Positions 1-32,784 of a DNA stretch of 32,784 nt are shown piece by piece. The stretch comes from an uncultured Gammaproteobacteria bacterium (GTDB lineage Bacteria > Patescibacteriota > Microgenomatia > Levybacterales > UBA12049): assembly GCA_964364925.1 (NCBI GenBank), contig CAYIOB010000002.1, positions 1 through 32,784 of the forward strand, given 5' to 3'. The position numbers and the translations under genes were made by a program. Numbering within the stretch: position 1 is the first letter of the stretch; the number at the start of each line of letters is the position of its first letter. The notes under the pieces are model-generated. The model worked only from the letters and a program-made list of their open reading frames with translations. It made no database searches and had not been told where the DNA came from.

Positions 1-1
1 T

Positions 2-130
2 CTATCGTTTGTCGTTGGAGCAAAAATTGCAGGGCCTTTGGGCGCCGTATTCGCAATTCCTGTTCTTGGAATTATAGGCATAATTTTTAGAGAGCTTGGC
101 CACTACTTTATTAATCCCACAAAATCTTAA
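2..130 (+). CDS. C-terminal fragment of a membrane permease, probably AI-2E/PerM (UPF0118) family; 5' end lies outside the window
   Basis: The frame is open from the window edge to TAA at 128-130. It translates to LSFVVGAKIAGPLGAVFAIPVLGIIGIIFRELGHYFINPTKS, a glycine-rich final TM helix typical of AI-2E transporter tails. Confidence 0.45.
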   Translation, partial: LSFVVGAKIAGPLGAVFAIPVLGIIGIIFRELGHYFINPTKS

Positions 131-204
131 TAACCCAATAAGCAAATATGCAAATTCCAAATGAATGCTTTAATCATTAATCCTTCATCATTTAATCTTA
201 AATG

Positions 205-213
205 TGATATCAT
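205..213 (+). promoter_or_regulatory. Extended -10 promoter (TGaTATCAT) 6 nt upstream of the hisS ATG; implies a leaderless mRNA
   Basis: tgTGaTATCAT-aagctt-ATG. There is no Shine-Dalgarno between the box and the start codon. Confidence 0.4.
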
Positions 214-219
214 AAGCTT

Positions 220-1407
220 ATGATAAATGTCCAAACCCTTAAGGGTTTTCGTGATTTTTTGCCCAAAGACGCAAAGAAACGTGAATACGTAATAAACACT
301 TTAAAGAAAGTGTTTGAGTCCTATGGCTTTGAGCCATTAGAAACCCCAAGCCTTGAGTACGAAGGGGTGCTAACCGGGAAATACGGAGACGAAGGCGACA
401 AGCTCATGTATAAATTTAAAGACTTAGGTGGACGGAATGTTGCGCTTCGCTACGATCAAACCGTTCCTCTGGCTAGAGTTGTTGCGCAGTATCAAAACGA
501 CCTCCCCATGCCTTTTAAAAGATACCAGATACAAAATGTATGGAGAGCCGAAAACACGCAAAAAGGCAGATACAGAGAATTTATGCAGGTCGATATCGAC
601 ATTGTCGGCTCCCCTTCTCTAAGGGCTGACGCGGAAATAATCGCATGCGCTTTGAAAGCAATTAGAAAATTAGGATTTGAAAATGCAAAAGTTTTAGTAA
701 ATGACCGTTCTATATTTAAAGACTGGAAGCCTACAGTTTTTTCTGCCATTGACAAATGGGACAAAATAGGAAAAGACGGAGTATCTAAGGAACTTATTCA
801 AAAAGGTTTTGAGAAGCAATGGATTGAGAAATTATTTAATAACTTTGACGATAAAAAACCACCGCCTAATATAGAAAGCGTATTCAATTTCTTAAAGGAA
901 TATTCTATTGAAAAGGATAAAGACATAATCTTTAAATCGAGACTTGCAAGAGGTCTTGATTACTACACATCTACTATTTTTGAGATTGTTTCCGAGGATT
1001 ATCCTTACGGCTCACTGGCCGGCGGAGGAAGGTATGATAATCTAATAGGAATTTTTGCAGGCAAACAAATTCCCGCAGTTGGATTTTCTTTTGGTTTTGA
1101 CCGCCTTTTTGAGGCTATGGATGAACTAAATCTTTTTCCGGCAGGACCTTCGGTTACAAAAGTTTTAGTTACAAGTACGAATGAGCGGGCTTTTGAAATT
1201 GCAAATACCTTAAGGGAAAATGGTATAAATACCGAGATTTATCTGGATGAAAAAGATTTGGAAAAACAATTAAAATATGCAGACAAAAAAGATATTCCCT
1301 ACTCAATCATTTTTGACAAAGAAAAATTAATACTAAAAGACATGATCAGGAGGACACAGGAAACATTAACATTGGAAGAAATAATTAAAAAACTAATTCA
1401 ATCCTAA
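220..1407 (+). CDS. hisS: Histidine--tRNA ligase (class II aaRS), compact 395 aa
   Basis: N-terminal KGFRDFLP, ALRYDQTVPLAR, motif 2 region FKRYQIQNVWRAE..GRYREFMQVDIDIVG, motif 3 GGGRYDNL, and a C-terminal anticodon-binding-like domain. Confidence 0.9.
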   Translation: MINVQTLKGFRDFLPKDAKKREYVINTLKKVFESYGFEPLETPSLEYEGVLTGKYGDEGDKLMYKFKDLGGRNVALRYDQTVPLARVVAQYQNDLPMPFKRYQIQNVWRAENTQKGRYREFMQVDIDIVGSPSLRADAEIIACALKAIRKLGFENAKVLVNDRSIFKDWKPTVFSAIDKWDKIGKDGVSKELIQKGFEKQWIEKLFNNFDDKKPPPNIESVFNFLKEYSIEKDKDIIFKSRLARGLDYYTSTIFEIVSEDYPYGSLAGGGRYDNLIGIFAGKQIPAVGFSFGFDRLFEAMDELNLFPAGPSVTKVLVTSTNERAFEIANTLRENGINTEIYLDEKDLEKQLKYADKKDIPYSIIFDKEKLILKDMIRRTQETLTLEEIIKKLIQS

Positions 1408-2349
1408 ATGCCCTTTAGAATTTTTTTAATATCGCGAAACAAAACAAAACTGGCAATTTTGGCACTTATTTTTGCAAATATTATTTGGGGCGCCGGACTT
1501 CCTATTTACAAATGGACGCTTGAAGTGATTCCCCCATTTACTTTTGCTTTTATAAGATTTTTTTTGGGAGCAGTTATTCTTATCCCATTTATTTTAAAAA
1601 ATTTTAAATTCGCGAAAGAAGACATACCAAAACTTTTCTTTGCATCAATAATATCCATAACTCTTCAGATACCTCTTCTCTTATTCGGATTAAAACTAGC
1701 ACCGAGCATTAACGCTCCGATTATAATTTCCGCCGGTCCCATAATCCTACTGGGAGCCTCAATAATTTTTTTCAAAGAAAAAATATCAGCAAAATTACTG
1801 GCAGGAACCCTTATCAGTCTTTTAGGTGTTTTGATATTGATTTTTAAACCTGCTCTGGAAGCCGGATTTTCGAGCGGAGTTTTAGGAAATTTTCTTATTT
1901 TTCTTGCAACCATCTGCAGCGTAATTCAAGCGCTTGTTGTTAAAAAAATAATGAAAAGAAATGATCCCTTGGCAACTGTTTTTCTTACCTTTATTATTGG
2001 TTCTCTTTTCCTTTTACCCGCCGTTTTAATAGAATATAATTCAACCGGTTTCTTCGCATTGAATATGCAGGCAATTCTAGGAATTATTTATGCGGTTTTA
2101 TTTGCATCGATTTTGGCACATTATTTCTATTTTTTAGCTTTAAAACATGTAAGAGTCTCCGAAACGGGAATTTTTACATATGTTGACCCTATTGCCACAA
2201 TCTTAGTTGCTATTCCACTATTGCATGAAACTATTTCCGAATCTTATGTAATTGCAGCAGTACTGGTGTTTTTAGGAATTTATGTTGCAGAAGGAAGAAT
2301 TCATTACCACCCTTTCCATCTTCTAAGAAAACAGACTTCGGAGTTTTAA
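1408..2349 (+). CDS. EamA/DMT-superfamily transporter (10 predicted TM helices)
   Basis: The 313-aa protein is hydrophobic throughout and has the duplicated EamA-like architecture. Its ATG directly abuts the hisS TAA. Confidence 0.8.
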   Translation: MPFRIFLISRNKTKLAILALIFANIIWGAGLPIYKWTLEVIPPFTFAFIRFFLGAVILIPFILKNFKFAKEDIPKLFFASIISITLQIPLLLFGLKLAPSINAPIIISAGPIILLGASIIFFKEKISAKLLAGTLISLLGVLILIFKPALEAGFSSGVLGNFLIFLATICSVIQALVVKKIMKRNDPLATVFLTFIIGSLFLLPAVLIEYNSTGFFALNMQAILGIIYAVLFASILAHYFYFLALKHVRVSETGIFTYVDPIATILVAIPLLHETISESYVIAAVLVFLGIYVAEGRIHYHPFHLLRKQTSEF

Positions 2350-2353
2350 AAAA

Positions 2354-3130
2354 TTAATTAAATTCCAGAAATAAAGGCAGATGGTCGGAGACTTCATCTT
2401 GCAAAACTTTAAAATCTTTTACTTTTATATCTTTTGAAACTAATATATAGTCGGCATATTTATCTTTTCTTGTATGCAGATTACTTCTTGTACTTTTAAC
2501 ATTATGTTTCTTAATTAGATTAACCATTCCCTCTTCCAGCTTAAACATGCTCTTCGTGTTTGGGTTTAGATTAAAATCCCCGCAAAGAATTTTTCTATGT
2601 TTATATGAATCCAAGAATTTTGTTATTTTGTCCGATTGCTCCAATCTTTCCGGTGTATCTTCTTTTGAGTCGGGAATCCAATATCCATGCAGATTGGCAA
2701 TCAAAGTTTCTTTTTTATCTTTCTCTATATCAACAAAATGGATGTTCCTTGGAAAATCCATAAACTGACCATTCCTTACGGGTTTCGTGTGCTCTTGACC
2801 ATATGAGCCATAAACAAAAATATCTCCTTCGGATAAAACCTTTATTGATTTTCTGACAAAAGTAGCCTGTCCAAAAAGAAGTTCGAAATCAACCTTTTCT
2901 TTAGTATCATGTCTTGCAAACATGGGGGCAAAATAACTGCTGTAGTTTTTTAAGATCTTTTCAATATCGGAATAAACATTCGTCTTCATACCATTATGAA
3001 AAATATTTCTGTCGGATTTGAATACTTCCTGAAAACAAAATATATCAACAGTCTTACTTTGCTCTTTTATAAATTCAATCAGTGGTTCGTATACTTGCCC
3101 TCCCCAAATATTCAAAGCAATCAGTTTCAT
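2354..3130 (-). CDS. Endonuclease/exonuclease/phosphatase (EEP) family protein
   Basis: MKLIALNIWGG, DIFCFQEV, CGDFN and a C-terminal SDHLP match the EEP catalytic motif order. Confidence 0.85.
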   Translation of the reverse strand: MKLIALNIWGGQVYEPLIEFIKEQSKTVDIFCFQEVFKSDRNIFHNGMKTNVYSDIEKILKNYSSYFAPMFARHDTKEKVDFELLFGQATFVRKSIKVLSEGDIFVYGSYGQEHTKPVRNGQFMDFPRNIHFVDIEKDKKETLIANLHGYWIPDSKEDTPERLEQSDKITKFLDSYKHRKILCGDFNLNPNTKSMFKLEEGMVNLIKKHNVKSTRSNLHTRKDKYADYILVSKDIKVKDFKVLQDEVSDHLPLFLEFN

Positions 3131-3136
3131 TTGAAT

Positions 3137-3310
3137 ATTATATCACGGGGAAATTTGGAACTAAGGAAAATGGATTATCACAGGTATACAAGTATACCTG
3201 TATTAAAAATGCTTGTGTAATGACATATTGATACATGTTGATACATGGAAACATGCTCAATTAAATAAATACCTAAGTGAAAAATAACTCGGGAGAACTG
3301 GTTTTGCTAA
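3137..3310. repeat. Copy 1 of a ~170-bp direct repeat (promoter/upstream region of the EEP gene); partner at 4260-4425
   Basis: By-eye alignment with 4260-4425 shows long identical blocks (attatcacaggtatacaagtatac, aaataaata, gtgaaaaataa, cgggagaa) with a few indels, roughly three-quarters identical. Confidence 0.7.
3180..3201. promoter_or_regulatory. Perfect 10+2+10 palindrome ACAGGTATAC-AA-GTATACCTGT, operator-like, about 60 nt upstream of the EEP start
   Basis: The two arms are exact reverse complements. The same element recurs at 4307-4328. Confidence 0.5.
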
Positions 3311-3355
3311 TCACAACATTTAGGTATATAATTAAATTAAAGGAGGTGATTTGAA

Positions 3356-3553
3356 ATGACAGACGAAAGAGGAGAAACCCCGCGACCCCCAGAAGTTCCT
3401 AAACAAACTCCCGAACCTGGAACTACAGAACCAATCCCTGAAGCTGTACCCCCAGTTCTTAAACCAGATTCATTATTAGACAGGCTACAATCAGAAGCGG
3501 CTAGGGCACGTGGGGCAAAACAAAGCGGAAAAAGCGGCAGCTCTCATACTTAA
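3356..3553 (+). CDS. Hypothetical small Pro/Glu-rich protein (65 aa), probably disordered
   Basis: A strong SD (AAAGGAGGTGA) sits 7 nt before the ATG. The ORF looks clearly more G+C-rich than its flanks. No recognisable domain. Confidence 0.4.
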   Translation: MTDERGETPRPPEVPKQTPEPGTTEPIPEAVPPVLKPDSLLDRLQSEAARARGAKQSGKSGSSHT

Positions 3554-3594
3554 ATCTTGAGTAGATTATGCCAGGGGGGAAATTCGTAATAATT

Positions 3595-4251
3595 CTATTC
3601 TTTTCCTTCCCATTCTTTATAAAACTTCTTAAGAAATTTTTCCATATATTTATGTCTTCTAAGAGCGATTTGCCTTGCGGTTTTAGTATTCATTCTGTTT
3701 TTTAAGAGCAGGAGTTTTTCGTAGAAATGATTAATCGTCGGACTTTTGCTATTTTTATATTCTTCAAATGAATTATGCATTGTTGGCTTTGAGTTTGGGT
3801 TGTGAATTTCCTGCCCCATTTTTCCTCCGTAAGCAAAAGTCCTGGCAATTCCAATTGCGCCAATCGCGTCTAATTTATCCGCGTCCTGCACAACCATCCC
3901 TTCTTTTGTTTTCATCTGGGACTTTACGTTTGCTCCCCTAAAACTTACAGTCTTTATAATTTGGTAAACGTGCTCGATATATTTTTCTTCGACATCAAGA
4001 GTTTCGAGCCACGTCCTTGCGGTTTTTGGTCCGATTTCTTCGTCCCCTCCGTGCAATTTCCAGTCGGCAATATCATGCAAAAGAGCAGCTATTTCTATTA
4101 CAAACATCTCAACATTCTTTTCTTTCTTTCCGATATATTTTGCCATTTTCCAAACCCTATAAACATGCCACCAGTCATGTCCGCTACTTTCCCCTTCCAA
4201 GGTTTTCTTGGCATAATCCGCAGTTTTTTGAATGATTATTTTTTTATTCAT
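3595..4251 (-). CDS. HD-domain phosphohydrolase (YedJ/YpgQ-like)
   Basis: HDWWHVYRV, LLHDIADWK, DADKLDAIGAIGIARTF: the His...HD...D metal-binding pattern of the HD superfamily. Confidence 0.85.
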   Translation of the reverse strand: MNKKIIIQKTADYAKKTLEGESSGHDWWHVYRVWKMAKYIGKKEKNVEMFVIEIAALLHDIADWKLHGGDEEIGPKTARTWLETLDVEEKYIEHVYQIIKTVSFRGANVKSQMKTKEGMVVQDADKLDAIGAIGIARTFAYGGKMGQEIHNPNSKPTMHNSFEEYKNSKSPTINHFYEKLLLLKNRMNTKTARQIALRRHKYMEKFLKKFYKEWEGKE

Positions 4252-4259
4252 TGATGCTA

Positions 4260-4425
4260 ATTATACCACGAGGGAGAAATTTGAAACTAAAGAAAAAATG
4301 ATTATCACAGGTATACAAGTATACTTGTGGTAAAAAGGTTATGTAGTGATGTATCAATACATTAAAACATAATCAACTAAATAAATATCGGGGTGAAAAT
4401 AAACGCGGGAGAAATTGGAGATTAG
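4260..4425. repeat. Copy 2 of the ~170-bp direct repeat (promoter/upstream region of the HD gene)
   Basis: See 3137-3310. Same orientation, 1.12 kb downstream, and in the same position relative to the start codon of a minus-strand gene. Confidence 0.7.
4307..4328. promoter_or_regulatory. Second copy of the palindromic operator-like site (ACAGGTATAC-AA-GTATACtTGT, one arm mismatch)
   Basis: Matches 3180-3201 at 21 of 22 positions. Centred about 66 nt upstream of the HD gene ATG. Confidence 0.5.
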
Positions 4426-4437
4426 GGGAATCTAAGA

Positions 4438-4758
4438 TCAATTTCTAGAGCATGGATAAATTACAAAATCTTGTGGAGGTTTTTCAGACTCATGCACCCA
4501 TATGGCTTCCCATAGCATAACTCGACTACTGCATCTAGGTAAACCTTCAATAAGCCTTACTTTTGTCGCGGTGGCAACGCTAACCGACGAAGGGTCATAT
4601 TCTAATGAAAATTGCTCAAGTGTAACCCTGGCTCTCTCTATATCTACTTGAGAAGTTTCAAAATCTATAACTGTAGCCGTTTTGGTAACCAACATTGATG
4701 TTTTTTTCAGATAAACCGGCTCCATCTCTCTCATATATCGGATTATATTATTCTGCAT
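4438..4758 (-). CDS. Hypothetical protein (106 aa), orphan
   Basis: ATG-to-TGA ORF with no recognisable motif. It looks more G+C-rich than neighbouring housekeeping genes and is divergent from rpmE. Confidence 0.4.
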   Translation of the reverse strand: MQNNIIRYMREMEPVYLKKTSMLVTKTATVIDFETSQVDIERARVTLEQFSLEYDPSSVSVATATKVRLIEGLPRCSSRVMLWEAIWVHESEKPPQDFVIYPCSRN

Positions 4759-4813
4759 TTGCTAAATCAAGCACAGGGTGAAATTTGCACCCTCCCAAAA
4801 ACCGAACAAAGTC

Positions 4814-4842
4814 TTGTATTGAGTTCCTATTTACGGTATAAT
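4814..4842 (+). promoter_or_regulatory. Sigma-70-like promoter of rpmE (TTGTAT-N17-TATAAT); the ATG is 7 nt after the -10
   Basis: -35 at 4814-4819, -10 at 4837-4842, spacer 17 nt, then attgagt-ATG (4850). Confidence 0.5.
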
Positions 4843-4849
4843 ATTGAGT

Positions 4850-5137
4850 ATGAAACAGGCGATTCACCCACAATATTTTGATAATGCGCAGGTTATATGT
4901 GCTTGCGGAAACACATTTACAACTGGAAGCACTCTGGAGACAATCCGTGTGGAACTTTGCAGCAAATGCCACCCCTTTTATACGGGCGAACAAAGATTTG
5001 TTGATTCAGGTTCAAAGATTCAAAAATTTCAAGCCAAACAAGAAGCTGCAAAAGAATACGTTGCCAAGAAAAAAGAAGTTAAAAAAGATAACTCCGGACC
5101 GCAGACACTCCGCGAAATGCTTGACGCATTAAAATAG
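4850..5137 (+). CDS. rpmE: 50S ribosomal protein L31 (Zn-binding type A)
   Basis: MKQAIHPQY.., CACG...[10 protein letters not shown]. The ORF-track start at 4844 is a TTG two codons upstream; the ATG at 4850 is preferred. Confidence 0.9.
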
Positions 5138-5190
5138 CCCTCCTTTGCCAAGGCTTCGGAAGGGCAAGTCCCTTTCCCGCGCCAAGGATC
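5138..5190 (+). terminator. GC-rich hairpin cluster between rpmE and prfA (possible terminator/attenuator)
   Basis: GCCCTCC...GGAAGGGC and AGGGcaagtCCCT stems lie in an otherwise AT-rich context. There is no clean U-tract. Confidence 0.3.
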
Positions 5191-5209
5191 TAAGGAGACA
5201 AAACTTCCT

Positions 5210-6154
5210 ATGGAAGATTACAGATTGATACAGCTTCAAGAATTGGATAAAAAAATCGAGGAAACAAAAACTCTTCTTTCAGACCCTTCTTTGGCCGAAA
5301 TGGCAAAAGCAGAAATTGCGGATTTGGAAAAACAAAAAGCAGAAATTGAGGCAACTTTTCAAACCAACAAAGAAGAAGCAGACGATTCCCTGGACACAAG
5401 AAACGTAATTATCGAAGTATCGGGGGCGGCAGGCGGCGAAGAAGCAAAAATTTGGGGGCAGGATCTTTTGCGGATGTATTCAAGATTTGCCCAGATTAAA
5501 GGATTTAAAATTGAGACATTGGACGAAAACGTAATTAAAGTGGAAGGCAAGGGGCCTGCCCGCAATGCTTCGCAACGCGATGCGGGCGGGGCTTTTGAAT
5601 TGTTTAAGTACGAGGCAGGAGTTCACAGGGTGCAAAGAACTCCCGAGACTGAAAAACGGGGCAGAATTCATACCTCTACCGCAACCGTTTCTGTTTTGCC
5701 GGAACTTGAAGATATTGATTTACATATCAACCCCGACGATATTACTTTTGAAGCTTTTAGAAGCGGCGGACACGGAGGGCAAAATGTTAATAAAGTTTCA
5801 ACAGCGGTAAGACTTATTCATAAACCAAGCGGCATTATCGTTACCTGCCAAACTCAAAGGTTTCAGGCGCAAAACCGAGAGCTGGCAATGGAAATGTTAA
5901 GAGCAAAGCTTTGGGAAGCCGAAGTAGAAAAACAGCACGGAGAAATTTCAAGCTTAAAAGCAACCCAAGTTGGCCGCGGCATGCGGGCCGAGAAAATAAG
6001 AACTTATAATTTCCCCCAAGATAGGCTGACAGACCATAGAATTAATAAGTCCTGGCATAATCTTGAGGCAATTTTAGAAGGAAACCTAAACCAAATCATT
6101 GAGGATATGCGGGTTTTAGAAACTACTGCAGATACTCCAAATCCTTCTGTTTAA
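5210..6154 (+). CDS. prfA: Peptide chain release factor 1 (short, 314 aa)
   Basis: GGQ motif ([12 protein letters not shown]), PxT-type anticodon tripeptide ([14 protein letters not shown]), SD AAGGAG upstream. Confidence 0.88.
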
Positions 6155-7835
6155 GCCCAGCTATATTTTCCAAAGAATTTTCTGCAATTATCTTTGCTAT
6201 TTGTCTTCCGCCTGCCAAATGAGGCAAGATAACATAGTCTGCATGAGCATTGTATAATAGTTTCGCATCATGGGAATCCAAGGCCATAACCACTACTTTT
6301 GCTTTTCTATTTTCGTGTCTTAATTCTTTTAAAAGCAGAAGATTATCTTCCGCATCGGGTATGGTTGATATAACAAGTTTTGCGCTGTCAATCTGGGCTC
6401 TTTCCTGAATATCCAAATCGGAAATATCGCCAAAAAGCCTATGTACTTTTTTACCCGCTTCGCCGAGTCGAGGCGAGTTTTCCAGATTCTTGACAACTGC
6501 CGGATCAAAATCTATGACAACTACTTCGTCTCCCGAGTCCCTTAGCGCTTCCAAAATACTCTGCCCCATCTGATCTCCTCCGACAACAACAACATGATCT
6601 TTTATATTTTCAAAACCGTCTGCTGGAACCATTTCATCTTTTTTATTATGTTTTCTTTCCAAGAAATTAATTCTCTTACCAAACGATAAATACAGCTTAT
6701 TGCCCCTTAAAATAAGATAACTTGAAAAAGCAAAGGTAATAATTGCAACCATTGTTATTAGAGAAACTACGCTATCGGAAACGTGTCCCAGCTTATTTCC
6801 GATGAATATAATAATCAAAGAAAATTCCGAGATTTGCGAATGCGTTACACCTGTTAAAAAAGACGTTCTTTTTCTGTAACCCGTAAAACCTAAAATAAGC
6901 ATTACTATTAAAGGCTTGCCTATTAAAACAAATAAAGATAATATTATTGCCGGAACTAAAACCTGGAAAAAATTAACAAAATTCATTTGCGCGCCTAAAA
7001 GAACAAAGAAAATTACAATAAAAAAATCTCTTAAAATTTTTGCTTTGGCAATTATCTGGTAATTTACAATGGAATTAGCCAGCGCAAGACCTGCCAAGAA
7101 GCCTCCGATTTCAGTTGAAAATCCAACGTATGGCGAACTAACAAGCGCGGTTAATCCAAAAACCCAAGCCATACTGACTAAAAATAAAGTCTCCGAACTC
7201 CTGGCAATAAGTTCGAAAAATTTCGGAAAAACATTAATGCTTAAATACCAAACACCAGTGAATAAGATTATGCCTTTTACGGCAATCAGGAAAAATTGTA
7301 CTAACGGCAGTGTTCCTCCGGCTTCCCGGCTAAAACCGGAGAGGAACATTAAAAGAAGTATGGCCAAAAGATCCTGGGCAAGTAAAATTACAAGGGAAAT
7401 CTTTGCATAAAGACTGTGCAAATCTCTTTTGTCCGATAAAATTTTAACAATTATAACGGTTGATGAGAAAGTAAGCGCAACGGCAATGTAAAAGGCGGGC
7501 AAAAGCGAAAAACCAAGTATACTAGCAAGAGTAAAACCCAAAGCAAAAGTAATAAAAAGCTGTCCTAAGGCCACAGCCAAAAGCGATTTACCAAGCGCAA
7601 AAAGATCCGACACTCTAATTTCGAGGCCGACCATAAACAAAAGTAAAGTTATACCAAGCTGTGACATTGTCTGAAGGATGTCTTGATTTCCGGACCTAAA
7701 AATAACCAAAGGCCCCATTATAATTCCCGTAAGAATATAAGCTAAGATTTCCGGCTGTTTTAATAATCTGAAAATTAAGGAGAGACCCGCGGCAAGACAA
7801 ATAATAATTGTTATATCAAGGAAAAGATTACCCAT
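6123..7835 (-). CDS. Kef-type cation:proton antiporter (CPA2) with C-terminal RCK/TrkA-N domain
   Basis: Multi-TM Na+/H+-exchanger-like N-terminus, then a Rossmann motif [17 protein letters not shown]. Start moved to the ATG at 7835 ([11 protein letters not shown]); the ORF-track extension to 7958 runs through a hairpin array. Confidence 0.85.
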
Positions 7836-7867
7836 TAGATTATTTATACTATTTACCCAGTTAAATT

Positions 7868-7928
7868 GCAAAGCCAAGTCAGACTTGGCAAAGCCGCGTC
7901 TGACGCGGCAAAGCACCGGCGTAGCCGG
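7868..7928. repeat. Tandem array of three GC-rich palindromic hairpins, each preceded by CAAAG
   Basis: gcaaag-CCAAGTCAGACTTGG (7874-7888), caaag-CCGCGTCTGACGCGG (7894-7908), caaag-ca-CCGGCGTAGCCGG (7916-7928), with a period of about 20-22 nt. Confidence 0.65.
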
Positions 7929-7997
7929 ATTTAACAGGGTGAATTTCCAGTCAATCACGAGCTTTACATAAAATTCAATACTTGTTATATTAATAAA

Positions 7998-8684
7998 ATG
8001 GAATTGACGCTCATTGAAAAAAAGCAGGAAACTCTAGACGCTGTTTCGTTTTTTTTCAAACCATCCTTCCCTATTTTATGGACTCCCGGGCAGTTTCTAA
8101 TTTACAATCTTGAGCATAAAAATCCGGATATCAGAGGAAAAATGCGTTTTTTTACAATTTCCTCCGCTCCTTTTGAAAACCATATTGCAATTACTACTAA
8201 AATTGACGACAAAACTCCCAGCAGTTTTAAAAAAGCATTAAACCAAATCCCAATTGGCGGAAAAATACAGACAAAAGGGCCGGACGGAAATTTTGTTCTG
8301 GAAGACGTATTTGCGGAGTATGTTTTTATTGCCGGCGGAATAGGAATTACGCCGTTTAGACCGATTATTCTTGATTTAGCAAACGATAAATCTCCGATAA
8401 ACGTTACGCTTTTATATGCAAATAAAACCGGAGACATTCTTTTCAAGAACGAGCTTGAGGAAATTGCAAAATCAAACCCAAACTTTAAAATTAATTATTT
8501 TATAAGCCCAAATCACATTGACGAAGATTCTATCAAGAAACTTGTACCCAATTTGAAACAGCCTTTATATTATATTTCCGGACCAAATAATATGGTTGAA
8601 GATTTACTAGCCGTATTAAAAAAATTAGGAGTTGAAGACAAGAGAATAAAACTTGACTATTTCCACGGCTACGAAACAATTTAA
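7998..8684 (+). CDS. Ferredoxin-NADP reductase-like FAD/NAD(P)-binding oxidoreductase
   Basis: FAD-binding RFFTISS (RxYS-type) and NAD-binding FIAGGIGITPF; two-domain FNR fold length (228 aa). Confidence 0.8.
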   Translation: MELTLIEKKQETLDAVSFFFKPSFPILWTPGQFLIYNLEHKNPDIRGKMRFFTISSAPFENHIAITTKIDDKTPSSFKKALNQIPIGGKIQTKGPDGNFVLEDVFAEYVFIAGGIGITPFRPIILDLANDKSPINVTLLYANKTGDILFKNELEEIAKSNPNFKINYFISPNHIDEDSIKKLVPNLKQPLYYISGPNNMVEDLLAVLKKLGVEDKRIKLDYFHGYETI

Positions 8685-8941
8685 TTATTGTTCCCCGTTT
8701 TTACCTGTCCTTCGGTTAAAGCCAAAATTTTTCCAAGCTCTGCCGTAAGTTTTTTAGCCTGTTCCCTGCTCATTCCAACTCTTGCAACAACTCTAACTTG
8801 ATTTGTATTAGCCAGACGCTGAGTAATATCTAAAACAACGCCGTCGGGATTTACCGTAATTATTACGTTATCCGTATACAGAATTGGGGTTGTATCCAAA
8901 TTAATATTAACTGCCAATTCCTGTTTTTTCTTTTCATCCAT
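8681..8941 (-). CDS. DUF3467-family small protein
   Basis: The pattern YTDNVIITVNPDGVVLDITQ...VVARVGMSREQAKKL resembles DUF3467. ATG at 8941 is preceded by GGGGGTGA; the track start at 8950 is a GTG. Confidence 0.65.
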   Translation of the reverse strand: MDEKKKQELAVNINLDTTPILYTDNVIITVNPDGVVLDITQRLANTNQVRVVARVGMSREQAKKLTAELGKILALTEGQVKTGNNN

Positions 8942-8973
8942 TATTATCACCCCCTGTCCGCCGCTAAAGCGCT

Positions 8974-8990
8974 CCCCGATTTAATCGGGG
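8974..8990 (-). terminator. Hairpin CCCCGAT-N3-ATCGGGG just downstream of the murB stop (terminator-like, no U-tract)
   Basis: Perfect 7-bp stem. The same stem sequence recurs at 23213-23229. Confidence 0.35.
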
Positions 8991-8995
8991 CAAGC

Positions 8996-9952
8996 TTAGG
9001 CGGATCCTACATACGTTATTTCTTCTTCCAATTCAATATTGAATTTTTCTCTGACCGCATTTTTGGCAAAAATAATTAATGTTTTCACATCATGGGAAGT
9101 CGCATTACCCAAATTAACAATAAAATTAGGGTGTTTATCGGAAATCATCGCCTCTCCTTCTTTTTTACCTTTAACGTTTGCCAAGAAAAGTAATTTGGCA
9201 GAAGGAACAAGAGGAAACGGGTCATTTTTTATATATTGAGTAAGCTCTCTTTCCCAATTTTCCGGAACGGACTCAACTTTTACATTTTTAAAAGTACTGC
9301 CGATGTTTGGATATTCCATCGGATGTTTTGTATTTCTGTAATCTATTTTTTCCCGGATTGAATTTTTTATCAATTCCTCATTCCCCGGTTTTAACGCTAA
9401 CGTAACCGATAAAATTATTTCATTTTTTCCCAATTCGGATTTAAAAACACTGTAACGATAATCAAAAAGACATTCAAGATTTGCTCTTTTCTTTTCTTCA
9501 AGAGTATTAAAATTTAAGCTAACCACCTCTTTTATACTGTCTTTTACTTCCCCGGCAAAAGCGCCGGCATTCCCCCTAACCGCGCCTCCAATTGTTCCAG
9601 GTAATCCTCCCGCCCACTCTAAACCGGATAATTGATTTTCAATGCAAAAACTTAAAATTTGCGAAACTAAAACTCCGGCTCCGACAATCAAACCTTCTTC
9701 TTTTTTTTCTATCCCCAAAATATTATTATAAATAACTAACCCCTCAAAACCCTTTTCGCTTATTAAAATGTTCGTTCCTTTTCCTAAAACAAAAATTCTT
9801 TTTTTATTATCCGGAAAAGCTGAAGAAATCTCTTTCCATTCCTTTAGACCTTCTAACAACTGCTCTTTTGTTGAAATTTCGAGGAAATAAGATGCGGGTC
9901 CGCCTATTTTGTAATTGCTGTAATCTTTAAGGGGAACATTTTGCTTAATCAT
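8996..9952 (-). CDS. murB: UDP-N-acetylenolpyruvoylglucosamine reductase
   Basis: N-terminal PLKDYSNYKIGGPA, an FAD-binding PCMH domain (GKGTNIL), and GLEWAGGLPGTIGGAVRGNAGAF. Confidence 0.9.
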   Translation of the reverse strand: MIKQNVPLKDYSNYKIGGPASYFLEISTKEQLLEGLKEWKEISSAFPDNKKRIFVLGKGTNILISEKGFEGLVIYNNILGIEKKEEGLIVGAGVLVSQILSFCIENQLSGLEWAGGLPGTIGGAVRGNAGAFAGEVKDSIKEVVSLNFNTLEEKKRANLECLFDYRYSVFKSELGKNEIILSVTLALKPGNEELIKNSIREKIDYRNTKHPMEYPNIGSTFKNVKVESVPENWERELTQYIKNDPFPLVPSAKLLFLANVKGKKEGEAMISDKHPNFIVNLGNATSHDVKTLIIFAKNAVREKFNIELEEEITYVGSA

Positions 9953-10128
9953 ATTCTGATTCTATCAAATAAATTTGATGATGGACACTAGATGCTTGAA
10001 GTTAGAATTTGAAATTTGAAGGTCGAAGCTGGATTTTTCTAATTTCAAGACTCCAACCTCAAAATCTAACTTCTAGTTTCCAACGTCAAATATCAAATGC
10101 CTGACTATTGATTTGGGGTCTTGGGGTT

Positions 10129-11409
10129 TTATTTTAACAATTCTTCTATGGCTCTTTCAAGCTGAGTATCGCGGCTTGAATCTTTTGGATTAAGCGCTAC
10201 CAAAATATCGGGAGTCAAGCCCTTACCGTTAACCCATGTCCCTTTTGGAGTAAGCCATTTTGCAATTGTTATATGAAGTCCGGCTCCTTGACCTAAATCC
10301 TCCGCCTCCTGTATTGTTCCTTTTCCATAGGAAGTTTCTCCGATTAATTTTGCTCTGTTACTGTCTTTAAGCGCTCCTGCAACTATTTCGCTTGCCGACG
10401 CACTTCCTTTATTTATTAAAACAACAATCGGAATATTCGTAAAAACTCCCTGTCTTGAAGCGTAAAGAGTCTTTTTGTCTCCCGGAATACCGGTTTCCTG
10501 CGAAACTACAGGCAATCCCTGATTTATAAACTCGGAGGCAATAAAAGTAGCATCTGTTAAATAACCGCCGGGATTATTTCTCAAATCCAAAATCAAACCC
10601 TTTACGTTTTTATCTTTCTTTATCTGAGAGTTTAACTTGTTAACAAGTGCTAACCATTCCTGATTTGTGTTATCACCAAATTGCGAAAGTCTTATATAAG
10701 CAACTTTGCCGGAATTGGCTTTGGCTTTTGATAAATCAATTATTTGGCATTTATTACTGCAATCAACAGGCTTTACCCAACCGTCAACGCTTTTAACGGT
10801 AATCGTATCTCTGGTAATTTTTATTTCTTTGGGAGAATTTTCGTCTTTATGTAAAATTGTTAAGGAAACATCCGTACCTTTGGGCCCTCTTATCTTATCA
10901 ACCGCCTGCCTTAAATCCCATCCATTCGTTGATTGACCGTCAACACCCATTATTGAATCTCCGGGTTTTATTCCCGCTTTTTCGGCGGGACTTCCGGTTA
11001 AAGGAGCAATAACAATAATTTGTTTATCTTTCATCCCCAGCTCCGCTCCAATTCCTGAAAATTGTCCCGCTAAACCCTGCTTAAAGTTATTATTTTGAAC
11101 CGGAGGAAGATATATTGTAAATGGATCACCTAAAGTCTGTACCATGCCTGTAATGGCACCGTTTAGCATCTTCTGGGTATCAAGCTTAGATTTATCGTAA
11201 TAGTTTGTCTGGAGCTTCTCCCAAACCGTCCAAAAAGGCGTAGCATCAATTGCAATTACGCCCGTTGGAGGCTCTTTGTTTACAATTTGGAAATTGGGTT
11301 TGTAATTTTTCCATTCATAATTTACTTTGTTAATGCCAAAAAAATAACCTACCAAAAGAGAGATTAAAATTACTAAGCTAATTTGTATTTTAAAATTCCT
11401 GCTTTTCAT
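10129..11409 (-). CDS. S41-family carboxyl-terminal processing peptidase (Ctp/Prc-like) with PDZ domain
   Basis: GIGAELG, PDZ segment AEKAGIKPGDSIMGVDG, catalytic region LINKGSASASEIVAGALKD and GETSYGKGTIQ. The ATG overlaps the upstream stop (ATGA). Confidence 0.9.
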   Translation of the reverse strand: MKSRNFKIQISLVILISLLVGYFFGINKVNYEWKNYKPNFQIVNKEPPTGVIAIDATPFWTVWEKLQTNYYDKSKLDTQKMLNGAITGMVQTLGDPFTIYLPPVQNNNFKQGLAGQFSGIGAELGMKDKQIIVIAPLTGSPAEKAGIKPGDSIMGVDGQSTNGWDLRQAVDKIRGPKGTDVSLTILHKDENSPKEIKITRDTITVKSVDGWVKPVDCSNKCQIIDLSKAKANSGKVAYIRLSQFGDNTNQEWLALVNKLNSQIKKDKNVKGLILDLRNNPGGYLTDATFIASEFINQGLPVVSQETGIPGDKKTLYASRQGVFTNIPIVVLINKGSASASEIVAGALKDSNRAKLIGETSYGKGTIQEAEDLGQGAGLHITIAKWLTPKGTWVNGKGLTPDILVALNPKDSSRDTQLERAIEELLK

Positions 11410-12164
11410 AAAACAATTAAGGATTTGTTTTCCGGATCAAGATAAACCTGCTTTTTGTTATGCTTAACCAGTTTATCAAAATCTCCTTCTTCTATTTGCA
11501 CAACCGGCGATTTTATTGCCTTTTCTTCCAAATCTTCAAAGTCGCTTTCCCTTATTTGGGCGCCAATTACCCCCAATGCTCCGAGAGCAAATACTTTAAA
11601 AATTGAACCTTTTGCGAAGTTTTTACCTAAAACTATCTTTTTGGCAACTTCTGCAGTTATTTTACCAAAATCTATCTCTTCGTCCTCTATTACGAATAAT
11701 TCTCCCCTTACCTCTTGCCCCCCTGCTCTTTTTGCAACTATGGCCTGCTTTTCTGTTTTTATGACGATTTTATCATTATTACAGAAATCAACAATTCCAT
11801 CAACGGGAGAAATGATGGTAATTAAACTTCTGTCTCCCGAATCCGTATGAATTAATACATCCCCCTTATCTTCGTCAATTTTAATTATTGTTCCTGAAAA
11901 TTCGCTGATAATTTTTTTTGTCCCAAGTCCCAAACGGCCTTTTTTTACTGCCAAAACATCTCCTTTGGAAACGCTGTCTCCCAAATTTTTTCTTAAAGTT
12001 TTTGCGATTTTTTTAGGAGAAATGCGCAGAATTTGAAAAACGTGGATAACCTCTTCGATGCCCTTTTCTTTTTTTTCTGCAATAATTTGGCCTGCCGTTA
12101 ACTTATCGTTAACAGAAACTTTCGGAGTAAAGCCTTCTGGAAGAAGAACCGGCAGTAAAGTCAT
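11406..12164 (-). CDS. Hypothetical protein with lipoyl/barrel-sandwich-hybrid-like segments
   Basis: 252-aa ORF translationally coupled to the S41 peptidase. It has repeated G-D-x-V/L beta-hairpin-like segments (KGDVLAVKKG, SGTIIKIDEDKGDVLI). No confident family assignment. Confidence 0.55.
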   Translation of the reverse strand: MTLLPVLLPEGFTPKVSVNDKLTAGQIIAEKKEKGIEEVIHVFQILRISPKKIAKTLRKNLGDSVSKGDVLAVKKGRLGLGTKKIISEFSGTIIKIDEDKGDVLIHTDSGDRSLITIISPVDGIVDFCNNDKIVIKTEKQAIVAKRAGGQEVRGELFVIEDEEIDFGKITAEVAKKIVLGKNFAKGSIFKVFALGALGVIGAQIRESDFEDLEEKAIKSPVVQIEEGDFDKLVKHNKKQVYLDPENKSLIVL

Positions 12165-12185
12165 TATTATATTATTATCCTTTTG

Positions 12186-12431
12186 CTATCTTACTATAAA
12201 AGGCAAAAGTGCTAAATGTCTTGCGCGCTTTATTTCAACAGTCAGCGCTTTTTGGTGACTGGCGCAAAGTCCTGATCTTACCCTTGAAATAATCTTACCT
12301 CTTTCGGTAATAAATCTTTGTAAAACGGCAATTTCGGAGAAAGTGGGTTGCTTCTTCTCATCACAGAAATAACACGTTTTTGGAGCGTTGCTTCTTTGAA
12401 TTCTTCTTTTTGGTGCTTTAGCTTTTGCCAT
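12186..12431 (-). CDS. rpsR: 30S ribosomal protein S18
   Basis: CYFC..., LQRFITERGKIISRVRSGLCASHQKALTVEIKRARHLALLPF. Confidence 0.92.
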   Translation of the reverse strand: MAKAKAPKRRIQRSNAPKTCYFCDEKKQPTFSEIAVLQRFITERGKIISRVRSGLCASHQKALTVEIKRARHLALLPFIVR

Positions 12432-12434
12432 AAG

Positions 12435-12463
12435 TTTATATTTACAATTTATTATTTACTATT
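12435..12463. repeat. 29-nt AT-rich block identical to 13011-13039, immediately upstream of the rpsR ATG
   Basis: tttatatttacaatttattatttactatt occurs identically in both intercistronic spacers. Confidence 0.8.
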
Positions 12464-12506
12464 TACGATTTAACGAAATTAATAATCAATGGTCAATGGT
12501 CAATCT

Positions 12507-13007
12507 CTAGAAAGGGATATCATCGGGCACTATTTCTTCTTCCTCTTTTGCTTCTTCTTTTACATTCTGCTTTGCAGAAGCTTTTGAACCTTTCTTTACA
12601 GAAGGTTTCTCTTCCGGTTCTTCCTTAGTAGAGGGTTCTGCTGTTTCTCCGTTTGGCTCAACCGCATCCGGCCTTTTGGAATCTAGTAAAATCATATCCG
12701 AAATAACAATTTCCGTAGTTTGCTTTTGGCTTCCGTCTTGAGCTGTCCAGCTCCTGGTCGTAAGTCTTCCTTCAACAAAAGCTTTTCTTCCCTTTGTTAA
12801 AAATTGACTGCAAATTTCGGCTAATTTAGCCCAAGCAACAATTCTATGGAATTCAACTTCGTCTTTTTTCTCTCCGGTATCTGTTGTCCAATTTCTATTG
12901 GTTGCAATACTAAAAGAACAAACCGCGGTTCCGGAAGGAGTATACCTTAACTCAGGGTCCCTAGTTAAATTGCCGATTAATTGAACTCTGTTTAAACTTC
13001 TAGCCAT
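12507..13007 (-). CDS. ssb: Single-stranded DNA-binding protein
   Basis: OB-fold N-terminus (NRVQLIGNLTRDPELRYTPSG), acidic linker, canonical C-terminal tip DDIPF. Confidence 0.92.
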   Translation of the reverse strand: MARSLNRVQLIGNLTRDPELRYTPSGTAVCSFSIATNRNWTTDTGEKKDEVEFHRIVAWAKLAEICSQFLTKGRKAFVEGRLTTRSWTAQDGSQKQTTEIVISDMILLDSKRPDAVEPNGETAEPSTKEEPEEKPSVKKGSKASAKQNVKEEAKEEEEIVPDDIPF

Positions 13008-13010
13008 ACT

Positions 13011-13039
13011 TTTATATTTACAATTTATTATTTACTATT
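13011..13039. repeat. 29-nt AT-rich block identical to 12435-12463, immediately upstream of the ssb ATG
   Basis: Exact repeat; see 12435-12463. Confidence 0.8.
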
Positions 13040-13092
13040 GACCATTAAATCTTTTAAATAGTAATTCGTCAATAGTCAATCGTCAATGACGT

Positions 13093-13368
13093 TTATTGCC
13101 TTAGCAATAAATGTCTTAGGACGTCATCTTGAGCTACGAGCTTTTTTTCAAAATCCAAAGGAAAAGAATCTTTTGCTTCCAATTGATAGTTAAGATAAAA
13201 ACCCGATGTTTCTCTTTTAATGGAGTAACTTAAGGGTTTTTGTCCCCACTCTTCTTCTTTTGCTACTTTAACATTTTTTAGCCAACTTTTAATCGTTTCT
13301 AAAAGTTTTTTCTTTTGAACTTCCGATAAAGATGCTTTTAAAACCAAAACTAATTGATAGTTTCTCAT
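13093..13368 (-). CDS. rpsF: 30S ribosomal protein S6
   Basis: MRNYQLVLVLK... S6-like N-terminus. Start moved to the ATG at 13368; the track's 30-aa Cys-rich extension is unlike S6. TGgTAAGAT sits 8 nt upstream of this ATG. Confidence 0.85.
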   Translation of the reverse strand: MRNYQLVLVLKASLSEVQKKKLLETIKSWLKNVKVAKEEEWGQKPLSYSIKRETSGFYLNYQLEAKDSFPLDFEKKLVAQDDVLRHLLLRQ

Positions 13369-13441
13369 TGAGTCTAATCTTACCATATGAAGTGTTTTCA
13401 AGCAAGACCTGCACGTTTTGTTCAAACACGCAGGACAAGAT

Positions 13442-14176
13442 TTAAAATTTAGTAACAAATTTTTGCCAGCCTGATTCTCCTAAAAATTTATTGCCCGGAC
13501 AGGTTGTCCTGGGATTTATTTCACGATGCCCAAAAATTCGATCTTCGGCAACACCTGAATAACTACTTATTATTCCCCGTACTGCCGCAATCTGTTTTTC
13601 GGAAGGAGTGCTTTCGGTGTAATCGCCGGATAAGGCTATCGCCACGCTTCTTGTGTTTATATCCCAATCTCCCGATTGCCAGCCGATATAACTATCATCA
13701 AGCAATCTTTCTGCTTCTCCGCCCGGCCTTATTAACCAATGGTAAGCGAAAAAAACCATTTTCCCGTCCCTGAAATGTCCCGACCAAATTGGTTTACCGG
13801 AAACATCATTTCCTCTTATATTCCCTGCCGCCAAATAATCTAGTCCATATTGTCTTACAAACCCAATAGCGGAAAGTTTTGAAAGCCTAATGTCAGGATC
13901 CTCGGAAGAATGATGAATAACGAGAGTATCTATCGGTTTTCTTTCCGCGTCAAAATCGGGTCCTTTTTCTGCAAGAGGAATTTTACCGGCATCCAGCATT
14001 GCTTCAACGGTTTCATAAAATGATTCCCTGGCTCTTTTTATCTTGGGGTCTTTTGTTATTGGAAATATTTTTTTCTTTAAATATTCCTCAAGTTTTATAT
14101 ACCAATCCGGATATTGAAGCTGTTCCTGCCAATATTCTTCATCATGCGATTTCTTATCCCATACTCCTTTGTTCAT
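13442..14176 (-). CDS. N-acetylmuramoyl-L-alanine amidase (Amidase_2/PGRP-type)
   Basis: LVIHHS, the AYHWLI region and GHREI...TCPG are zinc-amidase hallmarks. Confidence 0.85.
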   Translation of the reverse strand: MNKGVWDKKSHDEEYWQEQLQYPDWYIKLEEYLKKKIFPITKDPKIKRARESFYETVEAMLDAGKIPLAEKGPDFDAERKPIDTLVIHHSSEDPDIRLSKLSAIGFVRQYGLDYLAAGNIRGNDVSGKPIWSGHFRDGKMVFFAYHWLIRPGGEAERLLDDSYIGWQSGDWDINTRSVAIALSGDYTESTPSEKQIAAVRGIISSYSGVAEDRIFGHREINPRTTCPGNKFLGESGWQKFVTKF

Positions 14177-14177
14177 A

Positions 14178-15263
14178 TTAAGCGCCTATCTTGAATTCAA
14201 TTACATCTCCGTCTTTGACTATATAATCCCTTCCTTCAAGCCTGTCCTTTCCGTGTTCCCTTGCACCTTTCCAACCATTAAATTGAACAAAATCGTCAAA
14301 GGAAACAACTTCCGCTTTTATAAATTTTTTAGTAAAGTCCGTATGAATAACCCCTGCGGCATTTACTGCATTTGTTCCTTTTTTGATAGTCCATGCCCTT
14401 ACTTCTTTTTCTCCACAAGTTAAAAAAGAAATTAAATTTAAAATTTTATAACCTTCTTTAATAACCCTTTCCAACCCTGAAGTTTCAAAACCCAAATCCT
14501 TTAGATATTCTTTCTGTTCTTCTTGCGATAATTCCGAAAGCTCGCTTTCTGTTTTTGCGCAAACCGGAATTGTATCTTCGCCGTAATCTTTACCTAAATC
14601 TTCCTCGTCAACGTTTGCAACCGTAAACATCGGTTTAGCAGTTAAAAGCTGCAAGCTTTTTGCCGCAGTTTTTTCATCTTCGTGTAATTCAACGTCTTTT
14701 GCGAGTTTGCCTTGGTCAAGTGCGATTTTAAACTTTTGGACCGCCGACCATCTATGTACGTCTTCCTTCGTGGGACTTTTTTTGGGCTCCTGCTGTTTTT
14801 CCAGAGTCTGCAAATCTGCCAAGATTAATTCCGTGTTAACCACTTCGAAATCATTTTTCGCGTCTTTAGAGCTGTCGGAACGCACAACATTCCCATCTTT
14901 AAAATACCGGACAACCTGACAAATTGCGTCCGCCTCCCTGATATGGGACAAAAATTTATTTCCCAATCCTTCTCCAACAGCCGCTCCTTTTACCAAGCCT
15001 GCAATATCTACAAATTGAACGACCGCCGGTACTATCGGCGGAAGTGAAACCCTGAGCGAAGTCGAAGGGACTGACAGTTCATTTGCTGTAATTTCTGCTA
15101 ATTTTTGAAGGCGGGTATCAGGAACAGGTACAACGCCGATGTTTGGCTCTATTGTGGCAAAAGGATAATTAGCAACAAACGCCTGTTGTTTCCTCAACAG
15201 CGCGTTAAACAGCGTAGACTTTCCAACGTTCGGTAAACCCACTATACCTATAGACAAACTCAT
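14178..15263 (-). CDS. ychF: Ribosome-binding ATPase YchF
   Basis: IGIVGLPNVGKSTLFNALL P-loop, DIAGLVKGA, C-terminal TGS-like VIHTDF..FIKAEV..GKDY.V.DGDV. TATAAT lies 8 nt upstream of the ATG. Confidence 0.92.
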   Translation of the reverse strand: MSLSIGIVGLPNVGKSTLFNALLRKQQAFVANYPFATIEPNIGVVPVPDTRLQKLAEITANELSVPSTSLRVSLPPIVPAVVQFVDIAGLVKGAAVGEGLGNKFLSHIREADAICQVVRYFKDGNVVRSDSSKDAKNDFEVVNTELILADLQTLEKQQEPKKSPTKEDVHRWSAVQKFKIALDQGKLAKDVELHEDEKTAAKSLQLLTAKPMFTVANVDEEDLGKDYGEDTIPVCAKTESELSELSQEEQKEYLKDLGFETSGLERVIKEGYKILNLISFLTCGEKEVRAWTIKKGTNAVNAAGVIHTDFTKKFIKAEVVSFDDFVQFNGWKGAREHGKDRLEGRDYIVKDGDVIEFKIGA

Positions 15264-15287
15264 ACTGAAGAATTATAGCAGAATTAT

Positions 15288-15455
15288 TTACTCTTTAGTC
15301 GTACCTACTATACAACCACAATTTGCACAATAAACCAAAAGGAAACTAACTCCATTAATCAACTGTCTTTTTGTTTTTAACCCGCTGTGATACTCATTAG
15401 GGTGCAACGTTGTCTCACCGCATCCTGGACATTTTGGATCTTTATCGTTTGGCAT
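15288..15455 (-). CDS. Unannotated 55-aa zinc-ribbon protein (CPGC...CANC), translationally coupled to the upstream ATPase
   Basis: My translation: MPNDKDPKCPGCGETTLHPNEYHSGLKTKRQLINGVSFLLVYCANCGCIVGTTKE. The SD GGAGGTGA lies inside the last codons of the ATPase gene, 7 nt before this ATG. The ORF is below the track's size cut-off. Confidence 0.55.
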   Translation of the reverse strand: MPNDKDPKCPGCGETTLHPNEYHSGLKTKRQLINGVSFLLVYCANCGCIVGTTKE

Positions 15456-15458
15456 AAA

Positions 15459-17099
15459 TTATTCACCTCCAAATTGTTTTTCTTTTGCTTTTTTTAGGGC
15501 ATTTATAAACACGCCCATATTAGCTGTGAAATCTTGCTCTGAAATCCTATTAGCAACATCTTCTGCGTATGCTACTTTTCCAGGATTATTGTTAATATCA
15601 TTAGGCTCGGCCTTATACGGAGAGGGGTAATATTTTTCAAGACTGGATTCAGATAGCTCAAAATATCTACCATCAGTTAAAAGCTCTGCATGATCTGTTT
15701 TAAACTTATTATATTTTTCGTTATCACCTGTCGAACCCGAACTAGCGTCGGCAACGACTACAACTCGTGAAGAATAAGGATTGGTTTTAGCTTTAAAATA
15801 TTGATATGCCATATCTATAAAAGTAATGCTCTTTGATTGCTTGGTAACATCCCCATTTGCTGGAACTATTTGTATATTTTTGAAATCAGTTGGATAAAAT
15901 CTTTGAATTATCTTTTGTAAAAATTTTACTTCTGAGTATCCCTCGACAATTAAAATATTGGAAGGAAGCAATAAGTCTTTGGGATTACCACCTAAAAGAT
16001 CAAAAACCACTAATGGTTTTTCAGAATCACTAATTCGTGTAACATTTGTAATCTTATTTGTTTTCTCAACCTTAAAAATATACTGATCAGAATTATTATC
16101 TACAACTAATACTGATGAATGAGTATTGATTAAAACTTGGTCTCCTCCCGATGAAACATCAACGAGTGCGTCTTTTAGAGCTCTTTGTGCTGTTGGATGC
16201 AAATGTAACTCTGCTTCATCTATTAAAAAAAGGAAATCTTTGGATTCGCCTTTAGTTTTCCTAAAATCAGCATATGTTTGAATTATCGCTAGCATTAAAG
16301 CCCTCTGCATGCCATCGCCTTTTTCCGAAGAATCGTTCTCTATTCCATCATTAATCGTAGTCCTGAATTTCTTAAACAAATCCTCCAATTCAGGATTTTC
16401 AACCTTAAATTTTACATCTATACAATCTGGGAATTGTTTTTTCAAAAATTCTGCAACCGTTAGTCCTACTTTATCTATTTCTTTTCTAATATCTGTTATG
16501 TCTTCTGGGTCGGAAGGATCTCCAAAGAGCTCGTTGAACATTTTTTTAAATTCTCCATATTTTCCGTCTGTTTCAAGCATACTTTCCAAAACAGCAGAGA
16601 GAATCTTGCTTATCGGAGTAGCTTTGCCATACTTTGCTACATCGTCAAGAAGTTTTTTTGTACTTACAAATTCTAGAGTTGGAAGAAATTGTCGCCAAGT
16701 GCTGTCCCTACCCAAAGGGTTTTCCCACTCATTAGTTTTTGGATTAAAAAGTTGCCTGTCTTCTCCATCCTCATATGAACTTAATCTACGAATTTTGATT
16801 AAATCTTCCGTCTCAAAAATTTCTTCCATTAGTTTTTTTTGCTTTTCATTTGTAAAAAAACTTAATGCTTTTTGTAATCCCGAAAATTCTAACTCTACTA
16901 GAACTTCTTTTGTTTCGTCTTTCATGAATGATATGTCTTCCATCTCTCCTGATGGAACATAAAACCAATCAATTGCTTCAAATAGGTTTGTTTTACCGTG
17001 ATTATTTTGTCCAACAAAAATGTTAAACTGAGAAATTTCTAAATTCTCTATCACTTCTATTGATCTAAAATTCTTAACCGTTACCTTGGTTATTTTCAT
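15459..17099 (-). CDS. OLD-family-like ATP-dependent nuclease: ABC/AAA_15-type ATPase with a Toprim-like C-terminal domain
   Basis: KVTVKNFRSIE, Walker A GQNNHGKTN, signature-like GDGMQRAL, Walker B/D-loop FLFLIDEAELHLHP, H-loop INTHSS. The C-terminal ILIVEGYSEVKF...VPANGD...VVVVADAS resembles OLD/DUF4435 Toprim. ATG at 17099 is preferred over the TTG at 17108. Confidence 0.75.
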   Translation of the reverse strand: MKITKVTVKNFRSIEVIENLEISQFNIFVGQNNHGKTNLFEAIDWFYVPSGEMEDISFMKDETKEVLVELEFSGLQKALSFFTNEKQKKLMEEIFETEDLIKIRRLSSYEDGEDRQLFNPKTNEWENPLGRDSTWRQFLPTLEFVSTKKLLDDVAKYGKATPISKILSAVLESMLETDGKYGEFKKMFNELFGDPSDPEDITDIRKEIDKVGLTVAEFLKKQFPDCIDVKFKVENPELEDLFKKFRTTINDGIENDSSEKGDGMQRALMLAIIQTYADFRKTKGESKDFLFLIDEAELHLHPTAQRALKDALVDVSSGGDQVLINTHSSVLVVDNNSDQYIFKVEKTNKITNVTRISDSEKPLVVFDLLGGNPKDLLLPSNILIVEGYSEVKFLQKIIQRFYPTDFKNIQIVPANGDVTKQSKSITFIDMAYQYFKAKTNPYSSRVVVVADASSGSTGDNEKYNKFKTDHAELLTDGRYFELSESSLEKYYPSPYKAEPNDINNNPGKVAYAEDVANRISEQDFTANMGVFINALKKAKEKQFGGE

Positions 17100-17218
17100 A
17101 TAATCCAATCATTGTGGATGGGCGGGGCTTTTTGAGGTCTCGTCCAGGCACATTTTTATTACCTGAAATTTTACTGTGAATATATTAGCAGAAACTTTCA
17201 GAGATTGCTAGTATCAAA

Positions 17219-17241
17219 CTCCCCTTTTTGCCTGTTGTCAA
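17219..17241 (-). promoter_or_regulatory. Motif copy A: TTGACAACAGGCAAAAAGGGGAG (minus strand), upstream of the ATPase gene; its TGA is the stop of the 151-aa ORF
   Basis: 23 of 23 identical to 18390-18412. Confidence 0.6.
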
Positions 17242-17693
17242 TTGCTTTGGAGGGATATGACCAGAGCGCGAAGTTCTTCGGATGGTCTTCTTGTTCCAAG
17301 TAAAGAGGCCGGTATTTTGCCGGATAAACTTTCGTTTGGTTTAGTCCACCAATCGCCACGAGCTAAGTCATCCCGAAGACTTAATGCCGATACCCTGACT
17401 AACCAATGTACCCCACCATTTTCTTCAAACTGAAACGTCGGATAGACATATCCTTTCGTTGTTTTAATCCTAATAGCACCTATACCTGTTCCCAATCTAT
17501 ATCTTCGTTCGCCGGACATTTCAGATTGTCTTACTGTTGGATACTCATTTAATATTCTCGCTGCAAGCTCTATCCATCTTTCCCTATCATGTCCAGAAAG
17601 CGATGAGGGTATTACCGGAATGATTGAGTCAGTCACCCGAATAGGTCTTTTCCCATCTAATGCTTCAGTCATAGCTGTAAAAGATACACCCAT
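17238..17693 (-). CDS. MbcA/ParS/Xre-antitoxin toxin-binding-domain (DUF2384)-like protein, 151 aa, no HTH recognisable
   Basis: The C-terminal half YVYPTFQFEENGGVHWLV...WWTKPNESLSGKIPASLLGT..SEELRALVISL fits my recollection of the YPxFQF...W..PN..L.G..P..LL pattern of this family. The N-terminal half is unassigned. Confidence 0.5.
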   Translation of the reverse strand: MGVSFTAMTEALDGKRPIRVTDSIIPVIPSSLSGHDRERWIELAARILNEYPTVRQSEMSGERRYRLGTGIGAIRIKTTKGYVYPTFQFEENGGVHWLVRVSALSLRDDLARGDWWTKPNESLSGKIPASLLGTRRPSEELRALVISLQSN

Positions 17694-17709
17694 TTTTGCC
17701 TCTTGTCAA
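17691..17709 (-). promoter_or_regulatory. Motif copy E (short form): TTGACAAGAGGCAAAA directly followed by the ATG of the 151-aa ORF
   Basis: The minus strand reads TTGACAAGAGGCAAAAATG. AGAGG could serve as the SD. Confidence 0.45.
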
Positions 17710-17777
17710 CTTGAGAATTTGTTGATTTACTCTTCAAACTACTCTTCAACCCCAGGGGTTGAGCCTCGAAGATATTT

Positions 17778-17797
17778 CTCTTTTTGCCTGTTGTTAA
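17778..17797 (-). promoter_or_regulatory. Motif copy C (degenerate): TTAACAACAGGCAAAAAGAG; its TAA is the stop of the 193-aa ORF
   Basis: Two substitutions relative to copies A and B over the shared 20 nt. Confidence 0.5.
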
Positions 17798-18375
17798 TCG
17801 GATTCCCAATAATTTGGGTCACTGAATCCTTCTCTAAAAAGAAAATAGGAAGCAACAAATCCCGAAAATACAGAATTTTCAAAAATAGATTCATCCTGCC
17901 CAGTTATTTCCTCATCTAATGCCTGATAAGCTTCTTTTTCTAACATTACGAACAAGCCTCTCCGGACTTCTTCCTCTCTATCTGCTCCGGGAATACGCGA
18001 TCCCGGATAACTTCCGTAAACACTAATCAATCTATCATGTGCCAATGCGTCATAAATCTGAACAAATTCAAGACTTAATATAGGAATTTTTTGCTTACCG
18101 GCTTTTTCTTTAAAAATTTCATACGCTAGTGTAATTCCAATTCTAAATCCTTCATTTTCTAATCCCGAAAAATTGTTACTAATTGCCATTAGGTATCCAT
18201 TTGCATAAGGATTTTCCACATCAAGCAGCGGAGCTTTTAGGCTTAAATATTCGTCCCACGTTTTGTTAGAATCTTCAAATAAAGGCCTGACAACTGCTAT
18301 AACAGCATCCGCACCAATGGGATACTTAACTATTGAATCTTGAGGAATCTGCGAAACCCTTGCTTCAACTGTCAT
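17794..18375 (-). CDS. Hypothetical protein (193 aa), orphan
   Basis: ATG-to-TAA ORF preceded by TTGACA-N17-TATAAG and 8 nt. I recognise no family motif, and no R..E..S pattern of RES toxins is evident. Confidence 0.55.
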   Translation of the reverse strand: MTVEARVSQIPQDSIVKYPIGADAVIAVVRPLFEDSNKTWDEYLSLKAPLLDVENPYANGYLMAISNNFSGLENEGFRIGITLAYEIFKEKAGKQKIPILSLEFVQIYDALAHDRLISVYGSYPGSRIPGADREEEVRRGLFVMLEKEAYQALDEEITGQDESIFENSVFSGFVASYFLFREGFSDPNYWESD

Positions 18376-18383
18376 GAAAATTT

Positions 18384-18412
18384 CTTATACTCCCCTTTTT
18401 GCCTGTTGTCAA
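18384..18412 (-). promoter_or_regulatory. Motif copy B within a complete promoter: TTGACA-acaggcaaaaaggggag-TATAAG, 8 nt before the ATG at 18375
   Basis: -35 and -10 hexamers with a 17-nt spacer. The spacer and -35 together are the conserved motif. Confidence 0.6.
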
Positions 18413-18423
18413 ACGCAAAGCTA

Positions 18424-19536
18424 CTATTCTAGATATTTTTTGAAAAATTCTACAGTGTTTTGCATGGCTTGATTAAAAATTGCGCCGCTTAAATTATGGC
18501 CGCCGCTTGGATATTCGTTTAGTTCATGAGGTATCGAAGTTTGATCGAGAAGACTATTGAAATTCCTGCTGTAACGGATATCAACAACTGCGTCATCCAA
18601 TGCGTGATTCAGCGAAATTGCGCCTTTAATACCATCTAGGTAATTTGTCATGGGAACTTGTTTCCAGAAATCTGAACTAGGATCAAACTGACCGTATTTC
18701 TCAAACATTTCATTTCTTTTTTTTCTGCTTAGTGAGTCAGATGGCGGCGGCTGGTAAGAATTGTCTTCAATACTAAACTCCGAAAAATCCGAATACGTGT
18801 AAACTGCTCCCGCAAAGATTACAATTGCCGGGATTTGAGGACTTGCTGCTAATGCCCGCGCAATAACATTCCCCGCCATTGAGTGCCCCCACAGCCCAAT
18901 TGCATCCGGATTAACAAAATCCGAAGCCTGCAAAGCAGCCCTTGCGTTAAGAGTATCAATAATATAATCTGACGAATAATATCCTCCACCAGGCTCTCCC
19001 TCACTCTTTGCGTGCCCCCGAAGGTCAATTTTAAAAACAACGAATCCGTTTTTTGCCAGATAATCAACGTATACTGAATAATTTTCTAACGTCTGATAAT
19101 TTTGCGGAGGGATATAACCGTGGACAAAAACAATTGCCGGCCATCCGCCGACAGGCTTTTTTCCGGGCGGAACTGTTAATAAACCATTTATTCTCAAACC
19201 GTCCGAAGTATAACTTGCCAGATAAGATGTAAAGCCAGAATTCCTGCTGCCGACTTCCCTCATTTCAGAAAGATTGCTCTCGTAAGAACGCTGTCTTAGG
19301 TAAGGGATTGTAAGCTCCTGAAAAGGAAAAGGGGTTGGGGTCGGTAAAACGCCGGAAACTTCATTAGCTTTGGACGCCGTTTCGCTTAAGCTGCCATTAT
19401 TCTTAATGGAAAAGTAAAAAGTCCCAAAAACAAATAGGTTAAAAAACAAAAACGCACCCAAAAAAAGTAAAAATCTTTTTTTCTTTTCCGGTGTTTTTAA
19501 TATTTTAAGTTCATCTTTAACTTCTTCTTCTTCCAT
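18424..19536 (-). CDS. Membrane-anchored alpha/beta hydrolase (S9 prolyl-oligopeptidase / dienelactone-hydrolase-like)
   Basis: N-terminal TM helix, WPAIVFVHGYIPP, nucleophile elbow GLWGHSMAGN, C-terminal GGHNL. Paralog of 22115-23161. Confidence 0.85.
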   Translation of the reverse strand: MEEEEVKDELKILKTPEKKKRFLLFLGAFLFFNLFVFGTFYFSIKNNGSLSETASKANEVSGVLPTPTPFPFQELTIPYLRQRSYESNLSEMREVGSRNSGFTSYLASYTSDGLRINGLLTVPPGKKPVGGWPAIVFVHGYIPPQNYQTLENYSVYVDYLAKNGFVVFKIDLRGHAKSEGEPGGGYYSSDYIIDTLNARAALQASDFVNPDAIGLWGHSMAGNVIARALAASPQIPAIVIFAGAVYTYSDFSEFSIEDNSYQPPPSDSLSRKKRNEMFEKYGQFDPSSDFWKQVPMTNYLDGIKGAISLNHALDDAVVDIRYSRNFNSLLDQTSIPHELNEYPSGGHNLSGAIFNQAMQNTVEFFKKYLE

Positions 19537-19537
19537 A

Positions 19538-20128
19538 TTAGACGTCCTCTATATAATACCTTACTTCTTCTCTCTCGGGGTTTAGTAAATTATAAAGATA
19601 GGTTATGTCAGAATCGGAATGCCGGACACAACCCGAACTCCCTAAGTCTTCTTTTGAAAGCTTTGAAAGGTTTCCATTTATTCCGTGGAGACCGAAATAT
19701 CCCGGCAGACTCCAGTTGCATTGCCCATTACACTCAGCATAAGGATTTGGTCCGAAAGGCTCTTCTTCTGTTACCGGAACATCCAGGGTTAGAAAATATG
19801 GTGCGGTTTCTGGGTTGTCGGCTGAGCTTTCTTTTTTGGTAATAAGCCAGAAATCTCTTCTCAAAAGCTTTGGCAAAGGTGTCGGGCTTATGGACAAATT
19901 ACCTGTCTTAACTTGAAAAGTTTTTAAAAGCCGGCTATTATCTTTATCGCCAAAAACGCCATAATATAAATATTCAACATTTGATTTTCTATGAAGAAGA
20001 AGCCAATAATGTTTTTGCGGTATAATGGCGTTGTGCTTTTGCATAAGCTCTGGCTTAAAAGCAAACCAGCCTGAAAATCCTACTAGGATTAAAATTAAAA
20101 CAGCCAAAAGTAAAACTTTTTTTTGCAT
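19538..20128 (-). CDS. L,D-transpeptidase (YkuD domain) with N-terminal membrane anchor
   Basis: Catalytic motif LHGINGN....GSSGCVRH. Start set to the ATG at 20128 (MQKKVLLLAV...) rather than 20167. Confidence 0.78.
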   Translation of the reverse strand: MQKKVLLLAVLILILVGFSGWFAFKPELMQKHNAIIPQKHYWLLLHRKSNVEYLYYGVFGDKDNSRLLKTFQVKTGNLSISPTPLPKLLRRDFWLITKKESSADNPETAPYFLTLDVPVTEEEPFGPNPYAECNGQCNWSLPGYFGLHGINGNLSKLSKEDLGSSGCVRHSDSDITYLYNLLNPEREEVRYYIEDV

Positions 20129-21277
20129 ATGGAGTATTCTAACAAAAATATCGCAAATATTGAACAAACTGAAAAACCTAAGGGCAAACGAAAACTTTTC
20201 GCTGTTCTTTTTTTATTAGTGCTCATTACCGCTATTGGTGTATCATGGTTTTTCCTTCAATCGAAACTTGAACAGCCAATCGTCAGTAATCAGCCGTCAA
20301 TAATCAGCTCTTCGCCCTCTCCTACCCCCTACGCCTTACCGCCTATCCCCTCGGGTAGGGTTTTAGCGACCGACTATCACATTTTCCAAACATTTAACAA
20401 TTGCGGACCGGCTGCGCTTTCAATGGCCTTACGATTTTATGGAATTAATGTAAGCCAAGCAGAACTTGGAAATGCACTGCGCCCCTATCAGGTTGCGGGA
20501 GGAGATAATGATGATAAATCAGTAACTTTAGAAGAGTTAGCGGAAAAAAGTAAAGAATATGGATTAATACCATATCATCGTCCGGCAGGAACACCGGAAC
20601 AAGTTAAATATTTTATTGCCAATGATATACCTGTTATTGCCCGGACTTGGACAAAACCTAATGAGGATATTGGTCATTACAGAATTATAAAGGGGTACGA
20701 TGATCTTCGCGGAGTTTTTATTCAGGACGATTCTTTGCAAAATAAAAATCTTGAATACACTTATGAAGATTTTAATGAGATATGGAAAAAATTTAATTAT
20801 GAGTTTTTAGTCCTTGTTCCTCCGGATAAAAAAGAAATAGCAGATGCTATCTTAGGGGAAAATGCCGATGAAAAGACTGCTTGGCAAAAGGCTGTTGAAA
20901 ACTCGGAGATTGAGCTTAACAAAAATCCAAACGATACATACGCTAGGTTTAACCTTTCTGTCGCCTACTATAACGTTGGGGATTACAAAAGTTCAACGCG
21001 TGAATTTGAAAGAATCGAAGGCTTACTTCCCTTCCGCACCCTCTGGTATCAGATAGAACCTATACAAGCTTATTATGAACTAGGAAATTACGACAGAGTT
21101 TTTGCCATAACCGACAAAGTTCTCAACTACCACAATCGCGCCTTCTCAGAACTTTATATTTTAAGAGGTAAAATTTATCAGAAACAAGGAAGAACCGATG
21201 AAGCCCGCGCGGAATTCCAAAAAGCGTTTCTGTATAATACAAACTTAAAAGAAGCTCGTGATTTACTAAATTCCTAG
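20129..21277 (+). CDS. Membrane-anchored C39-like cysteine peptidase domain fused to TPR repeats
   Basis: FNNCGPAALSMALRFYG (C39/BtrH-like catalytic Cys context), HYRIIKGYDD, C-terminal TPR-like repeats (ARFNLSVAYYNVGDY..., ILRGKIYQKQGRTDEA). ATG at 20129 is preferred over the TTG at 20123. Confidence 0.78.
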   Translation: MEYSNKNIANIEQTEKPKGKRKLFAVLFLLVLITAIGVSWFFLQSKLEQPIVSNQPSIISSSPSPTPYALPPIPSGRVLATDYHIFQTFNNCGPAALSMALRFYGINVSQAELGNALRPYQVAGGDNDDKSVTLEELAEKSKEYGLIPYHRPAGTPEQVKYFIANDIPVIARTWTKPNEDIGHYRIIKGYDDLRGVFIQDDSLQNKNLEYTYEDFNEIWKKFNYEFLVLVPPDKKEIADAILGENADEKTAWQKAVENSEIELNKNPNDTYARFNLSVAYYNVGDYKSSTREFERIEGLLPFRTLWYQIEPIQAYYELGNYDRVFAITDKVLNYHNRAFSELYILRGKIYQKQGRTDEARAEFQKAFLYNTNLKEARDLLNS

Positions 21278-21297
21278 CTTTCGTCCACTCCTAATGA

Positions 21298-21996
21298 CTA
21301 AGCTGCTGCGGGAAGAGCCTGAAATTGTTCTCCCTGAGATTTTAAAAGAGGCATTTTTTGAATTTCCCCGATTAATTGAACGTCAAAAAACCGAGCCGGA
21401 TCAGCACCCTTCCGCCTGTCCTTCTTTGGAATTTTTACACGATCTTCTCTTAATAGGCAGTATGCGTCTATTTGTTCCTGGCTGAGGGCAATTTGTTGCT
21501 CCGGCGGTAAGGGTCCCCCGGGCCCCAGGGGGTTATTGTGTCTATAAACAAAGCCTTCTGCTTGTGATATTGTTGGTTTATGAATCTTAATTCTTTCTCT
21601 TTCATCGGGTCTTCTTTGCAATCTTTCCACCCTTGCGATGATAGCTCTATGTAAACCCTCACTGAGTCTTCCGCCCGCATCGCGATATGCAGCAAATCCA
21701 TTTTTTAATCTGGTTTCTTTGGCGGCAAAAGCAGCTTTTCTTCTTTCCTTCTCGGCAAAAGTAACCCAATCGATAGAACCTACTTTATCTACTAATCTTG
21801 GTTCACGTAATGAAACTGGTTTTCCTTGCTCTAAAATAATTTCAGGGACGACTACAGGGGCTTGAGCTTCAAAGGGAGCTGGCGCTCGCATGCCTGGATC
21901 TTTATCACAAGATAAAGCCATAATTTGATATTCAACTATTGCTTGTGAAAAGTCAATAGGTAAATCCTTCGACGTAAGTGTATCAAAAAATATCAT
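21298..21996 (-). CDS. Hypothetical protein (about 232 aa), orphan; Arg/Pro-rich and visibly G+C-richer than its flanks
   Basis: The ORF lies entirely inside the segment bracketed by the duplicated TPR-gene 3' end. The track start at 22005 is a TTG inside a TTGACA; the ATG at 21996 is used here. No domain recognised. Confidence 0.45.
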   Translation of the reverse strand: MIFFDTLTSKDLPIDFSQAIVEYQIMALSCDKDPGMRAPAPFEAQAPVVVPEIILEQGKPVSLREPRLVDKVGSIDWVTFAEKERRKAAFAAKETRLKNGFAAYRDAGGRLSEGLHRAIIARVERLQRRPDERERIKIHKPTISQAEGFVYRHNNPLGPGGPLPPEQQIALSQEQIDAYCLLREDRVKIPKKDRRKGADPARFFDVQLIGEIQKMPLLKSQGEQFQALPAAA

Positions 21997-22037
21997 TCCT
22001 GTCAAGACTATAGGTTATCTTGAGTTTCTCCTGACTT

Positions 22038-22109
22038 GCCGAATTCCAAAAAGCGGTTTTATATAACTCGGGTCTAAAAGAAGCAAAGAACTTACTTTCT
22101 GCTATTTAA
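22038..22109 (+). pseudogene. Orphaned, diverged duplicate of the last ~23 codons of the C39-TPR gene
   Basis: It translates to AEFQKAVLYNSGLKEAKNLLSAI*, versus AEFQKAFLYNTNLKEARDLLNS* at 21208-21277. It contains a 15-nt identical core, gaattccaaaaagcg, and an in-frame TGA lies just upstream. Confidence 0.65.
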
Positions 22110-22114
22110 GATAT

Positions 22115-23161
22115 CTATCGAAAAATTCTACTGATCTTTGCCGCTGCTATACCAAAATTTGAAGCCATATTATGGTCATCACCCGGATATGTATATAACT
22201 CTACTGTTTTCCCGGCCTCCTGCATTTGCTTTTCCAAAGTTTGTGAAAACTCTACAGGGACTGAGATATCAGCAGTTCCATGATGAAGCTGAATTGGCCC
22301 TGAAATATCTTTTAGGAATGAATTAGCAGAAAGACCGTTCCAAAAAGTTGGATTCTGGGAAGGTTCTCCAAACTGCACTGATAAAGTTTGCCTCCAGCTT
22401 CCTCCCCTAGTTGACGGAGTGGGGGTTGCGGAGAGGGCTCCGGATGGTGCCCTTCTCCTCCATCTTTCAAAAAGATCCTGATATGAAACTACAACTCCGG
22501 CCCAGATAACACCTGCTTTTATATCTTTGTTTACCACCATTGCTCTAAGAGTAATAAACCCTCCCATTGAATGTCCCCACATGCCAATTTTTTGAATATT
22601 AACTCCTGGATATTTTTTTAAAGACGCAAGAGCGTTTAAAACATCAATCGTATAACCGTTTGATCCATAAGCTCCTGATGGATTTCCTTCTGAATCTCCA
22701 TGTCCTCTGTAATCTGGTCTAAGTAAAATATATCCATTTCTTGAAAATGCATCTGTATAAGCAATATATCTTTCAGTTGTTCTATATTGTGCGGGTGGAA
22801 TATATCCATGGTTAAAAACAATTGCCGGGAATCCCTTTTCTGGCGGCGTACCATTTGGAACAGTAAATAAAGCATATATTTTAAGACCTTCTGATAGGTA
22901 CGAAACAATGTATCTTTTGTAGTTACTGCCTGGTGTAAGAGTTTCTTCAATTACCAAATCGCTTCCAGGATAATTTCCTTTTTTAAGCGCTTCTATTGAA
23001 AGACTGAATGGTTCTTCTTGCATCTCTCCACCCATATTGTCTGTAAAATCTGTTTGGGGAGAAGTATTTAACTTTGAGATATCATTGTATTTTGAATATA
23101 CAAAAACCGCGGAGAATAATATAAAAATTAAAGCTAAAAATATTACCTTACTTTTAAACAT
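22115..23161 (-). CDS. Membrane-anchored alpha/beta hydrolase (S9-like), paralog of 18424-19536
   Basis: FPAIVFNHGYIPPAQYRT and GMWGHSMGGF parallel the paralog. ATG at 23161 is preferred because TGcTATAAT sits 6 nt upstream; the track start is 23179. Confidence 0.85.
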   Translation of the reverse strand: MFKSKVIFLALIFILFSAVFVYSKYNDISKLNTSPQTDFTDNMGGEMQEEPFSLSIEALKKGNYPGSDLVIEETLTPGSNYKRYIVSYLSEGLKIYALFTVPNGTPPEKGFPAIVFNHGYIPPAQYRTTERYIAYTDAFSRNGYILLRPDYRGHGDSEGNPSGAYGSNGYTIDVLNALASLKKYPGVNIQKIGMWGHSMGGFITLRAMVVNKDIKAGVIWAGVVVSYQDLFERWRRRAPSGALSATPTPSTRGGSWRQTLSVQFGEPSQNPTFWNGLSANSFLKDISGPIQLHHGTADISVPVEFSQTLEKQMQEAGKTVELYTYPGDDHNMASNFGIAAAKISRIFR

Positions 23162-23178
23162 TAAAAAATTATAGCACA

Positions 23179-23201
23179 TTCCCCTTTTTGCTTCTTGTCA
23201 A
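23179..23201 (-). promoter_or_regulatory. Motif copy D: TTGACAAGAAGCAAAAAGGGGAA upstream of the second hydrolase
   Basis: Matches the 17219/18390 motif at most positions and is followed by TGcTATAAT. Confidence 0.5.
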
Positions 23202-23212
23202 CCCCGATTGGA

Positions 23213-23229
23213 CCCCGATTCTATCGGGG
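23213..23229 (-). terminator. Hairpin CCCCGAT-N3-ATCGGGG downstream of the NUDIX gene (same stem as 8974-8990)
   Basis: Perfect 7-bp stem. An extra CCCCGATT half-site lies at 23202-23209. Confidence 0.35.
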
Positions 23230-23265
23230 GAACTCGGCGTCAAGGCTAATGGTATAAATTCTTGG

Positions 23266-23733
23266 CTATACCAGAGGTTTTATCCGCTTAAGAGCCTCAT
23301 TTATAAGAAAAAGGTGATTAGTTGAAATATCAGGCAAGTTTTCAAATGAAAAATAAGAAGCCTCGGAGACCTCTTTAGTAGGTTTAAATTCTCCGCCGAT
23401 ATGCTTTCCGATAAAACAAATATCCAGTCTCGCTGTTTCTCTATCTGTTTTAACGTTATGCTGATAATCTGCGCTAACAATAAAACCCGTCTCTTCTTCT
23501 ATCTCACGCTCTAAACCTTCAGTCGGATGTTCTCTTCCTTTAATATAACCTCCCGGCAGACTCCAGGGCGTCTGTCTGTAGGTATGCTTGACTAAAAGAA
23601 CCTCATTTTTTTCATTAAAAATAATTCCCGTTACTCCAATTAAAAATTGATCTTGAAAAATACGCATAAAAAATAACTGGAAATTTTTAGAGAAATCAAA
23701 GAGTCGCCAAATTTTTGCGAGGTAGTTCTTCAC
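23266..23733 (-). CDS. NUDIX hydrolase
   Basis: Nudix box GGYIKGREHPTEGLEREIEEETGF. The GTG at 23733 overlaps the upstream stop (GTGA); an alternative ATG lies at 23667. Confidence 0.85.
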   Translation of the reverse strand: MKNYLAKIWRLFDFSKNFQLFFMRIFQDQFLIGVTGIIFNEKNEVLLVKHTYRQTPWSLPGGYIKGREHPTEGLEREIEEETGFIVSADYQHNVKTDRETARLDICFIGKHIGGEFKPTKEVSEASYFSFENLPDISTNHLFLINEALKRIKPLV

Positions 23734-24074
23734 AGAGATTTATCGTCTTTATTGCTGGAATTGCTTTCCGCTTTTAATCTTTCATTTTCCAGTTCCAGCT
23801 CATGAACCCGCTTTGTTAAATCGGCTATTTCTTTCTTGGCTTCTTTAATCTTGCTTTCTTTCCCGTGCAAAGTGAAAAAAGAAGAAACAAAACCGACCAA
23901 ACTAATAACCCAACTAACAAAGATGCCGGAAAGTATTGCTCCCAAAATAATTAAATACATCGGGATGTTGCTAAAAGTGTATTGCGCAAAAGTTATACTT
24001 GCAGGCTGCGTATTCTGGGTTGAAAATAAACCAACCCCGGCACCGAAGACAATTAAAATAATTAAGCCAACCAT
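23730..24074 (-). CDS. LapA-domain (DUF1049) membrane protein with a C-terminal coiled coil
   Basis: Two TM helices with the ...NTQPASITF...IPMYLIILGA... layout, followed by a KEIADLTKRVHELELENERLK coiled coil. Confidence 0.65.
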   Translation of the reverse strand: MVGLIILIVFGAGVGLFSTQNTQPASITFAQYTFSNIPMYLIILGAILSGIFVSWVISLVGFVSSFFTLHGKESKIKEAKKEIADLTKRVHELELENERLKAESNSSNKDDKSL

Positions 24075-24169
24075 ATTATGATAATAAATCAGTATAATAA
24101 CATTTGCAACAGGTATTTTACTGTTTAACCATTCTTCTCTTAAGTTAATCCGGAAATTCCAAGATAAAT

Positions 24170-24523
24170 TTATTGAGAAAATTGGGAGGCGTCGGCTGTA
24201 TTCTGATTAAGATCTGTTTCTACTGCTGCGGGATTTGTATTATCAATCTGTTCGAGAGCATTGTTAACATCCTGGATGTTATTGATTGGCACCGGGGTTG
24301 TTACTGTCTGTCCGGCAAGAGGCTGCTGATTCGTGCCGTTTGTCTGCGCCGCCGGATTTTGCTGTATCCCTTGTGACACTGCCGGCTGGTTATTAGGTTG
24401 CATGATTTTTACCAGAACAACGGCAAGAAGAAGAACTGCCAAAAGAGAAAACCCAACTGCGGCATAAAGAAATTTTTTATGACTCTGCGGTACTGTTGTT
24501 TGCTGTATGCTTTGATCTTCCAT
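24170..24523 (-). CDS. Hypothetical single-pass membrane protein with a Gln/Asn-rich ectodomain
   Basis: TM helix FLYAAVGFSLLAVLLLAVVLV; SD AAGGAAA upstream. Confidence 0.55.
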   Translation of the reverse strand: MEDQSIQQTTVPQSHKKFLYAAVGFSLLAVLLLAVVLVKIMQPNNQPAVSQGIQQNPAAQTNGTNQQPLAGQTVTTPVPINNIQDVNNALEQIDNTNPAAVETDLNQNTADASQFSQ

Positions 24524-24537
24524 ATATTTTCCTTTTA

Positions 24538-25221
24538 TTAATTATTATTGACTGGTGTTGGCGCAGGAACCGCCGTTTTAAATACTCTTGAGTTTTGCGC
24601 GCTTCCCGATGCCGAATTAATATTCTTTTCGGCCGTTCCTTGAACGCTTGCAACCGCGACTATCAAGTTTCTTACTGCTTTTTTGTAAGCCTGAAGACCC
24701 TGAATAACCGCCTGCATATCCGTTCTGTATTGGGTTAATTGCGCTACAGGATTATTGCCGGTACAGGAAAAATTGCTTATATCGGTTTGGATTGCCGCCA
24801 AAAGAGGAGTAAGAGCACTTTTTTGCGTCTGGATATCCGCGACTAAAGTATCGTAATATGAAACTATTTTACCCTGCGGAACTAACTTGGTCAAATAATG
24901 ATTCTCTATTCCTTGTGCTATTGAATCAAATGTTTCTTCCATTCTAAGAACACGGTCGTTCATATGGGCCGAGCGTGTAGCAATGTTGTTTGAATGGGCT
25001 TGGCATGCGTTAAGCTTTGCTTCCTGCAAACGATTTTGCGCAAATGCAGGCATACGTGCTTGCCCAAGCTTGGCTCCTCCTGTTGCGATGAACGGACGAT
25101 TCGCTCTCCCTATCCCATCCGAACCACCAACTGCCAAAACCTGGGAAGAAAATACTACAAAAGACGCAAGCAGAATAACAAATGAGATATGAAAAATATG
25201 CTTGTGAAAAAATTTCTCCAT
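24538..25221 (-). CDS. Hypothetical secreted/anchored helical protein
   Basis: N-terminal signal/anchor ISFVILLASFVVFSSQVLA. No recognisable domain. Confidence 0.55.
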   Translation of the reverse strand: MEKFFHKHIFHISFVILLASFVVFSSQVLAVGGSDGIGRANRPFIATGGAKLGQARMPAFAQNRLQEAKLNACQAHSNNIATRSAHMNDRVLRMEETFDSIAQGIENHYLTKLVPQGKIVSYYDTLVADIQTQKSALTPLLAAIQTDISNFSCTGNNPVAQLTQYRTDMQAVIQGLQAYKKAVRNLIVAVASVQGTAEKNINSASGSAQNSRVFKTAVPAPTPVNNN

Positions 25222-25291
25222 TAAGTATATGTAACCATATGTCTACGCTCTTGTCAAGTAAATATAGTTCTTCTCTAATGAGAGAAACAGA

Positions 25292-26944
25292 TTACCAAGC
25301 TAGCCTAATATGCCCCATTGCGTAATCCAAGCTCCCGCCCACCTTTTTTCCGGGATTAAAAATGTTATCAGGGTCAAAAATATGCTTTGTTTCCTCAAAA
25401 AGTTTGTAAATCTTTTCTCCGTACATTTGCTTAAGATATGGGGTTCTAATAATTCCGTCATTATGCTCGCCCGTTATTGAGCCGTGATACTTATTAATAA
25501 TTCCGTATACTTCTTTGGAAATTTGGGGAATTGCCGTTCTGACTTTTGGGTTTGTAATATCAACAAGCGGAATTATATGAAAATTCCCATCGCCCACGTG
25601 CCCTGCAACAGTAAAAATAAATTCCGGGTGCTCTTTAAGAATATCTGTTACTTGAGGGATAACCTCTGCAATATCTTTTGGATTAATAACAAAGTCATCA
25701 ATAAAAGGCGCCGTATGTTTGTCGCGGACTTTATTCCGCAGTAAGTTAAAGCTCTCCCGCCTTACCAGCCAATACTTTTTTTCCTGGTCCTCAATTGCAA
25801 TACGAGTTTTGGGATGAAGCGGCTTTAATTTTTCTTTTAACGAAACAATTTTCTGTTTTAACTCGTCCGGATCATCTCCTGTAAAATCAATTTGTAAAAT
25901 AAGTTTTGGCAGACGGCCGGTAAGCATCTGTAAAAATGCCGGTAAAAATGCCAAACCCGCCTGGATAAGTCCGCCAATGCCTAACTTACGCGCAAATTCC
26001 GGAAAATACCGAAGCGCTAATTTAAGCGTGTTGTCGTCGTAACTTTCAAAACTTTCAGGCTTAAGAGGCATTACCGCTTCTATAATTTGTCCTAAGTGAC
26101 TCATGTCATCAAGAAAAATAATTTCCATTTCCCGATGTTTATGCACCGGCACCAATTGAATATCTGCCTCAAGAAGCAGGCCGAGCGTGCCTTGCGCGCC
26201 TACCCACAATTTAGTGAGATCAAAAATGCCGGTTTTTTTATCATACACATTCCATAGAAAATAACCTGCAGAATTTTTGCTGACATTAGGCTTTGCTTTG
26301 GCAATTTCTTCGTAGTTTTTGGAGATTAACCCGTACATTTTAGTATACACTTCTCCTTCCAACGTTTTTAATTCCATTTTTTCTTTAAGCTCTTTCTCCG
26401 TTAAGGGTTTTATTTCATACGTGTTTCCGTCACGAAGAACAACTTTTATTCTTTTTACGTACGCTTCTGTTTTCCCGTATTGCAAAGATTTTTCTCCTCC
26501 CGAATTGTTGTTAACAATTCCTCCCATGGCACAAATTTCCCTAGATGCCGGGTATGATGGAAAAATAAGGTTGTGTTTTAGAGTTTCTTTTTCAAAATCC
26601 CTGTAAAAAACTCCGGACTGGGTCGTTGCGATTTCATTTTTGATAATCGGAGTGTTATTAAAATATTTTCCGAAGGCAACAATTATAGATTCGTTTATCG
26701 AACCGCCGCCCATATCCGTACCGGCACTTCTTCCCGTTAAAGAAAGCTTTAGATATTCTTTTTTATGTTTGGCGACAAATTTAACTAAATTTTGAACGTC
26801 TTGCCCATCTTTGGGATAAACAACAACTTGCGGTTTTACTTCAAAAAGCGATGCATCATGGCTAAAAGTATTTAAAGTTTCTTCGCTGTCGTCAACATCG
26901 CCTTTGATAACTTTTCTTAATTCCTCCAGTAATTTATCATCCAT
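25292..26944 (-). CDS. FAD-binding oxidoreductase (GlcD / D-lactate dehydrogenase-like, FAD_binding_4 + C-terminal domain)
   Basis: GRSAGTDMGGGS, GAQGTLGLLLEA, C-terminal GSITGEHNDGIIR...FDPDNIFNPGK. Confidence 0.88.
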   Translation of the reverse strand: MDDKLLEELRKVIKGDVDDSEETLNTFSHDASLFEVKPQVVVYPKDGQDVQNLVKFVAKHKKEYLKLSLTGRSAGTDMGGGSINESIIVAFGKYFNNTPIIKNEIATTQSGVFYRDFEKETLKHNLIFPSYPASREICAMGGIVNNNSGGEKSLQYGKTEAYVKRIKVVLRDGNTYEIKPLTEKELKEKMELKTLEGEVYTKMYGLISKNYEEIAKAKPNVSKNSAGYFLWNVYDKKTGIFDLTKLWVGAQGTLGLLLEADIQLVPVHKHREMEIIFLDDMSHLGQIIEAVMPLKPESFESYDDNTLKLALRYFPEFARKLGIGGLIQAGLAFLPAFLQMLTGRLPKLILQIDFTGDDPDELKQKIVSLKEKLKPLHPKTRIAIEDQEKKYWLVRRESFNLLRNKVRDKHTAPFIDDFVINPKDIAEVIPQVTDILKEHPEFIFTVAGHVGDGNFHIIPLVDITNPKVRTAIPQISKEVYGIINKYHGSITGEHNDGIIRTPYLKQMYGEKIYKLFEETKHIFDPDNIFNPGKKVGGSLDYAMGHIRLAW

Positions 26945-27076
26945 ATGTCTATCAAGAATTATTGAGGTTAGAAATTAGATTTCCTTGAACTTGATGTCTA
27001 GAATTCTTGAAATCAAGATATCGAAGATTCAAAGTCAAAAGCGTCAAAAATATCCAACATCAAATACTCTAAATTC

Positions 27077-28069
27077 TCATTTTCCTTTTCTGGCAATTAC
27101 TTTTTTAACGGCCTTTTCTATCGCTGTTTCATCCATTCCGTATTTTTTAATTAATTCCAAGGCCTTGCCCGATTCGGCAAAAGTATCCTGAAGTCCGATA
27201 AATTCCATTGGCAGAGGTTTGTTTTTGGCAAAAAATTCGGCCAAAGCGCCTCCTAATCCTCCCATAACCTGGTGATCCTCAACGCTAACAGCTGCTCCGG
27301 TTTTAGCTACTTCCAATGCGCTTTCCCCATCCAGTGGCTTAATGCACGAAACATTTACAACCAAAACATTTAGTCCTTTTTTCTCTAAATTCTTTGCCGC
27401 CAAAAGCGCGTAATATAAAAGATGCCCCGTTGCAAAAATGGTCGCTTGCGGATTATCGGACACCCAAAAAGTTTGGATTTTTGTTCCATCGTAGGGAGTT
27501 TTATCCGTTGTTATAACGGGCGTCTTATCACGGGTAAACCTTAAATAAACCGGGCCGCGGGTTTCCGCAGCCAAAACAGTGGCTTTTTTAGCTTCGACAG
27601 TGTCACAGGGAACAATTACTTGAATATCAGGCCAGGCGCGTGTTATCGCAATATCTTCCGTTGCCTGGTGTGTTGCGCCGTCCGGGCCGGTAACTATTCC
27701 GCTGTGATGTCCTGCGATTTTAACATTTGCCTGATTATAAATAATGGTGGTTCTGATTGTTTCCCAGTTTTTTCCGGGAGAAAAAGTTGCGTAAGAGGAG
27801 ATAAAAGGAATTTTTCCGGAGATTCCCATCCCGGCCGCAATTGCCGCCATATTCTGCTCCGCTACTCCGCATTCAAAAAAACGCTCGGGAAATCTTTTGG
27901 CAAACTCTTCGCATCTTGTGCTTTCGGATAAATCTGCAGTTAAAACAACAACGTCGGGATTAGTTGTTCCTAGAAAAACCAATCCTTCCCCGTATCCATC
28001 CCTAGTCGGTCGAGTTTCTGCATCTTTATCAAAAAGTTTTGAATTTAAATGTAAATAAGGATTTAACAT
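27077..28069 (-). CDS. Transketolase, C-terminal (pyrimidine-binding) subunit
   Basis: TRDGYGEGL, FECGVAEQNM, GPDGATHQATEDIA. Start moved to the ATG at 28069 (MLNPYLHL...). Confidence 0.9.
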   Translation of the reverse strand: MLNPYLHLNSKLFDKDAETRPTRDGYGEGLVFLGTTNPDVVVLTADLSESTRCEEFAKRFPERFFECGVAEQNMAAIAAGMGISGKIPFISSYATFSPGKNWETIRTTIIYNQANVKIAGHHSGIVTGPDGATHQATEDIAITRAWPDIQVIVPCDTVEAKKATVLAAETRGPVYLRFTRDKTPVITTDKTPYDGTKIQTFWVSDNPQATIFATGHLLYYALLAAKNLEKKGLNVLVVNVSCIKPLDGESALEVAKTGAAVSVEDHQVMGGLGGALAEFFAKNKPLPMEFIGLQDTFAESGKALELIKKYGMDETAIEKAVKKVIARKGK

Positions 28070-28172
28070 AATGCTAATACTACAAATACATACCAATAAA
28101 TACCAATAACTCAATATTTAAATATTTGTAGTATTTGATATTTGTAGTATTGGTAGTATTCATCTTTTTAAT

Positions 28173-29027
28173 CTATTCTGTTTTTATCTTTCCTTCCAGA
28201 GTTCTTAATTCACTTAATGCTTTTGCGGCTTCGTCTTTATTTGGAGTTTTTCCATGCCAGGTAAAATCATTTTCCATAAAATCAACGCCTTTACCGGGAA
28301 CTGTGTGAGCGATAATAACCGTTGGTTTTTCGTGTATTGATTTTGCTTCCGACACGGCATCAATAAAAGCTCTTATATTATTTCCGTCTACTTCCAAAAC
28401 GTGCCAATTAAATGCTTCATATTTTTCTTTAAGAGGTTCCAGTGGCATTACCTCTTCGGTAAAACCGTCTATTTGAATGTTGTTTCTATCAATTATCAGT
28501 GTTAAGTTGTCTAATTTTTGTTTTCCGGCAAACATTGCCGCTTCCCAAGTATTTCCTTCCTGCTGCTCTCCATCCGAAGCAACGCAATAAACTCGGTATT
28601 TTTTCTTGTCAAGTCTTGCAGTTAAAGCAATTCCTATACTTTGAGACACACCTTCGCCTAAAGGACCTGAGGTTGTTTCAAGTCCGGGAAGCGAAGTTCT
28701 GTGAGGATGACCCTGCAAACGGGAATTAAGTTTTCTTAAAGTCTTTAGTTCTTCAACGGGAAAATACCCTGCCATTGCCATTGCCGCATATCTTACCGGA
28801 CAAATATGTCCGTTTGATAAAATAAGTCTGTCACGGTCTTCCCACTCGGGATTTTTTGGATCGTGGTTAAGAATATTAAAATAAAATGCCGCAAAAATAT
28901 CCGTCATCCCCAAAGGTCCGGCCGAGTGCCCCGAACCGGCTTCAAGTAGACTTGAGATGATAAGCTCTCTTACCTTGTTGGCTTTTTCTTCAAGATCAAT
29001 AATTTTCGTATCGTTAAGTTCAAACAT
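28173..29027 (-). CDS. Transketolase, N-terminal (thiamine-diphosphate-binding) subunit
   Basis: GSGHSAGPLG, ILSNGH, GPLGEGVSQSIG, SDGEQQEGNTWEA. The ATG at 29027 overlaps the glycerate kinase stop by 8 nt; the track start at 29042 is a TTG. Confidence 0.9.
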   Translation of the reverse strand: MFELNDTKIIDLEEKANKVRELIISSLLEAGSGHSAGPLGMTDIFAAFYFNILNHDPKNPEWEDRDRLILSNGHICPVRYAAMAMAGYFPVEELKTLRKLNSRLQGHPHRTSLPGLETTSGPLGEGVSQSIGIALTARLDKKKYRVYCVASDGEQQEGNTWEAAMFAGKQKLDNLTLIIDRNNIQIDGFTEEVMPLEPLKEKYEAFNWHVLEVDGNNIRAFIDAVSEAKSIHEKPTVIIAHTVPGKGVDFMENDFTWHGKTPNKDEAAKALSELRTLEGKIKTE

Positions 29028-30300
29028 TATTTTTAAAAACAACCATTAAGTCCGAAACATTTGATTCAAGCTTTCCCGTAAAAATACCGTCACCTATTTT
29101 TTGGAAGAACTCGTAACTATTATCATCGCTCAAATATTTTTCCCGGTCAAGTTTTAATTTTTCAGACTTTTCAATTGTAGTTGCGTCTCCTATTGCTCCT
29201 GCAAAATGATAGAAATCAACTCCGTCCGTATCAAAAGAAGCAATAACCGTGGCGTTTGTTATAAAAGGCAGTGCCGCCAAAACTAAAGTCTGATTCCTTC
29301 CGCCTTTTCCTTTGCCTAAAACTTTTACAGTTGTTTCTCCGCCTGCTAAAAGTATCCTTCCGGGCTTTGCGACCTGAATAAGCTTTTCTCCTATTAATTT
29401 TGCATCACCCTGAAGCCTGTCGGAATACAAATCCGTTTCAAACCCTAAAGACTTTGCCTTATTTTTCATTGCTGAAAGTGCGGTTTTATTACTGATAATT
29501 ATAATATTGTAAACGTTTTTGAAATATCTCTCATCCCTTGGAAGCTCCGTTAACCAATCTGAAGGAATCTCAACGCTTTTTTGAAGGTCATATTTTTTGA
29601 TTATTTCCAAAGCATCGTTAAGTGTGGTTGAATCTTTAACTGTCGGGCCGGAAGCAATTGTTGGCAAATCACTGCCGGGAACATCGGAAAAAATAAGACT
29701 TGCAACTGTTGCCGGATATAAGTGTTTGGCAAGCTGTCCGCCTTTAACTTTTGACAAATGTTTTCGTATTACATTCATTTCCGATATTGTCGCCCCGGAT
29801 CTCAAAAGTAAATGTGAAACTTGAATAAGTGTATTTAAATCAATCTTGAATGGCGCTTCAAACATTGCGCTTCCTCCTCCGCAAATAACTACCAAAACCA
29901 AATCTTTATCGGTTAGATTTGAAATTTTATTTAAAACATTTTCCGTGAACTCTATATTTTTCTGCGACGGCAAGGGATGGCTTCCCTGCTTAAAGTTTAT
30001 TTTAGAAAATTTTTGAGAAACATTATCTATAGCGTATCCTTCCGTTAGATAATTTCCAAGCTTTTCTTCGATTAGTTTTGATATGCCCGCAGAACCTTTA
30101 CCAAATCCTATTAAAAAAACTCTGTTAAATTTTTGCAAATCAAACTCTTGATTTGCAATTTGAAGCTTGGAATCGTTTAAAGTAAAATTAGTTTTTAAAA
30201 CCTTACTGGGCCTTATTGCTTCAAGTCCCGATTCTATTACTTTTAAGACAATTTCCCGTTTGGGAGTCGTAAGATTTTTAAAATTTGCAATTAATGGCAT
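29020..30300 (-). CDS. Glycerate 2-kinase (DUF4147 + MOFRL family)
   Basis: FGKGSAGI, VICGGGSAMFE, LLAGGETTVKVLGKGKGGRNQ. ATG at 30300 is preferred over the TTG at 30336. Confidence 0.85.
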   Translation of the reverse strand: MPLIANFKNLTTPKREIVLKVIESGLEAIRPSKVLKTNFTLNDSKLQIANQEFDLQKFNRVFLIGFGKGSAGISKLIEEKLGNYLTEGYAIDNVSQKFSKINFKQGSHPLPSQKNIEFTENVLNKISNLTDKDLVLVVICGGGSAMFEAPFKIDLNTLIQVSHLLLRSGATISEMNVIRKHLSKVKGGQLAKHLYPATVASLIFSDVPGSDLPTIASGPTVKDSTTLNDALEIIKKYDLQKSVEIPSDWLTELPRDERYFKNVYNIIIISNKTALSAMKNKAKSLGFETDLYSDRLQGDAKLIGEKLIQVAKPGRILLAGGETTVKVLGKGKGGRNQTLVLAALPFITNATVIASFDTDGVDFYHFAGAIGDATTIEKSEKLKLDREKYLSDDNSYEFFQKIGDGIFTGKLESNVSDLMVVFKNNV

Positions 30301-30348
30301 TAATTTTAGTTTAATGCCGTTTGCAGGATTAGTCAACCAGGCCGAGGA

Positions 30349-30732
30349 TTATTTTTCTTCCACGTATTCTTTCAGAGGTAAAAGATAGTAATCTTTCCAC
30401 CCTTTATCTATATCTTCATATTCTTCGTCGGGAACGTTTTCGTGAACTAATTCAATCTCTGTTGAGTCTCCTTTTTTTTCAAGCTTAAAAGTTACAATCG
30501 AAGGCTCTTCCCACTTACCTCCATACCACTCCTGAACAAGTTTTTTAAAAACTTCTACTTCTATATTTGTGCCGTAAATATCTCCTCCCCAAAGAGAAAA
30601 TTTTGTACCGATTTTATCGTCCATTTTTGCCGGTCCGCCTCCCCAACCGTTAATCTCCTGCGCATTAACCAAAGCTTCCCAAACTTTTTCAATAGGAGCA
30701 TTGATATGATAATCTTGAACAATCGTTTTCAT
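30349..30732 (-). CDS. SRPBCC-superfamily protein (AHSA1/START-like)
   Basis: N-terminal INAPIEKVWEALVNAQEINGW and a length of 127 aa are typical of AHSA1-like SRPBCC proteins. Confidence 0.75.
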   Translation of the reverse strand: MKTIVQDYHINAPIEKVWEALVNAQEINGWGGGPAKMDDKIGTKFSLWGGDIYGTNIEVEVFKKLVQEWYGGKWEEPSIVTFKLEKKGDSTEIELVHENVPDEEYEDIDKGWKDYYLLPLKEYVEEK

Positions 30733-30786
30733 AACCTAATTATGGTCAAACAATTTAGGAAATGCAAACTTGAGGTTAATTAAGCT

Positions 30787-31557
30787 TTATTCACTTATCG
30801 ATTTTACAGCTTCTCTGTATTTGCAATAATCACAATCTAAACCAGACTTAGGAAGAGTATCGCTTTTTAAACATTCGTAAACGTCTTTTACTGCTTTTCC
30901 TACCCATGAGTCATCGCCTTTATAAGGAAGTATTTTAATATCAAATTCAAGTTTTGCGTCAAACTTTTCTTTGTCCGTCTTTCCATTGCAGTATACAAAA
31001 TAACCGGTATTGGAAACTTTATATCCGTTTTTCTTAAAAAGCCACTGATAAATTTCCATCTGTCTTTTGTATCCTATTTGCCAATCGGCATCAAGACTGA
31101 CTTCTTCCTCTTTAGAGGTTGCTTTATAATCAACTATTATAAATTCATTTTCGGGATTTATCCAAACATCGTCAACTCCGCCTGTTATAAAAAGATTTGT
31201 GTCTTTGTCCAGGTATGTTATTCCGCCCGATAAAGCATCGCGCCACTGATTAAGTTTTTCGTGTTTTAAGGGAATTGCATTAATACCAAATTGTTTCATT
31301 AAAGGGTGCGCTTCTCCAATTTCTCGCAAAATATCAAATTCTTTTTTTAAAAGCTTATCTACCGCGGAGTTTAAAGAAAAAGGAAAGCCCGGAGGCTGGG
31401 CAACTCCTAATCTTCTATCCAAATAAAAACAGCGCGGACAATTGAGGAATAAATCTATTTTTGAGCGGCTTAACCTAAAAGACTCTTTTGAGCTTTTTTC
31501 AAACAAATTACTTTTTCTTTGAGGGTTGTAATATTTAGACATAAATTTCTTTTCCAT
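30787..31557 (-). CDS. PD-(D/E)XK nuclease with Cas4/AddB-like cysteine cluster
   Basis: N-terminal CPRCFY, core GGVDD...IVDYKATSK (D...D/ExK), QMEIYQ, C-terminal CDYCKY. Start moved to the ATG at 31557. Confidence 0.65.
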   Translation of the reverse strand: MEKKFMSKYYNPQRKSNLFEKSSKESFRLSRSKIDLFLNCPRCFYLDRRLGVAQPPGFPFSLNSAVDKLLKKEFDILREIGEAHPLMKQFGINAIPLKHEKLNQWRDALSGGITYLDKDTNLFITGGVDDVWINPENEFIIVDYKATSKEEEVSLDADWQIGYKRQMEIYQWLFKKNGYKVSNTGYFVYCNGKTDKEKFDAKLEFDIKILPYKGDDSWVGKAVKDVYECLKSDTLPKSGLDCDYCKYREAVKSISE

Positions 31558-31629
31558 TATATCAGAAATCACTGTTTGAAATGACTCTGCTTTTGTGCTA
31601 CTATTTTCCCAACTCTGCCCCGAAAACCT

Positions 31630-32001
31630 ATGCCAGCAGAAAGACCAATTTCGCAAACTGAAGCCCAAATTAGAAGGATGAACGCTCCCTCACACGCCCT
31701 AGTAGATGGAATGTTAAAACTGGCAACCGACAGTAATCGAGATATGCAGACACTATATGTAAATAACAGGGATGAATTAATAGCTTATGGTAAGGCCCTT
31801 AGAAAAGTAGCAGAAGGAGCACTCCCAAATTCTCCGCATTCAGTTTTAAGAGAAATAAGAAAAGCGCACACGTTAAGGGAATATCACGAATTAAAACCTC
31901 TATTTAAAATAGTAAGAAGAACCTTCAGACAACCCACTTCAAATCTTTCCAAGGGTGGAGCAGTTTACAGAAGAAGGCAAATATCCGCAAGCTCATCTTA
32001 A
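31630..32001 (+). CDS. Hypothetical protein (123 aa), orphan, basic C-terminus
   Basis: ORF with no SD and no recognised motif. It looks more G+C-rich than the flanks, and a hairpin plus T7 follows. Confidence 0.4.
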   Translation: MPAERPISQTEAQIRRMNAPSHALVDGMLKLATDSNRDMQTLYVNNRDELIAYGKALRKVAEGALPNSPHSVLREIRKAHTLREYHELKPLFKIVRRTFRQPTSNLSKGGAVYRRRQISASSS

Positions 32002-32057
32002 AACTATTTCATTTTTATTATTTCTTCGTTATTATTTATAACCCAATTTTTAGGAGG

Positions 32058-32084
32058 GCAGATTCTAAATCTGCTCCTTTTTTT
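32058..32084 (+). terminator. Rho-independent-type terminator (GCAGAT-tctaa-ATCTGC followed by TCC-T7)
   Basis: 6-bp stem, 5-nt loop and a 7-T run, about 55 nt after the stop of 31630-32001. The stop codon of the convergent ORF (32065-32067) lies in the loop. Confidence 0.45.
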
Positions 32085-32784
32085 GTGGAGATTTTCTTGT
32101 TTTTATGTTTTTTCGTCTTTTTGGCAAATGTACTGCTTTTAGAGAAAGTCCCTCTGTAACCTTTCTTGTTTCAGGCAAAAGAGTTATTTCTCTCGAATCA
32201 ACCATTTCCGCAACAGCACCATCATCTACCACCCACGTTGTCGTAATGCTTGCTCTTCTCGCAACTCTCGCTCCTAAGCTATTCAATCCCTCTTCAACAA
32301 TTGCCTTTAAAACGTCAGGGTGCATATCTTTACGTGGAATAAATTCTATTGTCACTATTCGGGAAGTCAATTTTCTAAATCTTTTTTGTGTTCCGACTGA
32401 TTCCCTTAACTTATTAATATCAAACACTATGGTGCCTTGCGTTGGAGTTGCGGTCAACTCAACGTCGCGAGACACAGAGAAAAGTCCTCTCAAATCCGGG
32501 ATTTCTCCAACAACTGGAGCAATCGTATCTCTAACATCATCTCTTTCTTTCTTAGTATCTGATGCTACCTTCCTAGCAGCTTCTTCTCTCTTCGTTGCAT
32601 CCCTAAGTAAAACCGCGTTATTTGCAAGTGTTTCGATTATTTCGGCGGAAGGCGCAATAAAATCTGTTACAGCAGGTTCTATAAGGAGAGAAAGCTCTCC
32701 CTCAATAACAGGAAACTCCTTGAATCTTTCACCGCTCCTGGGTCTAGGAGAAACTTTTGTTCCCTCAATCCGTGGATGCGCGGT
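32065..32784 (-). CDS. Hypothetical protein, 3' part only (the frame stays open to the window edge)
   Basis: The track's TTG start at 32493 is not a real boundary. My hand translation of the same frame continues without a stop to 32784 (...APSAEIIETLANNAVLLRDATKREEAARKV...). No domain recognised. Confidence 0.5.
   Translation of the reverse strand, partial: TAHPRIEGTKVSPRPRSGERFKEFPVIEGELSLLIEPAVTDFIAPSAEIIETLANNAVLLRDATKREEAARKVASDTKKERDDVRDTIAPVVGEIPDLRGLFSVSRDVELTATPTQGTIVFDINKLRESVGTQKRFRKLTSRIVTIEFIPRKDMHPDVLKAIVEEGLNSLGARVARRASITTTWVVDDGAVAEMVDSREITLLPETRKVTEGLSLKAVHLPKRRKNIKTRKSPQKKEQI

Follow-up and report, generated by a model that had tools for sequence, protein, structure and literature searches.

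An OLD-type nuclease gene and two unrelated small genes inserted beside a resident lineage gene near ychF in a groundwater Patescibacteria genome

Introduction

Single-gene OLD defense is established for the P2 Old protein and the Thermus scotoductus enzyme TsOLD (PMC10568477, PMC7049728), as well as for the Vibrio cholerae protein Vc OLD (PMC12392090). These proteins and E. coli YbjD belong to Class 1, in which one polypeptide of ~540 aa combines an ABC ATPase at the N terminus, containing a helical insert, with a Toprim domain at the C terminus and has neither a helicase, nor a reverse transcriptase, nor a Toprim partner encoded separately. According to a review, Class 1 genes do not lie close to other defense genes (PMC10568477). 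The same ATPase–Toprim superfamily includes GajA of Gabija (Class 2), the effector of retron Eco8 (Class 3), and AriA–AriB of PARIS (Class 4).

The locus described here contains a member of this superfamily in a groundwater CPR/Patescibacteria genome. The interval between ychF and a resident lineage gene is probably a hotspot where insertions vary, not a four-gene system. What was inserted is a common single-gene OLD-type anti-phage nuclease together with two unrelated small genes.

Layout of the Locus

The window is the whole stretch of 32,784 nucleotides that was analyzed. An ORF check recovered all four minus-strand ORFs that the original prediction had joined into a novel defense/toxin–antitoxin cassette, at these coordinates:

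15288..15455, minus strand: zn55, a 55-aa CxxC…CxxC zinc-ribbon ORF
15459..17099, minus strand: OLD, 546 aa, predicted OLD-family ATP-dependent nuclease of the single-gene Class 1 type
17238-17693, minus strand: p151 ORF, 151 aa; the probable gene is 17238..17672, 144 aa from M8
17794..18375, minus strand: p193, 193 aa, a conserved lineage-specific gene and resident neighbor of ychF
15286..17773, minus strand: approximate extent of the inserted DNA, from junction comparison with related contigs L007, L008, and L010

Insertion Next to ychF

In four related contigs (L007, L008, L010, and L011) ychF comes immediately after p193. The DNA that separates them here is therefore read as an insertion, a ~2.5-kb segment made up of p151, OLD, and zn55. 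On the left, similarity to L007, L008, and L010 runs through ...GATTAACAACAGGCAAAAAG..., and on the right it resumes at TTCTG(C/T)TATAATTCTTCAGTATG. The segment is bounded by a copy of a repeated motif after the p193 stop codon and by the extended -10 box of ychF (TGCTATAAT). The S6–SSB–S18–CtpB–MurB synteny downstream is kept in the relatives, and the p193–ychF junction takes four different states among six related contigs. The idea of modular acquisition in the original prediction is supported by the relatives in which p193 adjoins ychF. The same comparison places p193 outside the inserted DNA, as a resident lineage gene; it has only five homologs, at 75–88% identity, and no match in Pfam, PADLOC, NCBIfam, PHROG, or PDB.

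The four genes occur together only in the window and in L001, which is another assembly of this sequence, so the p151–OLD–zn55 arrangement is known from one population. An OLD homolog with 97% identity (P0001) sits on a 2.3-kb contig and was left out of the neighborhood comparison.

The OLD Nuclease

The OLD protein matches the PADLOC 'Old' model (PDLC02358) across residues 4–419 with an E value of 8.2e-63, and it matches Pfam AAA_15 (E 6.7e-31) and AAA_21 (E 2.1e-16). Its ABC-type ATPase, into which a helical region is inserted, precedes the C-terminal Toprim domain, and the more than 1500 homologs are all about 535–555 aa. The match to Pfam OLD-like_TOPRIM is sub-threshold (E 0.0015), and the Toprim assignment is made because of the PADLOC model, the conserved residues, and the predicted fold. 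Residues K36, D294/E295, H327, E386, D451, E488, and K508 are kept across 48 homologs. The best full-length Foldseek matches to the AlphaFold2 model (pLDDT 81) are GajA (8u7i), TsOLD (6p74), and retron Eco8. Taken together, sequence and modeled fold identify a full-length OLD-family ATPase–Toprim nuclease; the original call of an OLD-family ATPase/Toprim protein is confirmed by Pfam AAA_15, PADLOC 'Old', and the predicted fold.

The protein shares with Class 1 OLDs the single-polypeptide architecture, the strong PADLOC 'Old' match, and the full-length fold match to 6P74. Counterparts of TsOLD E377, D381, D431, S478, and E480 are present (PMC7049728), although identity to TsOLD is only ~16% and a Lys stands in place of R487 as the candidate transition-state residue. 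Because the D431/D433 pair of TsOLD lacks its second Asp here, and the subfamily does not conserve that residue (DAS here, DKP in the consensus), the protein is regarded as a putative nuclease on sequence grounds. Structurally, GajA and the Eco8 effector rank among its top matches. HMMs for GajA, AriA, and Eco8 each match the ATPase region, but with scores far below their cut-offs (the Eco8 model gives 69.7 bits, with a cut-off of 250). No GajB/UvrD-like helicase, reverse transcriptase, ncRNA, or separate AriB was found here or in 85 OLD relatives. The gene is thus a member of an already named single-gene system, PADLOC 'Old' or Class 1 OLD (PMC10568477). The original prediction had asked whether the architecture was already named; OLD alone matches a named system. 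OLD is the only component with a clear function, and it was quite likely acquired horizontally.

Comparison of 85 loci with OLD homologs at 43–69% identity places this widespread subfamily in variable defense islands, where it frequently adjoins type III R-M-like genes and DUF2130. Recurrent neighbors are N6_N4 methyltransferase (14 loci), DUF2130 (11), and ResIII/RE_endonuc (7), along with MvaI/BcnI, DpnI-like, GmrSD, and RhuM genes. The subfamily is therefore often wedged among R-M genes, unlike the Class 1 genes of the review. A p151 homolog was found in none of the 85 loci by tblastn or profile HMM, and none has an ORF with two CxxC pairs downstream of OLD. The closest homolog (68% identity) has an opposite-strand gene 2 nt past its stop codon.

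The Small Genes p151 and zn55

The p151 gene probably starts at M8 (17672) and encodes 144 aa, since its closest homolog aligns from query residue 8 and the first ATG falls inside a promoter motif. Exhaustive HMMER searches gave 12 homologs, the best at 59% identity. The original prediction saw a DUF2384 resemblance in the C-terminal half. For p151 itself this is sub-threshold (Xre_MbcA_ParS_C, E 0.0013, with 19.1 bits against a gathering score of 24.5), as are its own NCBIfam scores, but the resemblance holds at the level of family and fold. Eight of 13 family members match Xre_MbcA_ParS_C (best E 1.9e-6), one matches Rv2175c_C (E 2e-10), and the top PDB matches of the family profile are ParS, Xre of RES–Xre, and Rv2175c. 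Foldseek with the AlphaFold2 model (pLDDT 84) ranks Mycobacterium tuberculosis Rv2175c (PDB 2KFS), a winged-helix DNA-binding protein, as the best whole-protein match (TM 0.52 in both directions), followed by the C-terminal domains of Xre–RES, VPA0769, MbcA, NatR, and ParS at about 2 Å over 54 residues. Sequence profiles and modeling thus define a small family with a predicted Rv2175c-like winged helix and a DUF2384-like C-terminal domain.

Like the DUF2384 antitoxins of RES-Xre, MbcTA, ParST, and NatRT, p151 carries the WW(T)xPNxxLxGxxPASLL signature in its C-terminal ~54 residues. Unlike them, it has an Rv2175c-like N-terminal half in place of an Xre-type helix-turn-helix, and no RES, ART, or other toxin gene lies beside it here or in three homolog loci; Pfam and PADLOC scans agree with the original statement that no RES gene is present. 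With Rv2175c it shares a G..YP.FQF wing motif and, after it, a W..P(N/D) helix. Sequence similarity to Rv2175c is marginal (profile E 1.3), DNA binding by p151 is putative, and no Ser/Thr kinase was seen beside it among the neighboring genes scanned. In three other lineages the homologs have neither a RES toxin nor OLD beside them: one follows a Phd–ParE pair (L094), one lies near ychF without OLD (L095, Candidatus Levybacteria), and one stands alone (L097). Most likely p151, which is found singly in other CPR genomes, is a DNA-binding regulator or an orphan antitoxin-like protein, unrelated to OLD.

The zn55 ORF has two CxxC pairs and begins 3 nt past the OLD stop codon. Its Shine–Dalgarno sequence, GGAGGTG, lies within the last OLD codons and ends 8 nt upstream of its ATG, in line with the coupling to the ATPase gene in the original prediction. 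All Pfam zinc-ribbon matches are sub-threshold (Lar_restr_allev, E 0.001, with 19.7 bits against a gathering score of 28.6). It is a singleton, with no homolog in the 85 OLD loci, phages, or plasmids, and such a coupled ORF sets this locus apart from other Class 1 OLDs. It is a locus-specific small zinc-ribbon ORF, probably co-translated with OLD.

The 24-Nucleotide Motif

The motif TTGACAACAGGCAAAAAGGGGAGT occurs far above chance (no match in 100 shuffles), with four copies at the locus and a fifth 5 kb away:

18389..18412, minus strand: M0, the p193 promoter, TTGACA-N17-TATAAG-N8-ATG, with leaderless geometry
17774..17797, minus strand: M1, overlapping the p193 stop codon, TTAACA-17-TATCTT
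17686..17709, minus strand: M2, the p151 promoter, TTGACA-N17-TATCTT-N8-ATG(M8)
17218..17241, minus strand: M3, overlapping the p151 stop codon, upstream of the OLD ATG
23178..23201, minus strand: fifth copy, outside the locus, upstream of an alpha/beta-hydrolase gene

The original prediction placed a repeat at every gene boundary. The motif is real and 24 nt long, but it is absent between OLD and zn55 and between zn55 and ychF. Its occurrence at unrelated genes also speaks against a cassette signature unique to the locus. By its sequence the motif appears to be a lineage-specific promoter-like element of the form TTGACA-N17-TATAAG-N8-ATG, serving leaderless transcripts. The -35/17/-10/8/ATG geometry is kept at p193 in six contigs and at the p151 homologs in the window, L094, and L095; an M0-type arrangement lies upstream of p193 in L007-L011, M2 matches the promoter consensus at 10 of 12 positions, and TATAAT stands 6–8 nt before the ATG of many window genes. 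In M1 the p193 stop codon TAA lies within TTAACA, at a position matching the motif upstream of ychF in relatives. M3, located 118 nt ahead of the OLD ATG, is identical to M0 at 24/24 positions and has the p151 stop codon TGA inside TTGACA; the p151 homolog in L094 ends inside the same motif. The 118-nt OLD leader has no significant RNA structure (z = -0.21) and no Rfam match. The fifth copy stands 22 nt before a TATAAT, and because the distance to the -10 box is 22–27 nt there and at ychF in relatives, the motif is not a simple -35 box everywhere.

Proposed Mechanism

If it works like its homologs TsOLD, P2 Old, and Vc OLD, the OLD protein would dimerize via the helical insert of the ABC ATPase head and would bind and hydrolyze ATP with K36, D294/E295, and H327. 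Its Toprim site (E386, E390, D451, S486/E488, and a basic K496 or K508) would then nick or degrade invading phage DNA in a metal-dependent manner, and phage replication would be blocked. The 24-nt element may drive leaderless transcripts as a clade-specific promoter type, with each gene module bringing or using its own copy, and identical copies could be recombination substrates.

Alternative Readings

A single cassette of all four genes is very improbable. The genes are co-directional and the motif marks three of five boundaries, but in four related contigs p193, under a promoter of its own, adjoins ychF and the other three are absent. Nor does p193 resemble the gene that precedes the Levybacteria p151 homolog. 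The co-occurrence test came out against this central claim of the original prediction, whose gene calls (an OLD-like ATPase/Toprim, a DUF2384-like small protein, a zinc ribbon, and no RES) were essentially right. A narrower proposal is that p151, OLD, and zn55 form a lineage-specific unit in which p151 would repress or neutralize OLD, much as Xre-type antitoxins or regulators of defense systems do, and zn55 would be an accessory or sensor subunit co-translated with OLD. The three share one direction and arrived together, judged against the ancestral p193–ychF state, a motif identical to the p193 promoter precedes OLD by 118 nt, and related copies flank p151 homologs in four lineages, a pattern compatible with an operator recognized by a DNA-binding protein of the p151 type. 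The strong zn55 Shine–Dalgarno sequence inside the OLD 3′ end and the superposition of the p151 C-terminal domain on toxin-binding DUF2384 domains point the same way. The unit nevertheless appears unlikely: co-occurrence is zero in the 85 OLD loci and in three p151 loci, the OLD subfamily clearly works without such partners elsewhere, zn55 lacks any homolog, and p151, which has a promoter to itself and is separated from OLD by 118 nt, may be a separate insertion. All of these points also hold against the four-gene cassette. Adjacency of the three genes and the tight OLD–zn55 coupling could reflect a young, lineage-restricted functional unit.

The motif might instead be primarily a recombination site bounding mobile gene modules in this CPR clade, through which cassettes are shuffled, with promoter activity secondary. 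Copies bound every variable p193–ychF segment (the window; L011, with a 340-nt insert and an extra copy; and L009, where a 22-nt insert splits the motif), and a motif–spacer–motif–p151–motif order occurs in both the window and L094 despite different upstream genes (p193 in the former, ParE in the latter). The identity of M0 and M3, the p193 and p151 stop codons in the same register inside the motif, and its absence from 615 kb of unrelated loci also fit. This primary role is doubtful, since the locus shows no evident recombinase, integrase, or transposase gene, the motif lacks palindromic symmetry and has ordinary sigma-70 promoter geometry at several genes, the right-hand junction (zn55/ychF) has no copy, and few related genomes were sampled.

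Intergenic Palindrome and Base Composition

Between p193 and p151, one further feature was read directly off the sequence:

17746..17762, minus strand: palindrome TCAACCCC-T-GGGGTTGA

It is GC-rich, has no T-tract, and was not called by the terminator scan; it is possibly a transcript-end hairpin. In base composition, the original prediction took the two upstream genes to be richer in G+C than the host. This applies to p151, which at 0.432 is marginally over the host range of 0.323–0.430, but not to p193, whose 0.369 falls short of the host mean (0.382). The true outlier, and a point in favor of the insertion reading, is OLD, on the low side, with a G+C content of 0.332 and a GC3 of 0.241, below the host range.

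A probable single-gene OLD system in a gene-content hotspot

The locus is most likely a single-gene OLD defence that sits in a gene-content hotspot beside unrelated accessory genes. The original prediction had grouped four minus-strand genes next to the housekeeping gene ychF into a candidate novel defence or toxin-antitoxin-like cassette. All four reading frames were recovered where it had placed them, and they are referred to here as zn55, OLD, p151 and p193. A novel four-gene cassette is not supported.

Genes of the locus
14178-15263, ychF (Pfam YchF-GTPase_C, E 3.7e-36)
15288-15455, minus strand, zn55, 55 aa (ORF call)
15459-17099, minus strand, OLD, 546 aa (ORF call, ATG start)
17238-17693, minus strand, p151, 151 aa (ORF call)
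17794-18375, minus strand, p193, 193 aa (ORF call)

One flank of the quartet is ychF and the other is a group of envelope-type genes encoding an alpha/beta hydrolase, a YkuD L,D-transpeptidase and a C39-like peptidase with TPR repeats. The neighbours of OLD itself are zn55, followed by ychF, on one side and p151 on the other. The ATG start of OLD was kept; a TTG further upstream at 17108 is unsupported, as the homologues all begin MKI…. The two upstream genes had been described as richer in G+C than the host genes. This holds only for p151, and only marginally (0.432, where host genes span 0.323-0.430), with p193 falling below the host mean. OLD is a compositional outlier on the low side (G+C 0.332, GC3 0.241).

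Identity of the OLD protein

By sequence and by modelled fold, the 546-aa protein is a genuine member of the OLD nuclease family and belongs to a single-gene type that is widespread. The earlier OLD-like call is borne out by the PADLOC profile 'Old' (PDLC02358), which matches at E 8.2e-63 (protein residues 4-419 on positions 2-423 of 578), and by full-length fold matches. Pfam AAA_15 matches at E 6.7e-31 and AAA_21 is also strong, with OLD-like_TOPRIM found under its gathering score (E 0.0015). The AlphaFold2 model (pLDDT 81) finds its best matches among full-length structures in GajA, the Thermus scotoductus OLD (TsOLD, PDB 6P74) and the retron Eco8 effector. The protein has more than 1500 homologues. 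The best 120 of these are nearly all 533-558 aa long, with 44-69% identity, and come both from CPR bacteria (Roizmanbacteria, Taylorbacteria, Saccharimonadales and 'Patescibacteria') and from ordinary bacteria such as Desulfonauticus, Ferrigenium and Aquilonibacter.

The sequence carries the motifs of an ABC-type ATPase: GQNNHGKT (Walker A, K36), LIDEAE (Walker B, D294/E295) and NTHS (H-loop, H327). In an alignment of 48 homologues these residues are invariant, together with the Toprim glutamate E386, G416, E488 and K508; D451 is nearly so. In TsOLD, metal A is bound by E377, D431 and D433, metal B by D381, S478 and E480, and R487 acts at the transition state (PMC7049728). A phmmer alignment places E386 and E390 of OLD opposite E377 and D381, both of them metal ligands in TsOLD (PMC7049728). 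Past residue 416 the equivalences are drawn from motifs: D451, S486-x-E488 and K496 or K508 are conserved in this way, and S486-x-E488 fits S478-x-E480 of TsOLD. The second aspartate of the D431/D433 pair has no counterpart in OLD, which reads DAS at this point. By analogy with TsOLD, P2 Old and the Vibrio cholerae OLD (PMC7049728, PMC10568477, PMC12392090), the protein would be an ATP-binding dimeric nuclease. Metal-ion catalysis at its Toprim domain would nick or degrade the DNA of phages and so block their replication.

An ordinary repair ATPase of the RecF/Rad50 type is rejected: matches to that type span only the N-terminal ~100 residues, and a predicted Toprim tail is present. Gabija, a Class 2 OLD system, is rejected on gene context, the genes downstream of OLD being zn55 (55 aa) and ychF. 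PARIS differs in architecture, pairing the AriA ATPase with a separate gene for the Toprim/DUF4435 nuclease AriB, whereas in OLD the predicted Toprim domain is fused within the 546 aa; no AriB-like ORF is found among the neighbours. A retron of type I-B (Class 3 OLD, Eco8) would have an adjacent reverse transcriptase and an msr/msd ncRNA. It is rejected because the flanking ORFs hold no reverse transcriptase, and Rfam gives no match within the window; the NCBIfam model retron_eff_Eco8 scores 69.7 bits on OLD against a cut-off of 250. Neither UvrD, reverse transcriptase nor AriB occurs among the neighbours at 85 loci with OLD homologues. With neither a helicase nor a reverse transcriptase nor a stand-alone AriB in its vicinity, the gene is assigned to the Class 1 type under the published context-based scheme (PMC10568477).

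Neighbourhoods of OLD homologues

The 85 loci compared carry OLD homologues of 43-68% identity. A search of genome contigs with the single OLD protein returned two distant loci only, and a metagenome search with an alignment of homologues returned 80. At none of the 85 does a relative of zn55, p151 or p193 accompany OLD, as searched by tblastn at E ≤ 10, and a profile HMM finds no p151-family member there. These neighbourhoods contradict a conserved cassette. Within the library searched, no paper names both DUF2384 and OLD nucleases, which reflects the lack of a recurrent association rather than an overlooked system. Adjacency in one genome is not a system, and the locus is useful chiefly as an OLD example from the poorly studied CPR/Patescibacteria.

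The zinc-ribbon gene zn55 is closely attached to OLD in the window. It begins 3 nt past the OLD stop codon, with its GGAGGTG Shine-Dalgarno sequence falling within the last OLD codons. Translation of zn55 is plausible because this ribosome-binding site is strong. No homologue was found in Pfam, NCBIfam, PADLOC, PHROGs, phages, plasmids or the 85 OLD loci, and no small ORF with two CxxC motifs lies within 200 nt downstream of any OLD homologue at those loci. At the nearest OLD homologue (68% identity), a convergent gene lies 2 nt past the end of the OLD gene. Identity with the restriction-alleviation protein Lar was considered and rejected, the Lar_restr_allev match (E 0.001; 19.7 bits, under the required 28.6) being a generic zinc-ribbon cross-match.

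The neighbours of OLD homologues are highly variable, as expected of defence islands. Those that recur are an N6_N4 DNA methyltransferase (14 loci), DUF2130 (11) and ResIII with RE_endonuc (7), along with MvaI/BcnI, DpnI-like, GmrSD/HNH, RhuM and HEPN genes. At 23 of 72 loci analysed, this OLD subfamily of ~540 aa lies between or beside the N6_N4 DNA methyltransferase and ResIII/RE_endonuc genes, which resemble type III restriction-modification, and beside DUF2130 (for example, L004/L005, L006, L049/L050, L066, L073, L078 and L092). Genes overlap there (-3 to -25 nt), a sign of possible operons. Class 1 OLD genes are described as isolated single genes (PMC10568477), and the frequent embedding of this subfamily departs from that textbook picture.

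A resident gene and an insertion beside ychF

The history of the junction can be read from related contigs. Only five homologues of p193 exist (75-88% identity), and no family, PDB or PHROG match was found for it. In four of the contigs (L007, L008, L010 and L011) p193 is followed directly by ychF, at gaps of 43-340 nt and without the other three genes, so that the quartet does not hold together. Downstream synteny in L007 is that of the window: S6, SSB, S18, a 252-aa gene, a CtpB-like peptidase and MurB. Junction comparison places the extra DNA of the window at ~15286-17773. This DNA starts past the motif copy overlapping the stop codon of p193 and stops short of the extended -10 box of ychF. 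It follows from these comparisons that p193 is the resident gene and that p151, OLD and zn55 are an insertion. A pairing of p193 with p151 is likewise rejected: p193 shows no relation to the gene that lies upstream of the p151 homologue from Levybacteria. The junction is polymorphic among the related contigs.

States of the p193-ychF junction
Direct adjacency: L007, L008, L010
Insert of 340 nt carrying one more motif copy: L011
350-aa gene in inverted orientation, motif split: L009
p151, OLD and zn55: the window and L001 (same sequence, second assembly, Hainich groundwater)

The p151 family

A word-index search with p151 returned the query alone, and exhaustive HMMER was needed to reveal 12 relatives. 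The alignment with the best of these (59% identity, 145 aa) sets in at residue 8 of the query; for this reason, and from the promoter geometry, the probable start of p151 was moved to 17672, giving 144 aa. The family shares the motifs G..YP.FQF and WW(T)xPNxxLxGxxPASLL. The proposal that p151 is DUF2384-like stands at the level of family and fold, and fails for its own Pfam score, which is sub-threshold (Xre_MbcA_ParS_C, 19.1 bits against a gathering score of 24.5). Eight of the 13 family members match that model (best E 1.9e-6), and one of the 13 matches Rv2175c_C (E 2e-10) and Xre-MbcA-ParS_M. Against the PDB, the family profile finds ParS, a RES-Xre antitoxin and Rv2175c best, all weakly (E 0.1 to 1.3, with 2KFS, Rv2175c, at 1.3). 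The AlphaFold2 model (pLDDT 84) has 2KFS as its best Foldseek match (TM 0.52, E 0.012); DNA-binding proteins of the Rv2175c type have a winged helix-turn-helix and then the Rv2175c C-terminal domain. Superposition of the final ~54 residues of the model onto the DUF2384 domains of Xre-RES, VPA0769, MbcA, NatR and ParS agrees to ~2 Å, with weak Foldseek E-values of 0.03 to 1. p151 most likely binds DNA.

The toxin-antitoxin systems RES-Xre, MbcTA and ParST have an adjacent, co-transcribed gene for a RES or ADP-ribosyltransferase toxin, and p151 differs in having none. As noted in the original prediction, no RES gene is present: none of the four proteins gives a RES match. Pre-computed Pfam annotation calls no RES or ADP-ribosyltransferase gene in three loci with p151 homologues, nor does a Pfam scan detect one in four genes adjoining these homologues. 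In L097 the homologue stands alone. In L095 (Candidatus Levybacteria, GCA_018061075.1; 5001-7658), a homologue of 49% identity lies ~1 kb upstream of ychF, in a contig with the same ychF-S6-SSB-S18-CtpB block as the window, no OLD and no RES. These settings, and that of L094 below, speak against p151 being partnered with OLD or belonging to a toxin-antitoxin system. Orphan Rv2175c/DUF2384-like proteins of this kind make up a small family that lacks toxins. The region upstream of ychF may be a recurrent home of the family across CPR classes.

A Phd/YefM-ParE toxin-antitoxin pair lies immediately upstream of the closest homologue (59% identity) in L094 (3-551), so that in another CPR contig the p151 family belongs to accessory DNA rich in toxin-antitoxin genes.

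A clade-specific motif and probable leaderless promoters

The repeated motif reported earlier, TTGACAACAGGCAAAAAGGGGAGT, was confirmed: a search of the window allowing ≤3 mismatches gave four matches, against none in 100 shuffles, and the copy at 17774-17797 is more diverged. The claim that it marks every gene boundary did not hold, as there is none between OLD and zn55 or between zn55 and ychF, and an extra copy lies at 23178-23201, ahead of a hydrolase gene with no link to the quartet.

Copies of the 24-nt motif
Window: 18389-18412, 17774-17797, 17686-17709, 17218-17241, 23178-23201
L007 (related contig with p193): 358-381, 973-996
L094 (p151 homologue): 561-584, 669-692, 1140-1163
L097 (p151 homologue): 4745-4768, 4942-4965, 5465-5488, 5915-5938

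The copies at 18389-18412 and 17218-17241 are identical (24/24). With a position-weight matrix the motif is confined to this clade, namely the window, L007-L011, L094 and L097; L095 has weaker versions, and 615 kb of sequence from other loci yielded none. A scan of viral contigs gave five matches, about the chance number by a rough estimate from pattern length and collection size. The motif clusters around p193 and p151-family genes, lying on both sides of p151 homologues in four CPR lineages, and the p193 and p151 stop codons both lie within its TTGACA. The layout at p193 is TTGACA-N17-TATAA(G/A)-N8-ATG in six contigs. At p151 it is TTGACA-N17-TATCTT-N8-ATG (M8), the same as at the homologues of L094 and L095. 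A distance of 22-27 nt separates the motif from the -10 box at 23178-23201 and at the ychF of relatives. The layouts at p193 and p151, together with the leaderless pattern described below, suggest that the motif is a promoter-type element whose spacer is conserved to an unusual degree. It is promoter-like, conserved and specific to the clade, and it marks a hotspot of gene content in these tiny genomes.

The motif could possibly serve as a recombination substrate, or as an operator to which a p151-type protein would bind. It is an improbable extension of this idea that p151-family proteins, with a winged helix and a DUF2384-like domain, are the cognate DNA-binding regulators of the motif as promoter/operator, that one was recruited with a motif copy to control OLD, acquired horizontally, and the zinc-ribbon peptide coupled to it, and that the copies also serve as crossover points shuffling accessory gene modules between p193 and ychF.

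A long form of the motif occurs in L009 (630-690) and L094 (about 640-692), where TTGACAACAGGC is split from AAAAAG(G/A)G by an insert of 22-28 nt that is related in the two contigs, GAGC(G/A)AAGCGAAGT(G/A)C….

At many gene starts of the window (for example, 3130, 4251, 9952, 12164, 15263 and 23161) the ATG follows 6-8 nt after the end of a TATAAT-like box, frequently one extended by TG, and there is no Shine-Dalgarno sequence. This suggests that leaderless transcription is the norm in this genome, with the strong GGAGGTG of zn55 as an exception. The OLD leader folds no better than shuffled sequences, and the intergenic regions gave no Rfam match to a structured RNA or riboswitch at the gathering score or E ≤ 1. 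Another repeated promoter region, which has no relation to the 24-nt motif, consists of the near-duplicate ~65-nt upstream regions (3131-3200 and 4252-4321, minus strand) of genes 2354-3130 and 3595-4251, which read …acttgtatacctgtgataatc…caaatttc…gtg(a/g)tataat.

The mechanical ATG start of ORF 22115-23179, at 23179, falls inside the motif. Its true start is likely the ATG at 23161 (MFKSKVIFLALIF…, signal-peptide-like), 6 nt past a TGTGCTATAAT box. The product, an alpha/beta hydrolase, matches the Pfam hydrolase families that the product of 18424-19536 also matches, and the two are probably paralogues.

Follow-up and report, generated by a model that had tools for sequence, protein, structure and literature searches.

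Several described systems gather accessory genes at one chromosomal location or bound small gene modules with short sites. Integron cassette arrays comprise intI, attI, Pc and a series of attC sites, which are 55-140 bp long and folded. Chromosomal hotspots and the "minimal mobile elements" of Neisseria and others vary their gene content by homologous recombination between conserved flanking genes, and we know of no conserved internal punctuation motif in them. Modules bounded by short sites are moved by housekeeping Xer recombinases in the case of IMEX and of the pdif modules of Acinetobacter plasmids. In the vsp, vpma and vsa loci of Mycoplasma, conserved sequences 5' of paralogous lipoprotein genes are the recombination sites; these sites are inverted, the recombinase is encoded at the locus, and the outcome is phase variation. 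Finally, IS ends with an outward-facing -35 hexamer can form hybrid promoters, and phage "morons" are promoter-gene-hairpin units inserted between genes.

Here we analyze a locus in which a short motif, referred to as M, punctuates an array of gene cassettes. The term "window" denotes the whole 32,784-nucleotide stretch of DNA that was analyzed. The array resembles integron arrays in its single chromosomal docking locus, its unrelated and mostly single-gene cassettes, the constant polarity of the repeat at the joints, the abundance of toxin-antitoxin, defence and accessory genes, and a content that differs between close relatives. In contrast to integrons, there is no adjacent or clade-specific integrase, the cassette genes lie in either orientation, M is 23 bp long, asymmetric and unstructured where attC is folded, and each M joint carries its own -35 hexamer and spacer instead of a single Pc serving the array. 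With the hotspots and minimal mobile elements the array shares variable genes between two core genes, the lack of a dedicated mobility gene and, probably, turnover by recombination with related DNA, but it differs from hotspots by having the 23-bp block at most internal joints, kept at least as well as the adjacent coding sequence. The likeness to pdif and IMEX modules lies in small modules that often carry toxin-antitoxin or accessory genes, in short bounding sites and in having no dedicated enzyme, this genome encoding just two recombinases, both Xer-like; M differs in having no dif-like arms around a central region, in copies that are direct and not alternating, and in the absence of a GC-skew switch. 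As in the Mycoplasma loci, a short conserved sequence stands 5' of each gene at one locus of a reduced genome and promoter supply may be coupled to recombination, but the M array has unrelated genes, direct sites and no recombinase next to it. As with IS ends and morons, a mobile joint would provide half a promoter that a resident or incoming -10 box completes; unlike them, the M array contains no IS, transposase or prophage and has no match among viral contigs.

Our best reading, to which we assign a probability of roughly 45%, is that M is a portable promoter half, consisting of a -35 hexamer and spacer, that may double as the joint at which the cassettes of a lineage-specific array recombine. 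The genomes of Patescibacteria are tiny and poor in recognisable mobile elements, and the maintenance of a flexible gene pool in this group is poorly understood. The locus offers a single docking site beside an essential operon, where related strains keep different accessory, toxin-antitoxin and defence genes; in this groundwater bacterium it is one hypervariable chromosomal spot, a cassette store that shows no sign of an integrase of its own. Should M prove to be a genuine site of recombination as well, it would represent a new minimal mode of gene capture and expression, in which a leaderless gene captured behind M would be switched on automatically. Even without a role in recombination, M would supply organisms without genetic tools with a natural, apparently strong promoter module, allow the contribution of spacer sequence to promoters to be studied in a natural example, and sharply mark strain-level variation in groundwater metagenomes. 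Full-text searches of the literature gave no description of M.

Motif copies and parts of the window array

M is the 23-nt sequence TTGACAACAGGCAAAAAGGGGAG, present in five copies between 17219 and 23201 of the window, all on the minus strand. Copies A (17219..17241) and B (18390..18412) are exact, in agreement with the two identical occurrences given in a preliminary description of this DNA. A degenerate copy and a short copy mentioned there were recovered at full length as copy C (17775..17797; TTAACAACAGGCAAAAAGAGAAA, 4 mismatches) and copy D (17687..17709; TTGACAAGAGGCAAAAATGGGTG, 3 mismatches), and the fifth relative, reported ahead of a paralogous hydrolase, is copy E (23179..23201; TTGACAAGAAGCAAAAAGGGGAA, 3 mismatches). 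A pattern search at up to 3 mismatches detected the four copies A, B, D and E, while 100 dinucleotide-preserving shuffles gave 0.00 matches on average; copy C was found in a search of the whole assembly (831,850 bases in 87 contigs, 89.6% complete). The assembly contains no further M at up to 4 mismatches beyond the five window copies. One match with 5 mismatches (C5:18426) and seven with 6 mismatches look like chance occurrences. The preliminary description had held that M would be a generic promoter if it preceded a large fraction of ordinary genes; the genome-wide search found no copy outside the locus, and M is consequently not a generic promoter of this 832-kb genome. Since most of the genomes considered in this study are incomplete metagenome-assembled genomes, the statement that M occurs nowhere else applies to the assembled sequence.

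The whole variable array (15264..24169, minus strand) spans 8.9 kb with about 11 genes and is delimited by synteny with the related genomes G001 and G002. It lies between the conserved genes ychF (14178-15263) and a 117-aa gene (24170-24523); the alignment of the G001 flank with the window stops at 24155. Downstream of the array, ychF is followed by an amidase gene and then by rpsF-ssb-rpsR. The array is described below in the direction of ychF transcription, features being on the minus strand unless noted and protein families being assigned with Pfam.

The first cassette (23266..24074), which has no recognisable M in front, consists of a LapA-domain membrane protein (23730-24074) and a NUDIX hydrolase (23266-23733). 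Copy E is followed by a predicted promoter (23159..23176) with an extended -10 element, TGCTATAAT, at 23176-23168, a 6-nt gap and the likely true ATG (23161-23159) of a secreted alpha/beta hydrolase, hydrolase 2 (22115..23161). The right-hand joint of this cassette is near 22038/22039: the alignment of a related array (L037) with the window terminates at 22038, and one contig from metagenome run X5 has a 23-nt M copy joined to 22039, a weak observation in that the matching side is 23 nt only. Four DNA runs assembled at the locus gave fragmented contigs of the same strain. Next comes a multi-gene block (18424..22005) with genes on both strands and no M inside, composed of a 235-aa protein (21298-22005), a C39 peptidase-TPR protein (20123-21277, plus strand), a YkuD-like protein (19538-20167) and alpha/beta hydrolase 1 (18424-19536), which is 36% identical to hydrolase 2. 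Portions of this block are found again in L037, L045 and L091.

Behind copy B, the predicted promoter (18373..18389) has TATAAG (18389-18384) abutting M at 17-nt spacing from TTGACA, followed by 8 nt and the ATG (18375-18373) of a 193-aa gene, an arrangement of the leaderless type. This cassette (17794..18375) has no Pfam family and is also present in L043 at 92% nucleotide identity, with other downstream neighbours there. Copies C and D enclose a mini-cassette without a gene (17710..17774), 65 nt long with a 7-bp GC hairpin whose fold (-16.4 kcal/mol, z -1.7) is not significant; a homologous mini-cassette in L042 is flanked by two M copies. After copy D, the predicted promoter (17670..17686) has TATCTT (17686-17681) abutting M, then 8 nt and an in-frame ATG (17672-17670), which is likely the true start of a 151-aa ORF (17238..17693). 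The resulting protein of about 144 aa (17238..17672) has a weak Pfam match to an Xre/MbcA/ParS antitoxin C-terminal domain (E 0.0013, below the cut-off). The last cassette (15288..17108) encodes an OLD-family ATPase/TOPRIM nuclease (15459-17108; AAA_15, AAA_21 and OLD-like_TOPRIM) and a 55-aa Cys-rich ORF (15288-15455), for which the Pfam search gave no family match. The predicted ychF promoter (15261..15280) has the extended -10 TGCTATAAT at 15280-15272, 8 nt and the ATG at 15263-15261, with no M adjacent; this promoter recurs ahead of ychF in L020 and ahead of a NUDIX cassette in L042.

The stop codons said to be embedded in the hexamer are indeed there: the TGA of 17238..17693 lies in TTGACA of copy A, and the TAA of 17794..18375 lies in TTAACA of copy C. 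The accompanying claim that the end of each gene coincides exactly with the start of the next module is true at A and C but not at B, where there is an 11-nt gap, nor at E, where hairpins intervene.

Conservation and promoter geometry of the motif

Among 40 non-redundant copies, all 23 positions (6 + 17) are conserved, with sharp edges. The hexamer is T (100%), T (100%), G (93%), A (90%), C (95%), A (100%), position 8 varies between C and G, and base 24, just past M, is T in 78%. M itself has no predicted fold (MFE 0 kcal/mol, no pairs) and no visible dyad symmetry. The 17-bp spacer reads ACA / GGC / AAAAA / GGGGAG and matches the AT / GC / AT / G-rich pattern that one study describes for strong spacers, in which effects of the spacer alone reached up to 600-fold (PMC12641261).

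Leaderless genes predominate in this genome, the -10 box lying 6-9 nt ahead of the ATG. Of 684 crude ORF starts, 145 have TATAAT-like boxes that end 6-9 nt upstream of the ATG, a number that rises to 168 ORFs when 5-10 nt is allowed; TTG shows enrichment at a spacing of 17 nt, and Shine-Dalgarno-like sequences occur at only 65 of the 684. The ordinary promoters of this genome have no spacer conservation. Right after M, TAnnnT is found in 11 of 42 copies compared to a background of 2.0% (binomial p 5e-10), and near-fits such as the TATAAG at copy B also exist. Copies B and D both read TTGACA-N17-(-10)-N8-ATG. By its sequence, M thus has the geometry expected of a promoter. A consensus TATAAT occurs 3-28 nt past M in 15 of 42 copies, that is, 20-45 nt from TTGACA, and M therefore cannot be the -35 of that promoter. 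This situation applies to many relatives and to copy E, where the actual -10 (TGnTATAAT) is 20-28 nt from TTGACA; at copy E, 22 nt separate TTGACA from the extended -10 as read from the sequence, with TATAAT at offset 5 and the ATG 6 nt beyond it. The arrangement originally described at copy B, a -35 box and 17-nt spacer ahead of a -10 hexamer, holds exactly at B and D and agrees with the promoter architecture of the genome, but it fails at copy E and in many relatives.

Arrays in related genomes and their breakpoints

The gene content of this segment differs among related Patescibacteria genomes and metagenome contigs; M separates most of the cassettes, with 58 copies recorded in 24 loci (42 in 18 loci and 16 in 6 more). 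All 58 copies are on the ychF strand regardless of the orientation of the cassette genes, and none is on the opposite strand. Reversed neighbour genes stand beside M in many cassettes, for example those with a starch synthase, a riboflavin kinase or a 163-aa gene, and some M copies precede an opposite-strand gene or no gene. The latter copies are kept as well (0-2 mismatches) as those heading genes; conservation irrespective of what follows is not predicted by promoter function alone. In the 14 loci that reach far enough, ychF is always downstream, at 46 to about 6,300 nt from the last M, and the gene immediately 5' of ychF differs in nearly every lineage. G001 has four M copies, all within one 2.9-kb stretch, and the four genes there differ from those of the window. 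Comparison of related genomes, which had been proposed as a check, thus finds different genes between the M copies and ties the motif to variable gene content.

At up to 3 mismatches, a scan of the family (194 genomes, 89 genera) detected M in 11 genomes and 6 genera, and a reversed control pattern in none of the 194. For other genera of the family and order we scanned 19 regions upstream of ychF, a 20th being too short. M at up to 6 mismatches was absent from 18 of them and L059 had one 6-mismatch, chance-level match; the same 19 regions contained no analogous array-type repeat of at least 3 copies, a few 3-copy 16-mers being present. G032 is the only M carrier among the genomes screened for such regions. 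Matches from GC-rich or unrelated taxa (L023, L024, L028/L044, L031, L033, L041, L047) were left out as probable chance occurrences, about 2 matches to a degenerate 22-mer being expected in 596 Gb by our own arithmetic. L032 duplicates L040 and L048 duplicates L030, whereas L021 is a genuine array, as shown via G128. The array is found in a small clade of Levybacteria-like Patescibacteria and its gene content is hypervariable. Selection on M appears to persist across lineages whose ychF genes are only 65-78% identical in nucleotides. Some copies form sub-families with additional common flanks, namely an M' variant lengthened by 11 nt at its 5' end (L030, G128), a TTGAC-hairpin-M type and a CCACTAGCC-M type, which suggests copying with ragged ends.

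Homology between arrays starts and stops at M edges. Between the window and L037, homology begins at base 1 of copy E (23201), and for the NUDIX cassette shared by L037 and L039 it extends from the base after one M to the last base of the following M. In L046, the HD-gene cassette has M at both sides. In L042, a -10 box and NUDIX gene are inserted precisely at the junction where, in G001, base 23 of M is directly followed by the ychF -10, and the insertion brought no second M. One M copy in L043 is split mid-motif and joined to a variant type of repeat.

Possible mechanisms and candidate explanations

According to the promoter-half reading that we favor, M would consist of TTGACA and the entire spacer (17 bp) of a sigma-70-type housekeeping promoter, preserved as a single 23-bp block. 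A leaderless gene landing behind M with its own -10 box would be transcribed, and on the opposite strand bases 9-14 of M read TTGCCT, a possible -35 for a divergent gene. Cassettes would be gained, lost and reshuffled at the M joints, a role suggested by M being the sole sequence common to otherwise unrelated cassettes and related arrays. The most likely route would be recombination with incoming related DNA, for which M copies and shared neighbouring cassettes would be the anchors; in the very compact intergenic space, selection would retain only events after which M and the following -10 are still intact, and an array-encoded integrase would play no part. A length of 23 bp is at the lower limit for homologous exchange. 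Breakpoints located exactly at 0 and 23|24 would fit a sequence-specific enzyme more naturally, which counts against the enzyme-free route. A capture process of the integron kind in bacteria of the candidate phyla radiation, without integron integrase or attC, where the 23-bp block serves as both recombination site and promoter half and a housekeeping Xer-type recombinase or another enzyme acts in trans, seems to us rather unlikely.

The search for such an enzyme covered the 35 window ORFs and 51 further array and flank proteins, among which Pfam detected no recombinase or transposase. The genome has only two PF00589 genes, on contigs C8 and C70, and both encode Xer-like tyrosine recombinases. 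The one used as the query has a match in 40 of 41 relatives and an orthologue (62-97% identical) in 35 of 41, including genomes without M; most relatives also carry a second recombinase, about 30% identical, that resembles the other one of this genome. No serine recombinase was found in the search. Several specific candidates were rejected. An integron with adjacent integrase is contradicted by the lack of a Phage_integrase match among array and flank proteins, and M, being unstructured (0 kcal/mol) and without an inverted copy in the 24 loci, is not attC-like; exchangeable cassettes at one site that differ between relatives, as in integrons, are present. A dif/Xer or IMEX site at the replication terminus was rejected in view of the missing two-arm dyad in M and of a GC skew that stays negative throughout the window and does not change sign at the array. 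In a search of the genome for dif-like sites with two consensus motifs, every match had 7-8 mismatches. An island targeted to a tRNA or tmRNA gene was likewise rejected, neither being found in the window or in 10 arrays, and two pattern scans of 2.9 million viral contigs gave 0 matches to M as the attP of a phage or plasmid. An ECF-sigma promoter was dismissed: M does not resemble the AAC-N16-CGT promoter in the intergenic region of the sigma/anti-sigma pair found next to four arrays, and the window genome carries no more than a distant homologue (26-30% identical), which is on another contig.

From the conserved spacer, the preliminary description had suggested a regulator-binding site or a recombination/cassette junction; the variable genes between copies and the breaks at M edges agree with a cassette junction, but no regulator or recombinase was found, and both roles are putative. 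The recombination variant would make M primarily an integron-like att site for site-specific recombination or insertion, with an enzyme, Xer-like or unrecognised, encoded elsewhere and a -35 that is a selected add-on expressing captured genes. We consider this possible but doubtful. It would account for the sharp edges and uniform conservation over 23 bases, the constant polarity in 58 of 58 copies, the indifference of M to what comes next, the exact breakpoints at base 1 and 23|24, the gene-free mini-cassettes between M copies, the restriction of M to one locus per genome, and the split copy in L043. However, there is no recombinase in or beside any array, no serine recombinase was detected, and both tyrosine recombinases occur order-wide, also in genomes without M. 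Core sites of tyrosine or serine recombinases have dyad symmetry and attC folds, while M does neither; moreover, the ragged shared flanks of the sub-families, the L042 insertion without an added M, and the absence of M from viral contigs count against an att site. The regulatory variant, in which M is mainly an operator where a trans-acting regulator binds the -35 and spacer, places the whole array under one control and has its copies spread with the cassettes, is improbable in our judgement. A 23-24-bp block that is footprint-sized and overlaps the promoter, a spacer conserved past the usual need of RNA polymerase, and the maintenance of M across diverged lineages would all suit an operator. 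Nevertheless, the arrays have no conserved DNA-binding gene next to them, and the ECF pair has a different promoter of its own; M is asymmetric without repeat structure, its distance to the real -10 varies, copies also stand before reversed genes and before nothing, and a one-locus regulon does not itself explain M at homology breakpoints.

That M is merely a generic strong promoter or a chance repeat we regard as next to impossible: the perfect TTGACA and the plausible -10 behind some copies would be compatible with it, but four copies were found against none expected, no other gene in the genome has M, the ordinary promoters do not conserve their spacers, and the control pattern has 0 matches in 194 genomes. 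It is very unlikely, although less so, that M acts in RNA, as a processing or termination signal when transcripts read through the array, or that it is a remnant MITE or IS end. The orientation of M is constant relative to array transcription, stop codons of upstream genes overlap it, and hairpins are frequent on its 5' side, as this explanation would have it. A MITE or IS end was rejected on the grounds that the 58 copies are all direct, with no inverted copies, no terminal inverted repeats and no transposase family in the arrays, and against a signal in RNA stands that M does not fold. A search of the window, L018 and L042 against Rfam gave no relevant match, nor any tRNA or tmRNA in these three arrays; four weak matches elsewhere were below gathering scores. 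As to the hairpins that often precede M, those before copies D and E are no better than shuffles, and the array hairpins belong to a genome-wide palindrome family found at no fewer than 18 sites, which is not specific to the array.

Motif copies and cassette arrays next to ychF

The 23-nt motif M (TTGACAACAGGCAAAAAGGGGAG) lies on the minus strand of the window, where copies A (17219-17241) and B (18390-18412) are exact, copies D (17687-17709) and E (23179-23201) carry three mismatches each and copy C (17775-17797) carries four. The sequence itself and a pattern search, which gave 4 matches compared with 0.00 in shuffled sequence, bear out the repeated motif that the preliminary description had placed here. 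The same holds for two details it had noted: TATAAG follows copy B at a 17-nt spacing, and the 151-aa and 193-aa ORFs have their stop codons within the first hexamer of copies A and C, respectively. A search of all 87 contigs of the assembly, a Patescibacteria-type genome (832 kb, 37% GC, 89.6% complete), found no further M at ≤4 mismatches outside this locus; being confined to one locus, M is therefore not a general promoter, and its suspected tie to accessory genes was upheld.

By Pfam assignment, the genes on either side of the array are ordinary chromosomal ones (hisS, prfB, murB, rpsF-ssb-rpsR, ychF and transketolase), with ychF (14178-15263) and a 117-aa gene (24170-24523) as the conserved flanks. 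The accessory genes in between encode an OLD-family nuclease, two small unknown proteins, YkuD, a C39-TPR protein, NUDIX, a LapA-like protein and two secreted alpha/beta hydrolases that are 36% identical to each other. The last cassette before ychF consists of the OLD-family ATPase/TOPRIM nuclease (15459-17108, minus strand) followed by a 55-aa four-cysteine ORF (15288-15455, minus strand), possibly a two-gene defence unit. No Pfam family was assigned to the 193-aa protein (17794-18375, minus strand), whose C-terminal motif recurs in a 214-aa protein from the array of the related locus L030 (c91). The 151-aa protein (17238-17693, minus strand) has a sub-threshold match to the Xre/MbcA/ParS antitoxin C-terminal domain. 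With two M copies between them, the two may constitute a toxin-antitoxin-like pair.

The cassette array is lineage-specific and ychF-proximal. In the two other species of the genus the array flanks are 78-97% identical at the protein level (ychF itself 60-70%), and both species carry different genes between them. The array of one relative, G001, spans only 2.9 kb and reads M, starch synthase (reversed), M, a Phd/ParE toxin-antitoxin pair, M, a 163-aa gene (reversed), M, ychF. Further loci, many with 2-6 clustered copies, emerged when a degenerate M was used to scan species-representative genomes and metagenome contigs, nearly all of these sources being fragmented metagenome assemblies. At ≤5 mismatches there are 42 copies in 18 loci and 16 in 6 further loci, counts that are not independent because the related genomes are kin. 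M stands at the array joints with fixed polarity, no opposite-strand copy being found in all 24 loci (42 + 16 copies). At ≤3 mismatches it occurs in 11 of 194 genomes of the family (6 of 89 genera), and the reversed control pattern gave 0 matches in the same 194 genomes. The ychF upstream regions of 19 other genera showed no comparable repeat and no M except one chance-level match with 6 mismatches.

In all 14 loci extending far enough, 46 to about 6,300 nt separate the last M copy from ychF downstream. M-to-M intervals hold 1-5 genes in either orientation, and some are gene-less (65-130 nt). The cassette genes include toxin-antitoxin pairs (Phd/ParE, BrnT/CopG-type antitoxin, Gp49-like), nucleases of PIN, NYN and OLD types, several NUDIX hydrolases, glycogen enzymes, riboflavin kinase, an adenylate-kinase-like protein, inositol monophosphatase, a HAD hydrolase, cupins, and MFS and CDF transporters. 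One cluster, c23, a secreted Ser/Thr/Pro-rich repeat protein of 409-457 aa, is a long-standing array resident (G002, G032, G125, G127, G128, L029, L036, L039 and L043); it is reversed relative to ychF in every case, and its promoter side carries different cassettes.

Breakpoints fall at the edges of M, which in BLAST comparisons between arrays are where homology starts or stops. Homology between the window and locus L037 begins at base 1 of copy E, and the NUDIX cassette common to L037 and L039 starts immediately after one M and extends through the final base of the following M. In L046 (4818-5471) an HD-domain gene forms a cassette with M on each side, and its window homologue (3595-4251, minus strand; 72% nucleotide identity) lies outside the array without M. 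The ychF -10 box directly abuts M in G001, and in L042 a unit of a -10 box plus a NUDIX gene sits exactly between M base 23 and the ychF -10, with no second M. Other joints hold decayed or rearranged M, including G002 copies with internal deletions and an L043 copy split mid-way. On a contig from a related population an M copy is joined to position 22039, where the L037 alignment ends, a weak joint because the motif side matches only 23 nt.

Promoter-half geometry of M

Conservation extends over all 23 positions in a set of 40 non-redundant copies, and the edges are sharp (0.06 bits at position -1, ~0.1 bits at positions 25 and beyond), with T at position 24 in 78%. Because similarity to M was the criterion for gathering the copies, conservation within the 23 bases is inflated, but the edges are not a product of this selection. 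M has the geometry of a promoter half, its length being that of a -35 hexamer and a complete spacer (6 + 17). TAnnnT follows M directly in 11 of 42 copies (background 2%), and TTGACA-N17-(-10)-N8-ATG is matched exactly by copies B and D. The M spacer also matches the AT / GC / AT / G-rich pattern that PMC12641261 gives for strong promoter spacers. On the other strand bases 9-14 read TTGCCT, 17 nt from the -10 of the divergent gene in four junctions.

Leaderless-type gene starts dominate in the window genome. Among 684 crude ORF starts there are 145 TATAAT-like boxes (often TGnTATAAT) ending 6-9 nt before ATG, and SD-like words (-16 to -4) at just 65; 168 ORFs have a TATAAT-like box at 5-10 nt, and an excess of TTG is seen 17 nt upstream of such boxes. 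Window positions 15261-15280 provide an example of such a start. A purely promoter role of M is disfavoured, since the genome's ordinary promoters lack spacer conservation, 15 of 42 copies have a consensus TATAAT only 3-28 nt past M, and M copies before reversed genes or before nothing are kept equally well.

Proposed cassette exchange and rival readings

No integrase, transposase or serine recombinase was found in or beside any array examined. The window genome has two tyrosine recombinases, both on contigs other than the window's and both housekeeping, Xer-like enzymes. When one of them was searched against 41 relatives, 40 gave a match and 35 proved to hold its orthologue (62-97% identical); a second, ~30%-identical recombinase, like the other enzyme of this genome, is present in most relatives, including genomes without M. 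No fold is predicted for M, no inverted partner occurs in the loci examined, no GC-skew switch coincides with it, and the viral contigs searched lack it. A tRNA, tmRNA or Rfam RNA was ruled out, M lying in none of these.

M would give a -35 box and spacer to any leaderless gene behind it, the gene bringing its own -10, and would also be the sequence via which cassettes are exchanged. We favour, at a probability of roughly 45%, exchange anchored in M and in the shared cassettes of related incoming DNA; intergenic spaces being a few bases long, selection would keep only events at M edges. The exact edges and the position-independent conservation would fit better with a trans-acting, sequence-specific enzyme dedicated to M, but the only candidates for it are the housekeeping recombinases, and we consider it the less probable explanation. 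That M is an operator, a role compatible with the others, seems improbable; action at the RNA level or a relic element is more unlikely still, and a generic promoter is excluded.

The array behaves like a sedentary integron array and like a recombination hotspot between core genes, and like Xer-dependent modules it has no enzyme of its own. Integrons are defined by an adjacent integrase and a folded attC, and the array differs from them in having neither. A literature search gave no account of a 23-bp promoter half and cassette joint in a chromosome of the candidate phyla radiation.

Hairpins, variant repeats and other elements

In L042 (4080-5900), L034, L046 and L040, genes for a secreted protein, an ECF sigma factor and an anti-sigma factor (DUF5667) directly precede the first M. 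An ECF sigma promoter was ruled out as the identity of M, the adjoining sigma factor using a different promoter, a palindromic AAC-N16-CGT between divergent genes; the window genome has only a distant homologue of the factor (26-30% identical, contig C17).

The GC-rich hairpins often found before M, including 23202-23250 before copy E, are members of a genome-wide palindrome family (CCCCGATT[T/A]AATCGGGG and close variants; at least 18 sites, for example window ~8975) that looks terminator-like or REP-like. In three copies from three lineages (window E, L042, G002) a duplicated TTGAC precedes the hairpin and M follows it, a layout resembling an insertion into M. A variant, M' (TTGCAAA.G..C.AAAAGGGGAG), has a conserved 11-nt 5' extension and occurs in L030 (oriented 8185, 10823) and L092/G128 (oriented 4745), in arrays that also hold canonical M; in L043 an M'-like piece is fused to half an M. 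G001 carries, downstream of its ParE gene (L018 ~11900-12020), a gene-less element of 130 nt that contains a perfect 26-nt palindrome; in L046 (4650-4779) the element forms a mini-cassette of its own with an M copy on each side. Short tandem arrays built from 7-8-nt units (e.g., ATACTAG, AAGTCAA, AATTTTG, AATAAGCA) are numerous and dispersed over the window genome, with sites at C1 ~20634, C3 ~13303 and ~26123, C4 ~22840, C5 ~18143 and C9 ~11020, and contig C4 contains a repeat with a 147-nt period (17814-18696).

Follow-up and report, generated by a model that had tools for sequence, protein, structure and literature searches.

A single-gene insertion displacing the 3' end of a C39-peptidase/TPR gene at a recurrently used coding core in CPR bacteria

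The window analysed here, by which we mean the whole stretch of 32,784 nt (contig CAYIOB010000002.1 of assembly GCA_964364925.1, forward strand), contains a C39-like peptidase/TPR gene (the C39-TPR gene) that now runs into an imported 3' end, T1, and the native end, T2, lies untranslated 829 nt downstream beside a hydrolase gene. In related CPR genomes, cassettes with different cargo have made repeated use of this short coding core, and displaced tails and core-only repeats are stacked downstream. We consider it somewhat probable that recombination at a core of 15 nt, which encodes EFQKA, introduced an 829-bp single-gene cassette into the 3' end of C39-TPR. In our reading, the site is a hot spot of recombination at which 'C-terminal displacement' has recurred; because the pattern also fits displacement by recombination, a mobile element is not its sole reading.

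The C39-TPR gene (20123..21277, plus strand), which encodes a protein with an N-terminal membrane anchor, matches Pfam Peptidase_C39_2 (1e-13) and TPR families, and orthologues are present in 73 of the 245 genomes of the order. The source organism is a tiny groundwater bacterium (CPR), and the gene that bears T1 is a cell-envelope protease gene. Its closing 22 codons, the replacement 3' end in current use (T1, 21212..21277, plus strand; EFQKAFLYNTNLKEARDLLNS followed by the stop codon), are found again in diverged form as T2 (22041..22109, plus strand; EFQKAVLYNSGLKEAKNLLSAI followed by the stop codon). Both tails open with the identical 15-nt core GAATTCCAAAAAGCG, which forms an attL-like junction on the left (21212..21226, plus strand) and an attR-like junction on the right (22041..22055, plus strand). 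In a local alignment, the direct repeat covers 47 nt (21209-21255 and 22038-22084) with 77% identity and a start-to-start distance of 829 nt. The encoded tails (...AEFQKAFLYNTNLKEARDLLNS and AEFQKAVLYNSGLKEAKNLLSAI, each up to the stop codon) aligned with a BLOSUM62 score of 77, whereas the top unrelated match in the six frames of the window scored 35, and tblastn yielded E-values of 1.8e-4 and 2.4e-7 in a small database. The similarity is well above chance, which answers the question raised by the first-pass annotation as to whether the resemblance at 22038-22109 is significant. Most of the layout described in that annotation was also confirmed: a diverged second copy sharing an identical 15-nt core, an in-frame TGA just before it (two codons upstream of T2), an end 5 nt before the hydrolase stop (T2 TAA at 22107-22109, hydrolase stop at 22115-22117), a lone ORF between the copies (the sole long ORF, 21298-22005, minus strand) and an insert that encodes neither an integrase nor a transposase.

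The analysis of related genomes indicates which of the two ends is native. In G081, a C39-TPR tail ending in ...EAKNLLSAI and the stop codon lies directly beside the orthologous hydrolase gene, representing an empty site, and the segment consisting of T2, the spacer and the hydrolase gene aligns to G081 at about 85%, with the alignment beginning at the core. The C39-TPR gene is likewise directly beside the hydrolase gene in G244, G076 and G020, and the distance from the C39-TPR stop to the convergent hydrolase gene is 17-51 nt in these four genomes according to tblastn coordinates. The empty sites that the first-pass annotation had proposed to look for thus exist, and the second copy does sit where the original gene end is expected. 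The hydrolase gene itself (22115..23179, minus strand; alpha/beta hydrolase, S9/S33-like; Pfam Hydrolase_4, Peptidase_S9) is the native downstream neighbour, and its product shows 79-84% amino acid identity to the counterpart in G081, which abuts the C39-TPR stop. T2 is closest to the functional G081 tail (84%), whereas T1 is closest not to this empty-site tail but to tails adjoining homologues of the orphan gene carried by the insert (78% to L018 and 77% to G084). Furthermore, the 3' half of T1 and the following spacer are identical to L018 at 45 of 53 positions, and the homology between the window and L018 stops at 21212. T2 has a mildly chimeric look, its first 38 nt being nearer to L018/L020 (33/38) and the remainder nearer to G081 (29/31). 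T2 is therefore the native gene end and T1 a foreign one that arrived with the insert; the empty sites, the native T2 and the foreign T1 all support the earlier proposal that mobile DNA brought in a replacement 3' end. A sliding identity analysis of the C39-TPR gene body against 14 relatives detected no clear nearest-neighbour switch, so upstream of the core no left boundary can be assigned to the imported DNA. Exact-protein look-ups for alternative alleles of the hydrolase and the C39-TPR protein returned no record of either.

Different cargo, such as a FabD-like gene and unrelated ORFs, is joined at the same core in no fewer than six further genomes or contigs from this CPR order, with displaced tails or core-only repeats downstream. 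A second tail downstream of the gene scored 72-79 in the source genome (G000), G084 and G085, compared with 37 or less in about 33 other loci, and more cases were found in L121, L127, G183-C20 and L091. At least six unrelated left flanks are joined 2 nt or less from the left edge of the core, and the remnants of G000, G084, G085, G183, L121 and L127 start at the EFQKA core. The exact core is present in nearly all remnants, whereas most gene-attached tails of the order have different codons there, such as GAATTTGAAAAAGC. Core-only direct repeats (CCCCGAATTCCAAAA[AG]GCAGA) bracket a single 134-aa ORF in G095, with another copy at G085 R2. The 14-mer core has 38 matches across the order, and those outside the C39-TPR loci, G095 and G183 lie in unrelated chance contexts. 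The first-pass annotation had held that a duplicated arrangement conserved in relatives would speak against an insertion. Duplicated tails do exist in relatives (G084, G085, L121 and L127); however, they accompany different cargo and different decaying remnants and do not form an orthologous conserved pair, so this objection does not apply.

In the insertion mechanism that we favour, the cassette comprises the core, a replacement tail of 22 codons, the cargo gene in convergent orientation and the promoter of that gene, and its most likely route of entry would be as a circle through a single Campbell-type crossover in the core, which fits the duplication of the core. Since no cassette encodes a recombinase, the crossover would be catalysed in trans, either by a host or helper site-specific recombinase or by short-homology recombination. 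Cassettes may later have spread between lineages by ordinary homologous recombination, with the gene body and the tail serving as arms. The locus resembles an att-flanked integrative element in having core repeats at both ends and an empty site, and lacks an integrase of its own. Several observations count against this mechanism. No recombinase was found in or beside any cassette, the other cargoes also being devoid of integrases, and the only tyrosine recombinases in these genomes are a near-universal Xer-like pair, which is located elsewhere, in G000 on contigs C8 and C70, and is not adjacent. No circular form or attP was detected in viral, plasmid and genome collections, nor was any attP-like copy found in the source genome, viral contigs, phage records or plasmid records. 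The cassette-side right junction segment (22014..22040) differs in length among related cassettes: CCTATAG and the core are separated by 26, 22 and 8 nt in the window, G084 and L121, respectively, all within a single cassette family, and an arm ranging from 8 to 26 nt is unlike the fixed arm of an attP site. The gene-attached copy in G084 departs from the core at two positions, three remnants begin upstream of the core (L109 and L119, about 15 nt; G183-C12, about 45 codons), and in G193 and G180 genes are inserted between the same two genes without any tail duplication; these cases also weigh against the mechanism.

Several of the same observations favour C-terminal displacement without site-specific machinery, which we regard as a possible explanation, although with a good deal less than even confidence. 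According to this explanation, DNA from a related lineage with a different gene downstream of C39-TPR was taken up; one side was joined through homologous recombination in the conserved gene and the other through an illegitimate or short-homology event, with displacement of the old tail, and the core is merely the longest conserved nucleotide block near the gene end. Each replacement tail indeed resembles a genuine C39-TPR tail of some lineage, and the gap between C39-TPR and the hydrolase gene is a general variable spot, containing a HicAB-like pair and a membrane gene in G025, 5 kb of DNA in G084 and small genes in G193 and G180. The remnants that begin upstream of the core, the mild chimerism of T2 and the variable length of the cassette-side junction point in the same direction. 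Homology-facilitated illegitimate recombination (HFIR) has been proposed for Rhs tips and for T6SS effector-immunity arrays, a published model with the same outcome (PMC5361080). However, the meeting of at least six unrelated flanks within 2 nt of one position and the core-only repeats around the ORF of G095, where tail homology is absent, argue against such an explanation. In addition, anchored HFIR would normally merge rather than duplicate the anchoring core, and the experimental systems that PMC5361080 cites show it only rarely.

A more far-reaching version of the insertion mechanism, which we put forward as rather doubtful, is a docking system of CPR bacteria that resembles an integron without an integrase, its fixed site being the core of about 15-20 nt within the closing codons of a conserved envelope gene. 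The resident Xer-type pair, for example, would insert, stack and exchange single-gene cassettes, and the host gene would remain intact because each cassette carries a mimic of the tail-coding sequence. Integron cassettes are similar in that they consist of one ORF and one recombination site, are stackable, and enter a fixed chromosomal site by an enzyme that is not encoded by the cassette; this likeness in size and logic is independent of the promoter. The locus differs from integrons in that there is no IntI adjoining the site, no attC-like imperfect palindrome and no GTTRRRY core, the recombination site also codes for the tail of the host gene, and the cassette in the window carries its own promoter. 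An integron cassette in the strict sense was rejected, as neither terminal inverted repeats or a hairpin at the cassette ends nor IntI at the platform was found.

The remaining explanations are much weaker. T2 is very unlikely to be a maintained silent cassette from which tails are switched by gene conversion or inversion, as in pilS/pilE or shufflons: although all eight remnants examined retain an open tail-like frame of about 22 codons, there is a single silent copy per locus with no recombinase and no inverted repeats, conserved residues have been lost in the remnants (e.g. YNSGL, YNFNHPEA and LYFFNL), the stop codon has been lost in G085 R1, about 33 of 36 orthologous loci have no second copy, and T2 is orthologous to the functional G081 tail. 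Diversity-generating retroelements (DGRs) occur commonly among CPR bacteria, and a downstream near-copy of a gene 3' end is a hallmark of the variable and template repeats of a DGR. Nevertheless, a DGR pair is ruled out, since the mismatches between T1 and T2 are of every kind and not limited to the adenines of one copy, neither a reverse transcriptase nor Avd is present (the cargo lacks any Pfam match), and T2 is orthologous to a functional tail; we give this explanation almost no credence. An assembly chimera or collapsed repeat could be suspected in a fragmented metagenome-assembled genome of 87 contigs, with contig breaks at the core in some relatives (L121, G095 and G183), but it has a negligible likelihood and is ruled out by Logan contig L131, an independent assembly of run ERR3858122 that matches positions 20395-22114 of the window at 99.94% (1,720 nt over both junctions, one mismatch); equal architecture is also present in other genomes. 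An IS, transposon or MITE was rejected, as the insert has no terminal inverted repeats and is single-copy in the genome. IS30-like genes near cassettes occur only in L018 (beside the cassette) and L119 (0.5 kb from a remnant), share no more than 33-38% identity and are missing from the source genome; therefore, these transposases are probably bystanders in a variable region. A free-standing homing endonuclease was rejected because there was no Pfam or structural match (LAGLIDADG, GIY-YIG, HNH and PD-(D/E)xK were tested) and the cargoes differ by locus. Capture of restriction fragments at GAATTC cannot account for the site specificity, because this sequence is not avoided (301 genomic sites, O/E 0.88).

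Known systems offer partial parallels. In the atp6 gene of Allomyces, a mobile endonuclease ORF reportedly brings a foreign C-terminal end and leaves the resident end downstream. The order of gene, new 3' end, mobile ORF and old 3' end in such fungal mitochondrial mobile ORFs is the same as here; however, their ORF is a recognisable homing endonuclease, whereas the cargoes here are mutually unrelated and have no nuclease signature. In Rhs/CDI and T6SS arrays, a conserved gene likewise acquires a new 3' tip and, along with it, a gene downstream; orphaned old tips accumulate downstream, the junctions fall preferentially at a short coding motif that is conserved, and no integrase is evident (Jackson 2009, cited in PMC5361080; Kirchberger 2017, PMC5361080). 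In contrast to these arrays, the host gene here encodes a C39-peptidase/TPR envelope protein rather than a toxin, and the tip is a TPR-capping helix of 22 residues that is moderately conserved over orthologues. The accompanying gene is convergent and heterogeneous (the orphan family, FabD-like and others) rather than a co-directional cognate immunity gene, and core-only repeats are also present. Displaced tips starting from a conserved motif, as in polymorphic toxins, are found, and a variable toxin domain with an immunity gene is not. Integrative elements that target gene 3' ends, CIMEs and the partial-tRNA remnants of tycheposons (bioRxiv 10.1101/2020.12.28.424599) share with this locus the repeats of a core and a functional gene end, the empty sites in relatives, and the stacking of successive insertions at one site, with older ones displaced outward and partial copies left behind. 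The target here, however, is a protein-coding tail and not a tRNA gene, the whole unit measures 0.8-1 kb and contains a single cargo gene, and no version carrying an integrase or replication genes was found in the collections searched.

CPR bacteria (Patescibacteria) have tiny genomes with few recognisable mobile elements and no cultured genetics, and gene acquisition in this group is therefore poorly understood. The locus represents a concrete and repeatable route of gene acquisition, in which single genes that differ from lineage to lineage have entered at one short coding motif in the 3' end of a conserved gene, and an imported tail preserved the host gene on every occasion. Were a trans-acting enzyme behind this, it would amount to a minimal cassette system and might offer a handle for DNA insertion in CPR organisms. 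If recombination only is at work, 'C-terminal displacement' would extend past toxin genes, and stranded gene tails could mark past gene flow in metagenome-assembled genomes.

The cargo gene (21298..21921, minus strand; 207 aa, ATG at 21921) is genuine and evolves rapidly, with a dN/dS of 0.3-0.6. Its family is very rare: a set of 5.8 billion proteins contained 7 clusters of it, and one of 1.84 billion contained 8 representatives. The gene is missing from the 245 genomes of the order, save an N-terminal module match in G084, and no relatives were found in GTDB species genomes, JGI metagenomes, IMG/VR, phage records or plasmid records. The search for further copies of the insert or its ORF suggested by the first-pass annotation found none in the source genome, in which both are single-copy, and no flank duplications were found around the orphan relatives located in other contexts (L016, L017 and L019). 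The claim of a higher G+C content holds to a mild degree only: the insert has 0.42-0.45 versus 0.374 for the genome, but neighbouring genes reach 0.45-0.46. The protein has no match in Pfam, PHROGs, PADLOC or a PDB profile search, nor by Foldseek against PDB and BFVD, and the gene encodes no integrase, transposase or nuclease. The structure prediction suggests a helical domain at residues 73-195 and a disordered N-terminus. The protein would be regulated and cytoplasmic, and probably has a short lifetime, since all members of the family terminate in -AA, by analogy with ssrA/ClpXP degrons; it also contains an invariant Gly-Gly. The cargo gene has its own conserved promoter and leader (21922..22013, minus strand; 10/12 in the promoter scan), with a -35 TTGACA at 22005-22000, a -10 TACACT at 21982-21977 and a leader palindrome CTATTG-N12-CAATAG at 21936-21959. 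The longer cargo frame reaches a TTG at 22005, a start that lies within this promoter. The promoter/leader block is kept in all eight cassettes or relatives, even where the ORF body differs, and a 45-nt part of it is 95% identical to L016 and L017.

The genome that holds the window is 832 kb in size, with a G+C content of 37%, 87 contigs and an estimated completeness of 89.6%. Its C39-peptidase/TPR (C39-TPR) gene (20123-21277, plus strand), which is arranged head-to-head with the YkuD gene so that both start within CATATG (20123-20167), ends in ...AEFQKAFLYNTNLKEARDLLNS*. A diverged second copy of this end follows in the same orientation, 829 nt further along. The direct repeat (21209-21255 versus 22038-22084) is 47 nt long with 77% identity and contains an identical 15-nt core, GAATTCCAAAAAGCG (21212-21226 and 22041-22055, plus strand). 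The second tail copy (T2, 22041-22109) translates as AEFQKAVLYNSGLKEAKNLLSAI*; a TGA lies two codons before it, and its stop is 5 nt from that of a convergent alpha/beta hydrolase gene (22115-23179, minus strand). The local protein score between T2 and the tail now in use (T1, 21212-21277) is 77, compared with 35 for the next best match across the six frames of the window, bearing out the duplicated 3' end claimed in the first-pass annotation. Because the arrangement is found again in an independent Logan assembly (L131, run ERR3858122), which matches 20395-22114 with one mismatch, a binning or assembly artefact is excluded.

The first-pass annotation had also pointed to the value of an empty site, in which the gene stop lies directly beside the hydrolase. 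Such sites were found in G081, which belongs to another genus of the same family, and in three further genomes (G244, G076 and G020). In G081, the C39-TPR gene ends in ...EFEKAVFYNSNLEEAKNLLSAI* and is immediately followed by the orthologous hydrolase gene (79-84% amino acid identity to that of the window). Over T2, the spacer of 5 nt and the 3' end of the hydrolase gene, the window aligns with G081 at ~85% identity. This alignment starts at (C)GAATT, upstream of which the window has cassette sequence in place of the gene body. The tail nearest to T2 is that of G081 (84%), and those nearest to T1 are found in the Logan contig L018 (78%) and the related genome G084 (77%). The 3' half of T1 and the spacer behind it are identical to L018 at 45 of 53 positions, and in L018 the same tail adjoins a homologue of the orphan ORF carried by the insert. 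These nearest neighbours and the empty-site alignment indicate that the insert brought T1 with it and displaced the native end, T2. When the gene body was compared with 14 relatives in sliding windows, the nearest neighbour did not clearly switch, and the imported DNA may extend to the left of the core. Six of the 11 substitutions between T2 and the G081 tail, counted by hand, are synonymous, as would be expected if most of the divergence arose while both tails were functional. The final 20 nt of L018 are an Illumina adapter (ACACGACGCTCTTCCGATCT), and its core is preceded by only 19 nt of genuine sequence. Within the window's own genus, G001 and G002 (completeness, 94-97%) contain neither a C39-TPR homologue nor a YkuD match; therefore, the C39-TPR cluster is not conserved within the genus.

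About 36 orthologous loci in the order had 1.4 kb or more of sequence downstream of the gene, and a second tail was detected in three of them, namely the window (score 77), G084 (79) and G085 (72), and the rest scored 37 or lower. In G084 (also contig L102), the gene and its tail are followed by a convergent 217-aa cargo ORF and the remnant of the displaced tail, TEFQKAVFYNFNHPEANDLLDSV*, with the hydrolase gene a further 5 kb away. G085 contains an unrelated same-strand 256-aa ORF, the remnant QFQKVVLYNTNLQEARDLLSGV, a palindrome and a core-only copy behind the tail. A metagenome scan for the core added L121 (tail, 190-aa cargo with an orphan-type promoter, and remnant), L127 (tail, FabD-like 320-aa gene, and remnant starting at cTATTCCAAAAAGC), L091 (junction at the core), and L109 and L119, where the homology of the remnants begins ~15 nt before the core. 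The FabD-like malonyl-CoA:ACP transacylase gene of L127 (1011-1985, locus reversed) stands alone between the attached tail and the remnant, and the 27 nt from its ATG to the remnant leave no space for its own promoter.

In G183, a gene fragment of 45 codons and a remnant that begins at the core are each followed by the same perfect 26-nt palindrome, TGTATGATATATCGATATATCATACA, identical on both contigs (L068 (G183:C12), 2559-2584, and L069 (G183:C20), reverse strand). This palindrome, similar to one after the L127 remnant, is probably the native bidirectional terminator. In G095 (L057, G095:C69; 37-545), a 134-aa ORF lies between two direct repeats of 21 nt, CCCCGAATTCCAAAA[AG]GCAGA, which lie 486 nt apart. 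This motif also forms the core-only copy of G085 (R2) and the left junction of L018, and, judged by these repeats, the G095 unit looks like a cassette between core-only sites. At least six unrelated cassette-side flanks join the target no more than 2 nt from the left edge of the core. The exact core is present in almost all remnants, whereas most functional tails of the order differ there (e.g. GAATTTGAAAAAGC). Less specific variation also occurs at this spot. G193 and G180 contain small genes there without tail duplication. In G025 (L003, G025:C4; 578-1489), the gap between the C39-TPR and hydrolase genes is filled by a toxin-antitoxin pair resembling HicB/HicA and an EamA-like membrane gene of 140 aa.

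The sole ORF of the insert in the window lies on the minus strand behind a sigma-70-like promoter (TTGACA, 22005-22000; TACACT, 21982-21977; 17-nt spacing; score 10/12). Because the TTG of the long frame falls within the -35 box, the start was placed at ATG 21921, and the product is likely 207 aa long. A minus-strand palindrome, CTATTG-N12-CAATAG (21936-21959, within 21917-21961), lies between the promoter and this ATG and may serve as an operator or leader hairpin. All relatives keep the promoter, the palindrome and the first ~50 codons, and the 45-nt stretch around the start and palindrome shares 95% identity with L016 and L017, compared with only ~78% for the genes themselves. A completely different ORF body follows the conserved promoter and N-terminus in L121, P0012 and G084 (P0014), the last of which also shares the C-terminal module.

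The orphan family comprises seven clusters in 5.8 billion proteins and eight representatives in 1.84 billion. The search for further copies of the ORF suggested in the first-pass annotation returned no homologues from GTDB species genomes, JGI metagenomes, IMG/VR, or phage or plasmid records. Pairwise dN/dS values of 0.3-0.6 point clearly to a real, fast-evolving gene. The protein has no match in Pfam, PHROG, PADLOC or PDB sequences. No fold in PDB or BFVD matches its AlphaFold model, in which ~50 disordered N-terminal residues precede a helical domain (73-195, pLDDT 72-89). All family members keep a Gly-Gly within (Y)(R/Q)xAGG in mid-protein, and this invariant Gly-Gly is encoded beside a gene for a C39-type (double-glycine) peptidase. 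The window's cargo (C-terminus at 21298-21312, minus strand) and P0002-P0014 all end in -AA or something very similar (LPAAA, LPVAA, IAAAA, TLAA, REAA); this ending resembles ssrA-type ClpXP degrons, a likeness that we regard only as a lead.

The loci document that DNA was inserted at the core, that a functional tail was imported and the native one displaced, and that this recurred with different cargo. No recombinase is present in cis. Duplication of the core itself, with unrelated DNA abutting its left edge, is the outcome expected if a cassette in circular form recombined with the chromosomal core by one crossover, and we therefore lean, with modest confidence, towards a Campbell-type insertion by an enzyme acting in trans. 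A classical att system is disfavoured by several features: the length of the cassette-side arm ranges from 8 to 26 nt, the gene-side core of G084 has two differing positions, the start points of a few remnants are shifted, and the sole recombinases present are a housekeeping-like Xer pair. The main rival, which we consider possible but rather doubtful, is C-terminal displacement by recombination only, with homologous anchoring in the gene and illegitimate joining, a model put forward for Rhs tips and for the effector-immunity arrays of the Vibrio T6SS (PMC5361080). A hint from the tail comparison that T2 itself may be a chimera speaks in its favour.

Other readings were rejected: a diversity-generating retroelement (DGR), because the mismatches show no specificity for adenine and reverse transcriptase is absent; a transposon or MITE, because the insert is single-copy and lacks terminal inverted repeats; an integron, because attC and integrase are absent; restriction-site capture, as GAATTC occurs 301 times without avoidance; and a homing endonuclease, as nothing in the cargo suggests a nuclease or a recombinase.

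The locus resembles C-terminal displacement in operation, but without a toxin tip or immunity pair. It also resembles tycheposon islands and other integration sites at tRNA genes, where partial target copies stack (bioRxiv 10.1101/2020.12.28.424599), but the target here is not a tRNA gene. Lacking a toxin tip/immunity pair, tRNA target, integrase and attC, it lies outside all families compared and is best filed as integrase-less one-gene cassettes with a coding mimic of the host gene tail, situated at an insertion hot spot of an envelope gene in CPR bacteria. Transposase genes of the IS30 family (HTH_38 + rve) occur directly beside the orphan cassette in L018 (54-1066, apparently frameshifted) and 0.5 kb from the tail remnant in L119 (2735-3718). 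The two are only 33-38% identical, none is present in the window's genome, and they are probably bystanders.
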